Below, piece by piece: positions 1-36,091 of a stretch of 36,091 bases of DNA. The position numbers and the translations under genes were made by a program. The notes under the pieces are model-generated. The model was not told where the DNA came from. It searched no databases and was given only the letters and a program-made list of their open reading frames with translations. Source of the stretch: a virus. Location: IMG/VR virus record IMGVR_UViG_3300045988_081375, positions 1 through 36,091 of that record. One strand, written 5' to 3'. How positions within the stretch are numbered: position 1 is the stretch's first letter; the number at the start of each line of letters is the position of its first letter.

Positions 1-55
1 GCGGACCTTTCAACATCGGCGCTTACCGATACTAACTATAATGCGTTCCTTGATG
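1..55. repeat. 55-bp terminal overlap, identical to 36037..36091 (circular closure of the contig)
   Basis: Compared base by base: gcggacctttcaacatcggcgcttaccgatactaactataatgcgttccttgatg occurs at both ends. Confidence 0.95.
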
Positions 56-516
56 AGCTTGACAGCTTCCTTTCACTGCTTGACGGCAAGCCCGATATGC
101 TCCTTATGAACGGAAAAATGCTGGCAAAACTCAGAGCGTGTGCAAGGAGAGCAGGCTATTACAGCAGAAACGAAGATTCATTCGGCACTCCTGTTGAATA
201 CTACAACGGCATAGCACTGCTTGACTGTGGCGAATATTACAACGGTACGGCTTCGGTAGATATTGTTGACACAACAACGCCTTCAACTACCGCTTACGGT
301 ACAACGGATATTTACGCAATAAAGATAGGTCTTGACGCTTTTCACGGTATTTCGCCTACAGGTACAAAGGTAATATCCTCTTATATGCCCGACCTTACAG
401 CTCCCGGAGCGGTAAAGAAAGGTGATGTTGAGCTTATCGCCGGTGTTGCGCTCAAGAACACCAAAAAAGCAGGTGTGCTGACCGGCATTAAGATACTGCC
501 TAAGTCAACATCGTAA
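1..516 (+). CDS. major capsid protein, C-terminal part (continues the ORF from 35554..36091 across the junction)
   Basis: Frame 1 is open from base 1 (ADLSTSALTDTNYNAFLDELDSF...). The overlap keeps it in frame with the ORF starting at 35554. It lies after the scaffold gene and before the connector genes. Confidence 0.8.
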   Translation, partial: ADLSTSALTDTNYNAFLDELDSFLSLLDGKPDMLLMNGKMLAKLRACARRAGYYSRNEDSFGTPVEYYNGIALLDCGEYYNGTASVDIVDTTTPSTTAYGTTDIYAIKIGLDAFHGISPTGTKVISSYMPDLTAPGAVKKGDVELIAGVALKNTKKAGVLTGIKILPKSTS

Positions 517-527
517 GGTGAAACGCA

Positions 528-848
528 ATGACAGCACTGGAAACGCTTAAAATCCGTCTTGGCATTTCCGATGAAAAGCAGGACGGACTGCTTGCCGTGC
601 TGCTTTTCAGTGCAGAGGACACTATCCTTGACGTTATCGGCAGAGATGAACTTCCTGCAAGGCTTATCAGCGTGCAGACAGAACTTGCGGTTATAGCCTA
701 TAACAGACAGGGTGCAGAGGGAGAAACCGCTCGCAGCGAGGGCGGTATTTCCCGTTCCTTTGTATCCGATCTGCCGCCCGATATGCAGAAACGATTACAG
801 AATTATCCCAGAAAGGTCGGTGTTATTCGTGCGAATGATGACGGTTGA
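528..848 (+). CDS. head-tail connector / DNA-packaging protein (gp6-like)
   Basis: N-terminus MTALETLKIRLGISDEKQDGLLAVLL...AEDTILDVIG is typical of gp6-like connector proteins. It lies directly after the capsid gene. Confidence 0.7.
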   Translation: MTALETLKIRLGISDEKQDGLLAVLLFSAEDTILDVIGRDELPARLISVQTELAVIAYNRQGAEGETARSEGGISRSFVSDLPPDMQKRLQNYPRKVGVIRANDDG

Positions 849-1137
849 TACAAGAACGCTTGCGGTGTATCGCAAGGTATCAAAGAAAAGCGACTATGTG
901 GGAACGGTATCGGAGCTTAAACAGGTAGCGACAATATCCGCTGTTGTGAAGCCGGTAACCGACAGCGTTTCTGTCGAGATGTACGGCGAGAGAATACACG
1001 GTATGCTGACGATAGCAACAACGGATAAAGACACGCTTAAAGTCGGAGATATAGTAAGGTGTGACGGAGCAGATTATAAGATACTCTCCGTCGCACATTA
1101 CACTATGCACGACAGTGCAACGGCAGAAAGGACATAA
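835..1137 (+). CDS. head closure / head-tail adaptor protein
   Basis: The ORF frame is open from 712, but the ATG-ATG at 835 gives a 14-nt overlap with the upstream gene. About 100 aa, with size and position typical of this role. Confidence 0.55.
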   Translation: MMTVDTRTLAVYRKVSKKSDYVGTVSELKQVATISAVVKPVTDSVSVEMYGERIHGMLTIATTDKDTLKVGDIVRCDGADYKILSVAHYTMHDSATAERT

Positions 1138-1139
1138 GC

Positions 1140-1580
1140 ATGGAAATGTCAATCGAAGGACTTGAAAGTTTAATGGCAAAGCTCAGACGTCTCGGCGGAA
1201 GCGTAGATGCGGCAATAGACAAGGGCATAGGTAAGGGCGTTCAGAAGATAAAGCGTGACGCAAAGGTAAACTGCCCGTATGATACAGGAAGGCTGAAAGG
1301 CAGTATCTCTACAGAACACCTTGAGCCTAAGGTCTGGGCGGTCGGTACAAACGTTGAATATGCCATGTTTGTAGAGTTCGGCACAGGTCAGCACGGCGCA
1401 CCGGGTGTACCTCACACGATGCAACCGTGGAGATACAAGGACGCTAAAGGCAACTGGCATATAACGAACGGTGCACCGCCGAAACCATATCTTTATCCTG
1501 CTTTGCTTGGCAACAGGGAGTATGTTTTCAAGTCCTGCAAGGTTGAGCTTGCAAGAGCAATAAGGAGTGCAATGGCATGA
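1140..1580 (+). CDS. HK97 gp10-family neck/tail attachment protein
   Basis: Motifs KRDAKVNCPYDTGRLKGSI and VGTNVEYAMFVEFGTG are characteristic of the HK97 gp10 family. Confidence 0.7.
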   Translation: MEMSIEGLESLMAKLRRLGGSVDAAIDKGIGKGVQKIKRDAKVNCPYDTGRLKGSISTEHLEPKVWAVGTNVEYAMFVEFGTGQHGAPGVPHTMQPWRYKDAKGNWHITNGAPPKPYLYPALLGNREYVFKSCKVELARAIRSAMA

Positions 1581-1939
1581 TAGATATTATACCCACAATT
1601 GCTGATATGCTTGCCGATATAGGCACGGTGGAATTGCAGTTCCCCGACACCACAGCCGATTTTCCTGTCATTACGTTAAGTGAGATAGCAAATCAGAGCG
1701 ATACCGTACTTCACGGTGCGGAGCGGCTGTCGGTTATCACGGTACAGATTGATGTATGGGATAAGGCGGACACGCCTGCTGTTGTAGCCGAGATGTCAGC
1801 ACGGATAAGTGCTGTAATGGTATCGAAAGGCTTTCGCCGTATATTCGGACAGATGATGCCCGACGGCGAATTACAGCGTAAATGTATGCGGTTTTCCGCA
1901 AAAATAGATGAACTGAATCACAGGGTTTATAGCCCTTAA
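1577..1939 (+). CDS. tail completion / tail terminator-like protein
   Basis: 120 aa, 4-nt overlap with the upstream gene, located immediately before the tail tube gene. Assigned by synteny only. Confidence 0.45.
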   Translation: MIDIIPTIADMLADIGTVELQFPDTTADFPVITLSEIANQSDTVLHGAERLSVITVQIDVWDKADTPAVVAEMSARISAVMVSKGFRRIFGQMMPDGELQRKCMRFSAKIDELNHRVYSP

Positions 1940-1957
1940 GTAGAAAGGAAAAGTATT

Positions 1958-2404
1958 ATGGAACTTTTATCAAAAGGCACGAAATTACAGTATGCCGACA
2001 CAAAGGCAGGCACATATAAGACGCTTTACGGCTTACAGTCAACTCCCGATATGGGCGGCGATCCCGAAAAGGTCGATGTAACGAACCTTGCGGACGGTGC
2101 GAAGCGTTACATACCCGGTGTCAAGGACTACGGCGATCTGGACTTCACGTTTTTCTATAACGATGATGACGATAATCCTGCCGTGTCAGAAGCGGACGTA
2201 GCGGCGGCGTATTCCACGCTGAGAGCGTTGCAGACATCGAACGCAACAGTGTGGTTCAAGCTGATTTATCCGGATAATACGGGCTATCAGTGGAGCTCGA
2301 AGGTATCGGTAAAGCGTTCTGCGGCAGAGGTCAATGCCGCACTGAAATTCACGCTCAGAAGCACACCTCTTACAGAGCTTGAGGACGTAACTGCTGCGGC
2401 ATAA
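1958..2404 (+). CDS. major tail (tube) protein
   Basis: 148 aa with an RBS (gaaagga), located before the chaperone and tape measure genes. The acidic FTFFYNDDDDN segment is typical of small siphovirus tube proteins. Confidence 0.6.
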   Translation: MELLSKGTKLQYADTKAGTYKTLYGLQSTPDMGGDPEKVDVTNLADGAKRYIPGVKDYGDLDFTFFYNDDDDNPAVSEADVAAAYSTLRALQTSNATVWFKLIYPDNTGYQWSSKVSVKRSAAEVNAALKFTLRSTPLTELEDVTAAA

Positions 2405-2405
2405 C

Positions 2406-2434
2406 TTGACATTTATAACCCTTCGTGGTATTAT
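2406..2434 (+). promoter_or_regulatory. sigma-70-type promoter (TTGACA, 17 nt, TGgTATTAT extended -10) inside the tail module
   Basis: The -35 TTGACA is at 2406-2411, the spacer is 17 nt, and the -10 TATTAT is at 2429-2434, preceded by TG at 2426-2427. Confidence 0.6.
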
Positions 2435-2466
2435 AAAGAAAAATATAGTATCACGGAGGGAATATA

Positions 2467-2856
2467 ATGACTAAGCAATTAGAAAACTACCTTAACCACT
2501 ACAACTATGTTGTAGGTGAACCTTGCGGCGAAAACGTACAGGCGGCTTGTGCCGAAATTAAAGCAAGCGGTGGAGAACTGCCCGATAACGTATATTTCTG
2601 CGGCAAGGAGAACAAATACTACGAGATTAAGTCGAACGATGAAATCACGCAGTTATTACTTATCGAGAATGCAAGAACAAATGATAAACTTGCTGAGCTA
2701 ATAGGTGATATAGCGAGTGAACACGCACAGCAGGCAAGAATGAGAAAAGATGTGAAGTCAATCAAGAGTGTAGCGCTTTTCTTCCTGATTATTTCGATAA
2801 TCGGTTTTGCTGTAATGTTCCTTAACATAGCGAGTATCGCACGAATATTGCATTGA
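2467..2856 (+). CDS. moron-encoded tail-anchored membrane protein, unknown function
   Basis: 129 aa, RBS GGAGGG at 2455-2460, single C-terminal hydrophobic helix (VALFFLIISIIGFAVMFLNIASIA). Flanked by its own promoter and terminator. Confidence 0.7.
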   Translation: MTKQLENYLNHYNYVVGEPCGENVQAACAEIKASGGELPDNVYFCGKENKYYEIKSNDEITQLLLIENARTNDKLAELIGDIASEHAQQARMRKDVKSIKSVALFFLIISIIGFAVMFLNIASIARILH

Positions 2857-2881
2857 TGAGTAAGCGGTGAGGTATAAGATT

Positions 2882-2910
2882 AAGCACATCTGAGAGGGTG
2901 TGCTTTTCTT
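2882..2910 (+). terminator. rho-independent terminator of the tail-module moron
   Basis: 7-bp stem aagcaca/tgtgctt (2882-2888 / 2899-2905) followed by ttctt. Confidence 0.55.
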
Positions 2911-2939
2911 ATGCAAAAAATCAAACGGAGGATATTAAA

Positions 2940-3317
2940 ATGGAAGAAAACAGATTACCCTATGAAACACTGAAAATCGGTGACACTGAGTACAAGCTCA
3001 AAATCTCGGCTTCATCGGCGATCGAGATTGAGAAGAAAACAGGCAAGTCGCTTGTTGCGGGTATGGCGGATTTTGACAAGCTCGAAACAGTAACGCTGTA
3101 TCTGTGGGGTGCATTAAATCGCTTCCAGGCGAATATTGACGTCAGAAAGGCGCAGGAGATCTATGACGATTACATAGACGCAGGCGGCGACCTTTCGGAT
3201 ATGGCGGAAATACTCTTCAAGACGCTTACGGTGTCGGGTTTTTTCAAGCGTCAGCAGGCAGAAAAACTGCTGGCGCTCGCAGAAAAGGCAGAGAGTGGAG
3301 CAGTGCAGGAGAGCTGA
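2940..3317 (+). CDS. tail assembly chaperone (G-like, short product)
   Basis: ATG at 2940 follows the RBS ggagg. The gene lies between the tube and tape measure genes, and the downstream -1 frame is open (see next feature). Confidence 0.7.
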   Translation: MEENRLPYETLKIGDTEYKLKISASSAIEIEKKTGKSLVAGMADFDKLETVTLYLWGALNRFQANIDVRKAQEIYDDYIDAGGDLSDMAEILFKTLTVSGFFKRQQAEKLLALAEKAESGAVQES

Positions 3318-3661
3318 TAACTAATCTCTACCGCCCGGCACTGTCGGCAGGAATAACACATAAAGATTTCTGGGACTTATCGGTACGGGAAATAACGCAG
3401 GCGATACAGGCAAAAAATGAATACGACAAGGCACACACCGAGCTTAACGAACGCTTGATGTGTGCCTTTGCTTATAGCATCGGTCAGCTTGTTGCCATCG
3501 GTGTCAATGCACCAAGACAATATCCGCACAGCATAGAAAAGGCATTTCCTAAGCTGTACGGGCGTGATAAGTCAGAGGGAATACCCGTGTCGGACTGGGA
3601 GGTATCAAAGCAGAATATGGCTGAATATGCGGCGGCTACGAAAGGCAGGTACAGTAAGTGA
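3239..3661 (+). CDS. -1 frameshift extension of the tail assembly chaperone (GT-like long product)
   Basis: Slippery heptamer T TTT TTC at 3239-3245 in the zero frame. I translated the -1 frame by hand and it is open from there to TGA at 3659-3661 (...ITHKDFWDLSVREITQAIQAKNEYDKAH...). Confidence 0.6.
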   Translation, partial: FFQASAGRKTAGARRKGREWSSAGELITNLYRPALSAGITHKDFWDLSVREITQAIQAKNEYDKAHTELNERLMCAFAYSIGQLVAIGVNAPRQYPHSIEKAFPKLYGRDKSEGIPVSDWEVSKQNMAEYAAATKGRYSK

Positions 3662-6072
3662 CAGTAGAAGAACTGAACGTTATAGTCAGTGCAAATAAGG
3701 ATGATTTTGACCGTAAGATACGAATGGTGAATGAAAACCTTGTGAATGTAAAAAAGCAGGCGGAAGACACCTCTGCCGGAACGCTGAGTGCTTTTAAGAC
3801 ACTTGCTTCGGGATTATCTGCGCTTGGCTTCGGTGCAATGATAAAGAATGCTATCATCCTTGCAGGTGACCTCCAGCAGAACATAGGCGGTTCGGAGTCG
3901 GTCTTCAAAAATTATGCCGACACAATTCAGAGAACCGCAGAAACTGCCGCTTCTTCGCTTGGACTTTCACAAAGCAAATATCTTGCAACTGCTACAAAGA
4001 TGGGTGCGCTCTTTCAGGGCTCGGGCTTTTCGGTAGCACAGTCTGCCGATATGGTAACGCAGTCTATGCAACGAGCGTCTGATGTGGCAAGTATTATGGG
4101 TTTATCTGTTGACAGTGCTATGGAAGCGGTCGCAGGCATGGCTAAGGGCAACTTCACCATGATGGATAATCTCGGTGTTGCCATTAACGACACGAATTTA
4201 CAGATATACGCTCAGGAAAAAGGTCTTGGCAAGCTGGAAACCACACAGCAGAAGGTCAATGCCGCTATGCAGATGTTCCTTGATAAATCAGAATATGCGG
4301 CAGGCAACTATGCAAAGGAAAATGATACCTATTCGGGTGCGCTTACAACATTCAAGGCAGAGCTTGAGAATTTTGCCGCAGAAGCAGGTACAGCACTCCT
4401 GCCGCTTGCTCAGAGCGTACTCCCTGTGCTGTCAAGCTCTCTTAACGCATTAAAGCCGGTTATAATGACGGTAGCAGAAGCTGTCGGAGGGCTTGGTAGC
4501 GTTGTTTCGGATGTACAGGCAAAGGTTGAAGCGGCAACGCCTGCACAGCAGACAATGCTGAAAATTGCTATCGGTATGGCTGTGGCAATACCTGCCGTAA
4601 CAGCGGCAACAAGGCTTATGCGTGCCGCTAAACTTGCATATACCGGCGTGCTGAACATACTTATACCAAAGCAGTTGACGTATGCGAGCGCATTAAAAGC
4701 AACTATGGGCTGGATAGGAATAATAGTCGGTGCGCTGGCACTGCTTGGCATAGCCACGAATAATGGCACTGAGGGCATAGACGACAATTCCGAAAAGCTG
4801 AAAAAAGAAAATGAAGCGGCAAACAAGGCGGCGAAAGGTGTTGATGATGTTGCAGAAAGCACAGATAATCTTACCGACAGCGTAAAACGCAGTCTTGCAG
4901 GCTTTGACGAGCTTAACAGACTGTCGGGCAATTCAGGTACGCTTGCTTCAAGCGTGGTGTCAAGCGCTGATGTGGAGAATGCGGAGAGCCTTGCTGATGC
5001 GCTGAGTGATGTGCAGGGGAAGACGAAAAATATAGATTTAGGTTCGTTATCATTTGATATTGATTTTTCTAATATCTGGGGCGAATTAAACAAGCTCTTG
5101 GGAAAATTGAAAAGCGGTGAAATAGGTAATTCTATTAAATCATTATTTAACAATCTTGGCACTACGTTAAAGCCTTTCTTTGACGGAATAGATGAAATGT
5201 TTGGCTTTAATCTTGATAAATGGCTCAAGGATTTAGGCAATTTTATCGGTGACATAGTTACGGACATCAGCAATGGAGATATAGATAAGGCGATTGATGA
5301 TGTATTTGCATTTGTAAAAAATTCGTTTATTAATATAGCACCCAGTATAACAACAATTTGTAGCAAAATCATCGGTGAAGTTGACAAACTGCTTGGCACC
5401 TCATTCCAAAAGTCATTTGACAAATGTGCTGAGTTATGCTATCAGGCAGGTGTTATGCTAAATAATGTTATAAATGATACTGCCGGTAAGACGGAACGTA
5501 GTCAGAAATATAACACCACATACAGCGAAATGCTGACGTATATGCGGGATTGGATGGTGAAAAACGACAGCACAAGTGCAGACAAAGCATACGGCGAAAC
5601 AGTCAGTCATTTTAATATTAACAATGACGAAGAACTGAAAAAATGGTTTGATGAAGGCAATTACGGTGCTTCGCTTTATGAGTTTGCAAAAACAACGGCT
5701 ATGCGGATAAAAAATGACGAGGTTGACCCTGTTCTTAAGCGTCGTCTAAAAGGGCAGTCTACATGGGCAGATATAAGTTCACTCGGCATCCTCGGTTACG
5801 CCGACGGCGGTTTCCCCGATTACGGCGATCTGTTCATAGCAAATGAAAGAGGCCCTGAGCTTGTCGGCACTATCGGCAACCGTACCGCAGTTGCGAACTC
5901 GTCAAGCATAGAAATAGCAATATATAACGCTGTACGCTCGGCTATGTCTGACAGTTCAGGCGGTCAGTCCGCAGATATACACGTCACTGTCGATATAGAC
6001 GGTGATACGGTCGGTGAAACCGTAGCACGCTATAATGCTGTCAGAAACCGCAGACTTAACGGAAGGAGTTAA
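3658..6072 (+). CDS. tail tape measure protein
   Basis: 804 aa with a GTG start overlapping the chaperone stop. Ala/Gly-rich helical N-half, internal hydrophobic segments, canonical position. Confidence 0.85.
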   Translation: MTVEELNVIVSANKDDFDRKIRMVNENLVNVKKQAEDTSAGTLSAFKTLASGLSALGFGAMIKNAIILAGDLQQNIGGSESVFKNYADTIQRTAETAASSLGLSQSKYLATATKMGALFQGSGFSVAQSADMVTQSMQRASDVASIMGLSVDSAMEAVAGMAKGNFTMMDNLGVAINDTNLQIYAQEKGLGKLETTQQKVNAAMQMFLDKSEYAAGNYAKENDTYSGALTTFKAELENFAAEAGTALLPLAQSVLPVLSSSLNALKPVIMTVAEAVGGLGSVVSDVQAKVEAATPAQQTMLKIAIGMAVAIPAVTAATRLMRAAKLAYTGVLNILIPKQLTYASALKATMGWIGIIVGALALLGIATNNGTEGIDDNSEKLKKENEAANKAAKGVDDVAESTDNLTDSVKRSLAGFDELNRLSGNSGTLASSVVSSADVENAESLADALSDVQGKTKNIDLGSLSFDIDFSNIWGELNKLLGKLKSGEIGNSIKSLFNNLGTTLKPFFDGIDEMFGFNLDKWLKDLGNFIGDIVTDISNGDIDKAIDDVFAFVKNSFINIAPSITTICSKIIGEVDKLLGTSFQKSFDKCAELCYQAGVMLNNVINDTAGKTERSQKYNTTYSEMLTYMRDWMVKNDSTSADKAYGETVSHFNINNDEELKKWFDEGNYGASLYEFAKTTAMRIKNDEVDPVLKRRLKGQSTWADISSLGILGYADGGFPDYGDLFIANERGPELVGTIGNRTAVANSSSIEIAIYNAVRSAMSDSSGGQSADIHVTVDIDGDTVGETVARYNAVRNRRLNGRS

Positions 6073-6073
6073 T

Positions 6074-6436
6074 ATGCAGACACTTATAAAATTCGGCAGC
6101 TTCACGCCGATTTCGCCACGCTCATACGCTGTACAACGTTCCGACCTTGACAGCGAGGACAGCGGCAGAAGCGAAACAGGCAAGATGTTCCGCAACCGTA
6201 TCAGAGCGGGCGTGTATAAGATACAGGTAACTTGGAGGGTGAACAGGTCGCAGCTTTCCGCTATAGCAAATGCGATTTCTCCCGATTCGTTTTCTGCAAC
6301 ATTTTTCGACCCGACCACAGCAAGCACAAAGACCTGCACGATGTATGCCGGCGACAGAAGCGCAACTATGGTACTTAACGCCGACACTGCCGCAGAAACA
6401 CTGTGGGATTTAAGCGTAAACTTTATCGAATATTAA
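6074..6436 (+). CDS. small tail component in the distal-tail position
   Basis: ATG at 6074 after the RBS ggaaggag. 120 aa, located between the tape measure and the large tip/fibre protein. Function assigned by position only. Confidence 0.5.
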   Translation: MQTLIKFGSFTPISPRSYAVQRSDLDSEDSGRSETGKMFRNRIRAGVYKIQVTWRVNRSQLSAIANAISPDSFSATFFDPTTASTKTCTMYAGDRSATMVLNADTAAETLWDLSVNFIEY

Positions 6437-6447
6437 GAGGTGATTCT

Positions 6448-9168
6448 ATGCTTGATGTATCGGCCGCTTACACGGCGGCTATTAAGGATAAAAACCGCAC
6501 AGACCGCATTACAGGTACAATTAAACTCTGTGACGGCGAAACGATAAACATAACCGATGATATTATCGTGAACAACAGCGTCACGCTGAAAGAACAGCTT
6601 GTATCGGGTGATACCTTTGAAATAGGTACGTTCTACACAAATCAGCTTGATATAACGGTGTATGACAATAACTTTTTGTCAAGGACTTATGCGAATGCAA
6701 GGATAACGCCGAAATACGAAATACAGCTTGCCGATGGGACTTGGGAAAGTGTTCCGCTCGGAATATTTACGGTAGATAACAGCCTTACAAAGCGCAAGGG
6801 CAGTATCCACAAGCTGACGGCGTTTGACGACAGCACAAAGTTTGACGTTGATATATCGGCGTATTCGGGCGGAAAAAAGACGGTGCAGCAGCACATAAAG
6901 GATCTTGCCGCAGATGTCGGAATAACGCTTGTTACTACAGATTTCAGTTCATATCCGAACTACAATCTGATAGTGGATTCAACGGTTTCTTCGTCCGTGC
7001 AGACGTACCGTGATCTTATCGAGTGGTGCTGTGCGCTTATGGCGTCATCGGCAAGAATCAACAGGTACGGCAAGCTCGAAATTGTTAAACTCAAGGAAAA
7101 GAAGAAAACCGTTGACGGTGCGCTTGCGTATGACGCAGACTATACGGTCGAGGGGTATGAGCGTACCGGCACGGAGTTTTTTGACCTCAGAGCGCTGACG
7201 AAGTATTTTTCTACAACCTTTGACGGTGAACAGTATGTTTATGCCAACAATTCAACGCTTGAGGATGCAGTGGCACGGAAAGCAACGTTGTTTCTTCCCG
7301 AAAATCCGCTTTTGCAATCTGTATCGGACGCTGAACGCAAATCCGCATTTGAAGTGTGTGCGGACACGATTTATATCGCACTGCGCCGTGTGGAATTTTC
7401 TTTCAACGGAAATCCTGCTATTGAGTGCTTTGATACGCTTTGTGGTAATGGAGGAAAGATAGATGTAAACCGCACAATAGCTTTCTTCCCGACATCACTT
7501 GTATGGAAATACAGAGGGGCACATAAGGTAAGCTGTGCGTTTGCGGAACTGACGGATGAGGCAACAGAGAGCGCATCTGAGGCGGCAATATCAGTGGTGA
7601 ATGCGAGCACAATAAACAAGATGCCTGTGCAAGTAAAAAGCAAGACAGAAAAACGTCTTGATGGGGTGGGTAAAACAGCTTTTGATGCCAGCAGTGTCGG
7701 CAAGTTCACCGCTACCGGCATCGGCTGTGAGATATTCAACGACTATGAAAATAATATCGCAAGCAGCACATACGCTCACGCTGAAGGAAACAGCACGAAG
7801 GCAATGGCACCCGGTACGCACGCAGAAGGGAACGGCACTGTCGCAAGCAACACATACGCACACGCTGAAGGGAGAGAAACAACTGCTTCAGGGGAGAGTT
7901 CACACGCTGAAGGAGAGAAAACCACAGCAAGCGGTTATTGCAGCCACGCAGAAGGGTATAATACCGTTGCAGACGGCGGATACAGCCATGCGGAAGGATA
8001 CAATGCTCTTGCAAGCGGTTGGTACAGCCACGCAGGAGGAATAAACAGCAAAGCGAAAGCAGAAGCGTCCTTTGCTCACGGTATGTATGCGGTATCCGAT
8101 TATCGAGGCGGTGCGGCTTTCGGTGTCAGCAACAAGACCAAAGACGCACTTTTTGTTGTCGGAAACGGCTCACCGGGAGGAAGTTACGAAAGCGATGCAC
8201 TCGTGCTTGATAACGCAGGAAATCTGTGGGTGGCAGGCAGTATAAAGTGCGGCGGTGGCAGCGGAGGTTATACCTTGTCGCCTGCAACAGCCGACACGCT
8301 CGGCGGCGTGATGATAGGCGATAATATATCGGTAACGGCTGACGGGGTTATCTCGGTGAATCTGTCGGCATATCTGAAAAACACGGATATAGCGGACTGG
8401 GCAAAAGCTGAAAGCAAGCCTGTGTATACAGCGGAAGAAGTCGGGGCGGCAGAGAAGAATCATACACATAACGTGTCGGATATCACAGATATGCCAGAAT
8501 GGACGAAAACCGAGAATAAGCCTGTATATACAGCAAGCGAGGTCGGTGCGGCAACAGCGGCAGATATTACTGCGGCGGTGAATGCTATCGAGATCGGCGG
8601 AAGAAATCTGCTGTATGACAGCACCGGAAATCTTAAAAAAGGCTGGAGCGGTAACACTATAATAACGGTTGATGGCGGAATATCAGGAAATAGCCTTGCA
8701 ATATCCAGAACCGGCTATTCCGGCAATGCACGATATTTTGGCACGAGCAAGAGGCACTTTCTGACGGATTTCGAGGATGGCACAAGCTACACTCTGTCGG
8801 CGTGGATAAAGGTCAGAAGCGATGTCGAGCTTGACGCAAGCGGCTATGTAATGGCAAGATTCCGTTCCGCTGATAATACGAAGCTGCATATTTTACCGCT
8901 TACCGTCAACAGCAAAACCAAAAAGGACGAGTGGCTCTACTGCGAAAAGACTTGGACGATAGACGACAGCAACATAGCAAAGCTCGAATGCGTGGCGCTT
9001 GCGCTTGATAAAAACGGCATGATCGAGGCTTGCAACATCAAGCTCGAAAAAGGCACTAAGGCTACAGACTGGTCGCCTGCAGTCGAAGAGGATACGGAGC
9101 GTATCGCAAGCCTTGAAGCAAGAGTAGCGGCGCTTGAGGCTATGGCAGTATCGGGAGGTGAGGTATAA
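6448..9168 (+). CDS. multidomain tail tip / fibre receptor-binding protein
   Basis: ATG at 6448 after the RBS aagagg. Contains about eight SHAEG-type repeats and two KPVYTA-EVGAA repeats. The C-terminal module (GGRNLL ... KLEKGTKATDWSPAVEE) is followed by a short coiled coil. Confidence 0.75.
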   Translation: MLDVSAAYTAAIKDKNRTDRITGTIKLCDGETINITDDIIVNNSVTLKEQLVSGDTFEIGTFYTNQLDITVYDNNFLSRTYANARITPKYEIQLADGTWESVPLGIFTVDNSLTKRKGSIHKLTAFDDSTKFDVDISAYSGGKKTVQQHIKDLAADVGITLVTTDFSSYPNYNLIVDSTVSSSVQTYRDLIEWCCALMASSARINRYGKLEIVKLKEKKKTVDGALAYDADYTVEGYERTGTEFFDLRALTKYFSTTFDGEQYVYANNSTLEDAVARKATLFLPENPLLQSVSDAERKSAFEVCADTIYIALRRVEFSFNGNPAIECFDTLCGNGGKIDVNRTIAFFPTSLVWKYRGAHKVSCAFAELTDEATESASEAAISVVNASTINKMPVQVKSKTEKRLDGVGKTAFDASSVGKFTATGIGCEIFNDYENNIASSTYAHAEGNSTKAMAPGTHAEGNGTVASNTYAHAEGRETTASGESSHAEGEKTTASGYCSHAEGYNTVADGGYSHAEGYNALASGWYSHAGGINSKAKAEASFAHGMYAVSDYRGGAAFGVSNKTKDALFVVGNGSPGGSYESDALVLDNAGNLWVAGSIKCGGGSGGYTLSPATADTLGGVMIGDNISVTADGVISVNLSAYLKNTDIADWAKAESKPVYTAEEVGAAEKNHTHNVSDITDMPEWTKTENKPVYTASEVGAATAADITAAVNAIEIGGRNLLYDSTGNLKKGWSGNTIITVDGGISGNSLAISRTGYSGNARYFGTSKRHFLTDFEDGTSYTLSAWIKVRSDVELDASGYVMARFRSADNTKLHILPLTVNSKTKKDEWLYCEKTWTIDDSNIAKLECVALALDKNGMIEACNIKLEKGTKATDWSPAVEEDTERIASLEARVAALEAMAVSGGEV

Positions 9169-9398
9169 TGTTGGATTTTGGTAGATGGATAGTCGAGGTC
9201 GCTGTGAACGGCGTTAAAAGCGGCAGTTTTGACAGGGCTTGGGCGGCTATGCAGCTCGGCAATCATTACAGCCGTGACAGGATAACGGCGGAGGATATTG
9301 CTAGGTTTGATGAGGAGATGAATGAGTATGAGGCAGAGATGAAGGCAGAGCAGGAAGAAATCGGTGAAGAACCGGTTGAAATAACAGATACCGAGTAA
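9168..9398 (+). CDS. hypothetical small protein with acidic C-terminus (post-fibre position)
   Basis: 76 aa with a TAATG stop-start overlap with the fibre gene. No recognisable motif. Confidence 0.5.
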   Translation: MLDFGRWIVEVAVNGVKSGSFDRAWAAMQLGNHYSRDRITAEDIARFDEEMNEYEAEMKAEQEEIGEEPVEITDTE

Positions 9399-9419
9399 TC
9401 GGTAGAAAGGAAAAAAGTT

Positions 9420-9851
9420 ATGGAAAAAATCAACGGCATTTTCGGCGGAATAGTGGCTACTATCGGCGGCGTGATAGGGTGGATATGGGGCGATTTTACG
9501 CCCTTGCTTGCCGCTCTGATCGTGTGCATGGTGCTTGATTACATATCTGGCGTTGCGTGTGCGATTGTCAGAAAAGACGTGTCAAGCGAGGTCGGCTTTA
9601 AAGGCATAGTCAAGAAAATACTGATTTTAATGCTCGTCGGCGTTGCACACGTTTTAGACGCTTATGTGCTTAATTCGACTCCCGTACTACAGTCGGCGGT
9701 CATGATGTTCTTTATCGCCAATGAGGGTATATCGCTTGTGGAAAATGCGGCGGGGCTTGGTATACCGATACCGAAAAAAATGCTTGAAGTGTTAAAGCAG
9801 CTGAAGCTCAAGGGCGACAGCACAGAGAAAAGCGAAAGCGAGGAAGAATAA
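9420..9851 (+). CDS. holin (phage holin family 4 / TcdE-like)
   Basis: Predicted transmembrane helices plus the motif ...DYISGV...KGIVKK...FFIANEGISLVENAAGLGIPIP typical of this holin family. It lies immediately before the endolysin. Confidence 0.85.
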   Translation: MEKINGIFGGIVATIGGVIGWIWGDFTPLLAALIVCMVLDYISGVACAIVRKDVSSEVGFKGIVKKILILMLVGVAHVLDAYVLNSTPVLQSAVMMFFIANEGISLVENAAGLGIPIPKKMLEVLKQLKLKGDSTEKSESEEE

Positions 9852-9852
9852 T

Positions 9853-10923
9853 ATGTTAAAAGTTAAGGGCATTGACATCAGCAGGGCACAGGAGCAGTTC
9901 GATTTTACGGCGGCTGTGTCGGCAGGCGTGAAGTTTGTAATTATCCGTGCCGGCATACGCACGGACGAGGACACTTATTTCAGACGCAATATCGAGCAGT
10001 GCAGAAAGCTCGGTATAGATTTCGGCTGTTACTGGTATGTTACGGCGGCAGACACAGCGGAGCTTGACAGGCAGATAAATGCGTGCGTCAAGGCAATAGG
10101 TGACGAAAAGCCGTCATATCCCGTGTTCTGCGACATGGAGGAACAGCGTCAGATAGACAACCTCACAAGCAAGGAAAGAACCGATATGGCGCTTGAGTTC
10201 TGCGACAGGCTGAATAAGGCAGGGCTTCCCTCGGGAGTGTACGCAAATCCTGCGTGGCTTGAAAGCTACTATCAGAAGGAACGTATTGTTGGAAAGCGTG
10301 ATATATGGCTTGCACACTGGACCGAAAGCCCGGATTATGCAAGCCGGTATGACTACGGGCAGAAAATGTGGCAGTGGGGCATTGACAGTATCGCAGGCAA
10401 GGACGTTGACGGGGATATTTGCTTTGTGGATTATCCTGCGATAACGGCAAAATGGTATAAGGAAAACTGCGGTGATATGCCGGAAAAGCCGGAAAAGCCC
10501 GATAAGCCTGAGAATCTGTTCAAAAAAGGCGACAGCGTGAGGGTGAAGCGTGGTGCAAGGTTCACAAACGGAGTAGAACCGTATTCTTATGTGTATGATA
10601 CGGTCTATACCGTTCAGCAGGTATCGGCAAGCGGCAAGGAAACGCTTATAGGCATCGGCTCGGTGCCTACCGGCTGGCTTTATACAGAGAATCTGTACAA
10701 GGCGGAAAGTGACGAGATAATGCAGAAATTCGCTGTAGGCGATAAAGTCAAGGTGAATTACGGTGCTAAGACGTATAACGGCGGTTCGCTTGCACTGTTT
10801 GTGTATACGAATGTGTACGAGGTTATGCAGGCAGGCTCGGGTGACAGAGAGGATTATATCGTCATCGGTCAGGGCGGGCAGGTCACTGCGGCGGTAAGAG
10901 CGGAGGATTTAAAGAAGGTTTAA
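9853..10923 (+). CDS. endolysin: GH25 muramidase with two C-terminal SH3-like wall-binding repeats
   Basis: N-terminus KGIDISRAQEQFDF...VKFVIIRAG...DVDGD matches GH25. A PEKPEKPDKPEN linker precedes two similar ~65-aa repeats (KKGDSVRVKRGARF... / AVGDKVKVNYGAKTY...). Confidence 0.9.
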   Translation: MLKVKGIDISRAQEQFDFTAAVSAGVKFVIIRAGIRTDEDTYFRRNIEQCRKLGIDFGCYWYVTAADTAELDRQINACVKAIGDEKPSYPVFCDMEEQRQIDNLTSKERTDMALEFCDRLNKAGLPSGVYANPAWLESYYQKERIVGKRDIWLAHWTESPDYASRYDYGQKMWQWGIDSIAGKDVDGDICFVDYPAITAKWYKENCGDMPEKPEKPDKPENLFKKGDSVRVKRGARFTNGVEPYSYVYDTVYTVQQVSASGKETLIGIGSVPTGWLYTENLYKAESDEIMQKFAVGDKVKVNYGAKTYNGGSLALFVYTNVYEVMQAGSGDREDYIVIGQGGQVTAAVRAEDLKKV

Positions 10924-10932
10924 TAAACAGTT

Positions 10933-10975
10933 ATCCCCCGGCGGAGCAAAAAGGCTCTGTCGGGGGATTTTTTTG
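10933..10975 (+). terminator. rho-independent terminator after the lysis module
   Basis: 8-bp stem atcccccg/cgggggat followed by a T7 run. Confidence 0.7.
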
Positions 10976-10984
10976 TAGCTTTAG

Positions 10985-11705
10985 CAAAAATAAACCACCG
11001 CTTGAAGCGGTGGAATAAAAGACTTTAGTAAAAAGCCCTCCTATGATATAATAGAAGTGGGTTTGGCAACCACATGAATATCAAAAGGAGGACTGTCAAA
11101 TGAATGACAATCATAGTTTATCACATTCAAAGTGGAATTGCAAGTATCACATAGTATTCGCACCGAAATACCGAAGGCAGGTAGTGTACGGGCAGTTGAA
11201 AGCAGATATAGGGAAAATACTGCGAACATTATGTGAACAGAAAAAAGTGAATATAATCGAAGCAGAAGCATGCCCGGATCACATACATATGTTGGTGGAA
11301 ATACCACCGAACATAAGTGTAGCGCAGTTTATGGGGTATCTAAAAGGAAAGAGCTCATAGATGATATTTGATAGGCATGCAAATTTGAAATACAAGTATG
11401 GGAATCGGCATTTCTGGTGCAGAGGATATTACGTAGATACAGTAGGAAAGAACAAAAAGGCAATAGAAGAATACATACGAAACCAACTTACAGAAGATAT
11501 AGCAAACGATCAAATAACACTGAAAGAGTATATTGACCCGTTTACGGGTAGCAAGAACCAGTAAGCAAAAAGAAACAGCCACTTGAGTGGCTGCTGTAAA
11601 TGAGATGCGGTTGCCAGACTTTTCAGTGTGCCTTCAGGCACAAGCCGGTATTATGCCCTTGAAGGGCAAGTGCATACCACGCGTTCAACGCGTGGTTTTG
11701 ATTAT
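10985..11705 (+). mobile_element. IS200/IS605-family insertion sequence (boundaries approximate)
   Basis: About 0.7 kb carrying a Y1 HUH transposase gene. Subterminal hairpins are ccaccgc-ttgaa-gcggtgg (10995-11013) and ccacgcg-ttcaa-cgcgtgg (11677-11695). No terminal inverted repeats, as expected for this family. Confidence 0.75.
11100..11564 (+). pseudogene. tnpA: IS200-type TnpA (Y1 HUH transposase) interrupted by an in-frame TAG at 11358-11360
   Basis: The two ORFs (11100-11360 and 11361-11564) are in the same frame. Together they read ...HSKWNCKYHIVFAPKYRR...PDHIHMLVEIP...FMGYLKGKSS*MIFDRH...FWCRGYYVDTVGKN. From memory, the canonical protein has Leu at the stop position. Confidence 0.85.
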
Positions 11706-11730
11706 GTTTAATATATAGTTAGTCTCCTAA

Positions 11731-11753
11731 CTTGACTAGCATTTGACTAGTGT
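11731..11753. repeat. two direct copies of TTGACTAG(C/T) motif, candidate integrase arm-type sites
   Basis: cTTGACTAGCAtTTGACTAGTGttttt. The same 11-mer recurs at 11964-11998 on the other side of the tRNA-like core. Confidence 0.45.
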
Positions 11754-11820
11754 TTTTCTGAATTTGTATGTATTTTTGCGTAAATTTACGTCTTTGGCGT
11801 TTAAAATTGATGTAAGTAAA

Positions 11821-11861
11821 AATCCCCGCAAATCCGTCTATAATGCGGATTTGCGGGGATT
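11821..11861 (-). terminator. rho-independent terminator (minus strand) immediately 3' of the tRNA fragment
   Basis: Perfect 16-bp stem aatccccgcaaatccg/cggatttgcggggatt. On the minus strand it is followed by TTTTT. Confidence 0.6.
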
Positions 11862-11867
11862 TGGATT

Positions 11868-11915
11868 TGGCACGCCTGATGCGATTCGAACGCACGACAC
11901 ATAGCGTCGGAGGCT
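11868..11915 (-). other. tRNA 3' half (variable arm, T-arm, acceptor 3' strand, CCA): candidate attP core
   Basis: The minus strand reads ...cgacgc-tat-gtgtc-GTGCG-TTCGAAT-CGCAT-caggcgt-g-CCA. The T-loop is canonical and the long variable arm marks a class II tRNA. No matching 5' acceptor strand or anticodon arm is present, so it is a fragment. Confidence 0.6.
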
Positions 11916-11963
11916 TAGGCTCTATAGCCTGTAGATTGGCTTTACAACTGGTTTTATAGGCTG

Positions 11964-11998
11964 TTTGACTTGCAATTTGACTAGTGTTTGACTAGTGT
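11964..11998. repeat. three tandem TTTGACT(A/T)G-type repeats, candidate integrase arm-type sites
   Basis: TTTGACTTGCAA TTTGACTAGTG TTTGACTAGTG, directly upstream of the integrase stop codon. Confidence 0.5.
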
Positions 11999-12010
11999 TT
12001 TTATATGCTC

Positions 12011-13162
12011 TTACGTTGCTTGTCGCAATTTTGCGTTCAAATGTTCGTTAAATTTATCAATATTTTTTGCCTTGTAAGTCTTGTCTAAGTGCGTGTAAAT
12101 TTTGAGGGTTGTGGATATATCCTTGTGGCCTGCCTGCTCTTTTGCTGTCATAATATCCACCCCTGCAAGATACATCAAGGTTATAAATGTATGACGTAAG
12201 CAGTGGGCTGTGAAAGGTTCAATCACGAACGGAACACCACCGGGCTGAAAACGGCTTGTCGGTTTGTCGGATAATGTGTTATCAAAATTGCCGTGCTCAT
12301 AGTTCAGGACGGACATATAACTTTCCCACATTCTGCGCCAGGACGTGTTGCTGTGCATCTTGTCATTTGCAGTCCGGCATACGAGAAAGCCGTCATGCTC
12401 CGCACCTTTCAGATAGTCAACGAGCACATCGGGAATATAGACAATTCGTTTTGCGCTTTCGGACTTGCCGTAGTTTTTGACTTTAGCCTGATTGCCTGAG
12501 AACTCTACAAATCGTGCTACCTTGATAGTTTTGCCGCTAAGGTCAATATCATTCCATTGAAGCGGTATAAGCTCGCTCTTTCGTAACCCGGCATACATCA
12601 TGATCATTGCAGCAGTCTGGGCTCTGTGGGGCGTAGTTCTTATCCACTCCTGCTCTTCATCGGTCAGAGCACGGCGCTCCTCCGCAGGCTTTACCTTTGC
12701 AGGAAGTTTTACATTCCGGAAAACGTTATAGTCGGTGGCTCTGTTCTCAATAGCCAGGTCAAGGACACTTACCGATATTTCATACACCGCTTTAATTGTT
12801 CTCTTGGAATAGTCCTCCTGAGCCATATCTATGAGAATATCACGCAAATCCGATGAGGACAGTTTTGCTATCGGAAGATTATACAACGGTTCAAGGTGCT
12901 TGTAGTAGCTCTGCGTATTCTTATACCACTGTTCCGAAACGTCGGGTTGCTTGTATTTTATCCACTTTTTGCCCCAGTAGTCGAAGGTTTCACGGCAAGC
13001 ATCAAGATCTATACCTTTACCAAGCTTGATTTTAAGCGAGTTGGACTTTTCTTCGACTTCTTTCTTTGTGTTTCCGTAAACAACACGGTATTTCTGCTTG
13101 CCGTTGTTATCGGTACCGATATAAACCGATTGCTGATAACGGCCGTCCGCACGTTTTTTCAT
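12011..13162 (-). CDS. int: tyrosine site-specific integrase
   Basis: 383 aa. The C-terminal catalytic region AHCLRHTFITLMYLAGVDIMTAKEQAGHKDISTTLKIYTHL holds the R/H-x-x-R/H/Y signature. RBS aggagg. Adjacent to the attP-like region. Confidence 0.95.
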   Translation of the reverse strand: MKKRADGRYQQSVYIGTDNNGKQKYRVVYGNTKKEVEEKSNSLKIKLGKGIDLDACRETFDYWGKKWIKYKQPDVSEQWYKNTQSYYKHLEPLYNLPIAKLSSSDLRDILIDMAQEDYSKRTIKAVYEISVSVLDLAIENRATDYNVFRNVKLPAKVKPAEERRALTDEEQEWIRTTPHRAQTAAMIMMYAGLRKSELIPLQWNDIDLSGKTIKVARFVEFSGNQAKVKNYGKSESAKRIVYIPDVLVDYLKGAEHDGFLVCRTANDKMHSNTSWRRMWESYMSVLNYEHGNFDNTLSDKPTSRFQPGGVPFVIEPFTAHCLRHTFITLMYLAGVDIMTAKEQAGHKDISTTLKIYTHLDKTYKAKNIDKFNEHLNAKLRQAT

Positions 13163-13178
13163 ATTTACACCTCCTATA

Positions 13179-13210
13179 ATATTTCCCCGCTTGTTACGGC
13201 GGGGAAATAT
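13179..13210 (-). terminator. 12-bp hairpin between the accessory genes and int (possible attenuator)
   Basis: atatttccccgc/gcggggaaatat stem starting right after the stop of the 175-aa ORF. There is no strong T-run, so termination efficiency is uncertain. Confidence 0.4.
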
Positions 13211-13738
13211 TCATATATTTGCGTTTTTACCGTAGAATATCTTGCCGCTTTCTAAGTTCTTTTTGTAATAGCAGGATTTAGAACGGATTATATCCGGGTG
13301 CAAGCACTTTTTAGCATCTGAACACTTCAAATATAATCCGCAACACCCAAAATGATCTGTTGGCTCAAATATTCTGACATTCTCATCAGTAATAAGTTCA
13401 GCAGCTTTTACAGCTTCGTTTTGTGTGTGGAATGTACATTGTATGAAATTCTGAGGGCTTTTCAGCAATTTTGTACCTGCAGGAGATATTTCAAGCGTAT
13501 CATAAACTCTTTTATTGCAAGAAATTACCGTGAATTTTGTATTCACTTTGAAGAAAAGACATTTTTCAAAATAGATCGAATACCCGGTAAGTTTGTCTTT
13601 GCTTTTGTTTTCCTGTATGCTGAAAAGCCCGTTTGAACATTTCCATTTTGCTGAAACTGTGACTATTATGTTTTCTAAAGTAGTTTTACAATCTAAATCT
13701 TCGGGTTCATTTTCAAATAATGCTACCTGCTCTATCAT
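13211..13738 (-). CDS. hypothetical protein with C-terminal Cys cluster
   Basis: 175 aa. Its ATGA start-stop overlap with the upstream exonuclease gene indicates translational coupling. C-terminus FGCCGLYLKCSDAKKCLHPDIIRSKSCYYKKNLESGKIFYG. AT-rich. Confidence 0.7.
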   Translation of the reverse strand: MIEQVALFENEPEDLDCKTTLENIIVTVSAKWKCSNGLFSIQENKSKDKLTGYSIYFEKCLFFKVNTKFTVISCNKRVYDTLEISPAGTKLLKSPQNFIQCTFHTQNEAVKAAELITDENVRIFEPTDHFGCCGLYLKCSDAKKCLHPDIIRSKSCYYKKNLESGKIFYGKNANI

Positions 13739-14820
13739 AACTGCACATCCTTTTCTTTTAGTATCATAATCGGATAGCCTTTGCTTCTGAGTTCAATTGC
13801 TTTCTTCGCCTTAGTGCCATAAGTTCCGCAAGCCCAGCTGTCAGAACCTTTTTCGCCTATAAGAAGAATGTCGGTTTTTCTTGTAACGTTACTAACTACC
13901 GTAGCACCTATTTCAGACAATCTTTCTTGTACTTCTTGCTTACTCCCATAATCAAAATCACCGGTCAGACAGATAGACTTGTTGCTAAGCTCTATATCAA
14001 CGGCTCCTATTTCTGCATTAAGCGGATTGATTTGTGCTTTAAAAAATTCGAGGAGATAATCGAGCTCGGATTGCTCTATTATTCCGTCCTCAATCACTTT
14101 CCAGATTGCGTTATTTATAATGTCGTATGGGTAATTACCTGCGAGCTGTTCGTTATTGTTCATCCATTCTTCAAGTCTTAACAGTTCTTCTTGTGTTAGA
14201 ATGTCATCGCAGGTTATGCCTATCAATATGCCGTGCAAAGTTTGTAACCCTTTTGTAATAGGATTCAGCACTCTTTGTTTCGGCGGCTTTATTTCAAGTA
14301 CAAGAGCGGAATGATTTTTCAATGCTGTCATTAAGCTGTGAGTATGGTAGCAGTCTGCAAGAGCTCTGTGATGTATACCGCTATCTTTTATTCCGAGCTG
14401 TATTATCATATCTTCGAGCTTGTGGCTGACATCGGGGTATTCTTGCTTGCATGCAGCCAAAGTATCGTATGTATCATTTTTAAAATCAAGCCCATAAGCA
14501 ACGCATTTTTTACTGATGAAATTAGCGTCAAATGCAATGTTATGTCCTACGACCGTATCATTATCAACAAATCGCAGAAAATCAGATAGGGTATCGTCAA
14601 GCTCTTTTGCATCTGCCAACATATCATCTGTTATGCCGGTAATCTGAGAAATAGTTTTTGACAACGGCTTGCTCGCTTTTATAAGCTGAGAAAATTCAGC
14701 AACGATTTTGTTATCACGAACACGCAAAGCACCGATTTCGATGATATTATCATTGTCCGGCGATAAGCCTGTTGTTTCGATGTCTACTATCGAGCAGTCG
14801 TTCAGTTCCTGTATATTCAT
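13735..14820 (-). CDS. DnaQ-like DEDDh 3'-5' exonuclease fused to a C-terminal BRCT domain
   Basis: Exo I VDIETTGL, Exo II GHNIAFDANFI, Exo III HRALADCYHTHSL. The C-terminus ICLTGDFDYGSKQEVQERLSEIGATVVSNVTRKTDILLIGEKGS...KAKKAIELRSKGYPIMILKE resembles the LigA BRCT domain. Confidence 0.85.
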   Translation of the reverse strand: MNIQELNDCSIVDIETTGLSPDNDNIIEIGALRVRDNKIVAEFSQLIKASKPLSKTISQITGITDDMLADAKELDDTLSDFLRFVDNDTVVGHNIAFDANFISKKCVAYGLDFKNDTYDTLAACKQEYPDVSHKLEDMIIQLGIKDSGIHHRALADCYHTHSLMTALKNHSALVLEIKPPKQRVLNPITKGLQTLHGILIGITCDDILTQEELLRLEEWMNNNEQLAGNYPYDIINNAIWKVIEDGIIEQSELDYLLEFFKAQINPLNAEIGAVDIELSNKSICLTGDFDYGSKQEVQERLSEIGATVVSNVTRKTDILLIGEKGSDSWACGTYGTKAKKAIELRSKGYPIMILKEKDVQL

Positions 14821-14844
14821 TGTTGCACCTCCTATTTCAAACGC

Positions 14845-15603
14845 TTAATAACAACGACTGCTTACTGCAAATATGTAATCCTTCGAATAAAAAAAGAAAG
14901 GTTTTATCGGTACTTTAGTCTGCTCGTAGTTCCAACAAGCGTCAAACATTTTGTTTTCGATATCGAGTAATGAATCTACGTTAATACCTTTGCGTTGCTG
15001 TTCAGAATGTGACATCAATTGTATTTTGTCAATATCAGTACCACTAAGATACTGCCATATTTCGTATGACAAACTGGATATTCTATTTTGCACCACAACG
15101 GTAGACACATTGTACATATTACTTAGTTTTTCCGATAAATCAAAAATTGGCATTGAGTGCTCGTCAAATGTTTTACTTTCATTTCTAATTATCGGAAGTA
15201 TTTCTTTGTATGGCATAAGAAATTCAGCTGCACCCTCATTTGCAAGCCATTCAATATAACTATTTTGATTAGGTCTAGTATTTCCAAAACAATTCAAAGT
15301 AGTTCCAGGCTCATCAACAGTCAAAATGTGTGTTAGTTCATGAAATCCATGATAGTTTTGTTCGACAAACGACTTGTTTTCGTTTAATAGTATAACATGA
15401 TTCTCATCTCTGTTTTTAGCAATTCTAACAATTCCTCGCAAATCATACGTCGAAAAAGGAAGTGTTTTTATCTTAACATTCTTAAATTTCTTACATAATT
15501 CAAAAATATCAAGAGGATAATCTGAACTAGAAATATTAAACTGGACTCTTTTTTCTGCGATTAACTTATATAGTTTTTCCTTAGTGTAGTAACTAATAAT
15601 TAT
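14845..15603 (-). CDS. ImmA/IrrE-family metalloprotease (start codon uncertain)
   Basis: HEXXH motif in HGFHELTHIL. The only ATG/GTG/TTG start is TTG at 15441. However, the frame is open up to 15609 and encodes ImmA-like N-terminal sequence (PLDIFELCKKFKNVKIKTLPFSTYDLRG). Candidate ATA/ATT starts lie at 15603/15600 just after AGGAGG. Confidence 0.75.
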   Translation of the reverse strand: MIISYYTKEKLYKLIAEKRVQFNISSSDYPLDIFELCKKFKNVKIKTLPFSTYDLRGIVRIAKNRDENHVILLNENKSFVEQNYHGFHELTHILTVDEPGTTLNCFGNTRPNQNSYIEWLANEGAAEFLMPYKEILPIIRNESKTFDEHSMPIFDLSEKLSNMYNVSTVVVQNRISSLSYEIWQYLSGTDIDKIQLMSHSEQQRKGINVDSLLDIENKMFDACWNYEQTKVPIKPFFFYSKDYIFAVSSRCY

Positions 15604-15935
15604 TCCTCCTTATTGCCCTTATCTTTAAGTTTCAAAATCATTGCAATTGCCATTTCAATATCATTAGGGTCTATTCCATTGTCTTGTGCTTTTTTTGCGA
15701 AACTAAAATAAATATTATTCACTTCATTGTTTAGATTACTATCGTCACCTATCAAATCACTAACTGAGACGCACAAAAAAGTTGCAATTTCTTTTAAGTA
15801 TTTATTGTATGATCTGCTTTTTCCGTTTTTCCATGCTGAATAAGTACTTTTATCTAACCCTAGATAATCGGTGAGTTCTTTTTGTGTTTTATTTTTTTTA
15901 ATAAGCAATTCTGAAATTTTATCTATTATCTCCAT
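15600..15935 (-). CDS. XRE-family HTH repressor (CI-like)
   Basis: ATG at 15935 after the RBS aaggaggg. HTH KTQKELTDYLGLDKSTYSAWKNGKS. Divergent from the Cro-like gene and upstream of ImmA. Confidence 0.85.
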   Translation of the reverse strand: MEIIDKISELLIKKNKTQKELTDYLGLDKSTYSAWKNGKSRSYNKYLKEIATFLCVSVSDLIGDDSNLNNEVNNIYFSFAKKAQDNGIDPNDIEMAIAMILKLKDKGNKEE

Positions 15936-15968
15936 ATTTTCACCCTCCTTTTTGTTGGGATTTAACAA

Positions 15969-16193
15969 AGTTGAAAAAATAACAACTTAAAGGGTTGACA
16001 ATTGGAATAATATCAACTATAATATGCGTATACGGTTGATGAAATTCCAACTTTTCTTTAGTTCAAGTTTAGCTGACAGACTAAAGGAAAGTTTACAATT
16101 TTTAAACTTTGTTGATTTAATAGTAACAGTTTTATCAACTTGTGTCAATAGTATCAAACGAAATTTGTTGATTTGCTGAAAGGAGGTAGGAAT
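15969..16193. promoter_or_regulatory. lysis-lysogeny switch region with repeated ATCAAC/GTTGAT half-sites
   Basis: Hexamers at 16012, 16035, 16111, 16134 and 16167, plus the variant ATCAAA at 16153. An 11-bp direct repeat TTTGTTGATTT lies at 16108-16118 and 16164-16174. The inverted repeat AAGTTG..CAACTT is at 15968-15988. Confidence 0.6.
15995..16023 (+). promoter_or_regulatory. perfect consensus sigma-70 promoter for the early rightward operon
   Basis: TTGACA at 15995-16000, a 17-nt spacer, and TATAAT at 16018-16023. The -10 is bracketed by ATCAAC and GTTGAT half-sites. Confidence 0.75.
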
Positions 16194-16412
16194 ATGTACG
16201 ATGAATTTAGGCATTTTGCCAAAGAAAATCTTAAGAGTAAGCGGATGACATATTATAAACTTGCGAAGAAGATTGGTTTTACAGAAAGCACGATTAAATG
16301 TTTTATGTGCGGGGCAAATAACAGTCGAAAGGTTGCTGAAAAAATTGCAGATGAATTAGGAGTAAAACTAGTTTACTGTGATAAAAAGTACATACCATTT
16401 TTTAAAGATTAA
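16194..16412 (+). CDS. Cro-like HTH regulator
   Basis: ATG at 16194 after the RBS aaggagg. 72 aa with HTH MTYYKLAKKIGFTESTIKCFMCG. First gene of the rightward operon. Confidence 0.7.
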   Translation: MYDEFRHFAKENLKSKRMTYYKLAKKIGFTESTIKCFMCGANNSRKVAEKIADELGVKLVYCDKKYIPFFKD

Positions 16413-16424
16413 AGGAGGACATAC

Positions 16425-17189
16425 ATGAACAATTTACAGATTTTCAACAACGCCCAGTTTGGCGAGATAAGGACAATTGATGAGAACGGCACAGTGCTGT
16501 TCTGTGGCTCGGACATTGCAAAGGCACTCGGGTATTCAAACACAAAAGACGCACTTGCAAGACATTGTAAAGAAGATGGGGTAGTGTTTCACGACCTCAT
16601 CGACAACATGGGCAGAGAACAGCATGCAAAATTTATCAACGAGGGCAATGTCTACCGCCTGATAACGCACAGCAAGCTTCCTGCGGCTGAACAGTTTGAG
16701 AGCTGGGTGTTTGACGAGGTGTTGCCAACAATACGCAGAAACGGTGCATATATGACAGACGATACACTTGAGTATGCTCTGACGTCTCCGGACTTTCTGA
16801 TACAGCTTGCAACAAAGCTCAAAGAAGAAAAAGCAAAGCGTATAGAGTTAGAAGCACAGGTTGAGCAGGACAAGCCTAAAGTGTTATTTGCAAGAGCAGT
16901 CGAAACGGCACACACATCCATACTGATAGGCGACCTTGCGAAAATCCTTAAGCAAAACGGCGTTCAGACAGGACAGAAAAGGTTATTCGAGCAGTTAAGG
17001 CAGGACGGTTATCTGATAAAGGGCGGCAATTCGCACAATATGCCCACACAGAGAGCAATGGAAATGGGATTGTTTGAAGTCAAGGAAAGCACGGTGAACA
17101 ATCCGGACGGTTCGATAAGAATAAATCGTACAACAAAGGTAACCGGAAAAGGTCAGACATATTTTATAAACAAATATATGGCGGTGTAA
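16425..17189 (+). CDS. antirepressor (Bro-N domain plus KilAC/ANT C-terminal domain)
   Basis: N-terminus LQIFNNAQFGEIRTIDENGTVLFCGSDIAKALGY...ESWVFDEVLPTIRRNGAY. C-terminus ...GDLAKILKQNG...QDGYLIK...PTQRAMEMGLFEVK. Confidence 0.9.
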   Translation: MNNLQIFNNAQFGEIRTIDENGTVLFCGSDIAKALGYSNTKDALARHCKEDGVVFHDLIDNMGREQHAKFINEGNVYRLITHSKLPAAEQFESWVFDEVLPTIRRNGAYMTDDTLEYALTSPDFLIQLATKLKEEKAKRIELEAQVEQDKPKVLFARAVETAHTSILIGDLAKILKQNGVQTGQKRLFEQLRQDGYLIKGGNSHNMPTQRAMEMGLFEVKESTVNNPDGSIRINRTTKVTGKGQTYFINKYMAV

Positions 17190-17201
17190 GTGAGGTGCGT
17201 T

Positions 17202-17393
17202 ATGTACAAAAAGACACAGTTCCCTGAGATGATGAATACGGAACAGGCGGCAAGGTACATCGGAATAGACACGGGTACCTTGCGTAAATGGGCAAGGAAC
17301 GGAGATATTCCTGCTCACAAGGTAGGACCTAAGCTCTGGCGGTTTTTCAAGTCAGAGCTCGCAGAAAGGATGGAGATGAATGAAAATAGCTAA
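17202..17393 (+). CDS. excisionase-family (MerR-like) HTH DNA-binding protein
   Basis: MNTEQAARYIGIDTGTLRKWARNGDIPAHKVGPKLWRFFKSEL. It could be Xis or another small regulator. Confidence 0.65.
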   Translation: MYKKTQFPEMMNTEQAARYIGIDTGTLRKWARNGDIPAHKVGPKLWRFFKSELAERMEMNENS

Positions 17394-17628
17394 GATAATC
17401 GCCTACATACTCTCACAGCTCCTGCGGCTGTGGATAACAGCCTCTGCCGCCATGATGATGTACATACCTATGTCAGCACTGGCTTACGCAGAAAGGGGCT
17501 ATAAAGCCGTAGGCGGCGAGATGTTACCCGTTGCAATAGTTGCTGTTGCGGTCTGGTACGGGCTGGGATGGCTTATGCGGGAGTGGTGCAAGGATATGAT
17601 AGGAGGCGGACACGATGACAGATCTTGA
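17380..17628 (+). CDS. small membrane protein (two hydrophobic helices)
   Basis: 82 aa, overlapping both neighbours. Hydrophobic segments IIAYILSQLLRLWITASAAMMMYI and LPVAIVAVAVWYGLGWL. Confidence 0.5.
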   Translation: MKIAKIIAYILSQLLRLWITASAAMMMYIPMSALAYAERGYKAVGGEMLPVAIVAVAVWYGLGWLMREWCKDMIGGGHDDRS

Positions 17629-17776
17629 GCGAATTGCCAAGGAAGCCACCGATCACGGCATGAGCTACGGCGAGTATGTTGCCTGGCAGGCAAGAGCCAC
17701 AATTGAGCAACAGCAAAACTTCCGCAGAGCACGGCAGGTAGCGGAGATACGAAGAAAGAGAGGAAAGAAGAAATGA
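17615..17776 (+). CDS. hypothetical 53-aa basic protein
   Basis: Hand-translated MTDLERIAKEATDHGMSYGEYVAWQ...RRKRGKKK. RBS aggagg at 17601-17606. Below the length cutoff of the ORF track. Confidence 0.35.
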   Translation: MTDLERIAKEATDHGMSYGEYVAWQARATIEQQQNFRRARQVAEIRRKRGKKK

Positions 17777-17895
17777 AGTATAAGGTAACAGCTACGTTTG
17801 ATGCAATAAACGAGGCAATGGCGCTTGTCAATGCTCTTGTCGGTGTTGTCGATGAGGTCGAGATGATTGACGAGGAGGACGAAGACGATGTATAA
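17773..17895 (+). CDS. hypothetical 40-aa acidic protein
   Basis: Hand-translated MKYKVTATFDAINEAMALVNALVGVVDEVEMIDEEDEDDV. ATGA overlap with the previous ORF. Confidence 0.3.
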   Translation: MKYKVTATFDAINEAMALVNALVGVVDEVEMIDEEDEDDV

Positions 17896-18043
17896 ATGCG
17901 AACGTTGTGACTGGACAGGCTCGGCATCAGAGCTTGGACACTACACTGAGTATCGTGGCGAGTGTCACGGTGCACCTGCGTGGGAAACATTACCGTGTTG
18001 CCCGGAGTGCGGATATGATGTTGAGAACATCAAAGAAGAGTAA
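17888..18043 (+). CDS. hypothetical 51-aa zinc-ribbon protein
   Basis: Hand-translated MYKCERCDWTG...LPCCPECGYD, giving a CxxC ... CxxC arrangement. Overlaps the previous ORF by 8 nt. Confidence 0.45.
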   Translation: MYKCERCDWTGSASELGHYTEYRGECHGAPAWETLPCCPECGYDVENIKEE

Positions 18044-18120
18044 AAAAAAAGAGCTCCCCGAAGGGAGCAAAGCAAATTTTACACAAGACCAGTATAACAC
18101 TGGCAGGAGAAAAAGTCAAT

Positions 18121-18498
18121 ATGAGTATCAAAGAAAAACTTACAGCTGAGCTGACAGACGCAAAGCTCGGCAAGTATGAAACAGCAGTAAAGAATGCTGT
18201 GATGAAAACTATCTGCAAATTCTGCGAGCAGAATGCAGAGTTTAAACAGGCCATAGAGCAGTCAGGCAAGTCTTTTGCCGACTGCCTCAAGGCAACGGTC
18301 AAAGGTGTAGGCGCAAGTCTCGAAGATCTCGAAGTATACAAGCGTGCTGTAGCGTTTTACTTTCCCGGTGCGGATATAAAATGCACTATGACGCTTGATC
18401 TCGGTGACGGCGGATTCAGCAACAGCAACAGCAAAACATCCACAGAAGCAGACAGCGGCAAGCTACAGCTTGACCTCGACAGTCTGCTCGACTTCTGA
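18121..18498 (+). CDS. PcfK-like protein (tentative)
   Basis: 125 aa. The segment ...SFADCLKATVKGVGASLEDLEVYKRAVAFYFPGADIKC resembles my recollection of PcfK-like proteins. It lies directly upstream of a PcfJ-like gene, as on pCF10-type elements. Confidence 0.5.
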   Translation: MSIKEKLTAELTDAKLGKYETAVKNAVMKTICKFCEQNAEFKQAIEQSGKSFADCLKATVKGVGASLEDLEVYKRAVAFYFPGADIKCTMTLDLGDGGFSNSNSKTSTEADSGKLQLDLDSLLDF

Positions 18499-18506
18499 GG
18501 TGTGGC

Positions 18507-20045
18507 ATGACAAGAAAAGAAGCCGAAAGCTATACAGACAATTTTCCGCCGCTTACAGCAGAGCTTGAGCGTGAGCTTAGAAAGACGTTGCCGATTAAGT
18601 ATCTTATTATAGATAATGGCGGCACAGCATATTGCACGGCATGCGAAGAAAAGCTGTATCCCGGTGAGTATGACAGCTCAATCAAACACAGACAGACTAC
18701 CGTATGCTCGCACTGCGGCGAAACTGTCACTGCAATATACAATCATCACAACTTTCACGGCTCGGTTGTTGAGTGCAAATCAAATGTCGGAGTGTTTTTG
18801 TCAGACGGCAAAACTGATAATCTGTACATACGTTTCTATACGGTTACGCTGCTTTTTAATGCTCGTGAAATTATGCCGCATATTGCAATCAATGAGGTTC
18901 AGCGGTATTTGTTCACGGCAAATCAGGCGTTCCGTTATGGTCCTAAAGACGCATGGGAGAGTAAAAACGGTTACTACACAAAGGTAGTGACAGGCTGGGG
19001 GCTGCGAGCAAAATTTAGCGAGCCTGTATTTCAAAATTATTGGGATTATTATACCTTAGTTAATTTTCCCGCATTAAAAGGAACAGCTTGTGCTCATTCG
19101 GCAATAAGCGAGAACTTCGGAAGCATATCATATCTGCGGTTCTGGCAGTCGCACAAAAATGTTGAGGCGCTCGTTAAGTGTGGCTTATATAACAGCGTAA
19201 AGTGCAACAAAGACATGATCAACTGGGCTGAAACCGAACCGCACAAAATGCTCGGTGTAACAAAAGATGTTATGCGGGCAATCCGCAAAGGACAAATCGG
19301 GTACAGAGATTATTTTGAAGCGAGAGAGGCATTTCCTAAGATTATCGACCTTAAAAGTCTTATTGATACATTCAATTTTGTTCACTATTCTTTTGGCACA
19401 CTTGACGAACTTGAAAAAAGACTCGTTTTGTTACCTGCCGACAGATACGAAATTATGAAGTATCTTGTAAAGCAGAAAACCCCGATTTATGACTATATGG
19501 ATTATGTCCGTATAATGCAGAGCTTCAACGCCGATTTCAGCGACAGACAGATATGCTTTCCGAAAAATCTTAAAGCGGCTCACGACCGTGCAGAAGCTAT
19601 GCGACAGGCACGGGAGCTTGAAGAAAAAGCAAAGAAAAACGCTAAACTGGCTGAACAGCTGAACACTTTGAAATTAAAGCGAAAGATACTTGAATTTTCG
19701 ATTGGTGATTACTTTATCCGTCAGCCTGACAGCACGGACGAAATAGTCGTCGAAGGTCAGAAGCTAAGCCACTGTGTCGGCGGCTACGCCGAAAGGCACG
19801 CAATCGGCAAGCTGACAATTATGTTTCTCCGCCGAAAATCTGCACCTAACGAGCCGTATTACACGATAGAGGTATCAAATGACTATAAAATAGTTCAGTG
19901 CAGAGGTTATAAAAACAACTGGGTTGAAAATGGCGGACAGAAAAAACCACAAGAAATAATCAATGTCGAGAAGATGTATCAGCAGTACCTTGACGGTATT
20001 GCGGCGAAAAAATCAAAAACAAAATCAAGGAGGAAAACAGCATGA
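18507..20045 (+). CDS. PcfJ-like protein
   Basis: The C-terminal motif VVEGQKLSHCVGGYAERHAIGKLTIMFLRRKSAPNEPYYTIEVSNDYKIVQCRGYKNN matches the PcfJ-like domain pattern. The N-terminus carries CxxC..CxxC. Confidence 0.6.
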   Translation: MTRKEAESYTDNFPPLTAELERELRKTLPIKYLIIDNGGTAYCTACEEKLYPGEYDSSIKHRQTTVCSHCGETVTAIYNHHNFHGSVVECKSNVGVFLSDGKTDNLYIRFYTVTLLFNAREIMPHIAINEVQRYLFTANQAFRYGPKDAWESKNGYYTKVVTGWGLRAKFSEPVFQNYWDYYTLVNFPALKGTACAHSAISENFGSISYLRFWQSHKNVEALVKCGLYNSVKCNKDMINWAETEPHKMLGVTKDVMRAIRKGQIGYRDYFEAREAFPKIIDLKSLIDTFNFVHYSFGTLDELEKRLVLLPADRYEIMKYLVKQKTPIYDYMDYVRIMQSFNADFSDRQICFPKNLKAAHDRAEAMRQARELEEKAKKNAKLAEQLNTLKLKRKILEFSIGDYFIRQPDSTDEIVVEGQKLSHCVGGYAERHAIGKLTIMFLRRKSAPNEPYYTIEVSNDYKIVQCRGYKNNWVENGGQKKPQEIINVEKMYQQYLDGIAAKKSKTKSRRKTA

Positions 20046-20917
20046 CCGAACAGCTTACACTGTATCAGCAGGCTCAGGCGGTGCATCAGAATCTGATGAT
20101 TCAGGAACAGGTTGCAGCTCAGTCTTTAACGCAGATTGCCATAGACCTTAAAGAAATCAGAGATAGGCGGCTTTATGCAGAACTCGGATATTCAGATTTT
20201 GCCGAATACTGCGAAAACGCCACAAAGACGGGAAAAAGACAGGCTTATAATCTTATATCGCTTGTCGAGCAGTACAAGATTGACGATCTTTCCAGACTTG
20301 CGTATCTCGGCAGTACCAAACTGATCGCTCTTAAATCTCTCGGCAAAGAGGAACGTGAGGAGCTTATAGAGAGCGGCAAAGCCGAAGAACTGTCAGTGAG
20401 AGAGCTCAAGGAAAAGATAAAGGAGCTTACCGATAAAAATGAACAATTACGCTTTGAGTTTACATCAGTAACTGACAGTGACAAGGATAAAGACAGCAAA
20501 ATCAATTCGTTGCAGGCACAGCTTGACGATACAGGAAATGCTATGCGGCGAACCGCAGAAGAAAATGAAAAGCTGAAGTTACAGATAGCTGAACTTGAAA
20601 AGCGTCCTGTCGAAGTGGCAGTTGCCGAACCGTCGGTCGAGGATATTGCAAAAATAAGAGCAGAAGCCGAAGCTGCCGCAAGAGCGGAATACGATAAAAA
20701 GCTTGCTGATGAAAAGAAAAAAGTGCAATCGATTGCACACGAAGAAGCAAGTGGTAACGGTAAAGAAATCTTCAAGATTCATCTGAAAAATATACAGCGT
20801 GAATTCAATGAAGCGTTAGAGCTTGTAAGCAATGCGTCAGAAAATGAACGCAGCAGTTATATAAAGGCTTTCCGTGCCGCACTGAATGCGTGCGAGGATT
20901 TGATTGCAAAGTTATAA
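20042..20917 (+). CDS. hypothetical protein, DUF3102-like N-terminus plus long coiled coil
   Basis: IAIDLKEIRDRRLYAELGYSDFAEYCENATKTGKRQAYNLISL followed by an E/K-rich helical region. Confidence 0.4.
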   Translation: MTEQLTLYQQAQAVHQNLMIQEQVAAQSLTQIAIDLKEIRDRRLYAELGYSDFAEYCENATKTGKRQAYNLISLVEQYKIDDLSRLAYLGSTKLIALKSLGKEEREELIESGKAEELSVRELKEKIKELTDKNEQLRFEFTSVTDSDKDKDSKINSLQAQLDDTGNAMRRTAEENEKLKLQIAELEKRPVEVAVAEPSVEDIAKIRAEAEAAARAEYDKKLADEKKKVQSIAHEEASGNGKEIFKIHLKNIQREFNEALELVSNASENERSSYIKAFRAALNACEDLIAKL

Positions 20918-20930
20918 GGAGGAAAACCAA

Positions 20931-22193
20931 ATGTCAGTAAAAATCAGTTCGCTTGAAATTGAAAATGTCAAGCGAGTAAAAGCGGTACAGTTAACGCCTG
21001 CCGAGAACGGTCTTATGATAATCGGCGGTAAGAACAATCAGGGCAAGACATCGGTACTTGACGCTATCGCATGGGCACTCGGCGGTGACAGGCTGAAACC
21101 GTCACAGGCTGTGCGGGAAGGCTTTGTGATTCCGCCCCACATGGAAGTTACGCTCAGCAACGGTATAAAGGTAGTCAGGAGCGGCAATAACAGTACGCTC
21201 AAGGTTATTGATCCGGACGGCAACAAGGGCGGTCAGCAGCTGCTCAACGAATTCGTAGAACAGTTTGCGCTTGATCTTCCTAAGTTTCTCGACCGGTCGA
21301 GCAAGGAAAAGGCGGATACTCTCCTCAGAATAATCGGTGTAGGCGATAAGCTGTACGAGCTTGAAACCGAAGAACAGAAGCTGTACAATCAGCGTCACAC
21401 TATCGGTCAGATAGCGGATCAGAAGAAGAAATACGCTAAGGAAATGCCGGTATTCGCAGATGCTCCGAAAGAGTTTGTGTCAGCAACCGAGCTTATCAGA
21501 CAGCAGCAGGATATTCTTGCAAGAAACGGCGAAAATCAGCGTAAAAGACAGCTCAGAGAGCAGTACGACAGAGAACTTGAGTTGGCTCGGAAGGCATACG
21601 AAGAAGCACAGGCAAGACTTGAAACAGCAACGGCAAACGCAGAAACCGCACATCGTGACGCTGAAGACCTTGCAGACGAGAGCACGGCAGAGCTTGAACA
21701 GAGTATAGCAGACATTGAGCAGATAAACGCAAAGGTCCGTGCAAATCTTGACCGTGAAAAAGCTGAGCTTGACGCTGAAGCGTATAAAACTCAGTATATA
21801 CAGCTTACCGAAGAAATACAGTCTGTCAGAAAAGCTAAAACAGATCTTCTTGACGGTGCAGACTTACCGCTTGAGGGCTTGTCGGTAGATAACGGCGAGC
21901 TTACATACAACGGTTTTAAATGGGATAATATGTCCGGCTCGGAACAGCTCAAGGTTGCGACCGCAATTGTCCGCAAGCTCAATCCTAATTGCGGATTTGT
22001 GCTTATAGACAAGCTGGAACAGATGGATACCGATACGCTGAACGACTTTGGCAGATGGCTTGAAAGCGAGGGCTTACAGGCAATCGCCACAAGAGTTAGC
22101 ACGGGTGACGAGTGCAGTATCATAATCGAGGACGGCTATTCAAAGCCGGTTGAAAAGAAAGAAACTACAACATGGAAGGCAGGTACATTTTGA
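20931..22193 (+). CDS. SMC/RecF-like AAA ATPase of the recombination module
   Basis: ATG at 20931 after the RBS aaggagga. Walker A GGKNNQGKTSVLDAI, a central coiled coil, and a C-terminal signature/Walker B region (SGSEQLKVATAI...FVLIDKLEQMD). Confidence 0.7.
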   Translation: MSVKISSLEIENVKRVKAVQLTPAENGLMIIGGKNNQGKTSVLDAIAWALGGDRLKPSQAVREGFVIPPHMEVTLSNGIKVVRSGNNSTLKVIDPDGNKGGQQLLNEFVEQFALDLPKFLDRSSKEKADTLLRIIGVGDKLYELETEEQKLYNQRHTIGQIADQKKKYAKEMPVFADAPKEFVSATELIRQQQDILARNGENQRKRQLREQYDRELELARKAYEEAQARLETATANAETAHRDAEDLADESTAELEQSIADIEQINAKVRANLDREKAELDAEAYKTQYIQLTEEIQSVRKAKTDLLDGADLPLEGLSVDNGELTYNGFKWDNMSGSEQLKVATAIVRKLNPNCGFVLIDKLEQMDTDTLNDFGRWLESEGLQAIATRVSTGDECSIIIEDGYSKPVEKKETTTWKAGTF

Positions 22194-23287
22194 TGAGTAC
22201 AACAATGAACATCACTAAAGGCAGAATCGAAACCGCCAAGAAGGTGGTTATATACGGCCCTGAGGGAATAGGCAAGTCAACGTTTGCATCGCAGTTTCCC
22301 AATCCGTTATTCATCGACACCGAGGGTAGTACAAAGGAAATGGACGTTGCCCGTTTTGATAAACCGACATCGTGGGAGTTGCTTAAGAGCCAGATTGAGT
22401 ATGTCAAGCTCAATAAGCCTTGTGCTACGCTTATAATTGATACGATAGACTGGGCGGAACAGCTTTGCATCAAGTCTATCTGCGATAAGTACGACAAAAA
22501 GGGCATCGAGGATTTCGGCTATGGCAACGGTTATGTGTACGAAAAGGAAGAGTTCGGCAGGTTCCTTAATCTGCTTGAAGAGGTTATCGAAGCCGGAGTT
22601 AACGTTGTACTCACAGCTCACGCTATTCTCAGAAAGTTTGAACAGCCCGATGAACTCGGAAGTTATGATCGCTGGGAACTGAAGCTCGGCAAGAAAACAA
22701 CCAATCTGATCTCTCCTCTTGTAAAAGAATGGGCTGATATGGTGCTTTTCGCAAACTACAAGACTATTTCGGTAGCGGTTGACAAGGACGGCAAAAAACA
22801 TAAGGCGCAGGGCGGCAGACGCATAATGTACACGTCACATCATCCCTGCTGGGACGCAAAGAATCGTTACGGTTTGCCGGAAGAAATTCCGATGGAGTAC
22901 GGGCAGATAAAGCACATTATCGAAAGAAATATTGCCGCACAGCCTGCCGCTACCGTTCAGACTGCGCCTGTTGCAAAAGTGGCAGCCGCAGAAAACGCAA
23001 CAACCGCCACGAATGATAATGTAACGCCGGCTCCTGCTCCGGCAATAACGCAGGAAAGCTCAGGAATACCCAAAGCTCTTGCGGACCTTATGACAGCAAA
23101 CAGCATAACGGAAGAGCAGATAAGAGCGGCAGTAGCAAGCAAGGGATATTTCCCTGCCGATATGCCGATAAAGGACTATCCCAAGGAATTTATCGAGGGC
23201 GTGCTTATCGGGGCATGGGAGCAGGTAAAAGCAATGATAACGGAAATGCTTATGACAGACTATGAGAACGAGGCTTACCTGTTCTGA
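22193..23287 (+). CDS. AAA_24-family (Sak4-like) RecA-fold ATPase
   Basis: TGATG stop-start overlap. Walker A YGPEGIGKSTF and LIIDTIDWAEQL. Ala/Pro-rich linker and a C-terminal domain. Confidence 0.75.
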   Translation: MSTTMNITKGRIETAKKVVIYGPEGIGKSTFASQFPNPLFIDTEGSTKEMDVARFDKPTSWELLKSQIEYVKLNKPCATLIIDTIDWAEQLCIKSICDKYDKKGIEDFGYGNGYVYEKEEFGRFLNLLEEVIEAGVNVVLTAHAILRKFEQPDELGSYDRWELKLGKKTTNLISPLVKEWADMVLFANYKTISVAVDKDGKKHKAQGGRRIMYTSHHPCWDAKNRYGLPEEIPMEYGQIKHIIERNIAAQPAATVQTAPVAKVAAAENATTATNDNVTPAPAPAITQESSGIPKALADLMTANSITEEQIRAAVASKGYFPADMPIKDYPKEFIEGVLIGAWEQVKAMITEMLMTDYENEAYLF

Positions 23288-23309
23288 TAAACGAAAGGAG
23301 AAATAACAC

Positions 23310-23792
23310 ATGAGTGAATTTGAAAAAGAATTAGGCTGGGACGACGTAATTGAGAAAGAAAGCGATTTTACGCTTCTTCCCGCAGGTGACTACGACTTTA
23401 CGATAACAGGCTTCGAGCGTGCGAGATATGAGGGCGGCGAAAAACTGCCGCCTTGCAACAAGGCTGTAGTATCTATTCATATAGACGCTCCGGAAGGCTC
23501 AACTACAATTCAGCATAATCTGTTTTTGCACAGCAAGTGCGAGGGTATGCTTTCGGCATTCTTTATCGGCATAGGTCAGAAGAAACACGGCGAACCGCTT
23601 CGCATGAACTGGAACAACGTCATCGGTGCCAAAGGTCGGTGCAAGGTGTACATAGATACTTGGAAGAACAAGAACGGCGAAGAAATGCAGTCTAACAGAA
23701 TAAAAAAATTCTATGAGCCGTCACCTGCACAGACTGTTTCTCAGGCACCTGCAAGCTCTCAGGCGGGTGTATTTACACCGGGTAAATTCTGA
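23310..23792 (+). CDS. DUF669-family protein (probable ssDNA-binding partner of AAA_24)
   Basis: LLPAGDYDFTITGFERARYEGGEKLPPCNKAVVSIHID pattern, plus the conserved AAA_24-DUF669-helicase gene order. Confidence 0.55.
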   Translation: MSEFEKELGWDDVIEKESDFTLLPAGDYDFTITGFERARYEGGEKLPPCNKAVVSIHIDAPEGSTTIQHNLFLHSKCEGMLSAFFIGIGQKKHGEPLRMNWNNVIGAKGRCKVYIDTWKNKNGEEMQSNRIKKFYEPSPAQTVSQAPASSQAGVFTPGKF

Positions 23793-25399
23793 TGGAATTA
23801 AGACCGTATCAGAAAGAAGCCAAAACAGCGGTACTTTCACAGTGGGAGCAGGGTAATTCAAAAACCCTGCTCGTACTGCCTACGGGTTGCGGTAAAACGA
23901 TAGTTTTTGCAAAAATCGCAGAAGACCGTGTCCGCAACGGAGAAAGGGTACTTATACTTGCGCACAGGGGCGAACTGCTTGAACAGGCGGCGGACAAGAT
24001 ACTGAATGCATGTGGGCTTGGCTGTGCTGTAGAAAAGGCGGAAGAAAGCTGTATAGGCTCATGGTATCGTATAACGGTAGGCTCTGTACAGTCGCTTATG
24101 AGAGAAAAGCGACTTGCACAATTTTCAAAAGACTATTTCAATACGATCATAATTGATGAAGCGCATCATTCCATTTCGGACAGCTATCAGAAGATACTCG
24201 GATATTTTGATGAAGCAAAGGTACTCGGAGTTACGGCAACGCCGGACAGAGGAGATATGAAAAATCTCGGACAGGTATTCGACAGCCTGGCGTATGAATA
24301 TACTTTGCCGAGAGCTATCAAAGAAGGGTATCTTTCACCGATAAAGGCACTCACCATTCCTCTGAAACTCGATTTGACAGGTGTCGGTACTCAGGCAGGA
24401 GATTATAAGGCGAGTGACATTGACACAGCTCTTGACCCTTATCTGTATCAGATAGCGGATGAAATGCTGAAATATTGCAAGGAACGTAAAACGGTAGTGT
24501 TTCTGCCGCTTATAAAAACGAGTCAGAAATTTTGCAAGATACTTAACGAAAAAGGCTTCCGCTCTGCAGAAGTCAACGGAAATAGCATTGACAGAGGTAC
24601 TGTTCTTGCTGATTTCGATAGCGGTAAATATAATGTGCTGTGTAATTCGATGCTTCTGACGGAAGGCTGGGACTGTCCAAGCGTCGATTGCGTAATAGTT
24701 CTCAGACCTACTAAGGTAAGAGGGCTGTACTGTCAGATGGTCGGCAGAGGAACAAGGCTTTGTGAGGGCAAAAAAGATCTGTTGCTCCTTGATTTTTTGT
24801 GGCATACCGAAAGGCACGAGCTGTGTCGTCCTGCACATTTGATATGCGAAAGCCCGGAAGTCGCCGAAAAGATGACTGAAAATATTGCAAAGGCAGGTAT
24901 GCCGGTTGACATTGAGCAAGCGGAAGAAAAAGCAAAAGAAGATGTAGTTGCTCAGCGTGAGGAAGCACTTGCAAAACAGCTTGCGGAAATGAAAAAACGC
25001 AAGAGAAAACTTGTAGATCCTCTCCAGTATGAAATGAGCATTCAGGCGGAAGACTTATCTTCTTATGTTCCTGCGTTCGGTTGGGAGTGCTCTCCGCCGT
25101 CGGATAAGCAAAAGGCGACCCTTGAAAAGCTCGGTATATTCCCCGACGAGATAGACAATGCCGGCAAAGCTCAGCTGTTACTTGATAGGCTCGGCAAACG
25201 GCGCAATCTCGGACTTACTACTCCAAAGCAGATACGTTTTCTTGAAAGCAGAGGTTTTCAGCACGTAGGTACATGGCAGTTTGAAAGTGCAAGAAATCTG
25301 ATTGACAGAATAGCGGCTAACAACTGGCACGTTCCGAACGGAATAGATCCTGCAAGCTATGAACCGAAGGTGGTGAATAATTCAGATGTCGGAATTTGA
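23792..25399 (+). CDS. SF2 DEAD/DEAH-box helicase
   Basis: LRPYQ, motif I LPTGCGKT, motif II IIIDEAHH, motif III GVTATP, motif VI QMVGRGTR. Confidence 0.9.
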   Translation: MELRPYQKEAKTAVLSQWEQGNSKTLLVLPTGCGKTIVFAKIAEDRVRNGERVLILAHRGELLEQAADKILNACGLGCAVEKAEESCIGSWYRITVGSVQSLMREKRLAQFSKDYFNTIIIDEAHHSISDSYQKILGYFDEAKVLGVTATPDRGDMKNLGQVFDSLAYEYTLPRAIKEGYLSPIKALTIPLKLDLTGVGTQAGDYKASDIDTALDPYLYQIADEMLKYCKERKTVVFLPLIKTSQKFCKILNEKGFRSAEVNGNSIDRGTVLADFDSGKYNVLCNSMLLTEGWDCPSVDCVIVLRPTKVRGLYCQMVGRGTRLCEGKKDLLLLDFLWHTERHELCRPAHLICESPEVAEKMTENIAKAGMPVDIEQAEEKAKEDVVAQREEALAKQLAEMKKRKRKLVDPLQYEMSIQAEDLSSYVPAFGWECSPPSDKQKATLEKLGIFPDEIDNAGKAQLLLDRLGKRRNLGLTTPKQIRFLESRGFQHVGTWQFESARNLIDRIAANNWHVPNGIDPASYEPKVVNNSDVGI

Positions 25400-27605
25400 T
25401 TTTGACCTTAACGAAGCACTTAAATATATAAGCCCGTCAGACCTTTCCTATCAGGAATGGGTGAATGTCGGTATGGCACTCAAAGAAGAGGGCTATTCCG
25501 TTACCGTATGGGATAACTGGTCGGCAAATGACAACAGATACCATAAAGGCGAATGTGAAAAGAAATGGGAGAGCTTCAACGGCTCTTCCTCGCCTGTCAC
25601 GGGCGCTACCATAGTTCAGATGGCTAAGGACAGAGGAATGATGTTCGGCACGGGAGAAGACCGTGAACTTGACTGGGACGATGAAATATCATACGAACAT
25701 CACGATGAACACGTTGTTGTAAACAAAAACTGGATAGAGGGCAAAGAAATAAACGCTCCGACAGACTGGCAGCCTCACAGAGAAATAATCAGATACCTTG
25801 AAGCATTATTCGAGCAGAGCGAAAATGTCGGATATGTTGTGCAAAGCTACGAAAAAGACGGTAAATTCATACCTGCCAACAAGGGCTATTATGACCGCAC
25901 GGCAGGTCAGCTTATCGAATCATTGTCGCAGTGTGACGGCGATATAGGCTCTGTTCTCGGTGATTACAACACTCAGGCGGGGGCGTGGATACGTTTCAAT
26001 CCTCTTGACGGCAAAGGCGTAAAGAATGAAAACGTAACCGAATACAGATATGCGCTTGTCGAAAGCGACAATGTAGATATAGAAAAACAGCACGCAATCA
26101 TCTGCGAGCTTGAACTGCCCGTAGCTGTGCTTGTGTACAGCGGAAAGAAGTCACTGCACGCTATTGTAAAGGTAGATGCCGCAAATTACGATGAATACCG
26201 TAAACGTGTAGATTTTCTGTATCAGATATGTCAGAAAAACGGACTGTCACCCGATACGCAGAATCGTAATCCGTCAAGATTATCACGTCTTCCCGGTGTT
26301 CAGCGTGGTGAAAACAGGCAGTATATAGTTGATACAGACATCGGTAAAAACGGTTGGGATGAGTGGCGGGAATGGATAGAAAGTGTAAATGACGACCTGC
26401 CCGATACCGAGAGCATGGCTGATGCGTGGAACAATCTTCCGGAACTTGCACCGCCACTTATTGATGGTATACTCAGACAGGGACATAAAATGCTTATCGC
26501 AGGACCGTCAAAGGCGGGTAAGTCGTATGCTCTTATAGAAATGTGCTGTGCAATAGCGGAAGGCAAAGAATGGCTTGGCTGGAACTGTACCAAAGGTAGG
26601 GTGTTGTATGTAAATCTTGAGCTTGACAGGGCTTCTTGCCTGCACCGTTTCAAAGATGTATATACAACACTTGGCTGGGAACCTCAAAATCTTAGTAATA
26701 TTGATATATGGAACCTAAGAGGTAAGTCTGTGCCGATGGACAAGCTCGCACCGAAACTTATCCGCCGTGCGAGCAAGAAGAACTATATCGCCATTATCAT
26801 AGACCCGATTTATAAGGTTATTACCGGTGACGAGAACAGCGCAGATCAGATGGCGCATTTCTGCAATCAGTTTGATAAGGTATGCACGGAACTTGGCTGT
26901 GCAGTTATATACTGCCATCACCATTCAAAAGGTGCACAGGGCGGTAAGCGTTCAATGGACAGAGCCTCGGGTTCAGGTGTATTCGCAAGAGATCCCGATG
27001 CACTGCTTGACCTTACGGAGCTGGAGCTTACCGACAGCATAATAAAGCACGAAAAAGATAAGATGACCTGTAAGATCTGTTACGATCAGCTGAAGAAATG
27101 CGGACACGAAGACGATGTTTCACAGGATGATATATGCAGTGCAAAGCAGATGCGTGAAGCGCTCAGAAACGCTGTGCCGGACGCAGATTATAAGCATGTG
27201 TGTGATTTCATTACCAAGTGTGAAAAACGCACAGAGAGCCGTACAGCGTGGCGTATAGAAGGCACGCTCCGAGAGTTCCCGAAGTTCCCGCCGGTGAACG
27301 TTTGGTTTGATTATCCCGTTCATCGTATAGACAAGACCGACGTATTAAAAGACATACAGCCCGATGACGGCAGAGCAGTAGGCTGGCAGAAGAATTTCAG
27401 CAAGAAAAAGACCGAAAAGGAACGTAAGGACGAGCGTAAAGAATCGCTCGAAACGGCATTTGATGCTTGCATGATTGACGGCAAGGTTACTTTATCCGGT
27501 ATGGCCGAGTATATGGGCGTGACCGAAAAGACGGTCCGAAACCGTATAAAAGAGCACGGCGGTTTCTGGATTGACGATAACGAGGTAGGGAAAAAGTCGA
27601 AGTGA
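25386..27605 (+). CDS. primase-polymerase / AAA_25 replicative ATPase fusion with C-terminal HTH
   Basis: PriCT-2-like WVNVGMALKEEGYSVTVWDNWSANDNRYHKGECEKKWESF. AEP-like SGKKSLHAIVKV and NPSRLSRLPG. P-loop AGPSKAGKSY. C-terminus GMAEYMGVTEKTVRNRIKEHG. Confidence 0.8.
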   Translation: MSEFDFDLNEALKYISPSDLSYQEWVNVGMALKEEGYSVTVWDNWSANDNRYHKGECEKKWESFNGSSSPVTGATIVQMAKDRGMMFGTGEDRELDWDDEISYEHHDEHVVVNKNWIEGKEINAPTDWQPHREIIRYLEALFEQSENVGYVVQSYEKDGKFIPANKGYYDRTAGQLIESLSQCDGDIGSVLGDYNTQAGAWIRFNPLDGKGVKNENVTEYRYALVESDNVDIEKQHAIICELELPVAVLVYSGKKSLHAIVKVDAANYDEYRKRVDFLYQICQKNGLSPDTQNRNPSRLSRLPGVQRGENRQYIVDTDIGKNGWDEWREWIESVNDDLPDTESMADAWNNLPELAPPLIDGILRQGHKMLIAGPSKAGKSYALIEMCCAIAEGKEWLGWNCTKGRVLYVNLELDRASCLHRFKDVYTTLGWEPQNLSNIDIWNLRGKSVPMDKLAPKLIRRASKKNYIAIIIDPIYKVITGDENSADQMAHFCNQFDKVCTELGCAVIYCHHHSKGAQGGKRSMDRASGSGVFARDPDALLDLTELELTDSIIKHEKDKMTCKICYDQLKKCGHEDDVSQDDICSAKQMREALRNAVPDADYKHVCDFITKCEKRTESRTAWRIEGTLREFPKFPPVNVWFDYPVHRIDKTDVLKDIQPDDGRAVGWQKNFSKKKTEKERKDERKESLETAFDACMIDGKVTLSGMAEYMGVTEKTVRNRIKEHGGFWIDDNEVGKKSK

Positions 27606-27870
27606 AAACTTTCATTGCGAGGGAAAATCTCGGTGATTTTCATTTTCACTGACAGGGAAAATGTCGAGAAAATTTCTTTCACTGTCAGTGAAAAAGTCGA
27701 GAATTTTCACTTTCCCTACAGAGTGAAAAAGTCGGTGAATTATCGAGATTTTCACTGTCAGGGAAAATGCTATATACTACGTATATAGGTTTTTTCTTTC
27801 CCTGACGGTCACAGGGTGAAGTAGTCGTGCGACAGCTACGCACGACGACTTCTTCCCCTGACTGTGACAA
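27588..27870. repeat. iteron and inverted-repeat array, candidate replication origin
   Basis: Six G(G/T)GAAAA(A/T)-type iterons, five of them followed by (N)TCG, at 27588, 27621, 27654, 27688 and 27723; the copy at 27761 reads GGGAAAATGCT. Four TTTCAC..GTGAAA-type palindromes include a perfect tttcactg-t-cagtgaaa at 27678-27694. Also the AT-rich palindrome ctatatac-tac-gtatatag (27771-27789) and gtcgtgcg..cgcacgac (27825-27847). Confidence 0.55.
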
Positions 27871-27907
27871 AAGCACTGATTAAAAATCCAAAAGGAGATG
27901 TTAATAT

Positions 27908-28309
27908 ATGGGTAATAGCTTGAGCTTTTTTATGCCGATGATACCGCCTACGGTAACGGCACAGGAACACAAAGTAACGGTTTCTCACGGCAAGCCGATA
28001 TTCTATGATCCGCCCGAAGTCAGATCGGCGAAGGCTAAACTGACAGCGTACCTTTCTCAGCATAAACCCGACAAGCCGTATAAAAAGGGCGTAAGGCTGA
28101 CGACAAAGTGGCTGTTCCCGAAAGAACGGCACAAAGACGGAGAGTATCGTATAACGAAGCCAGATACCGACAATCTTCAGAAAATGCTGAAGGACTGCAT
28201 GACTGTTTGCGGGTTCTGGACTGACGATGCGCTTGTCGCAAGCGAGATATGTGAAAAGTTCTGGGCGGCAAATCCCGGAATATATATCAAGGTCGAGGTG
28301 CTGAAATGA
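27908..28309 (+). CDS. rusA: RusA-family Holliday junction resolvase
   Basis: PPTVTAQEHK ... ITKPDTDNLQKMLKDCMT ... FWTDDALV, the characteristic RusA Asp motifs. Confidence 0.85.
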   Translation: MGNSLSFFMPMIPPTVTAQEHKVTVSHGKPIFYDPPEVRSAKAKLTAYLSQHKPDKPYKKGVRLTTKWLFPKERHKDGEYRITKPDTDNLQKMLKDCMTVCGFWTDDALVASEICEKFWAANPGIYIKVEVLK

Positions 28310-28503
28310 CGATAGACGAAGTTCAGCAGGCTATTGTAAGCGGTCAGACCGTAAGGCATACACACGGAGGAATAACCGCCGAATACACAATAAGCGGTGT
28401 TATATCCCGTTACAGCAAGATAAGAGGCTGGTATTATGTGCTTGAGCTTAAAGACAAGAAAGCAGACAGCTTGTCTGTTGTGAATATGGAGGAGGTACAA
28501 TGA
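28306..28503 (+). CDS. hypothetical protein
   Basis: 65 aa with 4-nt overlaps on both sides. No recognisable motif. Confidence 0.5.
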   Translation: MTIDEVQQAIVSGQTVRHTHGGITAEYTISGVISRYSKIRGWYYVLELKDKKADSLSVVNMEEVQ

Positions 28504-28877
28504 CCAAACAAGAACTTAAAGATTACCGCTACACCTGCAAGTGTATCAAGCAGCTTGAATCAGAGTTGAACGATGCGGCAGTAACCGACAGCACGCAGGG
28601 TTCGCAGAGCGAGTACCCCTATGTCAAACATAGCGTCACGATTTCCGGCGTTCCGGATAACGATACACACCTTGCCAAGAAAAGAAGACTGTCCGAACTT
28701 AAAGCACAGAAAGCAGAAGTAGAACGCTTCATCGGCAATATTGCGGACAATCAGACAAGGGATATGTTCTACTACAGGTACATACAAGGCTATACAATGG
28801 TGAGAACTGCGGTAGAAATCGGTGGAGATAACACACCCGACAGTGTGAGAATGCGAATAAATCGGTATTTGCGTTAA
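28500..28877 (+). CDS. putative late transcriptional activator (sigma region-4-like, ArpU/RinA/DUF1492-type)
   Basis: 125 aa and the last gene before the packaging module. The N-terminal ELKDYRY...I..LE.EL and C-terminal FYYRYIQGYTMVRTAVEIG..TPDSVRMRINRYL pattern is typical of such regulators. Confidence 0.5.
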   Translation: MTKQELKDYRYTCKCIKQLESELNDAAVTDSTQGSQSEYPYVKHSVTISGVPDNDTHLAKKRRLSELKAQKAEVERFIGNIADNQTRDMFYYRYIQGYTMVRTAVEIGGDNTPDSVRMRINRYLR

Positions 28878-28940
28878 TGTTGTTCGTTTTGTTCGTTTTA
28901 AGGGTGCTATAATTTAAAATGACAAAATATAAATAAATTG

Positions 28941-28969
28941 TTGACACCTCCAAAATAATCGGTTATAAT
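28941..28969 (+). promoter_or_regulatory. perfect consensus sigma-70 promoter of the second moron
   Basis: TTGACA at 28941-28946, an exact 17-nt spacer, and TATAAT at 28964-28969. Confidence 0.75.
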
Positions 28970-29000
28970 GTAGAAAACTGGTGTTTTTTTGGAGGTGTCA

Positions 29001-29876
29001 ATGATGAGTGAACAAAATGTAAAACAATCAAAAAGTGATTCTGAAGTCCAAAATAATAAAAAATGTTTTATAATCATGCCTATATCTACACCAGAGGGCT
29101 ATACAGAGAATCATTTTAAGCAAGTTTATGAGACGATAATTGCGCCAGCCGTAGTAAAAGCTGGTTATGAGCCTTATAGAGTGGATGATGATCGTATTTG
29201 TGATAGCATAATCGATAAAATATTGAGAAATCTTGTCGAATGCGAAATGGCAGTATGTGATTTAAGCTCAAGAAATCCTAATGTCATGTATGAATTAGGC
29301 ATAAGACAGGCTTACGGCAAAAAAGTTGTTTTAATACAAGATGAGAAATCTCAACCTATATTTGATGTCTCAGCAATCAATACTGTGTTCTATAATAGTA
29401 GACGCATCTATGAAGACGTTATTGCGTCCCAAAACAATATTTCAGAAGCAATAATATCAACAGCTAAAGAAGATAGTATTTCATTAATGTCGATTGCGAA
29501 TATGCGTCCTGCTACTATTGAAGCGCAGAGTGAAAATGATGATAAGCAGATTTCAGAAAAGTTGTTACTTTCAATTTTAAGCACAGTAAGAAGATTGGAA
29601 CAATCACAAGTGATGCAAAGTAGAAAATTGAATGTTCCTATTACGTCTAACGATTACATACTTGCTAGATATTTCGATTTGCAAAATGATATTGATAAAG
29701 CAATTAGCCGTCAAAAAGTTGATAAAGATGAGCTAGATTACTATCGTAGAAAAATATCATTTTTTATTAGTGAACTGCTACATGATTCAAATATGTTGTC
29801 TGATGAACAAAAAGATATTTTAGCTTCAGCTATCAATATTAGAAATAAATTACAAACTATGATTGATGAAATATAA
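29001..29876 (+). CDS. moron protein: Rossmann-like deoxyribosyltransferase/TIR-like N-domain plus helical C-domain (function unknown)
   Basis: ATG at 29001 after GGAGG. N-domain pattern CFIIMPIS...VYETIIAPAVVKAGYEPYRVDDD...CEMAVCDLSSRNPNVMYELGIRQAYGKKVVLIQDE. About one third G+C in hand-counted 60-nt lines, against about 45 percent in flanking genes. Confidence 0.8.
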   Translation: MMSEQNVKQSKSDSEVQNNKKCFIIMPISTPEGYTENHFKQVYETIIAPAVVKAGYEPYRVDDDRICDSIIDKILRNLVECEMAVCDLSSRNPNVMYELGIRQAYGKKVVLIQDEKSQPIFDVSAINTVFYNSRRIYEDVIASQNNISEAIISTAKEDSISLMSIANMRPATIEAQSENDDKQISEKLLLSILSTVRRLEQSQVMQSRKLNVPITSNDYILARYFDLQNDIDKAISRQKVDKDELDYYRRKISFFISELLHDSNMLSDEQKDILASAINIRNKLQTMIDEI

Positions 29877-29883
29877 AATATAA

Positions 29884-29912
29884 CCGCTCCCTAACCGGAG
29901 CGGCTATTTTTT
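29884..29912 (+). terminator. rho-independent terminator of the second moron
   Basis: Stem ccgctcc/ggagcgg with loop ctaacc, followed by ctaTTTTTT. Confidence 0.7.
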
Positions 29913-29939
29913 ATACCCAAAAGAAAGGACGGTGTTACC

Positions 29940-30293
29940 GTGACCGAAAGACAGAAGAAATTCGCCGAATATTACGCTCAGTGCGGTAACGCCGCCCAGA
30001 GTGCAATACAGGCAGGATACAGCAAAAAGTATGCAAATACTAATGCTTCAAAATTACTACAAAATACTACAATTACGGAATACATAAAACAGCTCACCGA
30101 AGACGCCCAGACTGCACGCATAATGACCGCCTGCGAACGGCAAGCTTTGTTATCCGATATAGCTAAGGATAAACAGAACGAGCTGTCGGACAGGATACGG
30201 GCAATAGACACGCTGAATAAGATGACGGGGGAGTACACGCAGAAGGTCAGCATTGACGGAGATGTGGGAGTGAAGATAGTTGACGACTGTTAA
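29940..30293 (+). CDS. terS: terminase small subunit (Terminase_2 type)
   Basis: GTG start. RQKKFAEYYAQCGNAAQSAIQAGYSKKYANTNASKLLQN is the classic small-terminase HTH. Confidence 0.85.
   Translation: MTERQKKFAEYYAQCGNAAQSAIQAGYSKKYANTNASKLLQNTTITEYIKQLTEDAQTARIMTACERQALLSDIAKDKQNELSDRIRAIDTLNKMTGEYTQKVSIDGDVGVKIVDDC

Positions 30294-36091: not shown

Follow-up and report, generated by a model that had tools for sequence, protein, structure and literature searches.

A mobile exonuclease-BRCT and cysteine-cluster gene pair in the repressor-to-integrase operon of a gut Clostridia phage is a candidate lysogen-expressed nuclease module

The repressor-to-integrase operon of a gut Clostridia phage contains a two-gene cassette (gene 3 and gene 4) that encodes an exonuclease-BRCT protein and a protein with a C-terminal cysteine cluster. 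The window, which is the whole stretch of DNA that was analysed, is 36,091 nt long. Judged from its sequence, the pair matches no described system and is a good candidate for a nuclease module expressed in the lysogen. The most likely reading, which we put forward tentatively, is an exonuclease complex aimed at nicks or 3' ends and carried as accessory cargo for exclusion or defence. From genomic position and domain logic, we infer that this role could be directed against other phages.

The operon consists of five co-directional minus-strand genes that encode an XRE repressor, an ImmA/M78 protein, the products of genes 3 and 4, and an integrase. The first-pass annotation described tight packing here, and the gene coordinates agree with it. 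The XRE/Cro-CI-type repressor (15600..15968, 122 aa) matches HTH_3 (E = 3e-7) as well as phrog_8 and phrog_4 (transcriptional regulator/repressor). It is followed by an ImmA-like M78 metallopeptidase (14845..15597; Peptidase_M78, E = 9e-13) with a HELTH motif. The frame of this gene is open from 15609 to its stop at 14845, and it contains no ATG, GTG or TTG upstream of its first canonical start, a TTG at 15441. The 52 extra residues encoded upstream of 15441 resemble an ImmA N-terminus, and translation likely begins at a non-canonical ATT (15597) that lies 7 nt after AAGGAGG and abuts the XRE stop (15600-15602). A 24-nt gap (14821-14844) containing the ribosome binding site AGGAGG separates ImmA from gene 3 (13735-14820, 361 aa), which is joined to gene 4 (13211-13738, 175 aa) by an ATGA overlap. 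The last gene encodes a tyrosine integrase of 383 aa (12011..13162) that is recognised by profile matches, including its Phage_integrase domain. A hairpin with a 14-bp stem (13178..13211) reaches into the gene 4 stop codon and precedes the integrase RBS. This hairpin is confined to the present integrase lineage and is outside the shared cassette.

Co-directional HTH_3, Peptidase_M78 and Phage_integrase genes identify the surrounding operon as an ImmR-ImmA-Int lysogeny module. The same arrangement of XRE repressor, M78 protease and tyrosine integrase occurs in modules of the ICEBs1/phi105 type, but here the 1.6-kb cassette interrupts their contiguity, and it is also found with immunity systems that lack ImmA. 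In a consensus scan, the sole strong leftward promoter-like site (TTGACA-17-TACTAT with TG; 16120..16148, minus strand) is upstream of XRE, where it could drive a leftward XRE-ImmA-gene 3-gene 4(-int) operon. A perfect divergent site from the same scan (TTGACA-17-TATAAT; 15995-16023, plus strand) would serve the cro-like and antirepressor genes, and the scan found no comparable site directly upstream of gene 3.

Nucleotide identity of 94-98% with 13 IMG/VR contigs is confined to positions 13204-14839 in blastn alignments, and the flanking immunity genes and integrases of those contigs are unrelated at the nucleotide level. Because the identity spans exactly the RBS and both genes while the flanks are unrelated, this 1,636-bp segment of the minus strand (13204..14839) is a mobile, promoter-less two-gene cassette. 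Its boundaries are those of the blastn alignments, and the junction sequences can be seen in one of the compared loci (L006). The earlier proposal that these genes had been inserted as cargo into a repressor-ImmA-integrase operon is thus upheld. Both genes are under purifying selection (dN/dS across 14 haplotypes: gene 3, 0.12; gene 4, 0.10). The cassette is also AT-richer than the rest of the window (37.8% versus 46.4% G+C; gene 3, 39.5%; gene 4, 34.3%), as had been noticed. However, this property is not specific to the cassette. XRE (29% G+C) and ImmA (32%) are AT-richer still, so the entire lysogeny arm is AT-rich and not the insert alone.

Gene 3 has the three parts that were originally ascribed to it. 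Residues 1-175 (14296..14820, minus strand) form a DEDDh 3'-5' exonuclease domain of the PolC/DnaQ/DinG-N clade. Pfam RNase_T matches residues 11-160 (E = 4e-30; 106 bits against a cut-off of 24), and all five catalytic residues are intact (D13 and E15 in the DxE of Exo I, D98 in the (N)x3-4D of Exo II, and H151 and D156 in the Hx4D of Exo III). The motif residues are invariant in 53 homologues, and their columns show 100% conservation across 70-71 proteins that are paired with diverged gene 4 proteins. A modelled homologue matches the folds of DnaQ, PolC and DinG in this domain (TM 0.8-0.89, normalised to the target). Motifs, Pfam match and modelled fold all place gene 3 in the DEDDh (DnaQ-like) 3'-5' exonuclease superfamily, whose fold is RNase H-like. 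Residues 176-270 (14011..14295, minus strand) are an unannotated middle domain with a conserved W and a GNYP[FY]D motif, and the homologue model has four helices in this region. It is covered by phrog_3989, a family of unknown function (E = 3e-41), and its profile finds nothing significant in PDB or Pfam, where TerB, DUF533 and EF-hand reach no better than E = 0.05-0.08. The C-terminal residues 271-361 (13738..14010, minus strand) are a LigA-type BRCT domain. Pfam BRCT (PF00533) matches residues 278-345 at 27.7 bits, above the gathering cut-off of 21.3, and the nearest solved relatives are the BRCT domains of the NAD+-dependent ligases in LigA structures 2owo and 5tt5 (E = 8e-5). PHROG families of NAD-dependent ligases match as well.

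Gene 4 is divided into two very unequally conserved parts. Residues 126-175 (13214..13363, minus strand) carry an invariant cluster of five cysteines with a histidine and end in an NLxxGKIFYGxN tail, giving the overall motif FGCCxxYxxCSDAxxCxH…CxY…NLxxGKIFYGxN. The dense cysteine cluster reported previously is real: C132, C133, C139, C145 and C156 occur in every one of 77 diverged homologues, and one histidine is frequent. No other part of the module is as well conserved as this segment (53% mean identity, dN/dS = 0.02). Residues 1-125 (13364..13738, minus strand) form a hypervariable alpha/beta domain of three helices and six strands whose mean pairwise identity is 14%. Over short timescales it is under purifying selection (dN/dS = 0.14), a point against the exclusion or defence reading. 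A contrast of 14% with 53% mean identity is typical of sensor and effector-binding subunits. For the cysteine module, a Zn or Fe-S site is probable; no metal-binding family in Pfam or PDB matches it.

Gene 4 has no match in Pfam, NCBIfam, PHROGs, PADLOC or the PDB sequence profiles, yet its family is large, with 1,339 representatives at 50% identity. A Foldseek search of PDB and BFVD returned nothing below an E value of 0.01. The best Foldseek match of the N-terminal domain is a weak resemblance to the MotA C-terminal domain. The T4 MotA 'double-wing' DNA-binding fold, for which TM > 0.5 and E < 1e-3 were demanded, was rejected at E = 0.011 and TM 0.32/0.46 (1kaf), with BFVD giving no better values. 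Among the cultured phages of INPHARED, there is no match to gene 4, even with the consensus motif, and gene 3 finds matches through its exonuclease domain only. The C-terminal motif as a lone query retrieves short fragments or remnants and no architectures. A 174-aa ORF beyond a large helicase in one locus (L117) was considered as a gene 4 homologue and proved not to be one.

Genes 3 and 4 are consistently linked. A gene 3 homologue adjoins gene 4 on the same strand or is fused to it in 101 of the 114 loci found through gene 4, being directly upstream in 57, directly downstream in 21 and fused in 23. Both the neighbouring genes and the fusions occur in either order, and the exceptions are mostly cuts at contig ends. 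Because the loci were retrieved independently, this pattern is more than chance. It fits the two-gene pair proposed at first and makes a strong case that the products are functionally coupled. The outcome that the first-pass annotation named as refuting its idea, unlinked homologues or homologues mainly in housekeeping loci, did not materialise: the homologues are linked elsewhere too, and most are in prophage lysogeny modules. An AlphaFold2 model of one natural fusion (P0100) has confident domains (pLDDT 85) and no confident packing between them (pTM 0.47), and a PDB fold search with this model is dominated by the exonuclease domain.

Tight organization with translational coupling through the ATGA overlap, in a mobile and promoter-less cassette, would also suit a toxin-antitoxin or addiction pair in which the Cys-cluster protein restrains an exonuclease toxin and stabilises the prophage. 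Natural variants of the same prophage that keep gene 4 and lose gene 3 agree with such an arrangement. In these variants, an in-frame deletion of 1,380 bp (13692..15071, minus strand) removes gene 3 and leaves a fusion of ImmA residues 1-123 with gene 4 residues 17-175. They persist in 9 contigs, which points to gene 3 being dispensable. However, the 23 single-polypeptide fusions in both orders are difficult to reconcile with a toxin and its antitoxin, gene 3-type proteins often occur where gene 4 is missing, a chimeric ORF (P0176) retains the exonuclease domain and lacks gene 4, and PADLOC and Pfam find no antitoxin-like fold. We consider an addiction pair very improbable. The same genomic slot also holds proteins with the exonuclease, middle and BRCT domains where gene 4 is absent (L142-L158), as well as middle-BRCT proteins that lack the exonuclease domain (L159-L161). 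Whatever the slot-specific role may be, it can thus dispense with gene 4 and even with the nuclease, which counts against the exclusion or defence reading. The first-pass annotation had missed these gene 3-like genes, the gene 3-less variants and the recurring association with LigA described below.

The usual position of the cassette is between an XRE-type repressor and a tyrosine or serine recombinase. The neighbour counts rest on a crude, greedy ORF-picking routine. Among 150 upstream ORFs (two per locus, from about 80 loci), 35 have HTH_3, 7 have M78 and 4 have S24 domains, and 11 tyrosine and 11 serine recombinases occur among 150 downstream ORFs. A same-strand recombinase is downstream in 36 of 84 clusters, and about half of the distinct clusters have no recombinase within the retrieved sequence. 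Other downstream cargo includes RhuM/PDC-S05, Fic/SoFic, restriction-endonuclease-like, GNAT and NUDIX genes. Because the usual XRE-type repressor may come with M78, with S24 or with neither, the cassette is not specific to ImmA.

This distribution bears on the initial suggestion that the pair supplies a DNA-damage input to ImmA, which it disfavours. A dedicated ImmA accessory or sensor was rejected on the basis of the few M78 genes upstream, the occurrence of LexA-like S24 or XRE-only contexts, and the movement of the cassette independently of the immunity genes. A broader version is that the complex makes or destroys 3' single-stranded DNA at breaks or nicks and so tunes the damage signal (RecA filament/ssDNA) behind cleavage of an ImmA-controlled or S24 repressor. 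DNA damage or single-stranded DNA elicits a response from ImmA-like CapP/IrrE proteases, and both the predicted co-transcription of the cassette with repressor and protease (from gene layout and the promoter scan) and its recurrent place directly after XRE, M78 or S24 genes are compatible with modulation of induction. One locus (L116) even has a HIRAN gene, which encodes a 3'-end-binding domain, between XRE and M78. Yet the exchange of the cassette without its immunity genes, its association with three different repressor architectures, and its presence away from any detectable repressor or recombinase, including beside ligA, all make this function quite improbable, and self-cleaving S24 repressors require no extra sensor.

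A few rare family members are associated with LigA. In chromosomal variants, an exonuclease-gene 4 fusion is encoded immediately 3' of a full-length ligA (L095) and a gene 4-like gene is downstream of bona fide ligA (L164 and L165). One gene 4 homologue that adjoins an exonuclease gene has LigA domain Ia at its N-terminus. Solo NLig-Ia proteins exist in phages (PMC9503650). Together with the LigA-type BRCT domain of gene 3 and a full-length homologue of gene 3 that occurs by itself in a chromosomal setting, these examples could point to a fitness factor that cleans or proofreads 3' termini at nicks for sealing by LigA, to the benefit of the lysogen or the phage genome. The closest characterised exonuclease-BRCT protein, mycobacterial DnaQ (Rv3711c/MSMEG_6275), has been reported as an alternative proofreader (bioRxiv 10.1101/2023.10.24.563508), which is in keeping with repair. 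This DnaQ and PRK06195 (NCBIfam NF004844, 'DNA polymerase III subunit epsilon') resemble gene 3 in having an N-terminal DEDDh domain and a C-terminal BRCT domain. PRK06195 aligns to gene 3 residues 12-358 at 84 bits, far under the family cut-off of 373, and gene 3 was not assigned to it. Unlike these chromosomal replication genes, gene 3 is prophage cargo with an extra helical middle domain of ~95 aa and an obligate-looking Cys-cluster partner. No clamp-binding motif (QL[SD]LF-like) is present in gene 3 or gene 4, which speaks against repair, and in the context of a prophage lysogeny operon we rejected a clamp-tethered replicative proofreader (epsilon/DnaQ). Adjacency to ligA was seen in only two or three lineages, whereas the repressor-to-recombinase slot accounts for at least 36 of 84 clusters. 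Mobility between unrelated phages and natural loss fit accessory cargo better, and a hypervariable partner domain would be unusual for a housekeeping repair factor. A repair role thus seems unlikely.

The pair differs from LigA itself (domains Ia-NTase-OB-Zn-HhH-BRCT) in lacking nucleotidyltransferase, OB and HhH domains and in having an exonuclease rather than a ligase as its catalytic module. The gene 4 cysteine module is also unlike the C4 zinc finger of LigA, with no match to Pfam DNA_ligase_ZBD. One can imagine a ligase turned inside out, in which LigA-type parts for nick recognition (the BRCT domain and sometimes domain Ia), with the cysteine module as a new metal-binding partner of the BRCT/exonuclease protein, bring a 3'-5' exonuclease to nicks in place of a nucleotidyltransferase and convert ligatable nicks into gaps. 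Targets of such 'anti-ligation' might be the annealed cos ends or replication intermediates of superinfecting phages. This is a rather far-fetched reading that, if true, would define an undescribed class of prophage exclusion system with the new, large gene 4 family as its specificity and regulatory subunit.

The impression that the pair is not a named defence system was sustained. PADLOC 2.0 finds nothing for gene 4, and gene 3 and ten natural fusions match in the exonuclease domain only. A full-text literature search found no description of an exonuclease-BRCT prophage module, and homology to validated defence proteins does not extend beyond the generic exonuclease domain. The PADLOC candidate PDC-S48 and Cas-associated DEDDh proteins belong to the same exonuclease clade (E = 6e-37 and 7e-31), and PDB entries 8fy9, 8fyc and 8h18 (CRISPR-associated DEDDh/Cas2-DnaQ) match this domain of gene 3. 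However, about 170 of 411 or 512 profile positions align, even in exonuclease-BRCT-gene 4 fusions, and these proteins have neither a BRCT nor a Cys-cluster domain. Membership in PDC-S48 was rejected since the alignment covers only profile positions ~4-190, the exonuclease domain. CRISPR-associated DEDDh (Cas2-DnaQ) was rejected since gene 3 has no Cas2 domain and sits among the XRE, ImmA, gene 4 and integrase genes; the window contains no Cas2 or cas genes.

Exclusion and defence cargo is well known from immunity regions. Lambda rexAB is co-transcribed with cI, lactococcal and streptococcal sie/ltp genes are between repressor and integrase, and prophage-mediated defence is also known in mycobacteriophages. 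The cassette follows the same genomic logic, being in or beside the repressor transcription unit and exchangeable between phages, but it has no sequence or domain similarity to these membrane or ion-channel proteins, lipoproteins and other effectors.

An exclusion or defence complex of this kind would be transcribed from the repressor promoter in the lysogen. Domain homology predicts that gene 3 is an active 3'-5' DNA exonuclease, which would be guided to nicks or recessed DNA ends by its LigA-type BRCT domain and possibly by the helical middle domain. Fusions and linkage suggest gene 4 as the partner subunit. Its cysteine module may dock on or regulate the exonuclease-BRCT protein or may bind the same DNA structure, and the hypervariable alpha/beta domain could supply specificity. 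As cargo of the rexAB or sie type, the pair might then attack foreign DNA, whether incoming or replicating, at 3' ends or nicks, leading to superinfection exclusion or defence, and it would stand apart from the core of the immunity switch.

If the pair has this function, then it would be a system widespread among Clostridia prophages of the gut and rumen and absent from current defence catalogues, with a new effector architecture (DEDDh exonuclease, helical domain and BRCT) and an unannotated family of Cys-cluster partners. Should its role lie in tuning induction or repairing nicks, it would bear on how gut prophages sense or shape DNA-damage signals. Bacterial BRCT domains are poorly understood outside LigA, and a conserved partner with ties to ligA and to domain Ia gives a way into the question of their targets. 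At 1.6 kb the cassette is compact and self-contained, and the natural deletion variants of the same prophage provide a comparison. Known defence genes are only sporadic among the neighbours, which weighs against a defence role. In its favour, one locus in the repressor slot has Abi_alpha nearby, and a gene 3 relative is found in an island with E1/E2/JAB, Fic and DUF4011 helicase-nuclease genes.

Genes 3 and 4, which encode an exonuclease-BRCT protein and a partner with a C-terminal Cys cluster (the C-module), evidently form a real, selected and mobile two-gene unit. A search of IMG/VR and GTDB genomes with a gene 4 profile yields 112 loci, nearly all in Clostridia from the gut or rumen, and direct look-ups add two more. 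Most of these 114 loci come from metagenome-assembled genomes, and retrieval used patterns in the conserved C-motif, which gene 4 variants lacking this motif would escape. A gene 3 homologue lies on the same strand immediately upstream of gene 4 in 57/114 loci and immediately downstream in 21/114, is fused with it into one ORF in 23/114, and is adjacent on the opposite strand in 2/114. It is not found in 11/114, which are mostly cut by contig ends or are remnants (one has no callable gene 4 ORF). Co-occurrence of the homologues elsewhere beside immunity genes, which the first-pass annotation had named as a check on its reading, is thus borne out to the extent that the pair is adjacent or fused in most loci. 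The natural fusions lead us to infer that the two proteins physically associate.

The pair is also a mobile cassette, one that appears to lie outside the immunity switch. When the window is compared by blastn with 17 close IMG/VR contigs, two are the same phage and one has the immunity arm in common and a different integrase. Another 13 are 94-98% identical, limited to window positions 13204-14839, a stretch that starts 19 nt ahead of the gene 3 ATG and runs to 7 nt past the gene 4 stop. Around the cassette, these 13 phages have immunity genes unrelated to those of the window and another integrase. A comparison of 14 haplotypes gives dN/dS values of 0.12 (gene 3) and 0.10 (gene 4, with 0.14 in its N-domain and 0.02 in its C-module). 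The cassette has 37.8% G+C versus 46.4% in the remaining window, and the XRE repressor (29%) and ImmA (32%) genes are lower still.

Gene 3 (13735-14820, minus strand, 361 aa) is identified by its domain matches as a DEDDh exonuclease with intact catalytic residues and a LigA-type BRCT domain. Its Pfam matches are RNase_T (E 4e-30) and BRCT (27.7 bits versus a cut-off of 21.3), and the exonuclease motif residues are D13/E15, D98 and H151/D156. The closest solved structures to the exonuclease are the PolC exonuclease domain, S. thermophilus DnaQ, Cas2-DEDDh and the DinG N-terminal domain, and LigA is the closest solved relative of the BRCT domain. Residues 176-270 between them form an unannotated domain spanned by phrog_3989 ('unknown function', E 3e-41), which AlphaFold models as a four-helix unit in P0100, a natural fusion with 40% identity; a profile of this middle domain finds no significant match in the PDB or Pfam. 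When the loci are grouped into 84 clusters at 90% identity, none of the five catalytic residues varies in the 70-71 exonuclease-bearing partners, and mean pairwise identity across clusters is 31% for the exonuclease, 26% for the middle domain and 36% for BRCT.

Gene 4 (13211-13738, minus strand, 175 aa) belongs to a new Cys5 family, tightly coupled to the exonuclease-BRCT protein. It has no match in Pfam, PHROGs, PADLOC, NCBIfam or, by profile, the PDB, and no carrier exists among the GenBank phages in INPHARED. In a set of 1.84 billion proteins, its profile recovers 1,339 representatives at 50% identity, 1,154 of them with E ≤ 1e-10; many are fused, on one side or the other, to an exonuclease domain, a BRCT domain or both. 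The C-module has a mean pairwise identity of 53% across clusters, compared with 14% for the N-domain, and five cysteines, one Ser, one Tyr and one Gly are 100% conserved in 77 homologues. We infer that the Cys5 module is a putative metal-binding site. A confident structural model (pLDDT 81.7) consists of an alpha/beta N-domain of three helices and six strands, followed by a small, helical C-terminus rich in Cys. Foldseek returns nothing below E 0.01 for this model; its top fold match, the T4 MotA DNA-binding domain, was rejected with a TM of only 0.32/0.46.

The assertion in the first-pass annotation that the pair is no named defence system holds, since PADLOC matches are confined to the gene 3 exonuclease domain, which is all that PDC-S48 and the Cas-associated DEDDh model have in common with it. 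Mycobacterial DnaQ and PRK06195 share the exonuclease-BRCT architecture. However, gene 3 scores 84 bits against PRK06195, below the cut-off of 373, and it differs from both in having an extra domain and a partner protein and in lacking a clamp-binding motif. No paper describing such a module was found in the literature. The pair would be prophage accessory nuclease cargo, and what is new is the partner family.

Prophage lysogeny modules are the preferred location of the pair. For the fetched loci, a simple greedy ORF picker supplied the neighbouring genes, which HMMER then assigned by comparison with Pfam or seed proteins. Among the two upstream ORFs of the 84 clusters, XRE-type HTH proteins are enriched (35/150), accompanied by M78 (7/150) and S24 (4/150) proteins. 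Downstream, the corresponding two ORFs comprise 11 tyrosine recombinases, 11 large serine recombinases and otherwise typical accessory cargo (RhuM/PDC-S05, Fic/SoFic, restriction-endonuclease-like, GNAT and NUDIX). A recombinase follows on the same strand in 36/84 clusters, in 26/62 of those whose downstream sequence reaches at least 3 kb, and within 500 nt in 12. By Pfam assignment, representative orders are S24 repressor, exonuclease-BRCT, gene 4, RhuM and integrase (L001); M78, exonuclease-BRCT, gene 4 and integrase (L002); XRE-HIRAN-M78, pair and serine recombinase (L116); XRE, a 560-aa fusion and, farther on, integrase (L162); and Abi_alpha, then farther on XRE-M78 and the pair (L166). 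In the L116 immunity operon, the HIRAN-domain gene (1959-2789) is placed upstream of the pair, with the XRE repressor on one side and the M78 protease on the other; HIRAN is a further DNA-3'-end-binding module.

The pair is thus cargo of lysogeny modules, and the repressor systems it occurs with are of three kinds. This variety argues against the dedicated DNA-damage input to ImmA that had been one of two initial proposals, which is disfavoured. Modulation of the DNA-damage signal for prophage induction by the pair is rather improbable.

The minus-strand order in the window is XRE repressor (15600-15968), ImmA-like M78 peptidase (stop at 14845), gene 3, gene 4 and tyrosine integrase (12011-13162). 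The tight packing reported earlier is confirmed, with a 24-nt gap containing AGGAGG ahead of gene 3 and with genes 3 and 4 overlapping at ATGA. The first canonical ImmA start is a TTG at 15441, and the upstream stretch covering the first ~52 residues contains no ATG, GTG or TTG. Because the frame is open from 15609 and the 52 added residues resemble an ImmA N-terminus, the start is likely an ATT at 15597, 7 nt past AAGGAGG. This non-canonical start abuts the XRE stop, which suggests translational coupling with XRE. The sole strong leftward promoter-like site (16148-16120) lies upstream of XRE, so genes 3 and 4 are most simply read as members of the repressor operon. The cro-like and Bro/ANT genes have a divergent site that matches the promoter consensus perfectly. 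A hairpin (13178-13211, 14-bp stem) overlaps the gene 4 stop directly 5' of the integrase RBS and may attenuate read-through into int; it is missing in other phages bearing the same cassette.

In nine contigs from several samples (including loci L121-L123), the same prophage lacks 13692-15071 and is 97-100% identical on each side of the gap. This 1,380-bp deletion is in frame, joining the catalytic half of ImmA (residues 1-123) to gene 4 17-175 with loss of gene 3. Since such natural variants persist, gene 3 is dispensable for prophage carriage, as accessory cargo would be. Three further chimeric ORFs (P0001, P0197 and P0176) span ImmA, gene 3, gene 4 and int; they join ImmA 1-60 to gene 4, ImmA 1-86 to gene 3 residues 228-361, and gene 3 residues 1-272 to the integrase C-terminus, and those on single contigs are possible assembly artefacts.

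Partial architectures occur elsewhere. A separate phage clade (L142-L158) fills the same XRE-to-integrase slot with 450-aa exonuclease-middle-BRCT genes and has no gene 4 there. In L159-L161, middle-middle-BRCT proteins that lack an exonuclease domain are encoded immediately ahead of recombinases, and in L119 a full-length homologue of gene 3 occurs by itself in chromosomal surroundings. Four clusters have exonuclease and gene 4 and no BRCT. Gene 4 nearly always has an exonuclease or BRCT partner and the converse is not so, which makes gene 4 look like a subunit added on. A toxin-antitoxin-like pair is very improbable. At L117 (8001-14976), a gene 3-like exonuclease for which no BRCT match is recorded is followed by a protein of 1,937 aa with DUF4011, SF1 helicase, MTES_1575 nuclease and DUF3320 domains. 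The island around them also contains E1/E2/JAB genes, Fic genes and serine recombinases, and the two may belong to a separate conflict system that includes an exonuclease.

Several loci connect the module with LigA. One gene 4 homologue (L115 2181-3101), placed after an exonuclease gene, has an N-terminal LigA domain Ia (NLig-Ia); solo phage NLig-Ia proteins have been proposed as NAD+ sensors (PMC9503650). An exonuclease-gene 4 fusion directly follows full-length ligA at L095 (2585-6147), and at L164/L165 (L164 2368-5115) a short gene 4-like gene follows ligA with no exonuclease nearby. Together with the LigA-like BRCT, this fusion and adjacency suggest, without proof, that the module, like LigA, acts at nicks. 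A ligase-assisting DNA-repair fitness factor would fit these ligA connections as well and is unlikely. We tentatively favor a candidate lysogen-expressed exonuclease complex that serves exclusion or defence, in which the repressor promoter would drive cassette expression and BRCT would direct the complex to nicks or 3' ends.

Homology with integrated copies of this phage (L003, L014 and L121) stops at ~11866, beyond the integrase. Because it ends there, the att site is predicted at this position, and the window would be an excised, circular or otherwise permuted form. Between the lysin gene (9853-10923) and this prophage end, an IS200-like Y1 transposase gene (11100-11564, plus strand) is interrupted by an in-frame TAG (11358-11360) where the family presumably has Leu. 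It is either a nonsense-mutated pseudogene or contains a read-through or recoded stop. A second low-G+C island (28500-29876, plus strand, 33-37%) directly upstream of the small terminase gene (29940-30293) has two ORFs (125 and 295 aa) without Pfam matches and may be another piece of cargo.

Follow-up and report, generated by a model that had tools for sequence, protein, structure and literature searches.

Which function does a lone foreign gene serve between the late regulator and the terminase genes of a temperate phage? The question is raised by a 36,091-nucleotide stretch of viral DNA, referred to here as the window (IMG/VR record IMGVR_UViG_3300045988_081375, positions 1 to 36,091), which is a prophage of a gut bacterium. 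The phage is temperate, with integrase, ImmA/HTH and antirepressor genes all present. Upstream of the gene are RusA, a 65-aa ORF and a 125-aa protein of PHROG-36, named 'transcriptional regulator'. Downstream are terS (PF03592), terL and portal. An insert separates the regulator gene from terS, and its sole ORF encodes a protein resembling nucleoside 2-deoxyribosyltransferases (NDT) and TIR domains. This ORF is a real gene, since the 100%-identical protein is found on 456 contigs and the dN/dS of its N-terminal domain is 0.05-0.10. The NCBI name is [Eubacterium] siraeum, and contigs carrying the gene reach 332 kb. The features of the locus are as follows.

28882..28913, plus strand: backbone element directly 3' of the 125-aa regulator gene (sequence).
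28941..28969, plus strand: promoter TTGACA-17-TATAAT, sigma-70-type, 12/12 (consensus match).
28941..29001, plus strand: inverted repeat with 18-nt arms, 94% complementary (repeat search).
28943..29878, plus strand: insert of 936 bp, cargo and leader (junction comparison with the empty-site loci L018 and L020).
28991..28995, plus strand: Shine-Dalgarno GGAGG, 5 nt before the ATG at 29001 (sequence).
29001..29876, plus strand: ORF of the 291-aa NDT/TIR-like protein, stop included (sequence).
29058..29495, plus strand: conserved catalytic-type N-domain, residues 20-165, predicted Rossmann-like beta-alpha (AlphaFold2, Foldseek).
29292..29294, plus strand: GAA codon of Glu98 in YELG, predicted catalytic residue (invariance, alignment).
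29526..29873, plus strand: hypervariable C-terminal module, residues 176-291, predicted all-helical (AlphaFold2, identity).
29884..29912, plus strand: intrinsic terminator CCGCTCC-loop-GGAGCGG and T-run (sequence; comparison with relatives).

A preliminary description made from the letters alone had proposed an AT-rich, self-contained moron between the regulator and terS, with a consensus promoter, a GGAGG ribosome-binding site (RBS), a 291-aa ORF and a strong terminator. All four elements are located as it described. The terminator stem spans 29884-29903 with 6 G-C pairs, and its T-run extends to about 29912. The difference in composition is also evident, with a G+C of 0.29-0.35 over 28850-29900 versus 0.44-0.50 in both flanks. 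That the block was inserted is borne out by sister phages, some of which have an empty site and others a different cargo. At empty sites, AACC stands in place of the 936-bp insert. The idea of a self-contained cassette holds in part. The ORF is the insert's own and the promoter is present, whereas the terminator is an element of the phage backbone, found at empty sites and with most other cargos, and the promoter and leader are common to other cargos.

To define the slot, we surveyed IMG/VR for loci with the regulator. Twenty-eight were found, of which 21 were resolved, with five cargo types. The gap between the regulator and terS is empty in L018 and L020 (136 bp). It is filled by the NDT-like gene in 6 loci, a DUF4062 protein in 7, PDC-S42 in 3, a DUF6731/PDC-M67A protein with a TM protein in 2, and a pair of a ThsB-like TIR and a SLATT/DUF4231 protein in 1. 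PDC-S42 and PDC-M67A are PADLOC defence candidates. The block thus has the traits of a moron in a hotspot: a site that is empty or differently occupied in close relatives, a deviant G+C and a promoter of its own. Comparison of these loci shows an insert in a hotspot. Our best reading of the block is a cargo that can be exchanged, at a hotspot for defence genes in a temperate [Eubacterium] siraeum phage.

The slot also contains regulatory elements. Directly 3' of the regulator gene, the backbone carries two tandem copies of GTTCGTTTT at 28882-28899, followed by an extended -10 element, TGcTATAAT, at 28905-28913, without a -35 element. All related loci keep this arrangement, whether the site is filled or empty. 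The element is context and not cargo, and it is a candidate late promoter.

The cassette promoter begins at the junction, and its first two bases (TT) belong to the backbone. Perfect TTGACA-N16-18-TATAAT sites occur three times in the window, versus none in 100 dinucleotide-preserving shuffles. The promoter, the 5' leader and the Shine-Dalgarno sequence are word-for-word common to the DUF6731 and PDC-S42 cargos in sister phages. Because the same sequence precedes two unrelated cargos, we assign the promoter and leader, on sequence grounds, to the slot and not to the NDT-like gene alone. An exact search of IMG/VR with the shared leader found no contigs beyond the loci already identified. In phages of Dorea, S. 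aureus and S. pyogenes, promoter and terminator scans found no comparable consensus promoter at the homologues. It is the slot of this phage group, and not the protein family, that has the consensus promoter.

The inverted repeat overlaps both the promoter and the start of translation. Its left arm (28941-28958) consists of the -35 hexamer and the spacer, and its right arm (28984-29001) of a U-run, the GGAGG and the first base of the ATG. The predicted fold of a read-through RNA has an energy of -32.3 kcal/mol (z = -6.6), and none of 200 shuffles is as stable. The transcript from the cassette's own promoter is predicted to be unstructured (-5.3 kcal/mol, z = +1.4). According to these predictions, the hairpin requires a transcript begun upstream of the cassette promoter, and on such read-through transcripts its 19 bp would mask the RBS. 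The core of the stem is preserved at 8 loci, which represent three cargo types. The PDC-S42 cassettes keep the leader and hairpin, yet their ORF starts 30-100 nt downstream of the leader Shine-Dalgarno sequence, and occlusion of that sequence therefore cannot be the sole role of the hairpin.

What the gene product does was approached through its structure. The AlphaFold2 model has a pLDDT of 85.5 overall and mostly above 90 in the N-domain. It contains a strand at residues 21-25 (CFIIM), in agreement with the earlier reading of CFIIMP as a beta-strand, the YELG motif within a helix at 93-104, and a strand at 110-114 (VLIQD). A Foldseek search with the model, set as a check in the preliminary description, returned NDT, MilB and DNPH1 folds and not an unrelated fold. 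The leading match is NDT 8pqq (E 5.5e-5), then MilB, DNPH1 and BcmB. The top 22 matches are NDT, MilB and DNPH1 (probability 1.00, E 5.5e-5 to 2e-3), with TIR-STING lower in the list (E 2.4e-3). Fold matches to N-glycosidases span E 5.5e-5 to 1e-2, with TM to target of 0.5-0.7. Among solved structures, the closest are N-glycosidases with housekeeping or biosynthetic functions and not NADases. Based on the predicted model, the N-domain has an NDT/TIR-like fold.

Profile searches place the protein at the level of the superfamily. PF05014 scores 15.3 bits against a gathering cut-off of 28.8 (E 0.023, residues 68-118 only), and is matched by 39 of 121 homologues at E < 0.01 (best 5e-5). No Pfam or NCBIfam model reaches its curated cut-off with the 291-aa protein. 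The proposed NDT/TIR-like character therefore stands for the fold, whereas 'NDT' as a family assignment was rejected for falling below the Pfam cut-off. The CBASS 'Effector TIR' model of PADLOC (PDLC00733) gives a weak match at 1.9e-5 over residues 38-136, the sole significant PADLOC match; no other system or candidate model of that collection is matched by the protein. Pfam TIR models give no match at E up to 10, and PF10137 (CAP12/Pycsar TIR) is matched by 11 of 121 homologues (best 1.2e-4). PHROG 3634, listed as function unknown, matches at 2.8e-31. Full-length sequence searches of the PDB gave coiled-coil noise from the tail only, and this comparison needed a query trimmed to the N-domain. 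In BFVD, a full-length family member is automatically annotated as 'CMP/hydroxymethyl CMP hydrolase'.

In the N-domain, Glu98 is invariant across the 121 homologues, as are D87, N94, R102, D122, H38 and Y131. In alignments, Glu98 falls on the Glu of 'GVGYELG' in rat Rcl/DNPH1 and on 'EIG' in BlsM, and the distance from strand beta3 to the Glu of (Y)ELG is that of the NDT, DNPH1 and MilB-BlsM-BcmB N-glycosidases. The Glu of this motif is catalytic in DNPH1 and NDT. Glu98 is predicted from the alignment to occupy the catalytic position, in line with the earlier nomination of the YELG glutamate. LlNDT E98 and Ec86 effector E106 have been cited as catalytic glutamates (10.1101/2023.08.16.553469).

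The C-terminal part evolves very differently from the N-domain. AlphaFold2 predicts four helices in it (178-207, 216-236, 242-261 and 268-290), as expected from the all-helical appearance noted earlier. Among the 121 homologues, mean pairwise identity is 52% in the N-domain versus 13% in the tail. One relative, P0053, is 93% identical to the window protein in the N-domain and 29% in the tail. Such comparisons indicate that the tail is swapped between close relatives. Among phage variants, dN/dS in the tail is 0.21-0.69 versus 0.05-0.10 in the core, values that fit relaxed or diversifying selection; gene-wide positive selection is not proven, as the tail values are raised (up to 0.69) but below 1. 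A tail-only search found nothing outside close kin, only truncated copies of the same gene and no fusions to other effectors. The tail is a putative sensor or oligomerization part.

Proteins of this kind form an unnamed, single-gene family of ~250-330 aa, whose >23,000 clusters (50% identity) are spread over phages, plasmids and many bacterial phyla. Literature searches found nothing on the family, its PHROG numbers, or the homologue locus tags SpyM3_0974 and PHIEF11_0065. NCBI names one relative with the same core 'TRAFs-binding domain', a domain known from ASK1-type kinases. This link is weak, and the literature on DUF4071/TRAFs-binding contained nothing on bacteria.

The genomic settings of homologues are diverse. 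Across 78 genomic loci from many phyla, no conserved partner gene was found, and the largest neighbor cluster comprises 4 of the 78 loci. No cyclase gene is present among 150 neighbors of homologues. The neighbors include terminases, integrases and CI repressors, as well as genes of established or candidate defence type, listed here as simple occurrences: bSEFIR, CARF, type I/IV restriction enzymes, DRT-SLATT, ThsB and several PDC models. In a P2/186-like Pantoea element, the homologue lies between the CI repressor and the integrase. In S. pyogenes 315.2, it is co-oriented with the repressor and integrase, and in S. aureus SA13, it is antisense to replication genes. Outside phages, homologues also occur on chromosomes and plasmids in many phyla. 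On an Agrobacterium plasmid, a 447-aa relative that shares the N-domain by hhalign (probability 99.7) adjoins a DUF4231/SLATT-type gene.

The alternative cargos of the slot and the homologues in lysogeny modules of other prophages suggest that the protein is a defence effector, and by this association a role in defence is most likely. We propose, with somewhat better than even confidence, that it is a lysogen-expressed abortive-infection N-glycosidase, probably an NADase, and a two-part, single-gene cargo of the hotspot. In the lysogen, the gene would be driven by its own consensus promoter and the protein kept inactive. Upon infection by another phage, the variable tail may sense a phage component, directly or via a change in oligomeric state, and activate the N-domain. 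The N-domain would then cut the N-glycosidic bond of an essential nucleotide, and the infection would abort. NAD+ is the most likely substrate; adenine nucleotides or (d)NMPs are alternatives. During the phage's own lytic cycle, read-through RNA from the backbone would fold the -35 element and spacer onto the RBS, so that synthesis of new effector is held down.

A broader version of this proposal is more tentative, and we lean against it. In it, the protein would be the founding member of a very large family whose proteins act singly as immune effectors, with a core that differs from TIR, DUF4062 and NDT proper and a tail that determines specificity. The slot would be a plug-and-play site for expression, whose promoter would also act as an anti-Shine-Dalgarno arm, allowing translation from prophage-state RNA but not from lytic read-through RNA. 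A phage would thereby have a built-in means to escape the abortive-infection gene that it carries.

Several other functions were considered. An N-glycosidase may serve counter-defence by destroying host immune signals, such as the cyclic or ADP-ribose-derived nucleotides of CBASS, Pycsar, Thoeris and type III CRISPR, or by otherwise disarming a host system, an option already raised in the preliminary description. The fold family cleaves nucleotides, and read-through transcription would reach the gene, which is just upstream of the phage late genes. However, the RBS-occluding hairpin would cut translation exactly when such a protein is needed, and a simple signal-degrading enzyme needs no hypervariable 115-aa tail. 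The other slot cargos are defence-type and not anti-defence genes, and homologues are found in lysogeny modules and on non-phage chromosomes and plasmids in many phyla. Counter-defence is unlikely, and appears to fit the context less well than a defence effector does.

The protein could also act in defence without killing by depletion, as a ThsB-like sensor or signal generator or as a nucleotide-binding regulator with an unlinked host effector. In favor are the ThsB-like TIR with its SLATT partner in the same slot and the DUF4231/SLATT-type gene beside the Agrobacterium-plasmid relative. Against it, the NDT-like gene is the insert's only ORF in the phage, the 78 loci provide no conserved neighbor, and after transfer a lone mobile gene would seldom function if it needed a partner encoded elsewhere. 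Such a role is improbable.

A role in the phage's own nucleotide metabolism, for example as a dNMP/hm-dNMP or CMP N-hydrolase for the precursor pool or DNA modification, is suggested by the top structural and sequence matches (DNPH1, MilB, BlsM, BcmB and NDT) and by the BFVD name, although the latter is an automatic annotation. It has little probability in our view. The gene is dispensable, as near-identical phages lack it or carry unrelated genes, and its composition is foreign. No other genes for nucleotide metabolism or modification are linked to it, and its hypervariable tail is untypical of metabolic enzymes. Lysogenic conversion or addiction unrelated to phages, such as by an anti-competitor or stabilizing toxin, would suit an AT-rich moron with a strong promoter, and TIR/NDT-type domains also occur as toxins, but it is very improbable given an insert without signal peptide, secretion partner or antitoxin ORF, no conserved partner in other genomes, and other cargos that point to phage defence.

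If the abortive-infection proposal is true, one of the larger unnamed protein families of phages and bacteria gains a function. Beside TIR and DUF4062, the family would form a third branch of the immune domains that cleave nucleotides and connect the immunity of bacteria with that of animals. For gut Clostridia, in which, to our knowledge, almost no phage-defence genetics exists, the hotspot would supply a ready set of defence candidates. A promoter-embedded anti-Shine-Dalgarno hairpin in a shared leader would be a simple and testable explanation of how an abortive-infection gene can reside in a temperate phage and leave that phage's lytic growth unharmed.

Several known systems resemble the protein in part. 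The NDT, DNPH1 (Rcl) and MilB-BlsM-BcmB enzymes (PF05014, clan Nribosyltransf) are the best fold matches of the N-domain, with the Glu motif aligned. The window protein differs from these enzymes in having CF[VI]IMPIS after beta1 in place of a Gly-rich phosphate loop, and in its extra variable tail. The enzymes are encoded in metabolic or antibiotic-biosynthesis operons, whereas the window gene is in a moron and hotspot.

CBASS Cap12 and Pycsar PycTIR are connected to the protein by its weak match to PDLC00733 and by the PF10137 matches of the 11 homologues. PF10137 carries an (F/Y)ELG-type Glu motif, like the window protein. In contrast to these systems, the window protein has its effector domain at the N terminus and lacks a cyclic-nucleotide sensor domain, and its gene neighbors are the regulator and terS, with no cyclase gene nearby. 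The TIR-like fold is also shared with Thoeris ThsB and TIR-SLATT modules, one of which is an alternative cargo of the slot. The insert differs from Thoeris in having no ThsA or SLATT partner, and the ThsB_TIR models of Pfam and PADLOC do not match the window protein.

The NDT-like effector of retron Ec86/Eco1, whose Glu is E106, is reported in a preprint to deplete adenine and derivatives (10.1101/2023.08.16.553469). There, an NDT-like domain with a catalytic-type Glu is likewise found, and is used as an anti-phage effector. The window gene differs in having no reverse transcriptase or msDNA partner, and the retron effector gave no detectable sequence match in the PDB searches.

A similar design is that of the DUF4062 proteins. 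Preprints describe them as one-gene systems that abort infection by depleting NAD+ and that combine a conserved TIR-like core with a diversified auxiliary region (10.64898/2026.05.01.722283, 10.64898/2026.06.25.731849). The DUF4062 systems Swarozyc and Evangelion show the same one-gene architecture, a conserved N-terminal TIR/NDT-like core with a catalytic-type Glu and a diversified C-terminal region. They are likewise carried on mobile elements, and the 7 sister phages have a DUF4062 protein at this slot. The likeness is a resemblance in design and not membership. PF13271 (DUF4062) does not match the window protein, and kinship was rejected because hhalign, comparing the family profile with the DUF4062 protein of the hotspot, gave a probability of 0.1 (with a single sequence as template, a very distant homology may have escaped it). 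The motifs differ as well, CFVIMP...CDLSSRNPNV-YELG-RQA in the NDT-like family versus VFVSSTFxDL in DUF4062, and the tail of the NDT-like protein is short (~115 aa) and helical.

The locus itself resembles the defence hotspots of P2 and P4 prophages (PMC9122126), with the same presence, absence and replacement of cargo at a fixed site between core genes. It shares with phage morons a low G+C and a promoter of its own. Compared to the P2/P4 hotspots, this slot is located between the late regulator and terS of a siphovirus-type phage of Clostridia. Three of its cargos have one promoter and leader, most have one terminator, and the promoter is predicted to double as an anti-Shine-Dalgarno arm.

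The window encodes a 291-aa protein in an AT-rich block between the gene of a 125-aa regulator and terS. The relevant features are as follows.

12011-13162, minus strand: integrase
15600-15968, minus strand: HTH repressor
16425-17189, plus strand: antirepressor
27908-28309: RusA, upstream of the cassette
28500-28877: 125-aa protein, matching PHROG 36 'transcriptional regulator'
28882-28913: tandem GTTCGTTTT x2 followed by an extended -10 (TGcTATAAT, 28905-28913) that lacks a -35, immediately downstream of the regulator gene
28941-28969, plus strand: promoter TTGACA-17-TATAAT, 12/12 in the promoter scan
28991-28995, plus strand: GGAGG, five bases 5' of the ATG at 29001
29001-29876, plus strand: 291-aa ORF, from ATG 29001 to TAA 29874-29876
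29884-29903, plus strand: G+C-rich hairpin followed by a T-run (terminator)
32912-34570: Mu-F-like ORF, 552 aa

The preliminary description had proposed a perfect promoter, a GGAGG ribosome binding site, a 291-aa ORF and an AT-rich composition, with a regulator upstream and terminase genes downstream. All of these were found. G+C is 0.29-0.35 in the block and 0.44-0.50 on both flanks. Upstream, a 65-aa ORF separates RusA from the 125-aa regulator gene, whose product has no Pfam match; terS (PF03592), terL and an SPP1-type portal gene are located downstream. The integrase, ImmA-type peptidase, HTH repressor and antirepressor genes indicate that the phage is temperate. A 100% identical protein is present on 456 contigs, which reach 332 kb in length and are source-named [Eubacterium] siraeum.

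Perfect TTGACA-N16-18-TATAAT sites occur three times in the 36-kb window (15995, 28941 and 34017), compared to none in 100 dinucleotide-preserving shuffles. The site at 15995-16023, between the HTH repressor and antirepressor genes, is probably the early lytic promoter. The site at 34017-34044 is inside the Mu-F-like ORF, just ahead of a low-G+C patch (34201-34800, 0.385). In a related prophage (L010, 9930-11606), the Mu-F-like head protein contains a C-terminal ADP-ribosyltransferase toxin domain (PF01129 ART, PF03496). A second accessory region is found in the lysogeny module, between the integrase and ImmA genes (13211-14820, minus strand, G+C 0.35-0.40). It encodes a 175-aa protein with no Pfam match and a 361-aa protein with an RNase_T (DEDDh exonuclease) and a BRCT domain, and possibly represents another defence or conversion gene.

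Comparison with related phages indicated that the block is an insertion. Searching IMG/VR with the 125-aa regulator identified 28 loci, in which the regulator, terS, terL and cargo genes were located. The site is empty in two of them (L018 and L020), where the regulator gene is followed by 136 bp, including the same terminator, and then terS. The NDT-like gene occupies it in six loci (80-97% identity). The commonest alternative cargo is a DUF4062 protein of 357-376 aa (PF13271, 5.7e-18; seven loci). Other cargos are a PDC-S42 protein (three loci), a DUF6731/PDC-M67A protein with a membrane protein (two loci), and a ThsB-like TIR protein (PF08937, 4e-15) on the opposite strand with a SLATT_1/DUF4231 protein (one locus). 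All inserts are 31-36% G+C. Junction comparison defined the window insert as 28943-29878 (936 bp); an empty site has AACC instead. The proposed insertion at the late-regulator/terminase junction was thus borne out by empty and differently filled sites. A separate rearrangement at this junction is found in L040 (4000-5249), where a fusion joins the regulator's first 18 residues to a Dam-like DNA methyltransferase-type ORF (275 aa) and the next ORF, 141 aa long, is regulator-like but a different one.

The idea of a self-contained cassette with its own terminator stood only in part. The hairpin and T-run are present, but they are retained in empty sites, indicating that the terminator is part of the phage backbone. 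The NDT-like, DUF6731 and PDC-S42 cargos have a nearly base-identical promoter, leader and SD (TTGACACCTCC...TATAAT...GGAGGTG). With a common leader and a backbone terminator, the slot thus behaves as an expression socket into which different ORFs are swapped, presumably through recombination in these two elements. The DUF4062 cargo has its own terminator and a different promoter, likewise a perfect TTGACA-17-TATAAT (4464-4492 in L015; also in L026 and L033).

The common leader also contains an inverted repeat. Its left arm, formed by the -35 hexamer and spacer (28941-28958), can pair with the U-run, SD and first base of the start codon (28984-29001); the arms are 18 nt long and 94% complementary. 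RNA starting at 28920 is predicted to form an interrupted 19-bp stem (-32.3 kcal/mol, z = -6.6; none of 200 shuffles as stable). RNA from the expected start site of the cassette promoter (~28976) does not include the left arm, and the sequence around its SD is unstructured (-5.3 kcal/mol, z = +1.4). In lytic growth, backbone transcripts entering the cassette would carry the cargo ORF with its SD sequestered; in the prophage, the transcript from the cassette promoter would be translatable. Each of the eight loci with the common leader preserves the core stem. PDC-S42 cassettes retain it though their ORF begins 30-100 nt further downstream, so SD occlusion cannot be its only role. As far as we can tell, a socket with a promoter-embedded anti-SD arm is undescribed in the literature searched.

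The tandem GTTCGTTTT and extended -10 element is conserved in filled and empty sites. In the empty-site phages (L018, 4380-4470), the terminator and then terS follow within ~40 nt of it. This layout recalls the lambda PR'-tR' pair, which is read through by an antiterminator. If the parallel holds, the 125-aa protein would be a Q-like or activator-type late regulator.

The preliminary description had assigned the N-terminal domain to the NDT/TIR-like superfamily. This is supported at the superfamily level. Membership in the Pfam NDT family (PF05014) is not supported, the score being 15.3 bits, compared to the cut-off of 28.8. The NCBIfam scan gave nothing meaningful; the single PADLOC match is the CBASS 'Effector TIR' model (1.9e-5, residues 38-136), and the matching PHROGs (3634, 10872 and 26406) are all of unknown function. 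AlphaFold2 gave a mediocre model with 21 aligned homologues (pLDDT 72) and a better one with 121 (pLDDT 85.5). The model has a beta-alpha core with strands at 21-25, 57-59, 83-87, 110-114 and 128-131 and helices at 38-53, 70-80, 93-104 and 137-156. Four long helices form the tail (178-290), in agreement with the all-helical C-terminal region expected earlier. The suggested Foldseek comparison with the PDB returned, in order, NDTs (best E 5.5e-5), MilB, DNPH1/Rcl, TIR-STING (2.4e-3) and BcmB. A BFVD structure search found one full-length relative and several viral NDT-like proteins.

The N-domain profile ('malCDLssrnpnvlyeLGirqafdkpvvlv') aligns with rat Rcl ('VVVAEVTQPSLGVGYELGRAVALGKPILCL', E 0.013) and with BlsM. 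A glutamate is the catalytic nucleophile in DNPH1/NDT enzymes, and these alignments place Glu98 at the predicted equivalent position. Glu98 is invariant in the 121 homologues, as are M26, P27, H38, I70, C86, D87, N94, L99, G100, R102, F121, D122 and Y131. E98 of LlNDT and E106 of the retron Ec86 effector are quoted as catalytic glutamates (10.1101/2023.08.16.553469). In the PDB, the profile also weakly matched the ASK1/MAP3K5 N-terminus (8qgy, E 0.17), which raises the possibility of a connection to ASK-type kinases.

The family is large. Searching a 50%-identity representative library gave 23,152 clusters at E <=1e-3 and 823 at E <=1e-30; lengths are mostly 250-330 aa among the matches listed. 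More than 500 loci were found in a one-genome-per-species scan, in Bacillota, Bacteroidota, Pseudomonadota, Acidobacteriota, Planctomycetota, Chloroflexota and others, and matches occur in 59 phage (Streptococcus, Staphylococcus, Klebsiella, Escherichia, Enterococcus, Dorea) and 74 plasmid records. The family is in no profile library searched, and we found no paper on it.

The core and tail evolve differently. Mean pairwise identity among the 121 homologues is 52% in residues 20-165, whereas it is 13% in residues 176-291, and among phage variants the core has a dN/dS of 0.05-0.10, compared to 0.21-0.69 for the tail. One homologue (P0053) has a core 93% identical to that of the window protein and a tail 29% identical, indicating a module swap. 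The variant in L021 has a diverged core (dS 0.24) and an identical tail (dS 0), indicating recombination within the gene. A tail-only search found just truncated copies of the same gene and no other carriers. In other assemblies, truncated copies (P0050, P0055-P0059 and P0267-P0271; 209, 196 and 88 aa) are missing the first core strands or retain the tail alone, which would reflect either gene decay in some of the prophages or errors in assembly or gene calling. On a plasmid of Agrobacterium sp. MA01 (L134, 3983-5326), a 447-aa protein named 'TRAFs-binding domain-containing protein' by NCBI has the same N-domain (hhalign probability 99.7, E 2e-25) with all motifs including YELG, and a longer, different C-terminal part. 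Its gene adjoins those of a DUF4231/SLATT-type protein, a TIR protein, a QueC-like protein and a DNA lyase.

Genes were called at 78 homologue loci and two neighbors per side clustered. No neighbor family recurs beyond four of the 78 loci, and median intergenic gaps are ~150 bp upstream and 117 bp downstream. The 150 neighboring proteins contain 119 Pfam families, led by terminases, integrases, CI repressors, YoeB and TIR_2. At least 12 match PADLOC models (bSEFIR, CARF, type I and IV restriction enzymes, DRT-SLATT, DolB, PbeA, ThsB and several PDC candidates); counted without a control set, these are only suggestive. In annotated phages, homologues are located 5' of terS (Dorea phage DO134P1, Enterococcus phiEf11), in the lysogeny module, in the same orientation as repressor and integrase (S. 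pyogenes 315.2), antisense within the replication operon (S. aureus SA13), in a nin-type region (a Klebsiella lambdoid phage) and between CI repressor and integrase (a Pantoea P2/186-like element). These positions are typical of prophage-expressed genes, and no fixed partner gene was found at any of them.

Association and homology, on which the function wholly rests, make a defence gene the likely reading. Less likely readings are a counter-defence enzyme, a defence protein that instead generates a ThsB-like signal for an unlinked effector, an enzyme that serves the phage's own metabolism, and a toxin unrelated to phage defence. For the defence gene, the design shared with DUF4062 systems and a core nearer NDT/DNPH1 and Cap12/PycTIR suggest an N-glycosidase that would be activated by phage and abort infection. 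Its substrate would tentatively be NAD+, at somewhat less than an even chance; adenine nucleotides or (d)NMPs are a less probable choice, and another substrate takes what is left. NDT-like domains can act on adenine nucleotides, as in the retron Ec86 effector (10.1101/2023.08.16.553469). The gene is a strong lead that is cheap to test.

Two 2026 preprints describe DUF4062 proteins as single-gene defences in which a TIR-like NADase core is conserved and an auxiliary region has diversified (10.64898/2026.05.01.722283; 10.64898/2026.06.25.731849). Swarozyc is activated by a phage portal and depletes NAD+ in a Glu-dependent manner (10.64898/2026.05.01.722283), and Evangelion originates from an MRSA plasmid (10.64898/2026.06.25.731849). 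The window protein shows no profile relation to the DUF4062 protein of the slot. It shares the design of a conserved core and a variable part, but its core is different, nearer to NDT/DNPH1 and Cap12/PycTIR-type TIR domains than to DUF4062. The kind as such is already known: a moron in a prophage hotspot, with one gene for a TIR/NDT-like effector whose sensor part is variable.

Follow-up and report, generated by a model that had tools for sequence, protein, structure and literature searches.

The window analysed here is a 36,091-nt stretch of phage DNA (IMG/VR record IMGVR_UViG_3300045988_081375), and all of the features described below lie on its forward strand. The locus of interest is bounded on the left by a gene for a RinA-like late transcriptional regulator of 125 aa (28500-28877), which matches phrog_36 'transcriptional regulator' at 3.8e-13 and TIGR01636 phage_rinA at 3.2e-6, a value below the family cutoff. 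Of the lytic genes that precede the insertion described below it is the last, and it is a putative source of read-through. It is followed by a conserved intergenic element of the phage backbone (28878-28913) that comprises direct repeats, TGTTGTTCGTTTTGTTCGTTTT, and then an extended -10 (TGcTATAAT, 28905-28913). In diverged relatives the element shows 1-3 differences in 54 nt, and the final 90 nt of the regulator gene 12-24. On the right the locus is bounded by terS (29940-30293; PF03592, 5.6e-22), which encodes the small terminase subunit and is the first late gene downstream; some 30 nt upstream of it stands an intrinsic terminator, CCGCTCCCTAACCGGAGCGG followed by a T-run (29884-29910, stem 29884-29903). 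Between the two lies an open reading frame of 291 codons, counted from the ATG at 29001 (29001-29876), where GC content drops from ~47% to ~30%.

Comparison with related phages reveals this reading frame to be the cargo of a ~935-bp insertion between the RinA-like regulator and terS. The site is empty in four relatives (L177, L179, L189 and L190) and occupied by alternative cargos in three others (L174, L182 and L188): the segment is thus present or absent at one locus among close relatives, as expected of a moron, the concept defined for HK97 and lambda-like phages. Its base composition is likewise that of a moron, with GC of ~29-35% over 28900-29900 against 45-52% in the flanks. The left junction falls at ~28942-28945. 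Neither terminal inverted repeats nor a target-site duplication was seen at the junctions when these were compared with the empty-site relatives, and recombination between phage backbones, not transposition, seems to be how the element moves. The insertion brings a promoter-like site with it. The terminator is another matter: the empty-site relatives have it too, 52 nt past the conserved element, so that the stem at 29884-29903 belongs to the phage backbone and is not the moron's own.

The N-terminal domain of the cargo protein resembles nucleoside 2-deoxyribosyltransferase, DNPH1 or TIR, and its C-terminal part is helical. It matches a PADLOC TIR effector (1.9e-5) and phrog_3634, and homologues match PF05014; Foldseek comparison of a structural model (mean pLDDT 70) returned MilB, DNPH1, NDT and TIR-STING. 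A PDB sequence search gave nothing significant, and the comparison of folds was alone informative. Taken together, the matches and the model make the cargo a candidate anti-phage effector. The protein occurs on 456 contigs. One homologue, truncated and with 85% identity across 64% of the query, belongs to a cluster named from a [Eubacterium] siraeum MAG.

Directly upstream of the cargo is the moron promoter, TTGACA-17-TATAAT (28941-28969), with its -35 at 28941-28946 and its -10 at 28964-28969. It agrees with the consensus at 12 of 12 positions and is the one such match between 27500 and 30500. Two in-frame ATGs follow, at 29001 and 29004, the second conserved in all relatives. The initial annotation had described a 15-bp perfect inverted repeat across this region, and its description proved exact: TTGACACCTCCAAAA (28941-28955) and TTTTGGAGGTGTCAA (28987-29001) are exact reverse complements of each other, the left arm holds the -35 hexamer, the 31-nt loop holds the -10, and the right arm holds GGAGG (28991-28995) together with the A of the first ATG. 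In a repeat search the match lengthened to 18 nt at 94%. The start of the left arm coincides with the left junction of the insertion or is no more than a few bases away from it. The window was re-created 40 times with a first-order Markov model; the maximum length of a perfect inverted repeat with a loop of 3-60 nt was then mostly 9-11 bp, once 14 bp and in no case 15 bp, and a repeat of the observed length is therefore not expected by chance. A role for the repeat as an intrinsic terminator was considered and rejected, given its 31-nt loop, the AUGAGUGAAC without a U-run after the stem, and its absence from the terminator scan.

Which transcripts would contain both arms depends on where they start. 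From the geometry of the promoter, its own transcript would begin at ~28975-28977, downstream of the left arm; since that arm lies within the -35 and the spacer, the predicted transcript lacks it. The operon upstream is co-oriented with the moron, and the terminator scan predicted no terminator between 28877 and 28941. The conserved element at 28878-28913 also occurs in the empty-site phages and may serve as a late or leader promoter; RNA made from it would carry both arms. With the cargo placed between this element and the backbone terminator, and no terminator at 28877-28941, lytic transcripts should traverse the cargo. Late transcripts may start at the extended -10 that precedes the insertion, or shortly before terS, as they do in phi11 (PMC3152322).

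With G.U pairs allowed, the stem in RNA grows to 19 bp (28937-28955 with 28987-29005), enough to take in the first AUG completely. Its 5′ strand contains TTGACA and, in the promoter spacer, an anti-SD-like CACCTCC; its 3′ strand runs through a U-run, the Shine-Dalgarno (SD) sequence GGAGG, the spacer TGTCA, the AUG at 29001-29003 and two bases of the second AUG. Minimum free energy structures place an inner helix of 7 bp within the loop (28958-28964, AUCGGUU, with 28976-28982, AACUGGU). The initial annotation had reasoned that read-through RNA should fold and occlude the ribosome-binding site, and had suggested a calculation of folding energies; the computed structures agree with it. In read-through RNA the hairpin has a predicted energy of ~-30 kcal/mol and the SD and AUG are paired with a probability of ~1. 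For read-through RNAs of 120-400 nt the predicted cost of opening the SD-AUG region is 20-25 kcal/mol; for the RNA that starts at the moron's own promoter it is 4.2-8.9 kcal/mol. When the region upstream of the start was shuffled, the cost fell to 6.8 +/- 2.0, and none of 100 shuffles reached the observed 19.3. Strong occlusion is thus predicted for read-through RNA only. The companion claim, that the ribosome-binding site is free in own-promoter RNA, holds in part: the left arm is confined to the -35 and spacer and the predicted opening cost is low, but this RNA can pair weakly with a downstream sequence, TCCAAAATAA (29047-29056), and hence its ribosome site is not fully open.

The same promoter and 5′UTR module stands upstream of three cargos: the TIR/NDT-like gene of the window (cargo 1), DUF6731/PDC-M67A with a membrane protein (cargo 2), and LAPAL/PDC-S42 (cargo 3). 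With a probe made from the loop only, 15 variants of the module were gathered. Pairing across them is 100% in both the 11-bp core and the inner helix, the latter with one change from G.U to A-U. Four substitutions fall on paired positions (C to U twice, A to G, and G to A), and after each of them the bases still pair. Three of the four stem substitutions destroy the symmetry of the DNA, and the variants concerned, CTTCC, CCTTC and GGGGG, retain pairing through G.U.

These variants bear directly on the possibility that the repeat functions as DNA, raised in the initial annotation as a dimeric operator or a cruciform: the arms could be inverted sites for a dimeric or tetrameric regulator around the -10, or the repeat could extrude as a cruciform that inactivates the promoter. 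The repeat in the window is indeed a perfect dyad whose arms flank the -10. Moreover, searches with both-arm and left-arm-only patterns, which otherwise found matches only in this phage family, located the same 16-nt sequence in an unrelated jumbo phage, where it forms a tight palindrome and is apparently a DNA site upstream of sigma-54-like promoters; we rejected this match as coincidental. A DNA-level function nevertheless seems very improbable. Natural variants give up the dyad and keep the RNA pairing, the modules of cargos 2 and 3 lack the TGTCAA half of the right arm, and the arms, whose centres are 46 bp apart, enclose a loop long enough to disfavour cruciform extrusion. Nor is there another copy of the motif in the window beyond chance (one match with three mismatches), or any in the immunity region. 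The operator was rejected on the grounds of the missing second copy and the broken symmetry.

To place the module in a wider context we examined 170 homologue loci from viral and genome collections. Most homologous morons have their own promoter and no occluding hairpin; only the lineage of the window and a second one, L098/L101, stand out. No hairpin was found in the regulator-to-terS morons of cargo 4, the L030 group, L315, L317, L319 and L321. In L007, L318 and the L030 group the hairpin is absent but a terminator stands just upstream of the moron promoter, an arrangement consistent with a different route to insulation. L098/L101 is an unrelated Lachnospiraceae prophage with a 51%-identical cargo homologue, again between a phrog_36 regulator and terS. 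Here TTTGACATGGTATAA, from the promoter spacer and -10, pairs with TTGTATCATGTCAGA, and the latter spans the start codon, on which the L098 stem is centred. The sequence is different and the design the same. The observed value for this hairpin was reached by none of 100 shuffles. Judged by its sequence, L098/L101 is an independent second instance of the design. A search for further relatives of L098 in viral contigs found none.

Not all of the evidence points to selection on translation. The stem upstream of cargos 2 and 3 is just 11-12 bp long, and in cargo 3 no ATG, GTG or TTG follows the SD of the module for 41 in-frame codons; the right arm there may not be the ribosome site of that gene. 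The 15 variants include no double compensatory change, and their covariation score equals that of the shuffled control. This test is uninformative, not negative. The module is nearly invariant across its carriers (91% mean column identity), and its conservation could reflect recent descent. Together with the many homologous morons that do without a hairpin, these observations suit an explanation in which the hairpin is a neutral by-product of an inverted micro-duplication or of a recombined promoter cassette, spread recently and with no selected effect on translation. We nonetheless regard such an origin as unlikely. The complement of each functional motif sits in a segment that is otherwise unconstrained, CCTCC within the promoter spacer and TGTCA within the SD-AUG spacer; the substitutions at paired positions preserve pairing without exception; and an unrelated sequence in L098/L101 produces the same geometry. 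In addition, whatever its origin, a stem of such stability that covers the SD and AUG should keep the 30S subunit from binding (PMC3014915, PMC4513863).

The hairpin might also act on late or leader RNA in some other manner, through RNase III-type processing, through RNA stability or by allowing passage of the backbone terminator, with occlusion of the ribosome site incidental. The 19-bp stem stacked on the 7-bp helix approaches the length of a dsRNase substrate, and the insertion lies inside a promoter-leader-terminator unit upstream of terS; a similar unit also precedes the moron of the L030 group. Such a role would also fit the retention of the module before cargo 3, where it is not evident that the right arm serves as a ribosome site. 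However, the empty-site phages and those with cargo 4 share the leader and terminator and lack the hairpin, which means that late expression does not need it, and the position of the L098 stem, centred on the start codon, is what translational control predicts. A scan of the hairpin against Rfam 15 returned no family at threshold, the best being a generic hairpin match to MIR394 (22.4 bits, with the gathering score at 60). On balance we find a processing or leader role distinctly unlikely.

The above analyses lead us to think it probable that the repeat forms the RNA-level component of a self-insulating module, which masks the ribosome site selectively according to where transcription starts, a type of control known from T4 and IS10/IS50. 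The module would consist of a consensus sigma-70-type promoter with an anti-Shine-Dalgarno strand in its -35 and spacer, a short 5′UTR, and the SD and start codon. Polymerase starting at ~28976 would produce mRNA without the 5′ strand; the ribosome site of such mRNA would be open and the TIR/NDT-like protein would be made, presumably in the lysogen. Transcripts from the operon of the RinA-like gene, or from the extended -10 at 28905-28913, would carry both strands, and in these the 19-bp stem and 7-bp inner helix would bury the SD and AUG, leaving the cargo untranslated from lytic-cycle RNA. In this scheme we infer the transcription start, the read-through RNA, the effect on translation and the logic of lysogeny and lysis. 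That translation of the cargo is limited to lysogeny, as first suggested in the initial annotation, is plausible. Silencing in the lytic cycle would give at most partial self-protection, since after induction the protein already made in the lysogen would still be there.

A broader proposal is more tentative. It is possible, if rather doubtful, that the module is a portable and self-insulating one, carrying interchangeable anti-phage cargos in the late-operon leader, the segment from the RinA-type-controlled promoter to the leader terminator; that protein is made only from the autonomous promoter and never from late transcripts; and that the backbone terminator stops polymerase coming from the moron promoter. 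If so, the reinvention of the design in L098/L101 would suggest a general rule for how defence morons adjacent to terS spare their own phage. The locus itself is a hot spot of cargo exchange inside the late-operon leader of abundant human-gut phages.

How the defence genes of prophages spare the phage that encodes them is an active question, as the cases of BstA (PMC8585504) and Tai/Ati (PMC11364771) illustrate. Such genes often encode toxic effectors, and a hairpin that depends on the transcription start would offer self-immunity without a protein. Hairpins of this kind would be readily spotted in sequence and would thus help to predict which accessory genes of phages are expressed in lysogeny only. 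For engineering in Firmicutes, the module would serve as a compact natural insulator part.

Among the systems closest in design are transposons. In IS10 and IS50 the ribosome-binding site lies within an inverted repeat, transcription from the resident promoter begins between the repeats, and the hairpin forms in foreign transcripts only. The same combination is found here: an inserted element has near its end an inverted repeat that takes in the ribosome-binding site and AUG, and the predicted start lies in the loop. Sequestration of the translation signals of the transposase as a protection from external transcription is cited for IS10/IS50 (Tn10/Tn5) in a preprint (bioRxiv 10.1101/2025.01.24.634351), and a related SD-sequestering stem is known from IS200 (PMC4513863). 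Unlike these elements, the insertion carries a TIR/NDT-like gene, not a transposase, and has no terminal repeats, and the site is also found empty or with other cargos. The module works like the IS10/IS50 systems and is not a member of them.

In its position the element resembles the prophage defence morons of Tai type, which are reported just upstream of terS, before the packaging module (PMC11364771). It shares with morons, and with Tai in particular, its absence from close relatives at the site, a deviant base composition, a putative autonomous promoter and the location just upstream of terS; it departs from morons as defined in that the terminator after the gene is that of the backbone. 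In phi80, transcription of the late operon lowers the expression of TaiA (PMC11364771). There the cross-talk stems from a non-contiguous operon or antisense arrangement, whereas the one proposed here would operate through an intramolecular hairpin that masks the ribosome-binding site.

A mechanistic precedent comes from T4, in which e, soc, 49 and I-TevI each have a promoter lying inside the 5′ strand of an inhibitory hairpin whose effect on translation is ~100-fold (PMC3014915). In both cases the promoter is contained in the DNA for the 5′ strand of a helix that covers the SD, the AUG or both; short RNAs are translated and those started upstream are not, as is predicted here. In silico, the SD and start codon of the cargo are buried in a helix of the RNA, and at the level of sequence the promoter overlies the 5′ strand, so that its own transcripts would be without it. 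The present case, a predicted one, differs in its setting: T4 is virulent and its embedded late promoter depends on gp55, while here a host sigma-70-type consensus promoter belongs to a temperate Firmicutes phage, in a portable module with interchangeable cargo genes. The logic, too, is predicted to be reversed: in T4 the gate delays expression until late in infection, whereas here the cargo would be on from its autonomous promoter and off in lytic read-through RNA.

Overlapping the start of the inserted gene is a perfect inverted repeat: reversed and complemented, TTGACACCTCCAAAA (28941-28955) gives exactly TTTTGGAGGTGTCAA (28987-29001). The initial annotation had described how promoter and start signals are divided over this repeat, and its description holds in every part: the left arm carries the -35 hexamer TTGACA (28941-28946), the -10 hexamer TATAAT (28964-28969) lies between the arms, in the loop, and the right arm contains GGAGG (28991-28995) and the A of the ATG at 29001. 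A second in-frame ATG follows at 29004. The two hexamers, with their 17-nt spacer, form the sole 12/12 sigma-70-type match within 27500-30500. When 40 Markov re-creations of the window were searched for perfect inverted repeats (loop up to 60 nt), the longest usually spanned 9-11 bp, with a single case of 14 bp; chance therefore does not account for a repeat of 15 bp.

Secondary structure predictions show that, with G.U pairs, the RNA stem reaches 19 bp (28937-28955 with 28987-29005) and wholly includes the first AUG; within the loop, 28958-28964 and 28976-28982 pair to form an inner helix of 7 bp. The isolated hairpin (28938-29004) has a predicted energy of -30 kcal/mol. In modelled read-through RNAs, which enter from upstream and contain both arms (starts at 28920, 28860 or 28700), the pairing probability of the Shine-Dalgarno (SD) sequence and AUG is ~1 and opening the SD-to-AUG region costs 20-25 kcal/mol, as against 4.2-8.9 kcal/mol in RNA from the gene's own promoter (presumed start 28976/28977), in which the hairpin is impossible. 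When only the sequence ahead of the predicted start was shuffled, the opening cost was 6.8 ± 2.0 kcal/mol, compared with 19.3 observed, a value reached by none of 100 shuffles. These energies agree with the earlier proposal that read-through RNA masks its own start signals.

TCCAAAATAAT is an 11-nt direct repeat with one copy in the left arm (28949-28959) and another within the coding region (29047-29057). In own-promoter RNA the downstream copy, which is changed in the L006-type variant, pairs with the U-run and SD, so that opening costs 8.9 rather than 4.2 kcal/mol.

The window is a temperate phage. Its minus strand encodes an integrase (12011-13162), an ImmA-like peptidase (14845-15441) and an HTH repressor (15600-15968); the plus strand encodes an antirepressor (16425-17189), a primase/helicase (25386-27605), RusA (27908-28309), a RinA-like regulator (28500-28877), the gene in question (29001-29876) and, from 29940, terS, terL and portal. 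In the immunity region (15985-16180), an early promoter of consensus type (TTGACA...TATAAT) is accompanied by five or more copies of GTTGAT/ATCAAC, likely operator half-sites of the HTH repressor. Two further inverted repeats (27643-27694 and 27754-27809) with a common motif, CACTGACAGGGAAA / TTTCCCTGAC, lie in the low-GC stretch of 300 nt that separates the primase/helicase gene from rusA; they may serve as an origin or a regulatory site.

GC content drops from ~47% to ~30% across 28900-29900. The product of the inserted gene weakly matches a TIR effector in PADLOC, and PF05014 is recorded for its homologues. Its predicted N-terminal domain (moderate confidence, mean pLDDT 70) resembles MilB, DNPH1, nucleoside 2-deoxyribosyltransferase and TIR-STING, making the protein a candidate defence effector of the nucleotide or NAD N-glycosidase type.

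Among relatives fetched via the RinA-like protein, four (L177, L179, L189 and L190) have an empty site. Here the regulator stop codon is followed by a conserved element, TGTTGTTCGTTTTGTTCGTTTTAAGGGTGyTATAAT, and then by AAAATGACAAAATATAAATAAATTGTT, AAyCT, ATAACCGCTCCCTAACCGGAGCGGCTATTTTTT, ~30 nt and terS. The window carries an insertion of ~935 bp (roughly 28943-29878) between AAATTGTT and TATAACCGC, and the terminator at 29884-29903 is therefore the backbone's. The 54 nt behind the regulator gene show 1-3 differences in lineages with 12-24 in the last 90 coding bases, a conservation suggesting that this non-coding stretch is functional. Within it are direct repeats and, at 28905-28913, an extended -10 (TGnTATAAT). 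No terminator was predicted in 28877-28941, and only ~30 nt separate the T-run of the backbone terminator from terS.

In phi11 and 80alpha the mapped late start lies ~23 nt before terS, and a terminator lies between rinA and terS (PMC3152322). By analogy, late transcription of the window may begin ~23 nt before terS; alternatively, it may begin ahead of the insertion, at the conserved element. Under both scenarios lytic RNA leaving the regulator gene would, judging from the arrangement of signals, cross the inserted gene before any terminator; both the existence and the abundance of such read-through RNA are inferred.

The empty-site relatives share an order of RinA-like gene, extended -10 element, ~45-nt leader, strong intrinsic terminator and, ~30 nt on, terS (window 28878-28940 plus 29879-29910; ~2880-2990 in L177 and L190). 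This layout is like that of lambda P_R'-tR' and suggests, by analogy, late control through terminator read-through. A similar unit lies behind the regulator gene in an unrelated phage group (L030, 2248-2363). A mini-ORF, ATGACAAAATATAAATAA (MTKYK*, 28919-28936), ends one base ahead of the RNA stem and could be leaderless, because its start approximates the transcription start expected from the extended -10 element. The start region of terS (29929-29942) reads ...GGTGTTACCGTGACC with a GTG start in the window and L001, and ...GGTGTACCGCCAATGACC with an ATG start in most relatives (compared with L175 and L177).

Viral and metagenome collections were searched for the promoter and 5'UTR module with a probe, ATCGGTTATAATGTAGAAAACTG, restricted to the loop, so that the sample was not biased toward intact arms. 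All matches occupied the same insertion site; with the earlier loci added, they gave 16 distinct upstream variants, and a 79-nt module alignment yielded 15 distinct sequences. The module precedes three cargos: the TIR/NDT-like gene (stem 13-15 bp in DNA and as long as 19 bp in RNA), a DUF6731/PDC-M67A protein with a membrane protein (11 bp; ATG 7 nt after GGGGG), and a LAPAL-family/PDC-S42 protein (11-12 bp). A fourth cargo, a DUF4062 protein, has a different consensus promoter and no stem. None of the 15 variants loses pairing in the 11-bp core, CACCUCCAAAA/UUUUGGRGGUG, or in the inner helix. Four substitutions fall at paired positions (CCTCC to CTTCC, CCTCC to CCTTC, GGAGG to GGGGG and an inner-helix G to A), each leaving a standard pair in RNA; of these, the first three break the DNA dyad symmetry. 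The 15 variants contain no double compensatory changes and their covariation score equals that of the shuffled control, so that this pair-preserving variation is statistically only suggestive.

The late regulator-terS site is a cargo-exchange hot spot with at least four candidate defence cargos plus the empty state; both junctions are shared between the window (28943-29878) and L174, L182, L188 and L177. The mini-ORF is kept (five codons and stop) in module-bearing variants, one with a 4-nt deletion (TAA to TAG), and is not kept upstream of the DUF4062 cargo. The LAPAL-family cargo has no ATG, GTG or TTG in 41 open in-frame codons past the module's SD (L188 2975-3098; likewise L184, L191, L211, L212 and L217-L221). 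Family profiles align into this stretch, and its start codon may be non-canonical. In an unrelated ~200-kb jumbo phage, a tight palindrome, TTTTGGAGGTGTCAAA-N9-TTTGACACCTCCAAAA, whose arms are identical to those of the window's repeat, is present in at least 10 copies (L012 2800-14300, with 13 copies; L013, L239, L261); the identity looks coincidental. Several copies lie ~40-55 nt upstream of a sigma-54-like TTGGCAC-N5-TGCTT, and these may therefore be enhancer-binding sites.

A second hairpin emerged when 19 distinct promoter-bearing upstream regions of homologues of the TIR/NDT-like gene were ranked by read-through minus own-start opening cost. The score of L098, which comes from a Lachnospiraceae MAG and has 51% protein identity, was as high as the window's. 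Its module sequence is unrelated, yet its gene, too, is flanked by a phrog_36 regulator and terS, and its 15-bp stem pairs TTTGACATGGTATAA (promoter spacer and -10) with TTGTATCATGTCAGA (start codon included). For L098 and its relative L101, 0 of 100 shuffles reached the observed value; three stem positions differ between them, two changing G.U to Watson-Crick and one breaking a pair. Homology between the two (2423-2500 and ~595-670) starts with the -35 hexamer, which would fit a module that is likewise a unit of recombination. In L007, L318 and the L030 group a terminator lies directly upstream of the moron promoter, without a hairpin, and no occluding hairpin was found in L315, L317, L319 or L321. 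The device is thus recurrent, not obligatory.

Masking that depends on where a transcript begins, as the initial annotation proposed, is the best-supported explanation and, on sequence evidence, a reasonably probable one. The anti-SD strand would be encoded within the promoter itself, so that only transcripts begun elsewhere could close the ribosome site and block 30S binding. The benefit might be that no possibly toxic effector is synthesized from lytic transcripts, a rationale weakened by the effector that a lysogen would already contain and that would still be present once induced. Polymerases from the moron promoter would halt at the backbone terminator, which late-gene polymerases would have to get past; speculatively, this would suit a moron placed inside the late leader.

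The control principle is already established. In T4, the late promoters of e, soc, 49 and I-TevI lie within the 5' strand of a hairpin covering the ribosome site, and early read-through transcripts of these genes are translated ~100-fold less (PMC3014915). The principle is the same, but the temporal logic predicted for the window is the reverse of T4's. Sequestration in IS10 and IS50 reportedly acts specifically on transcripts coming from outside the element. Transposase initiation signals of both are sequestered in mRNA structure, according to work cited in 10.1101/2025.01.24.634351, and IS200 holds its SD in a stem (PMC4513863); the window's element would work alike, but is not an insertion sequence. 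Tai systems are defence morons upstream of packaging genes and influenced by late transcription (PMC11364771), but their mechanism is different. A word search of incomplete coverage, which does not prove absence, found no report of this hairpin design for a prophage moron. To a known kind of control, the window's hairpin adds a portable module, a hot-spot context and independent recurrence.
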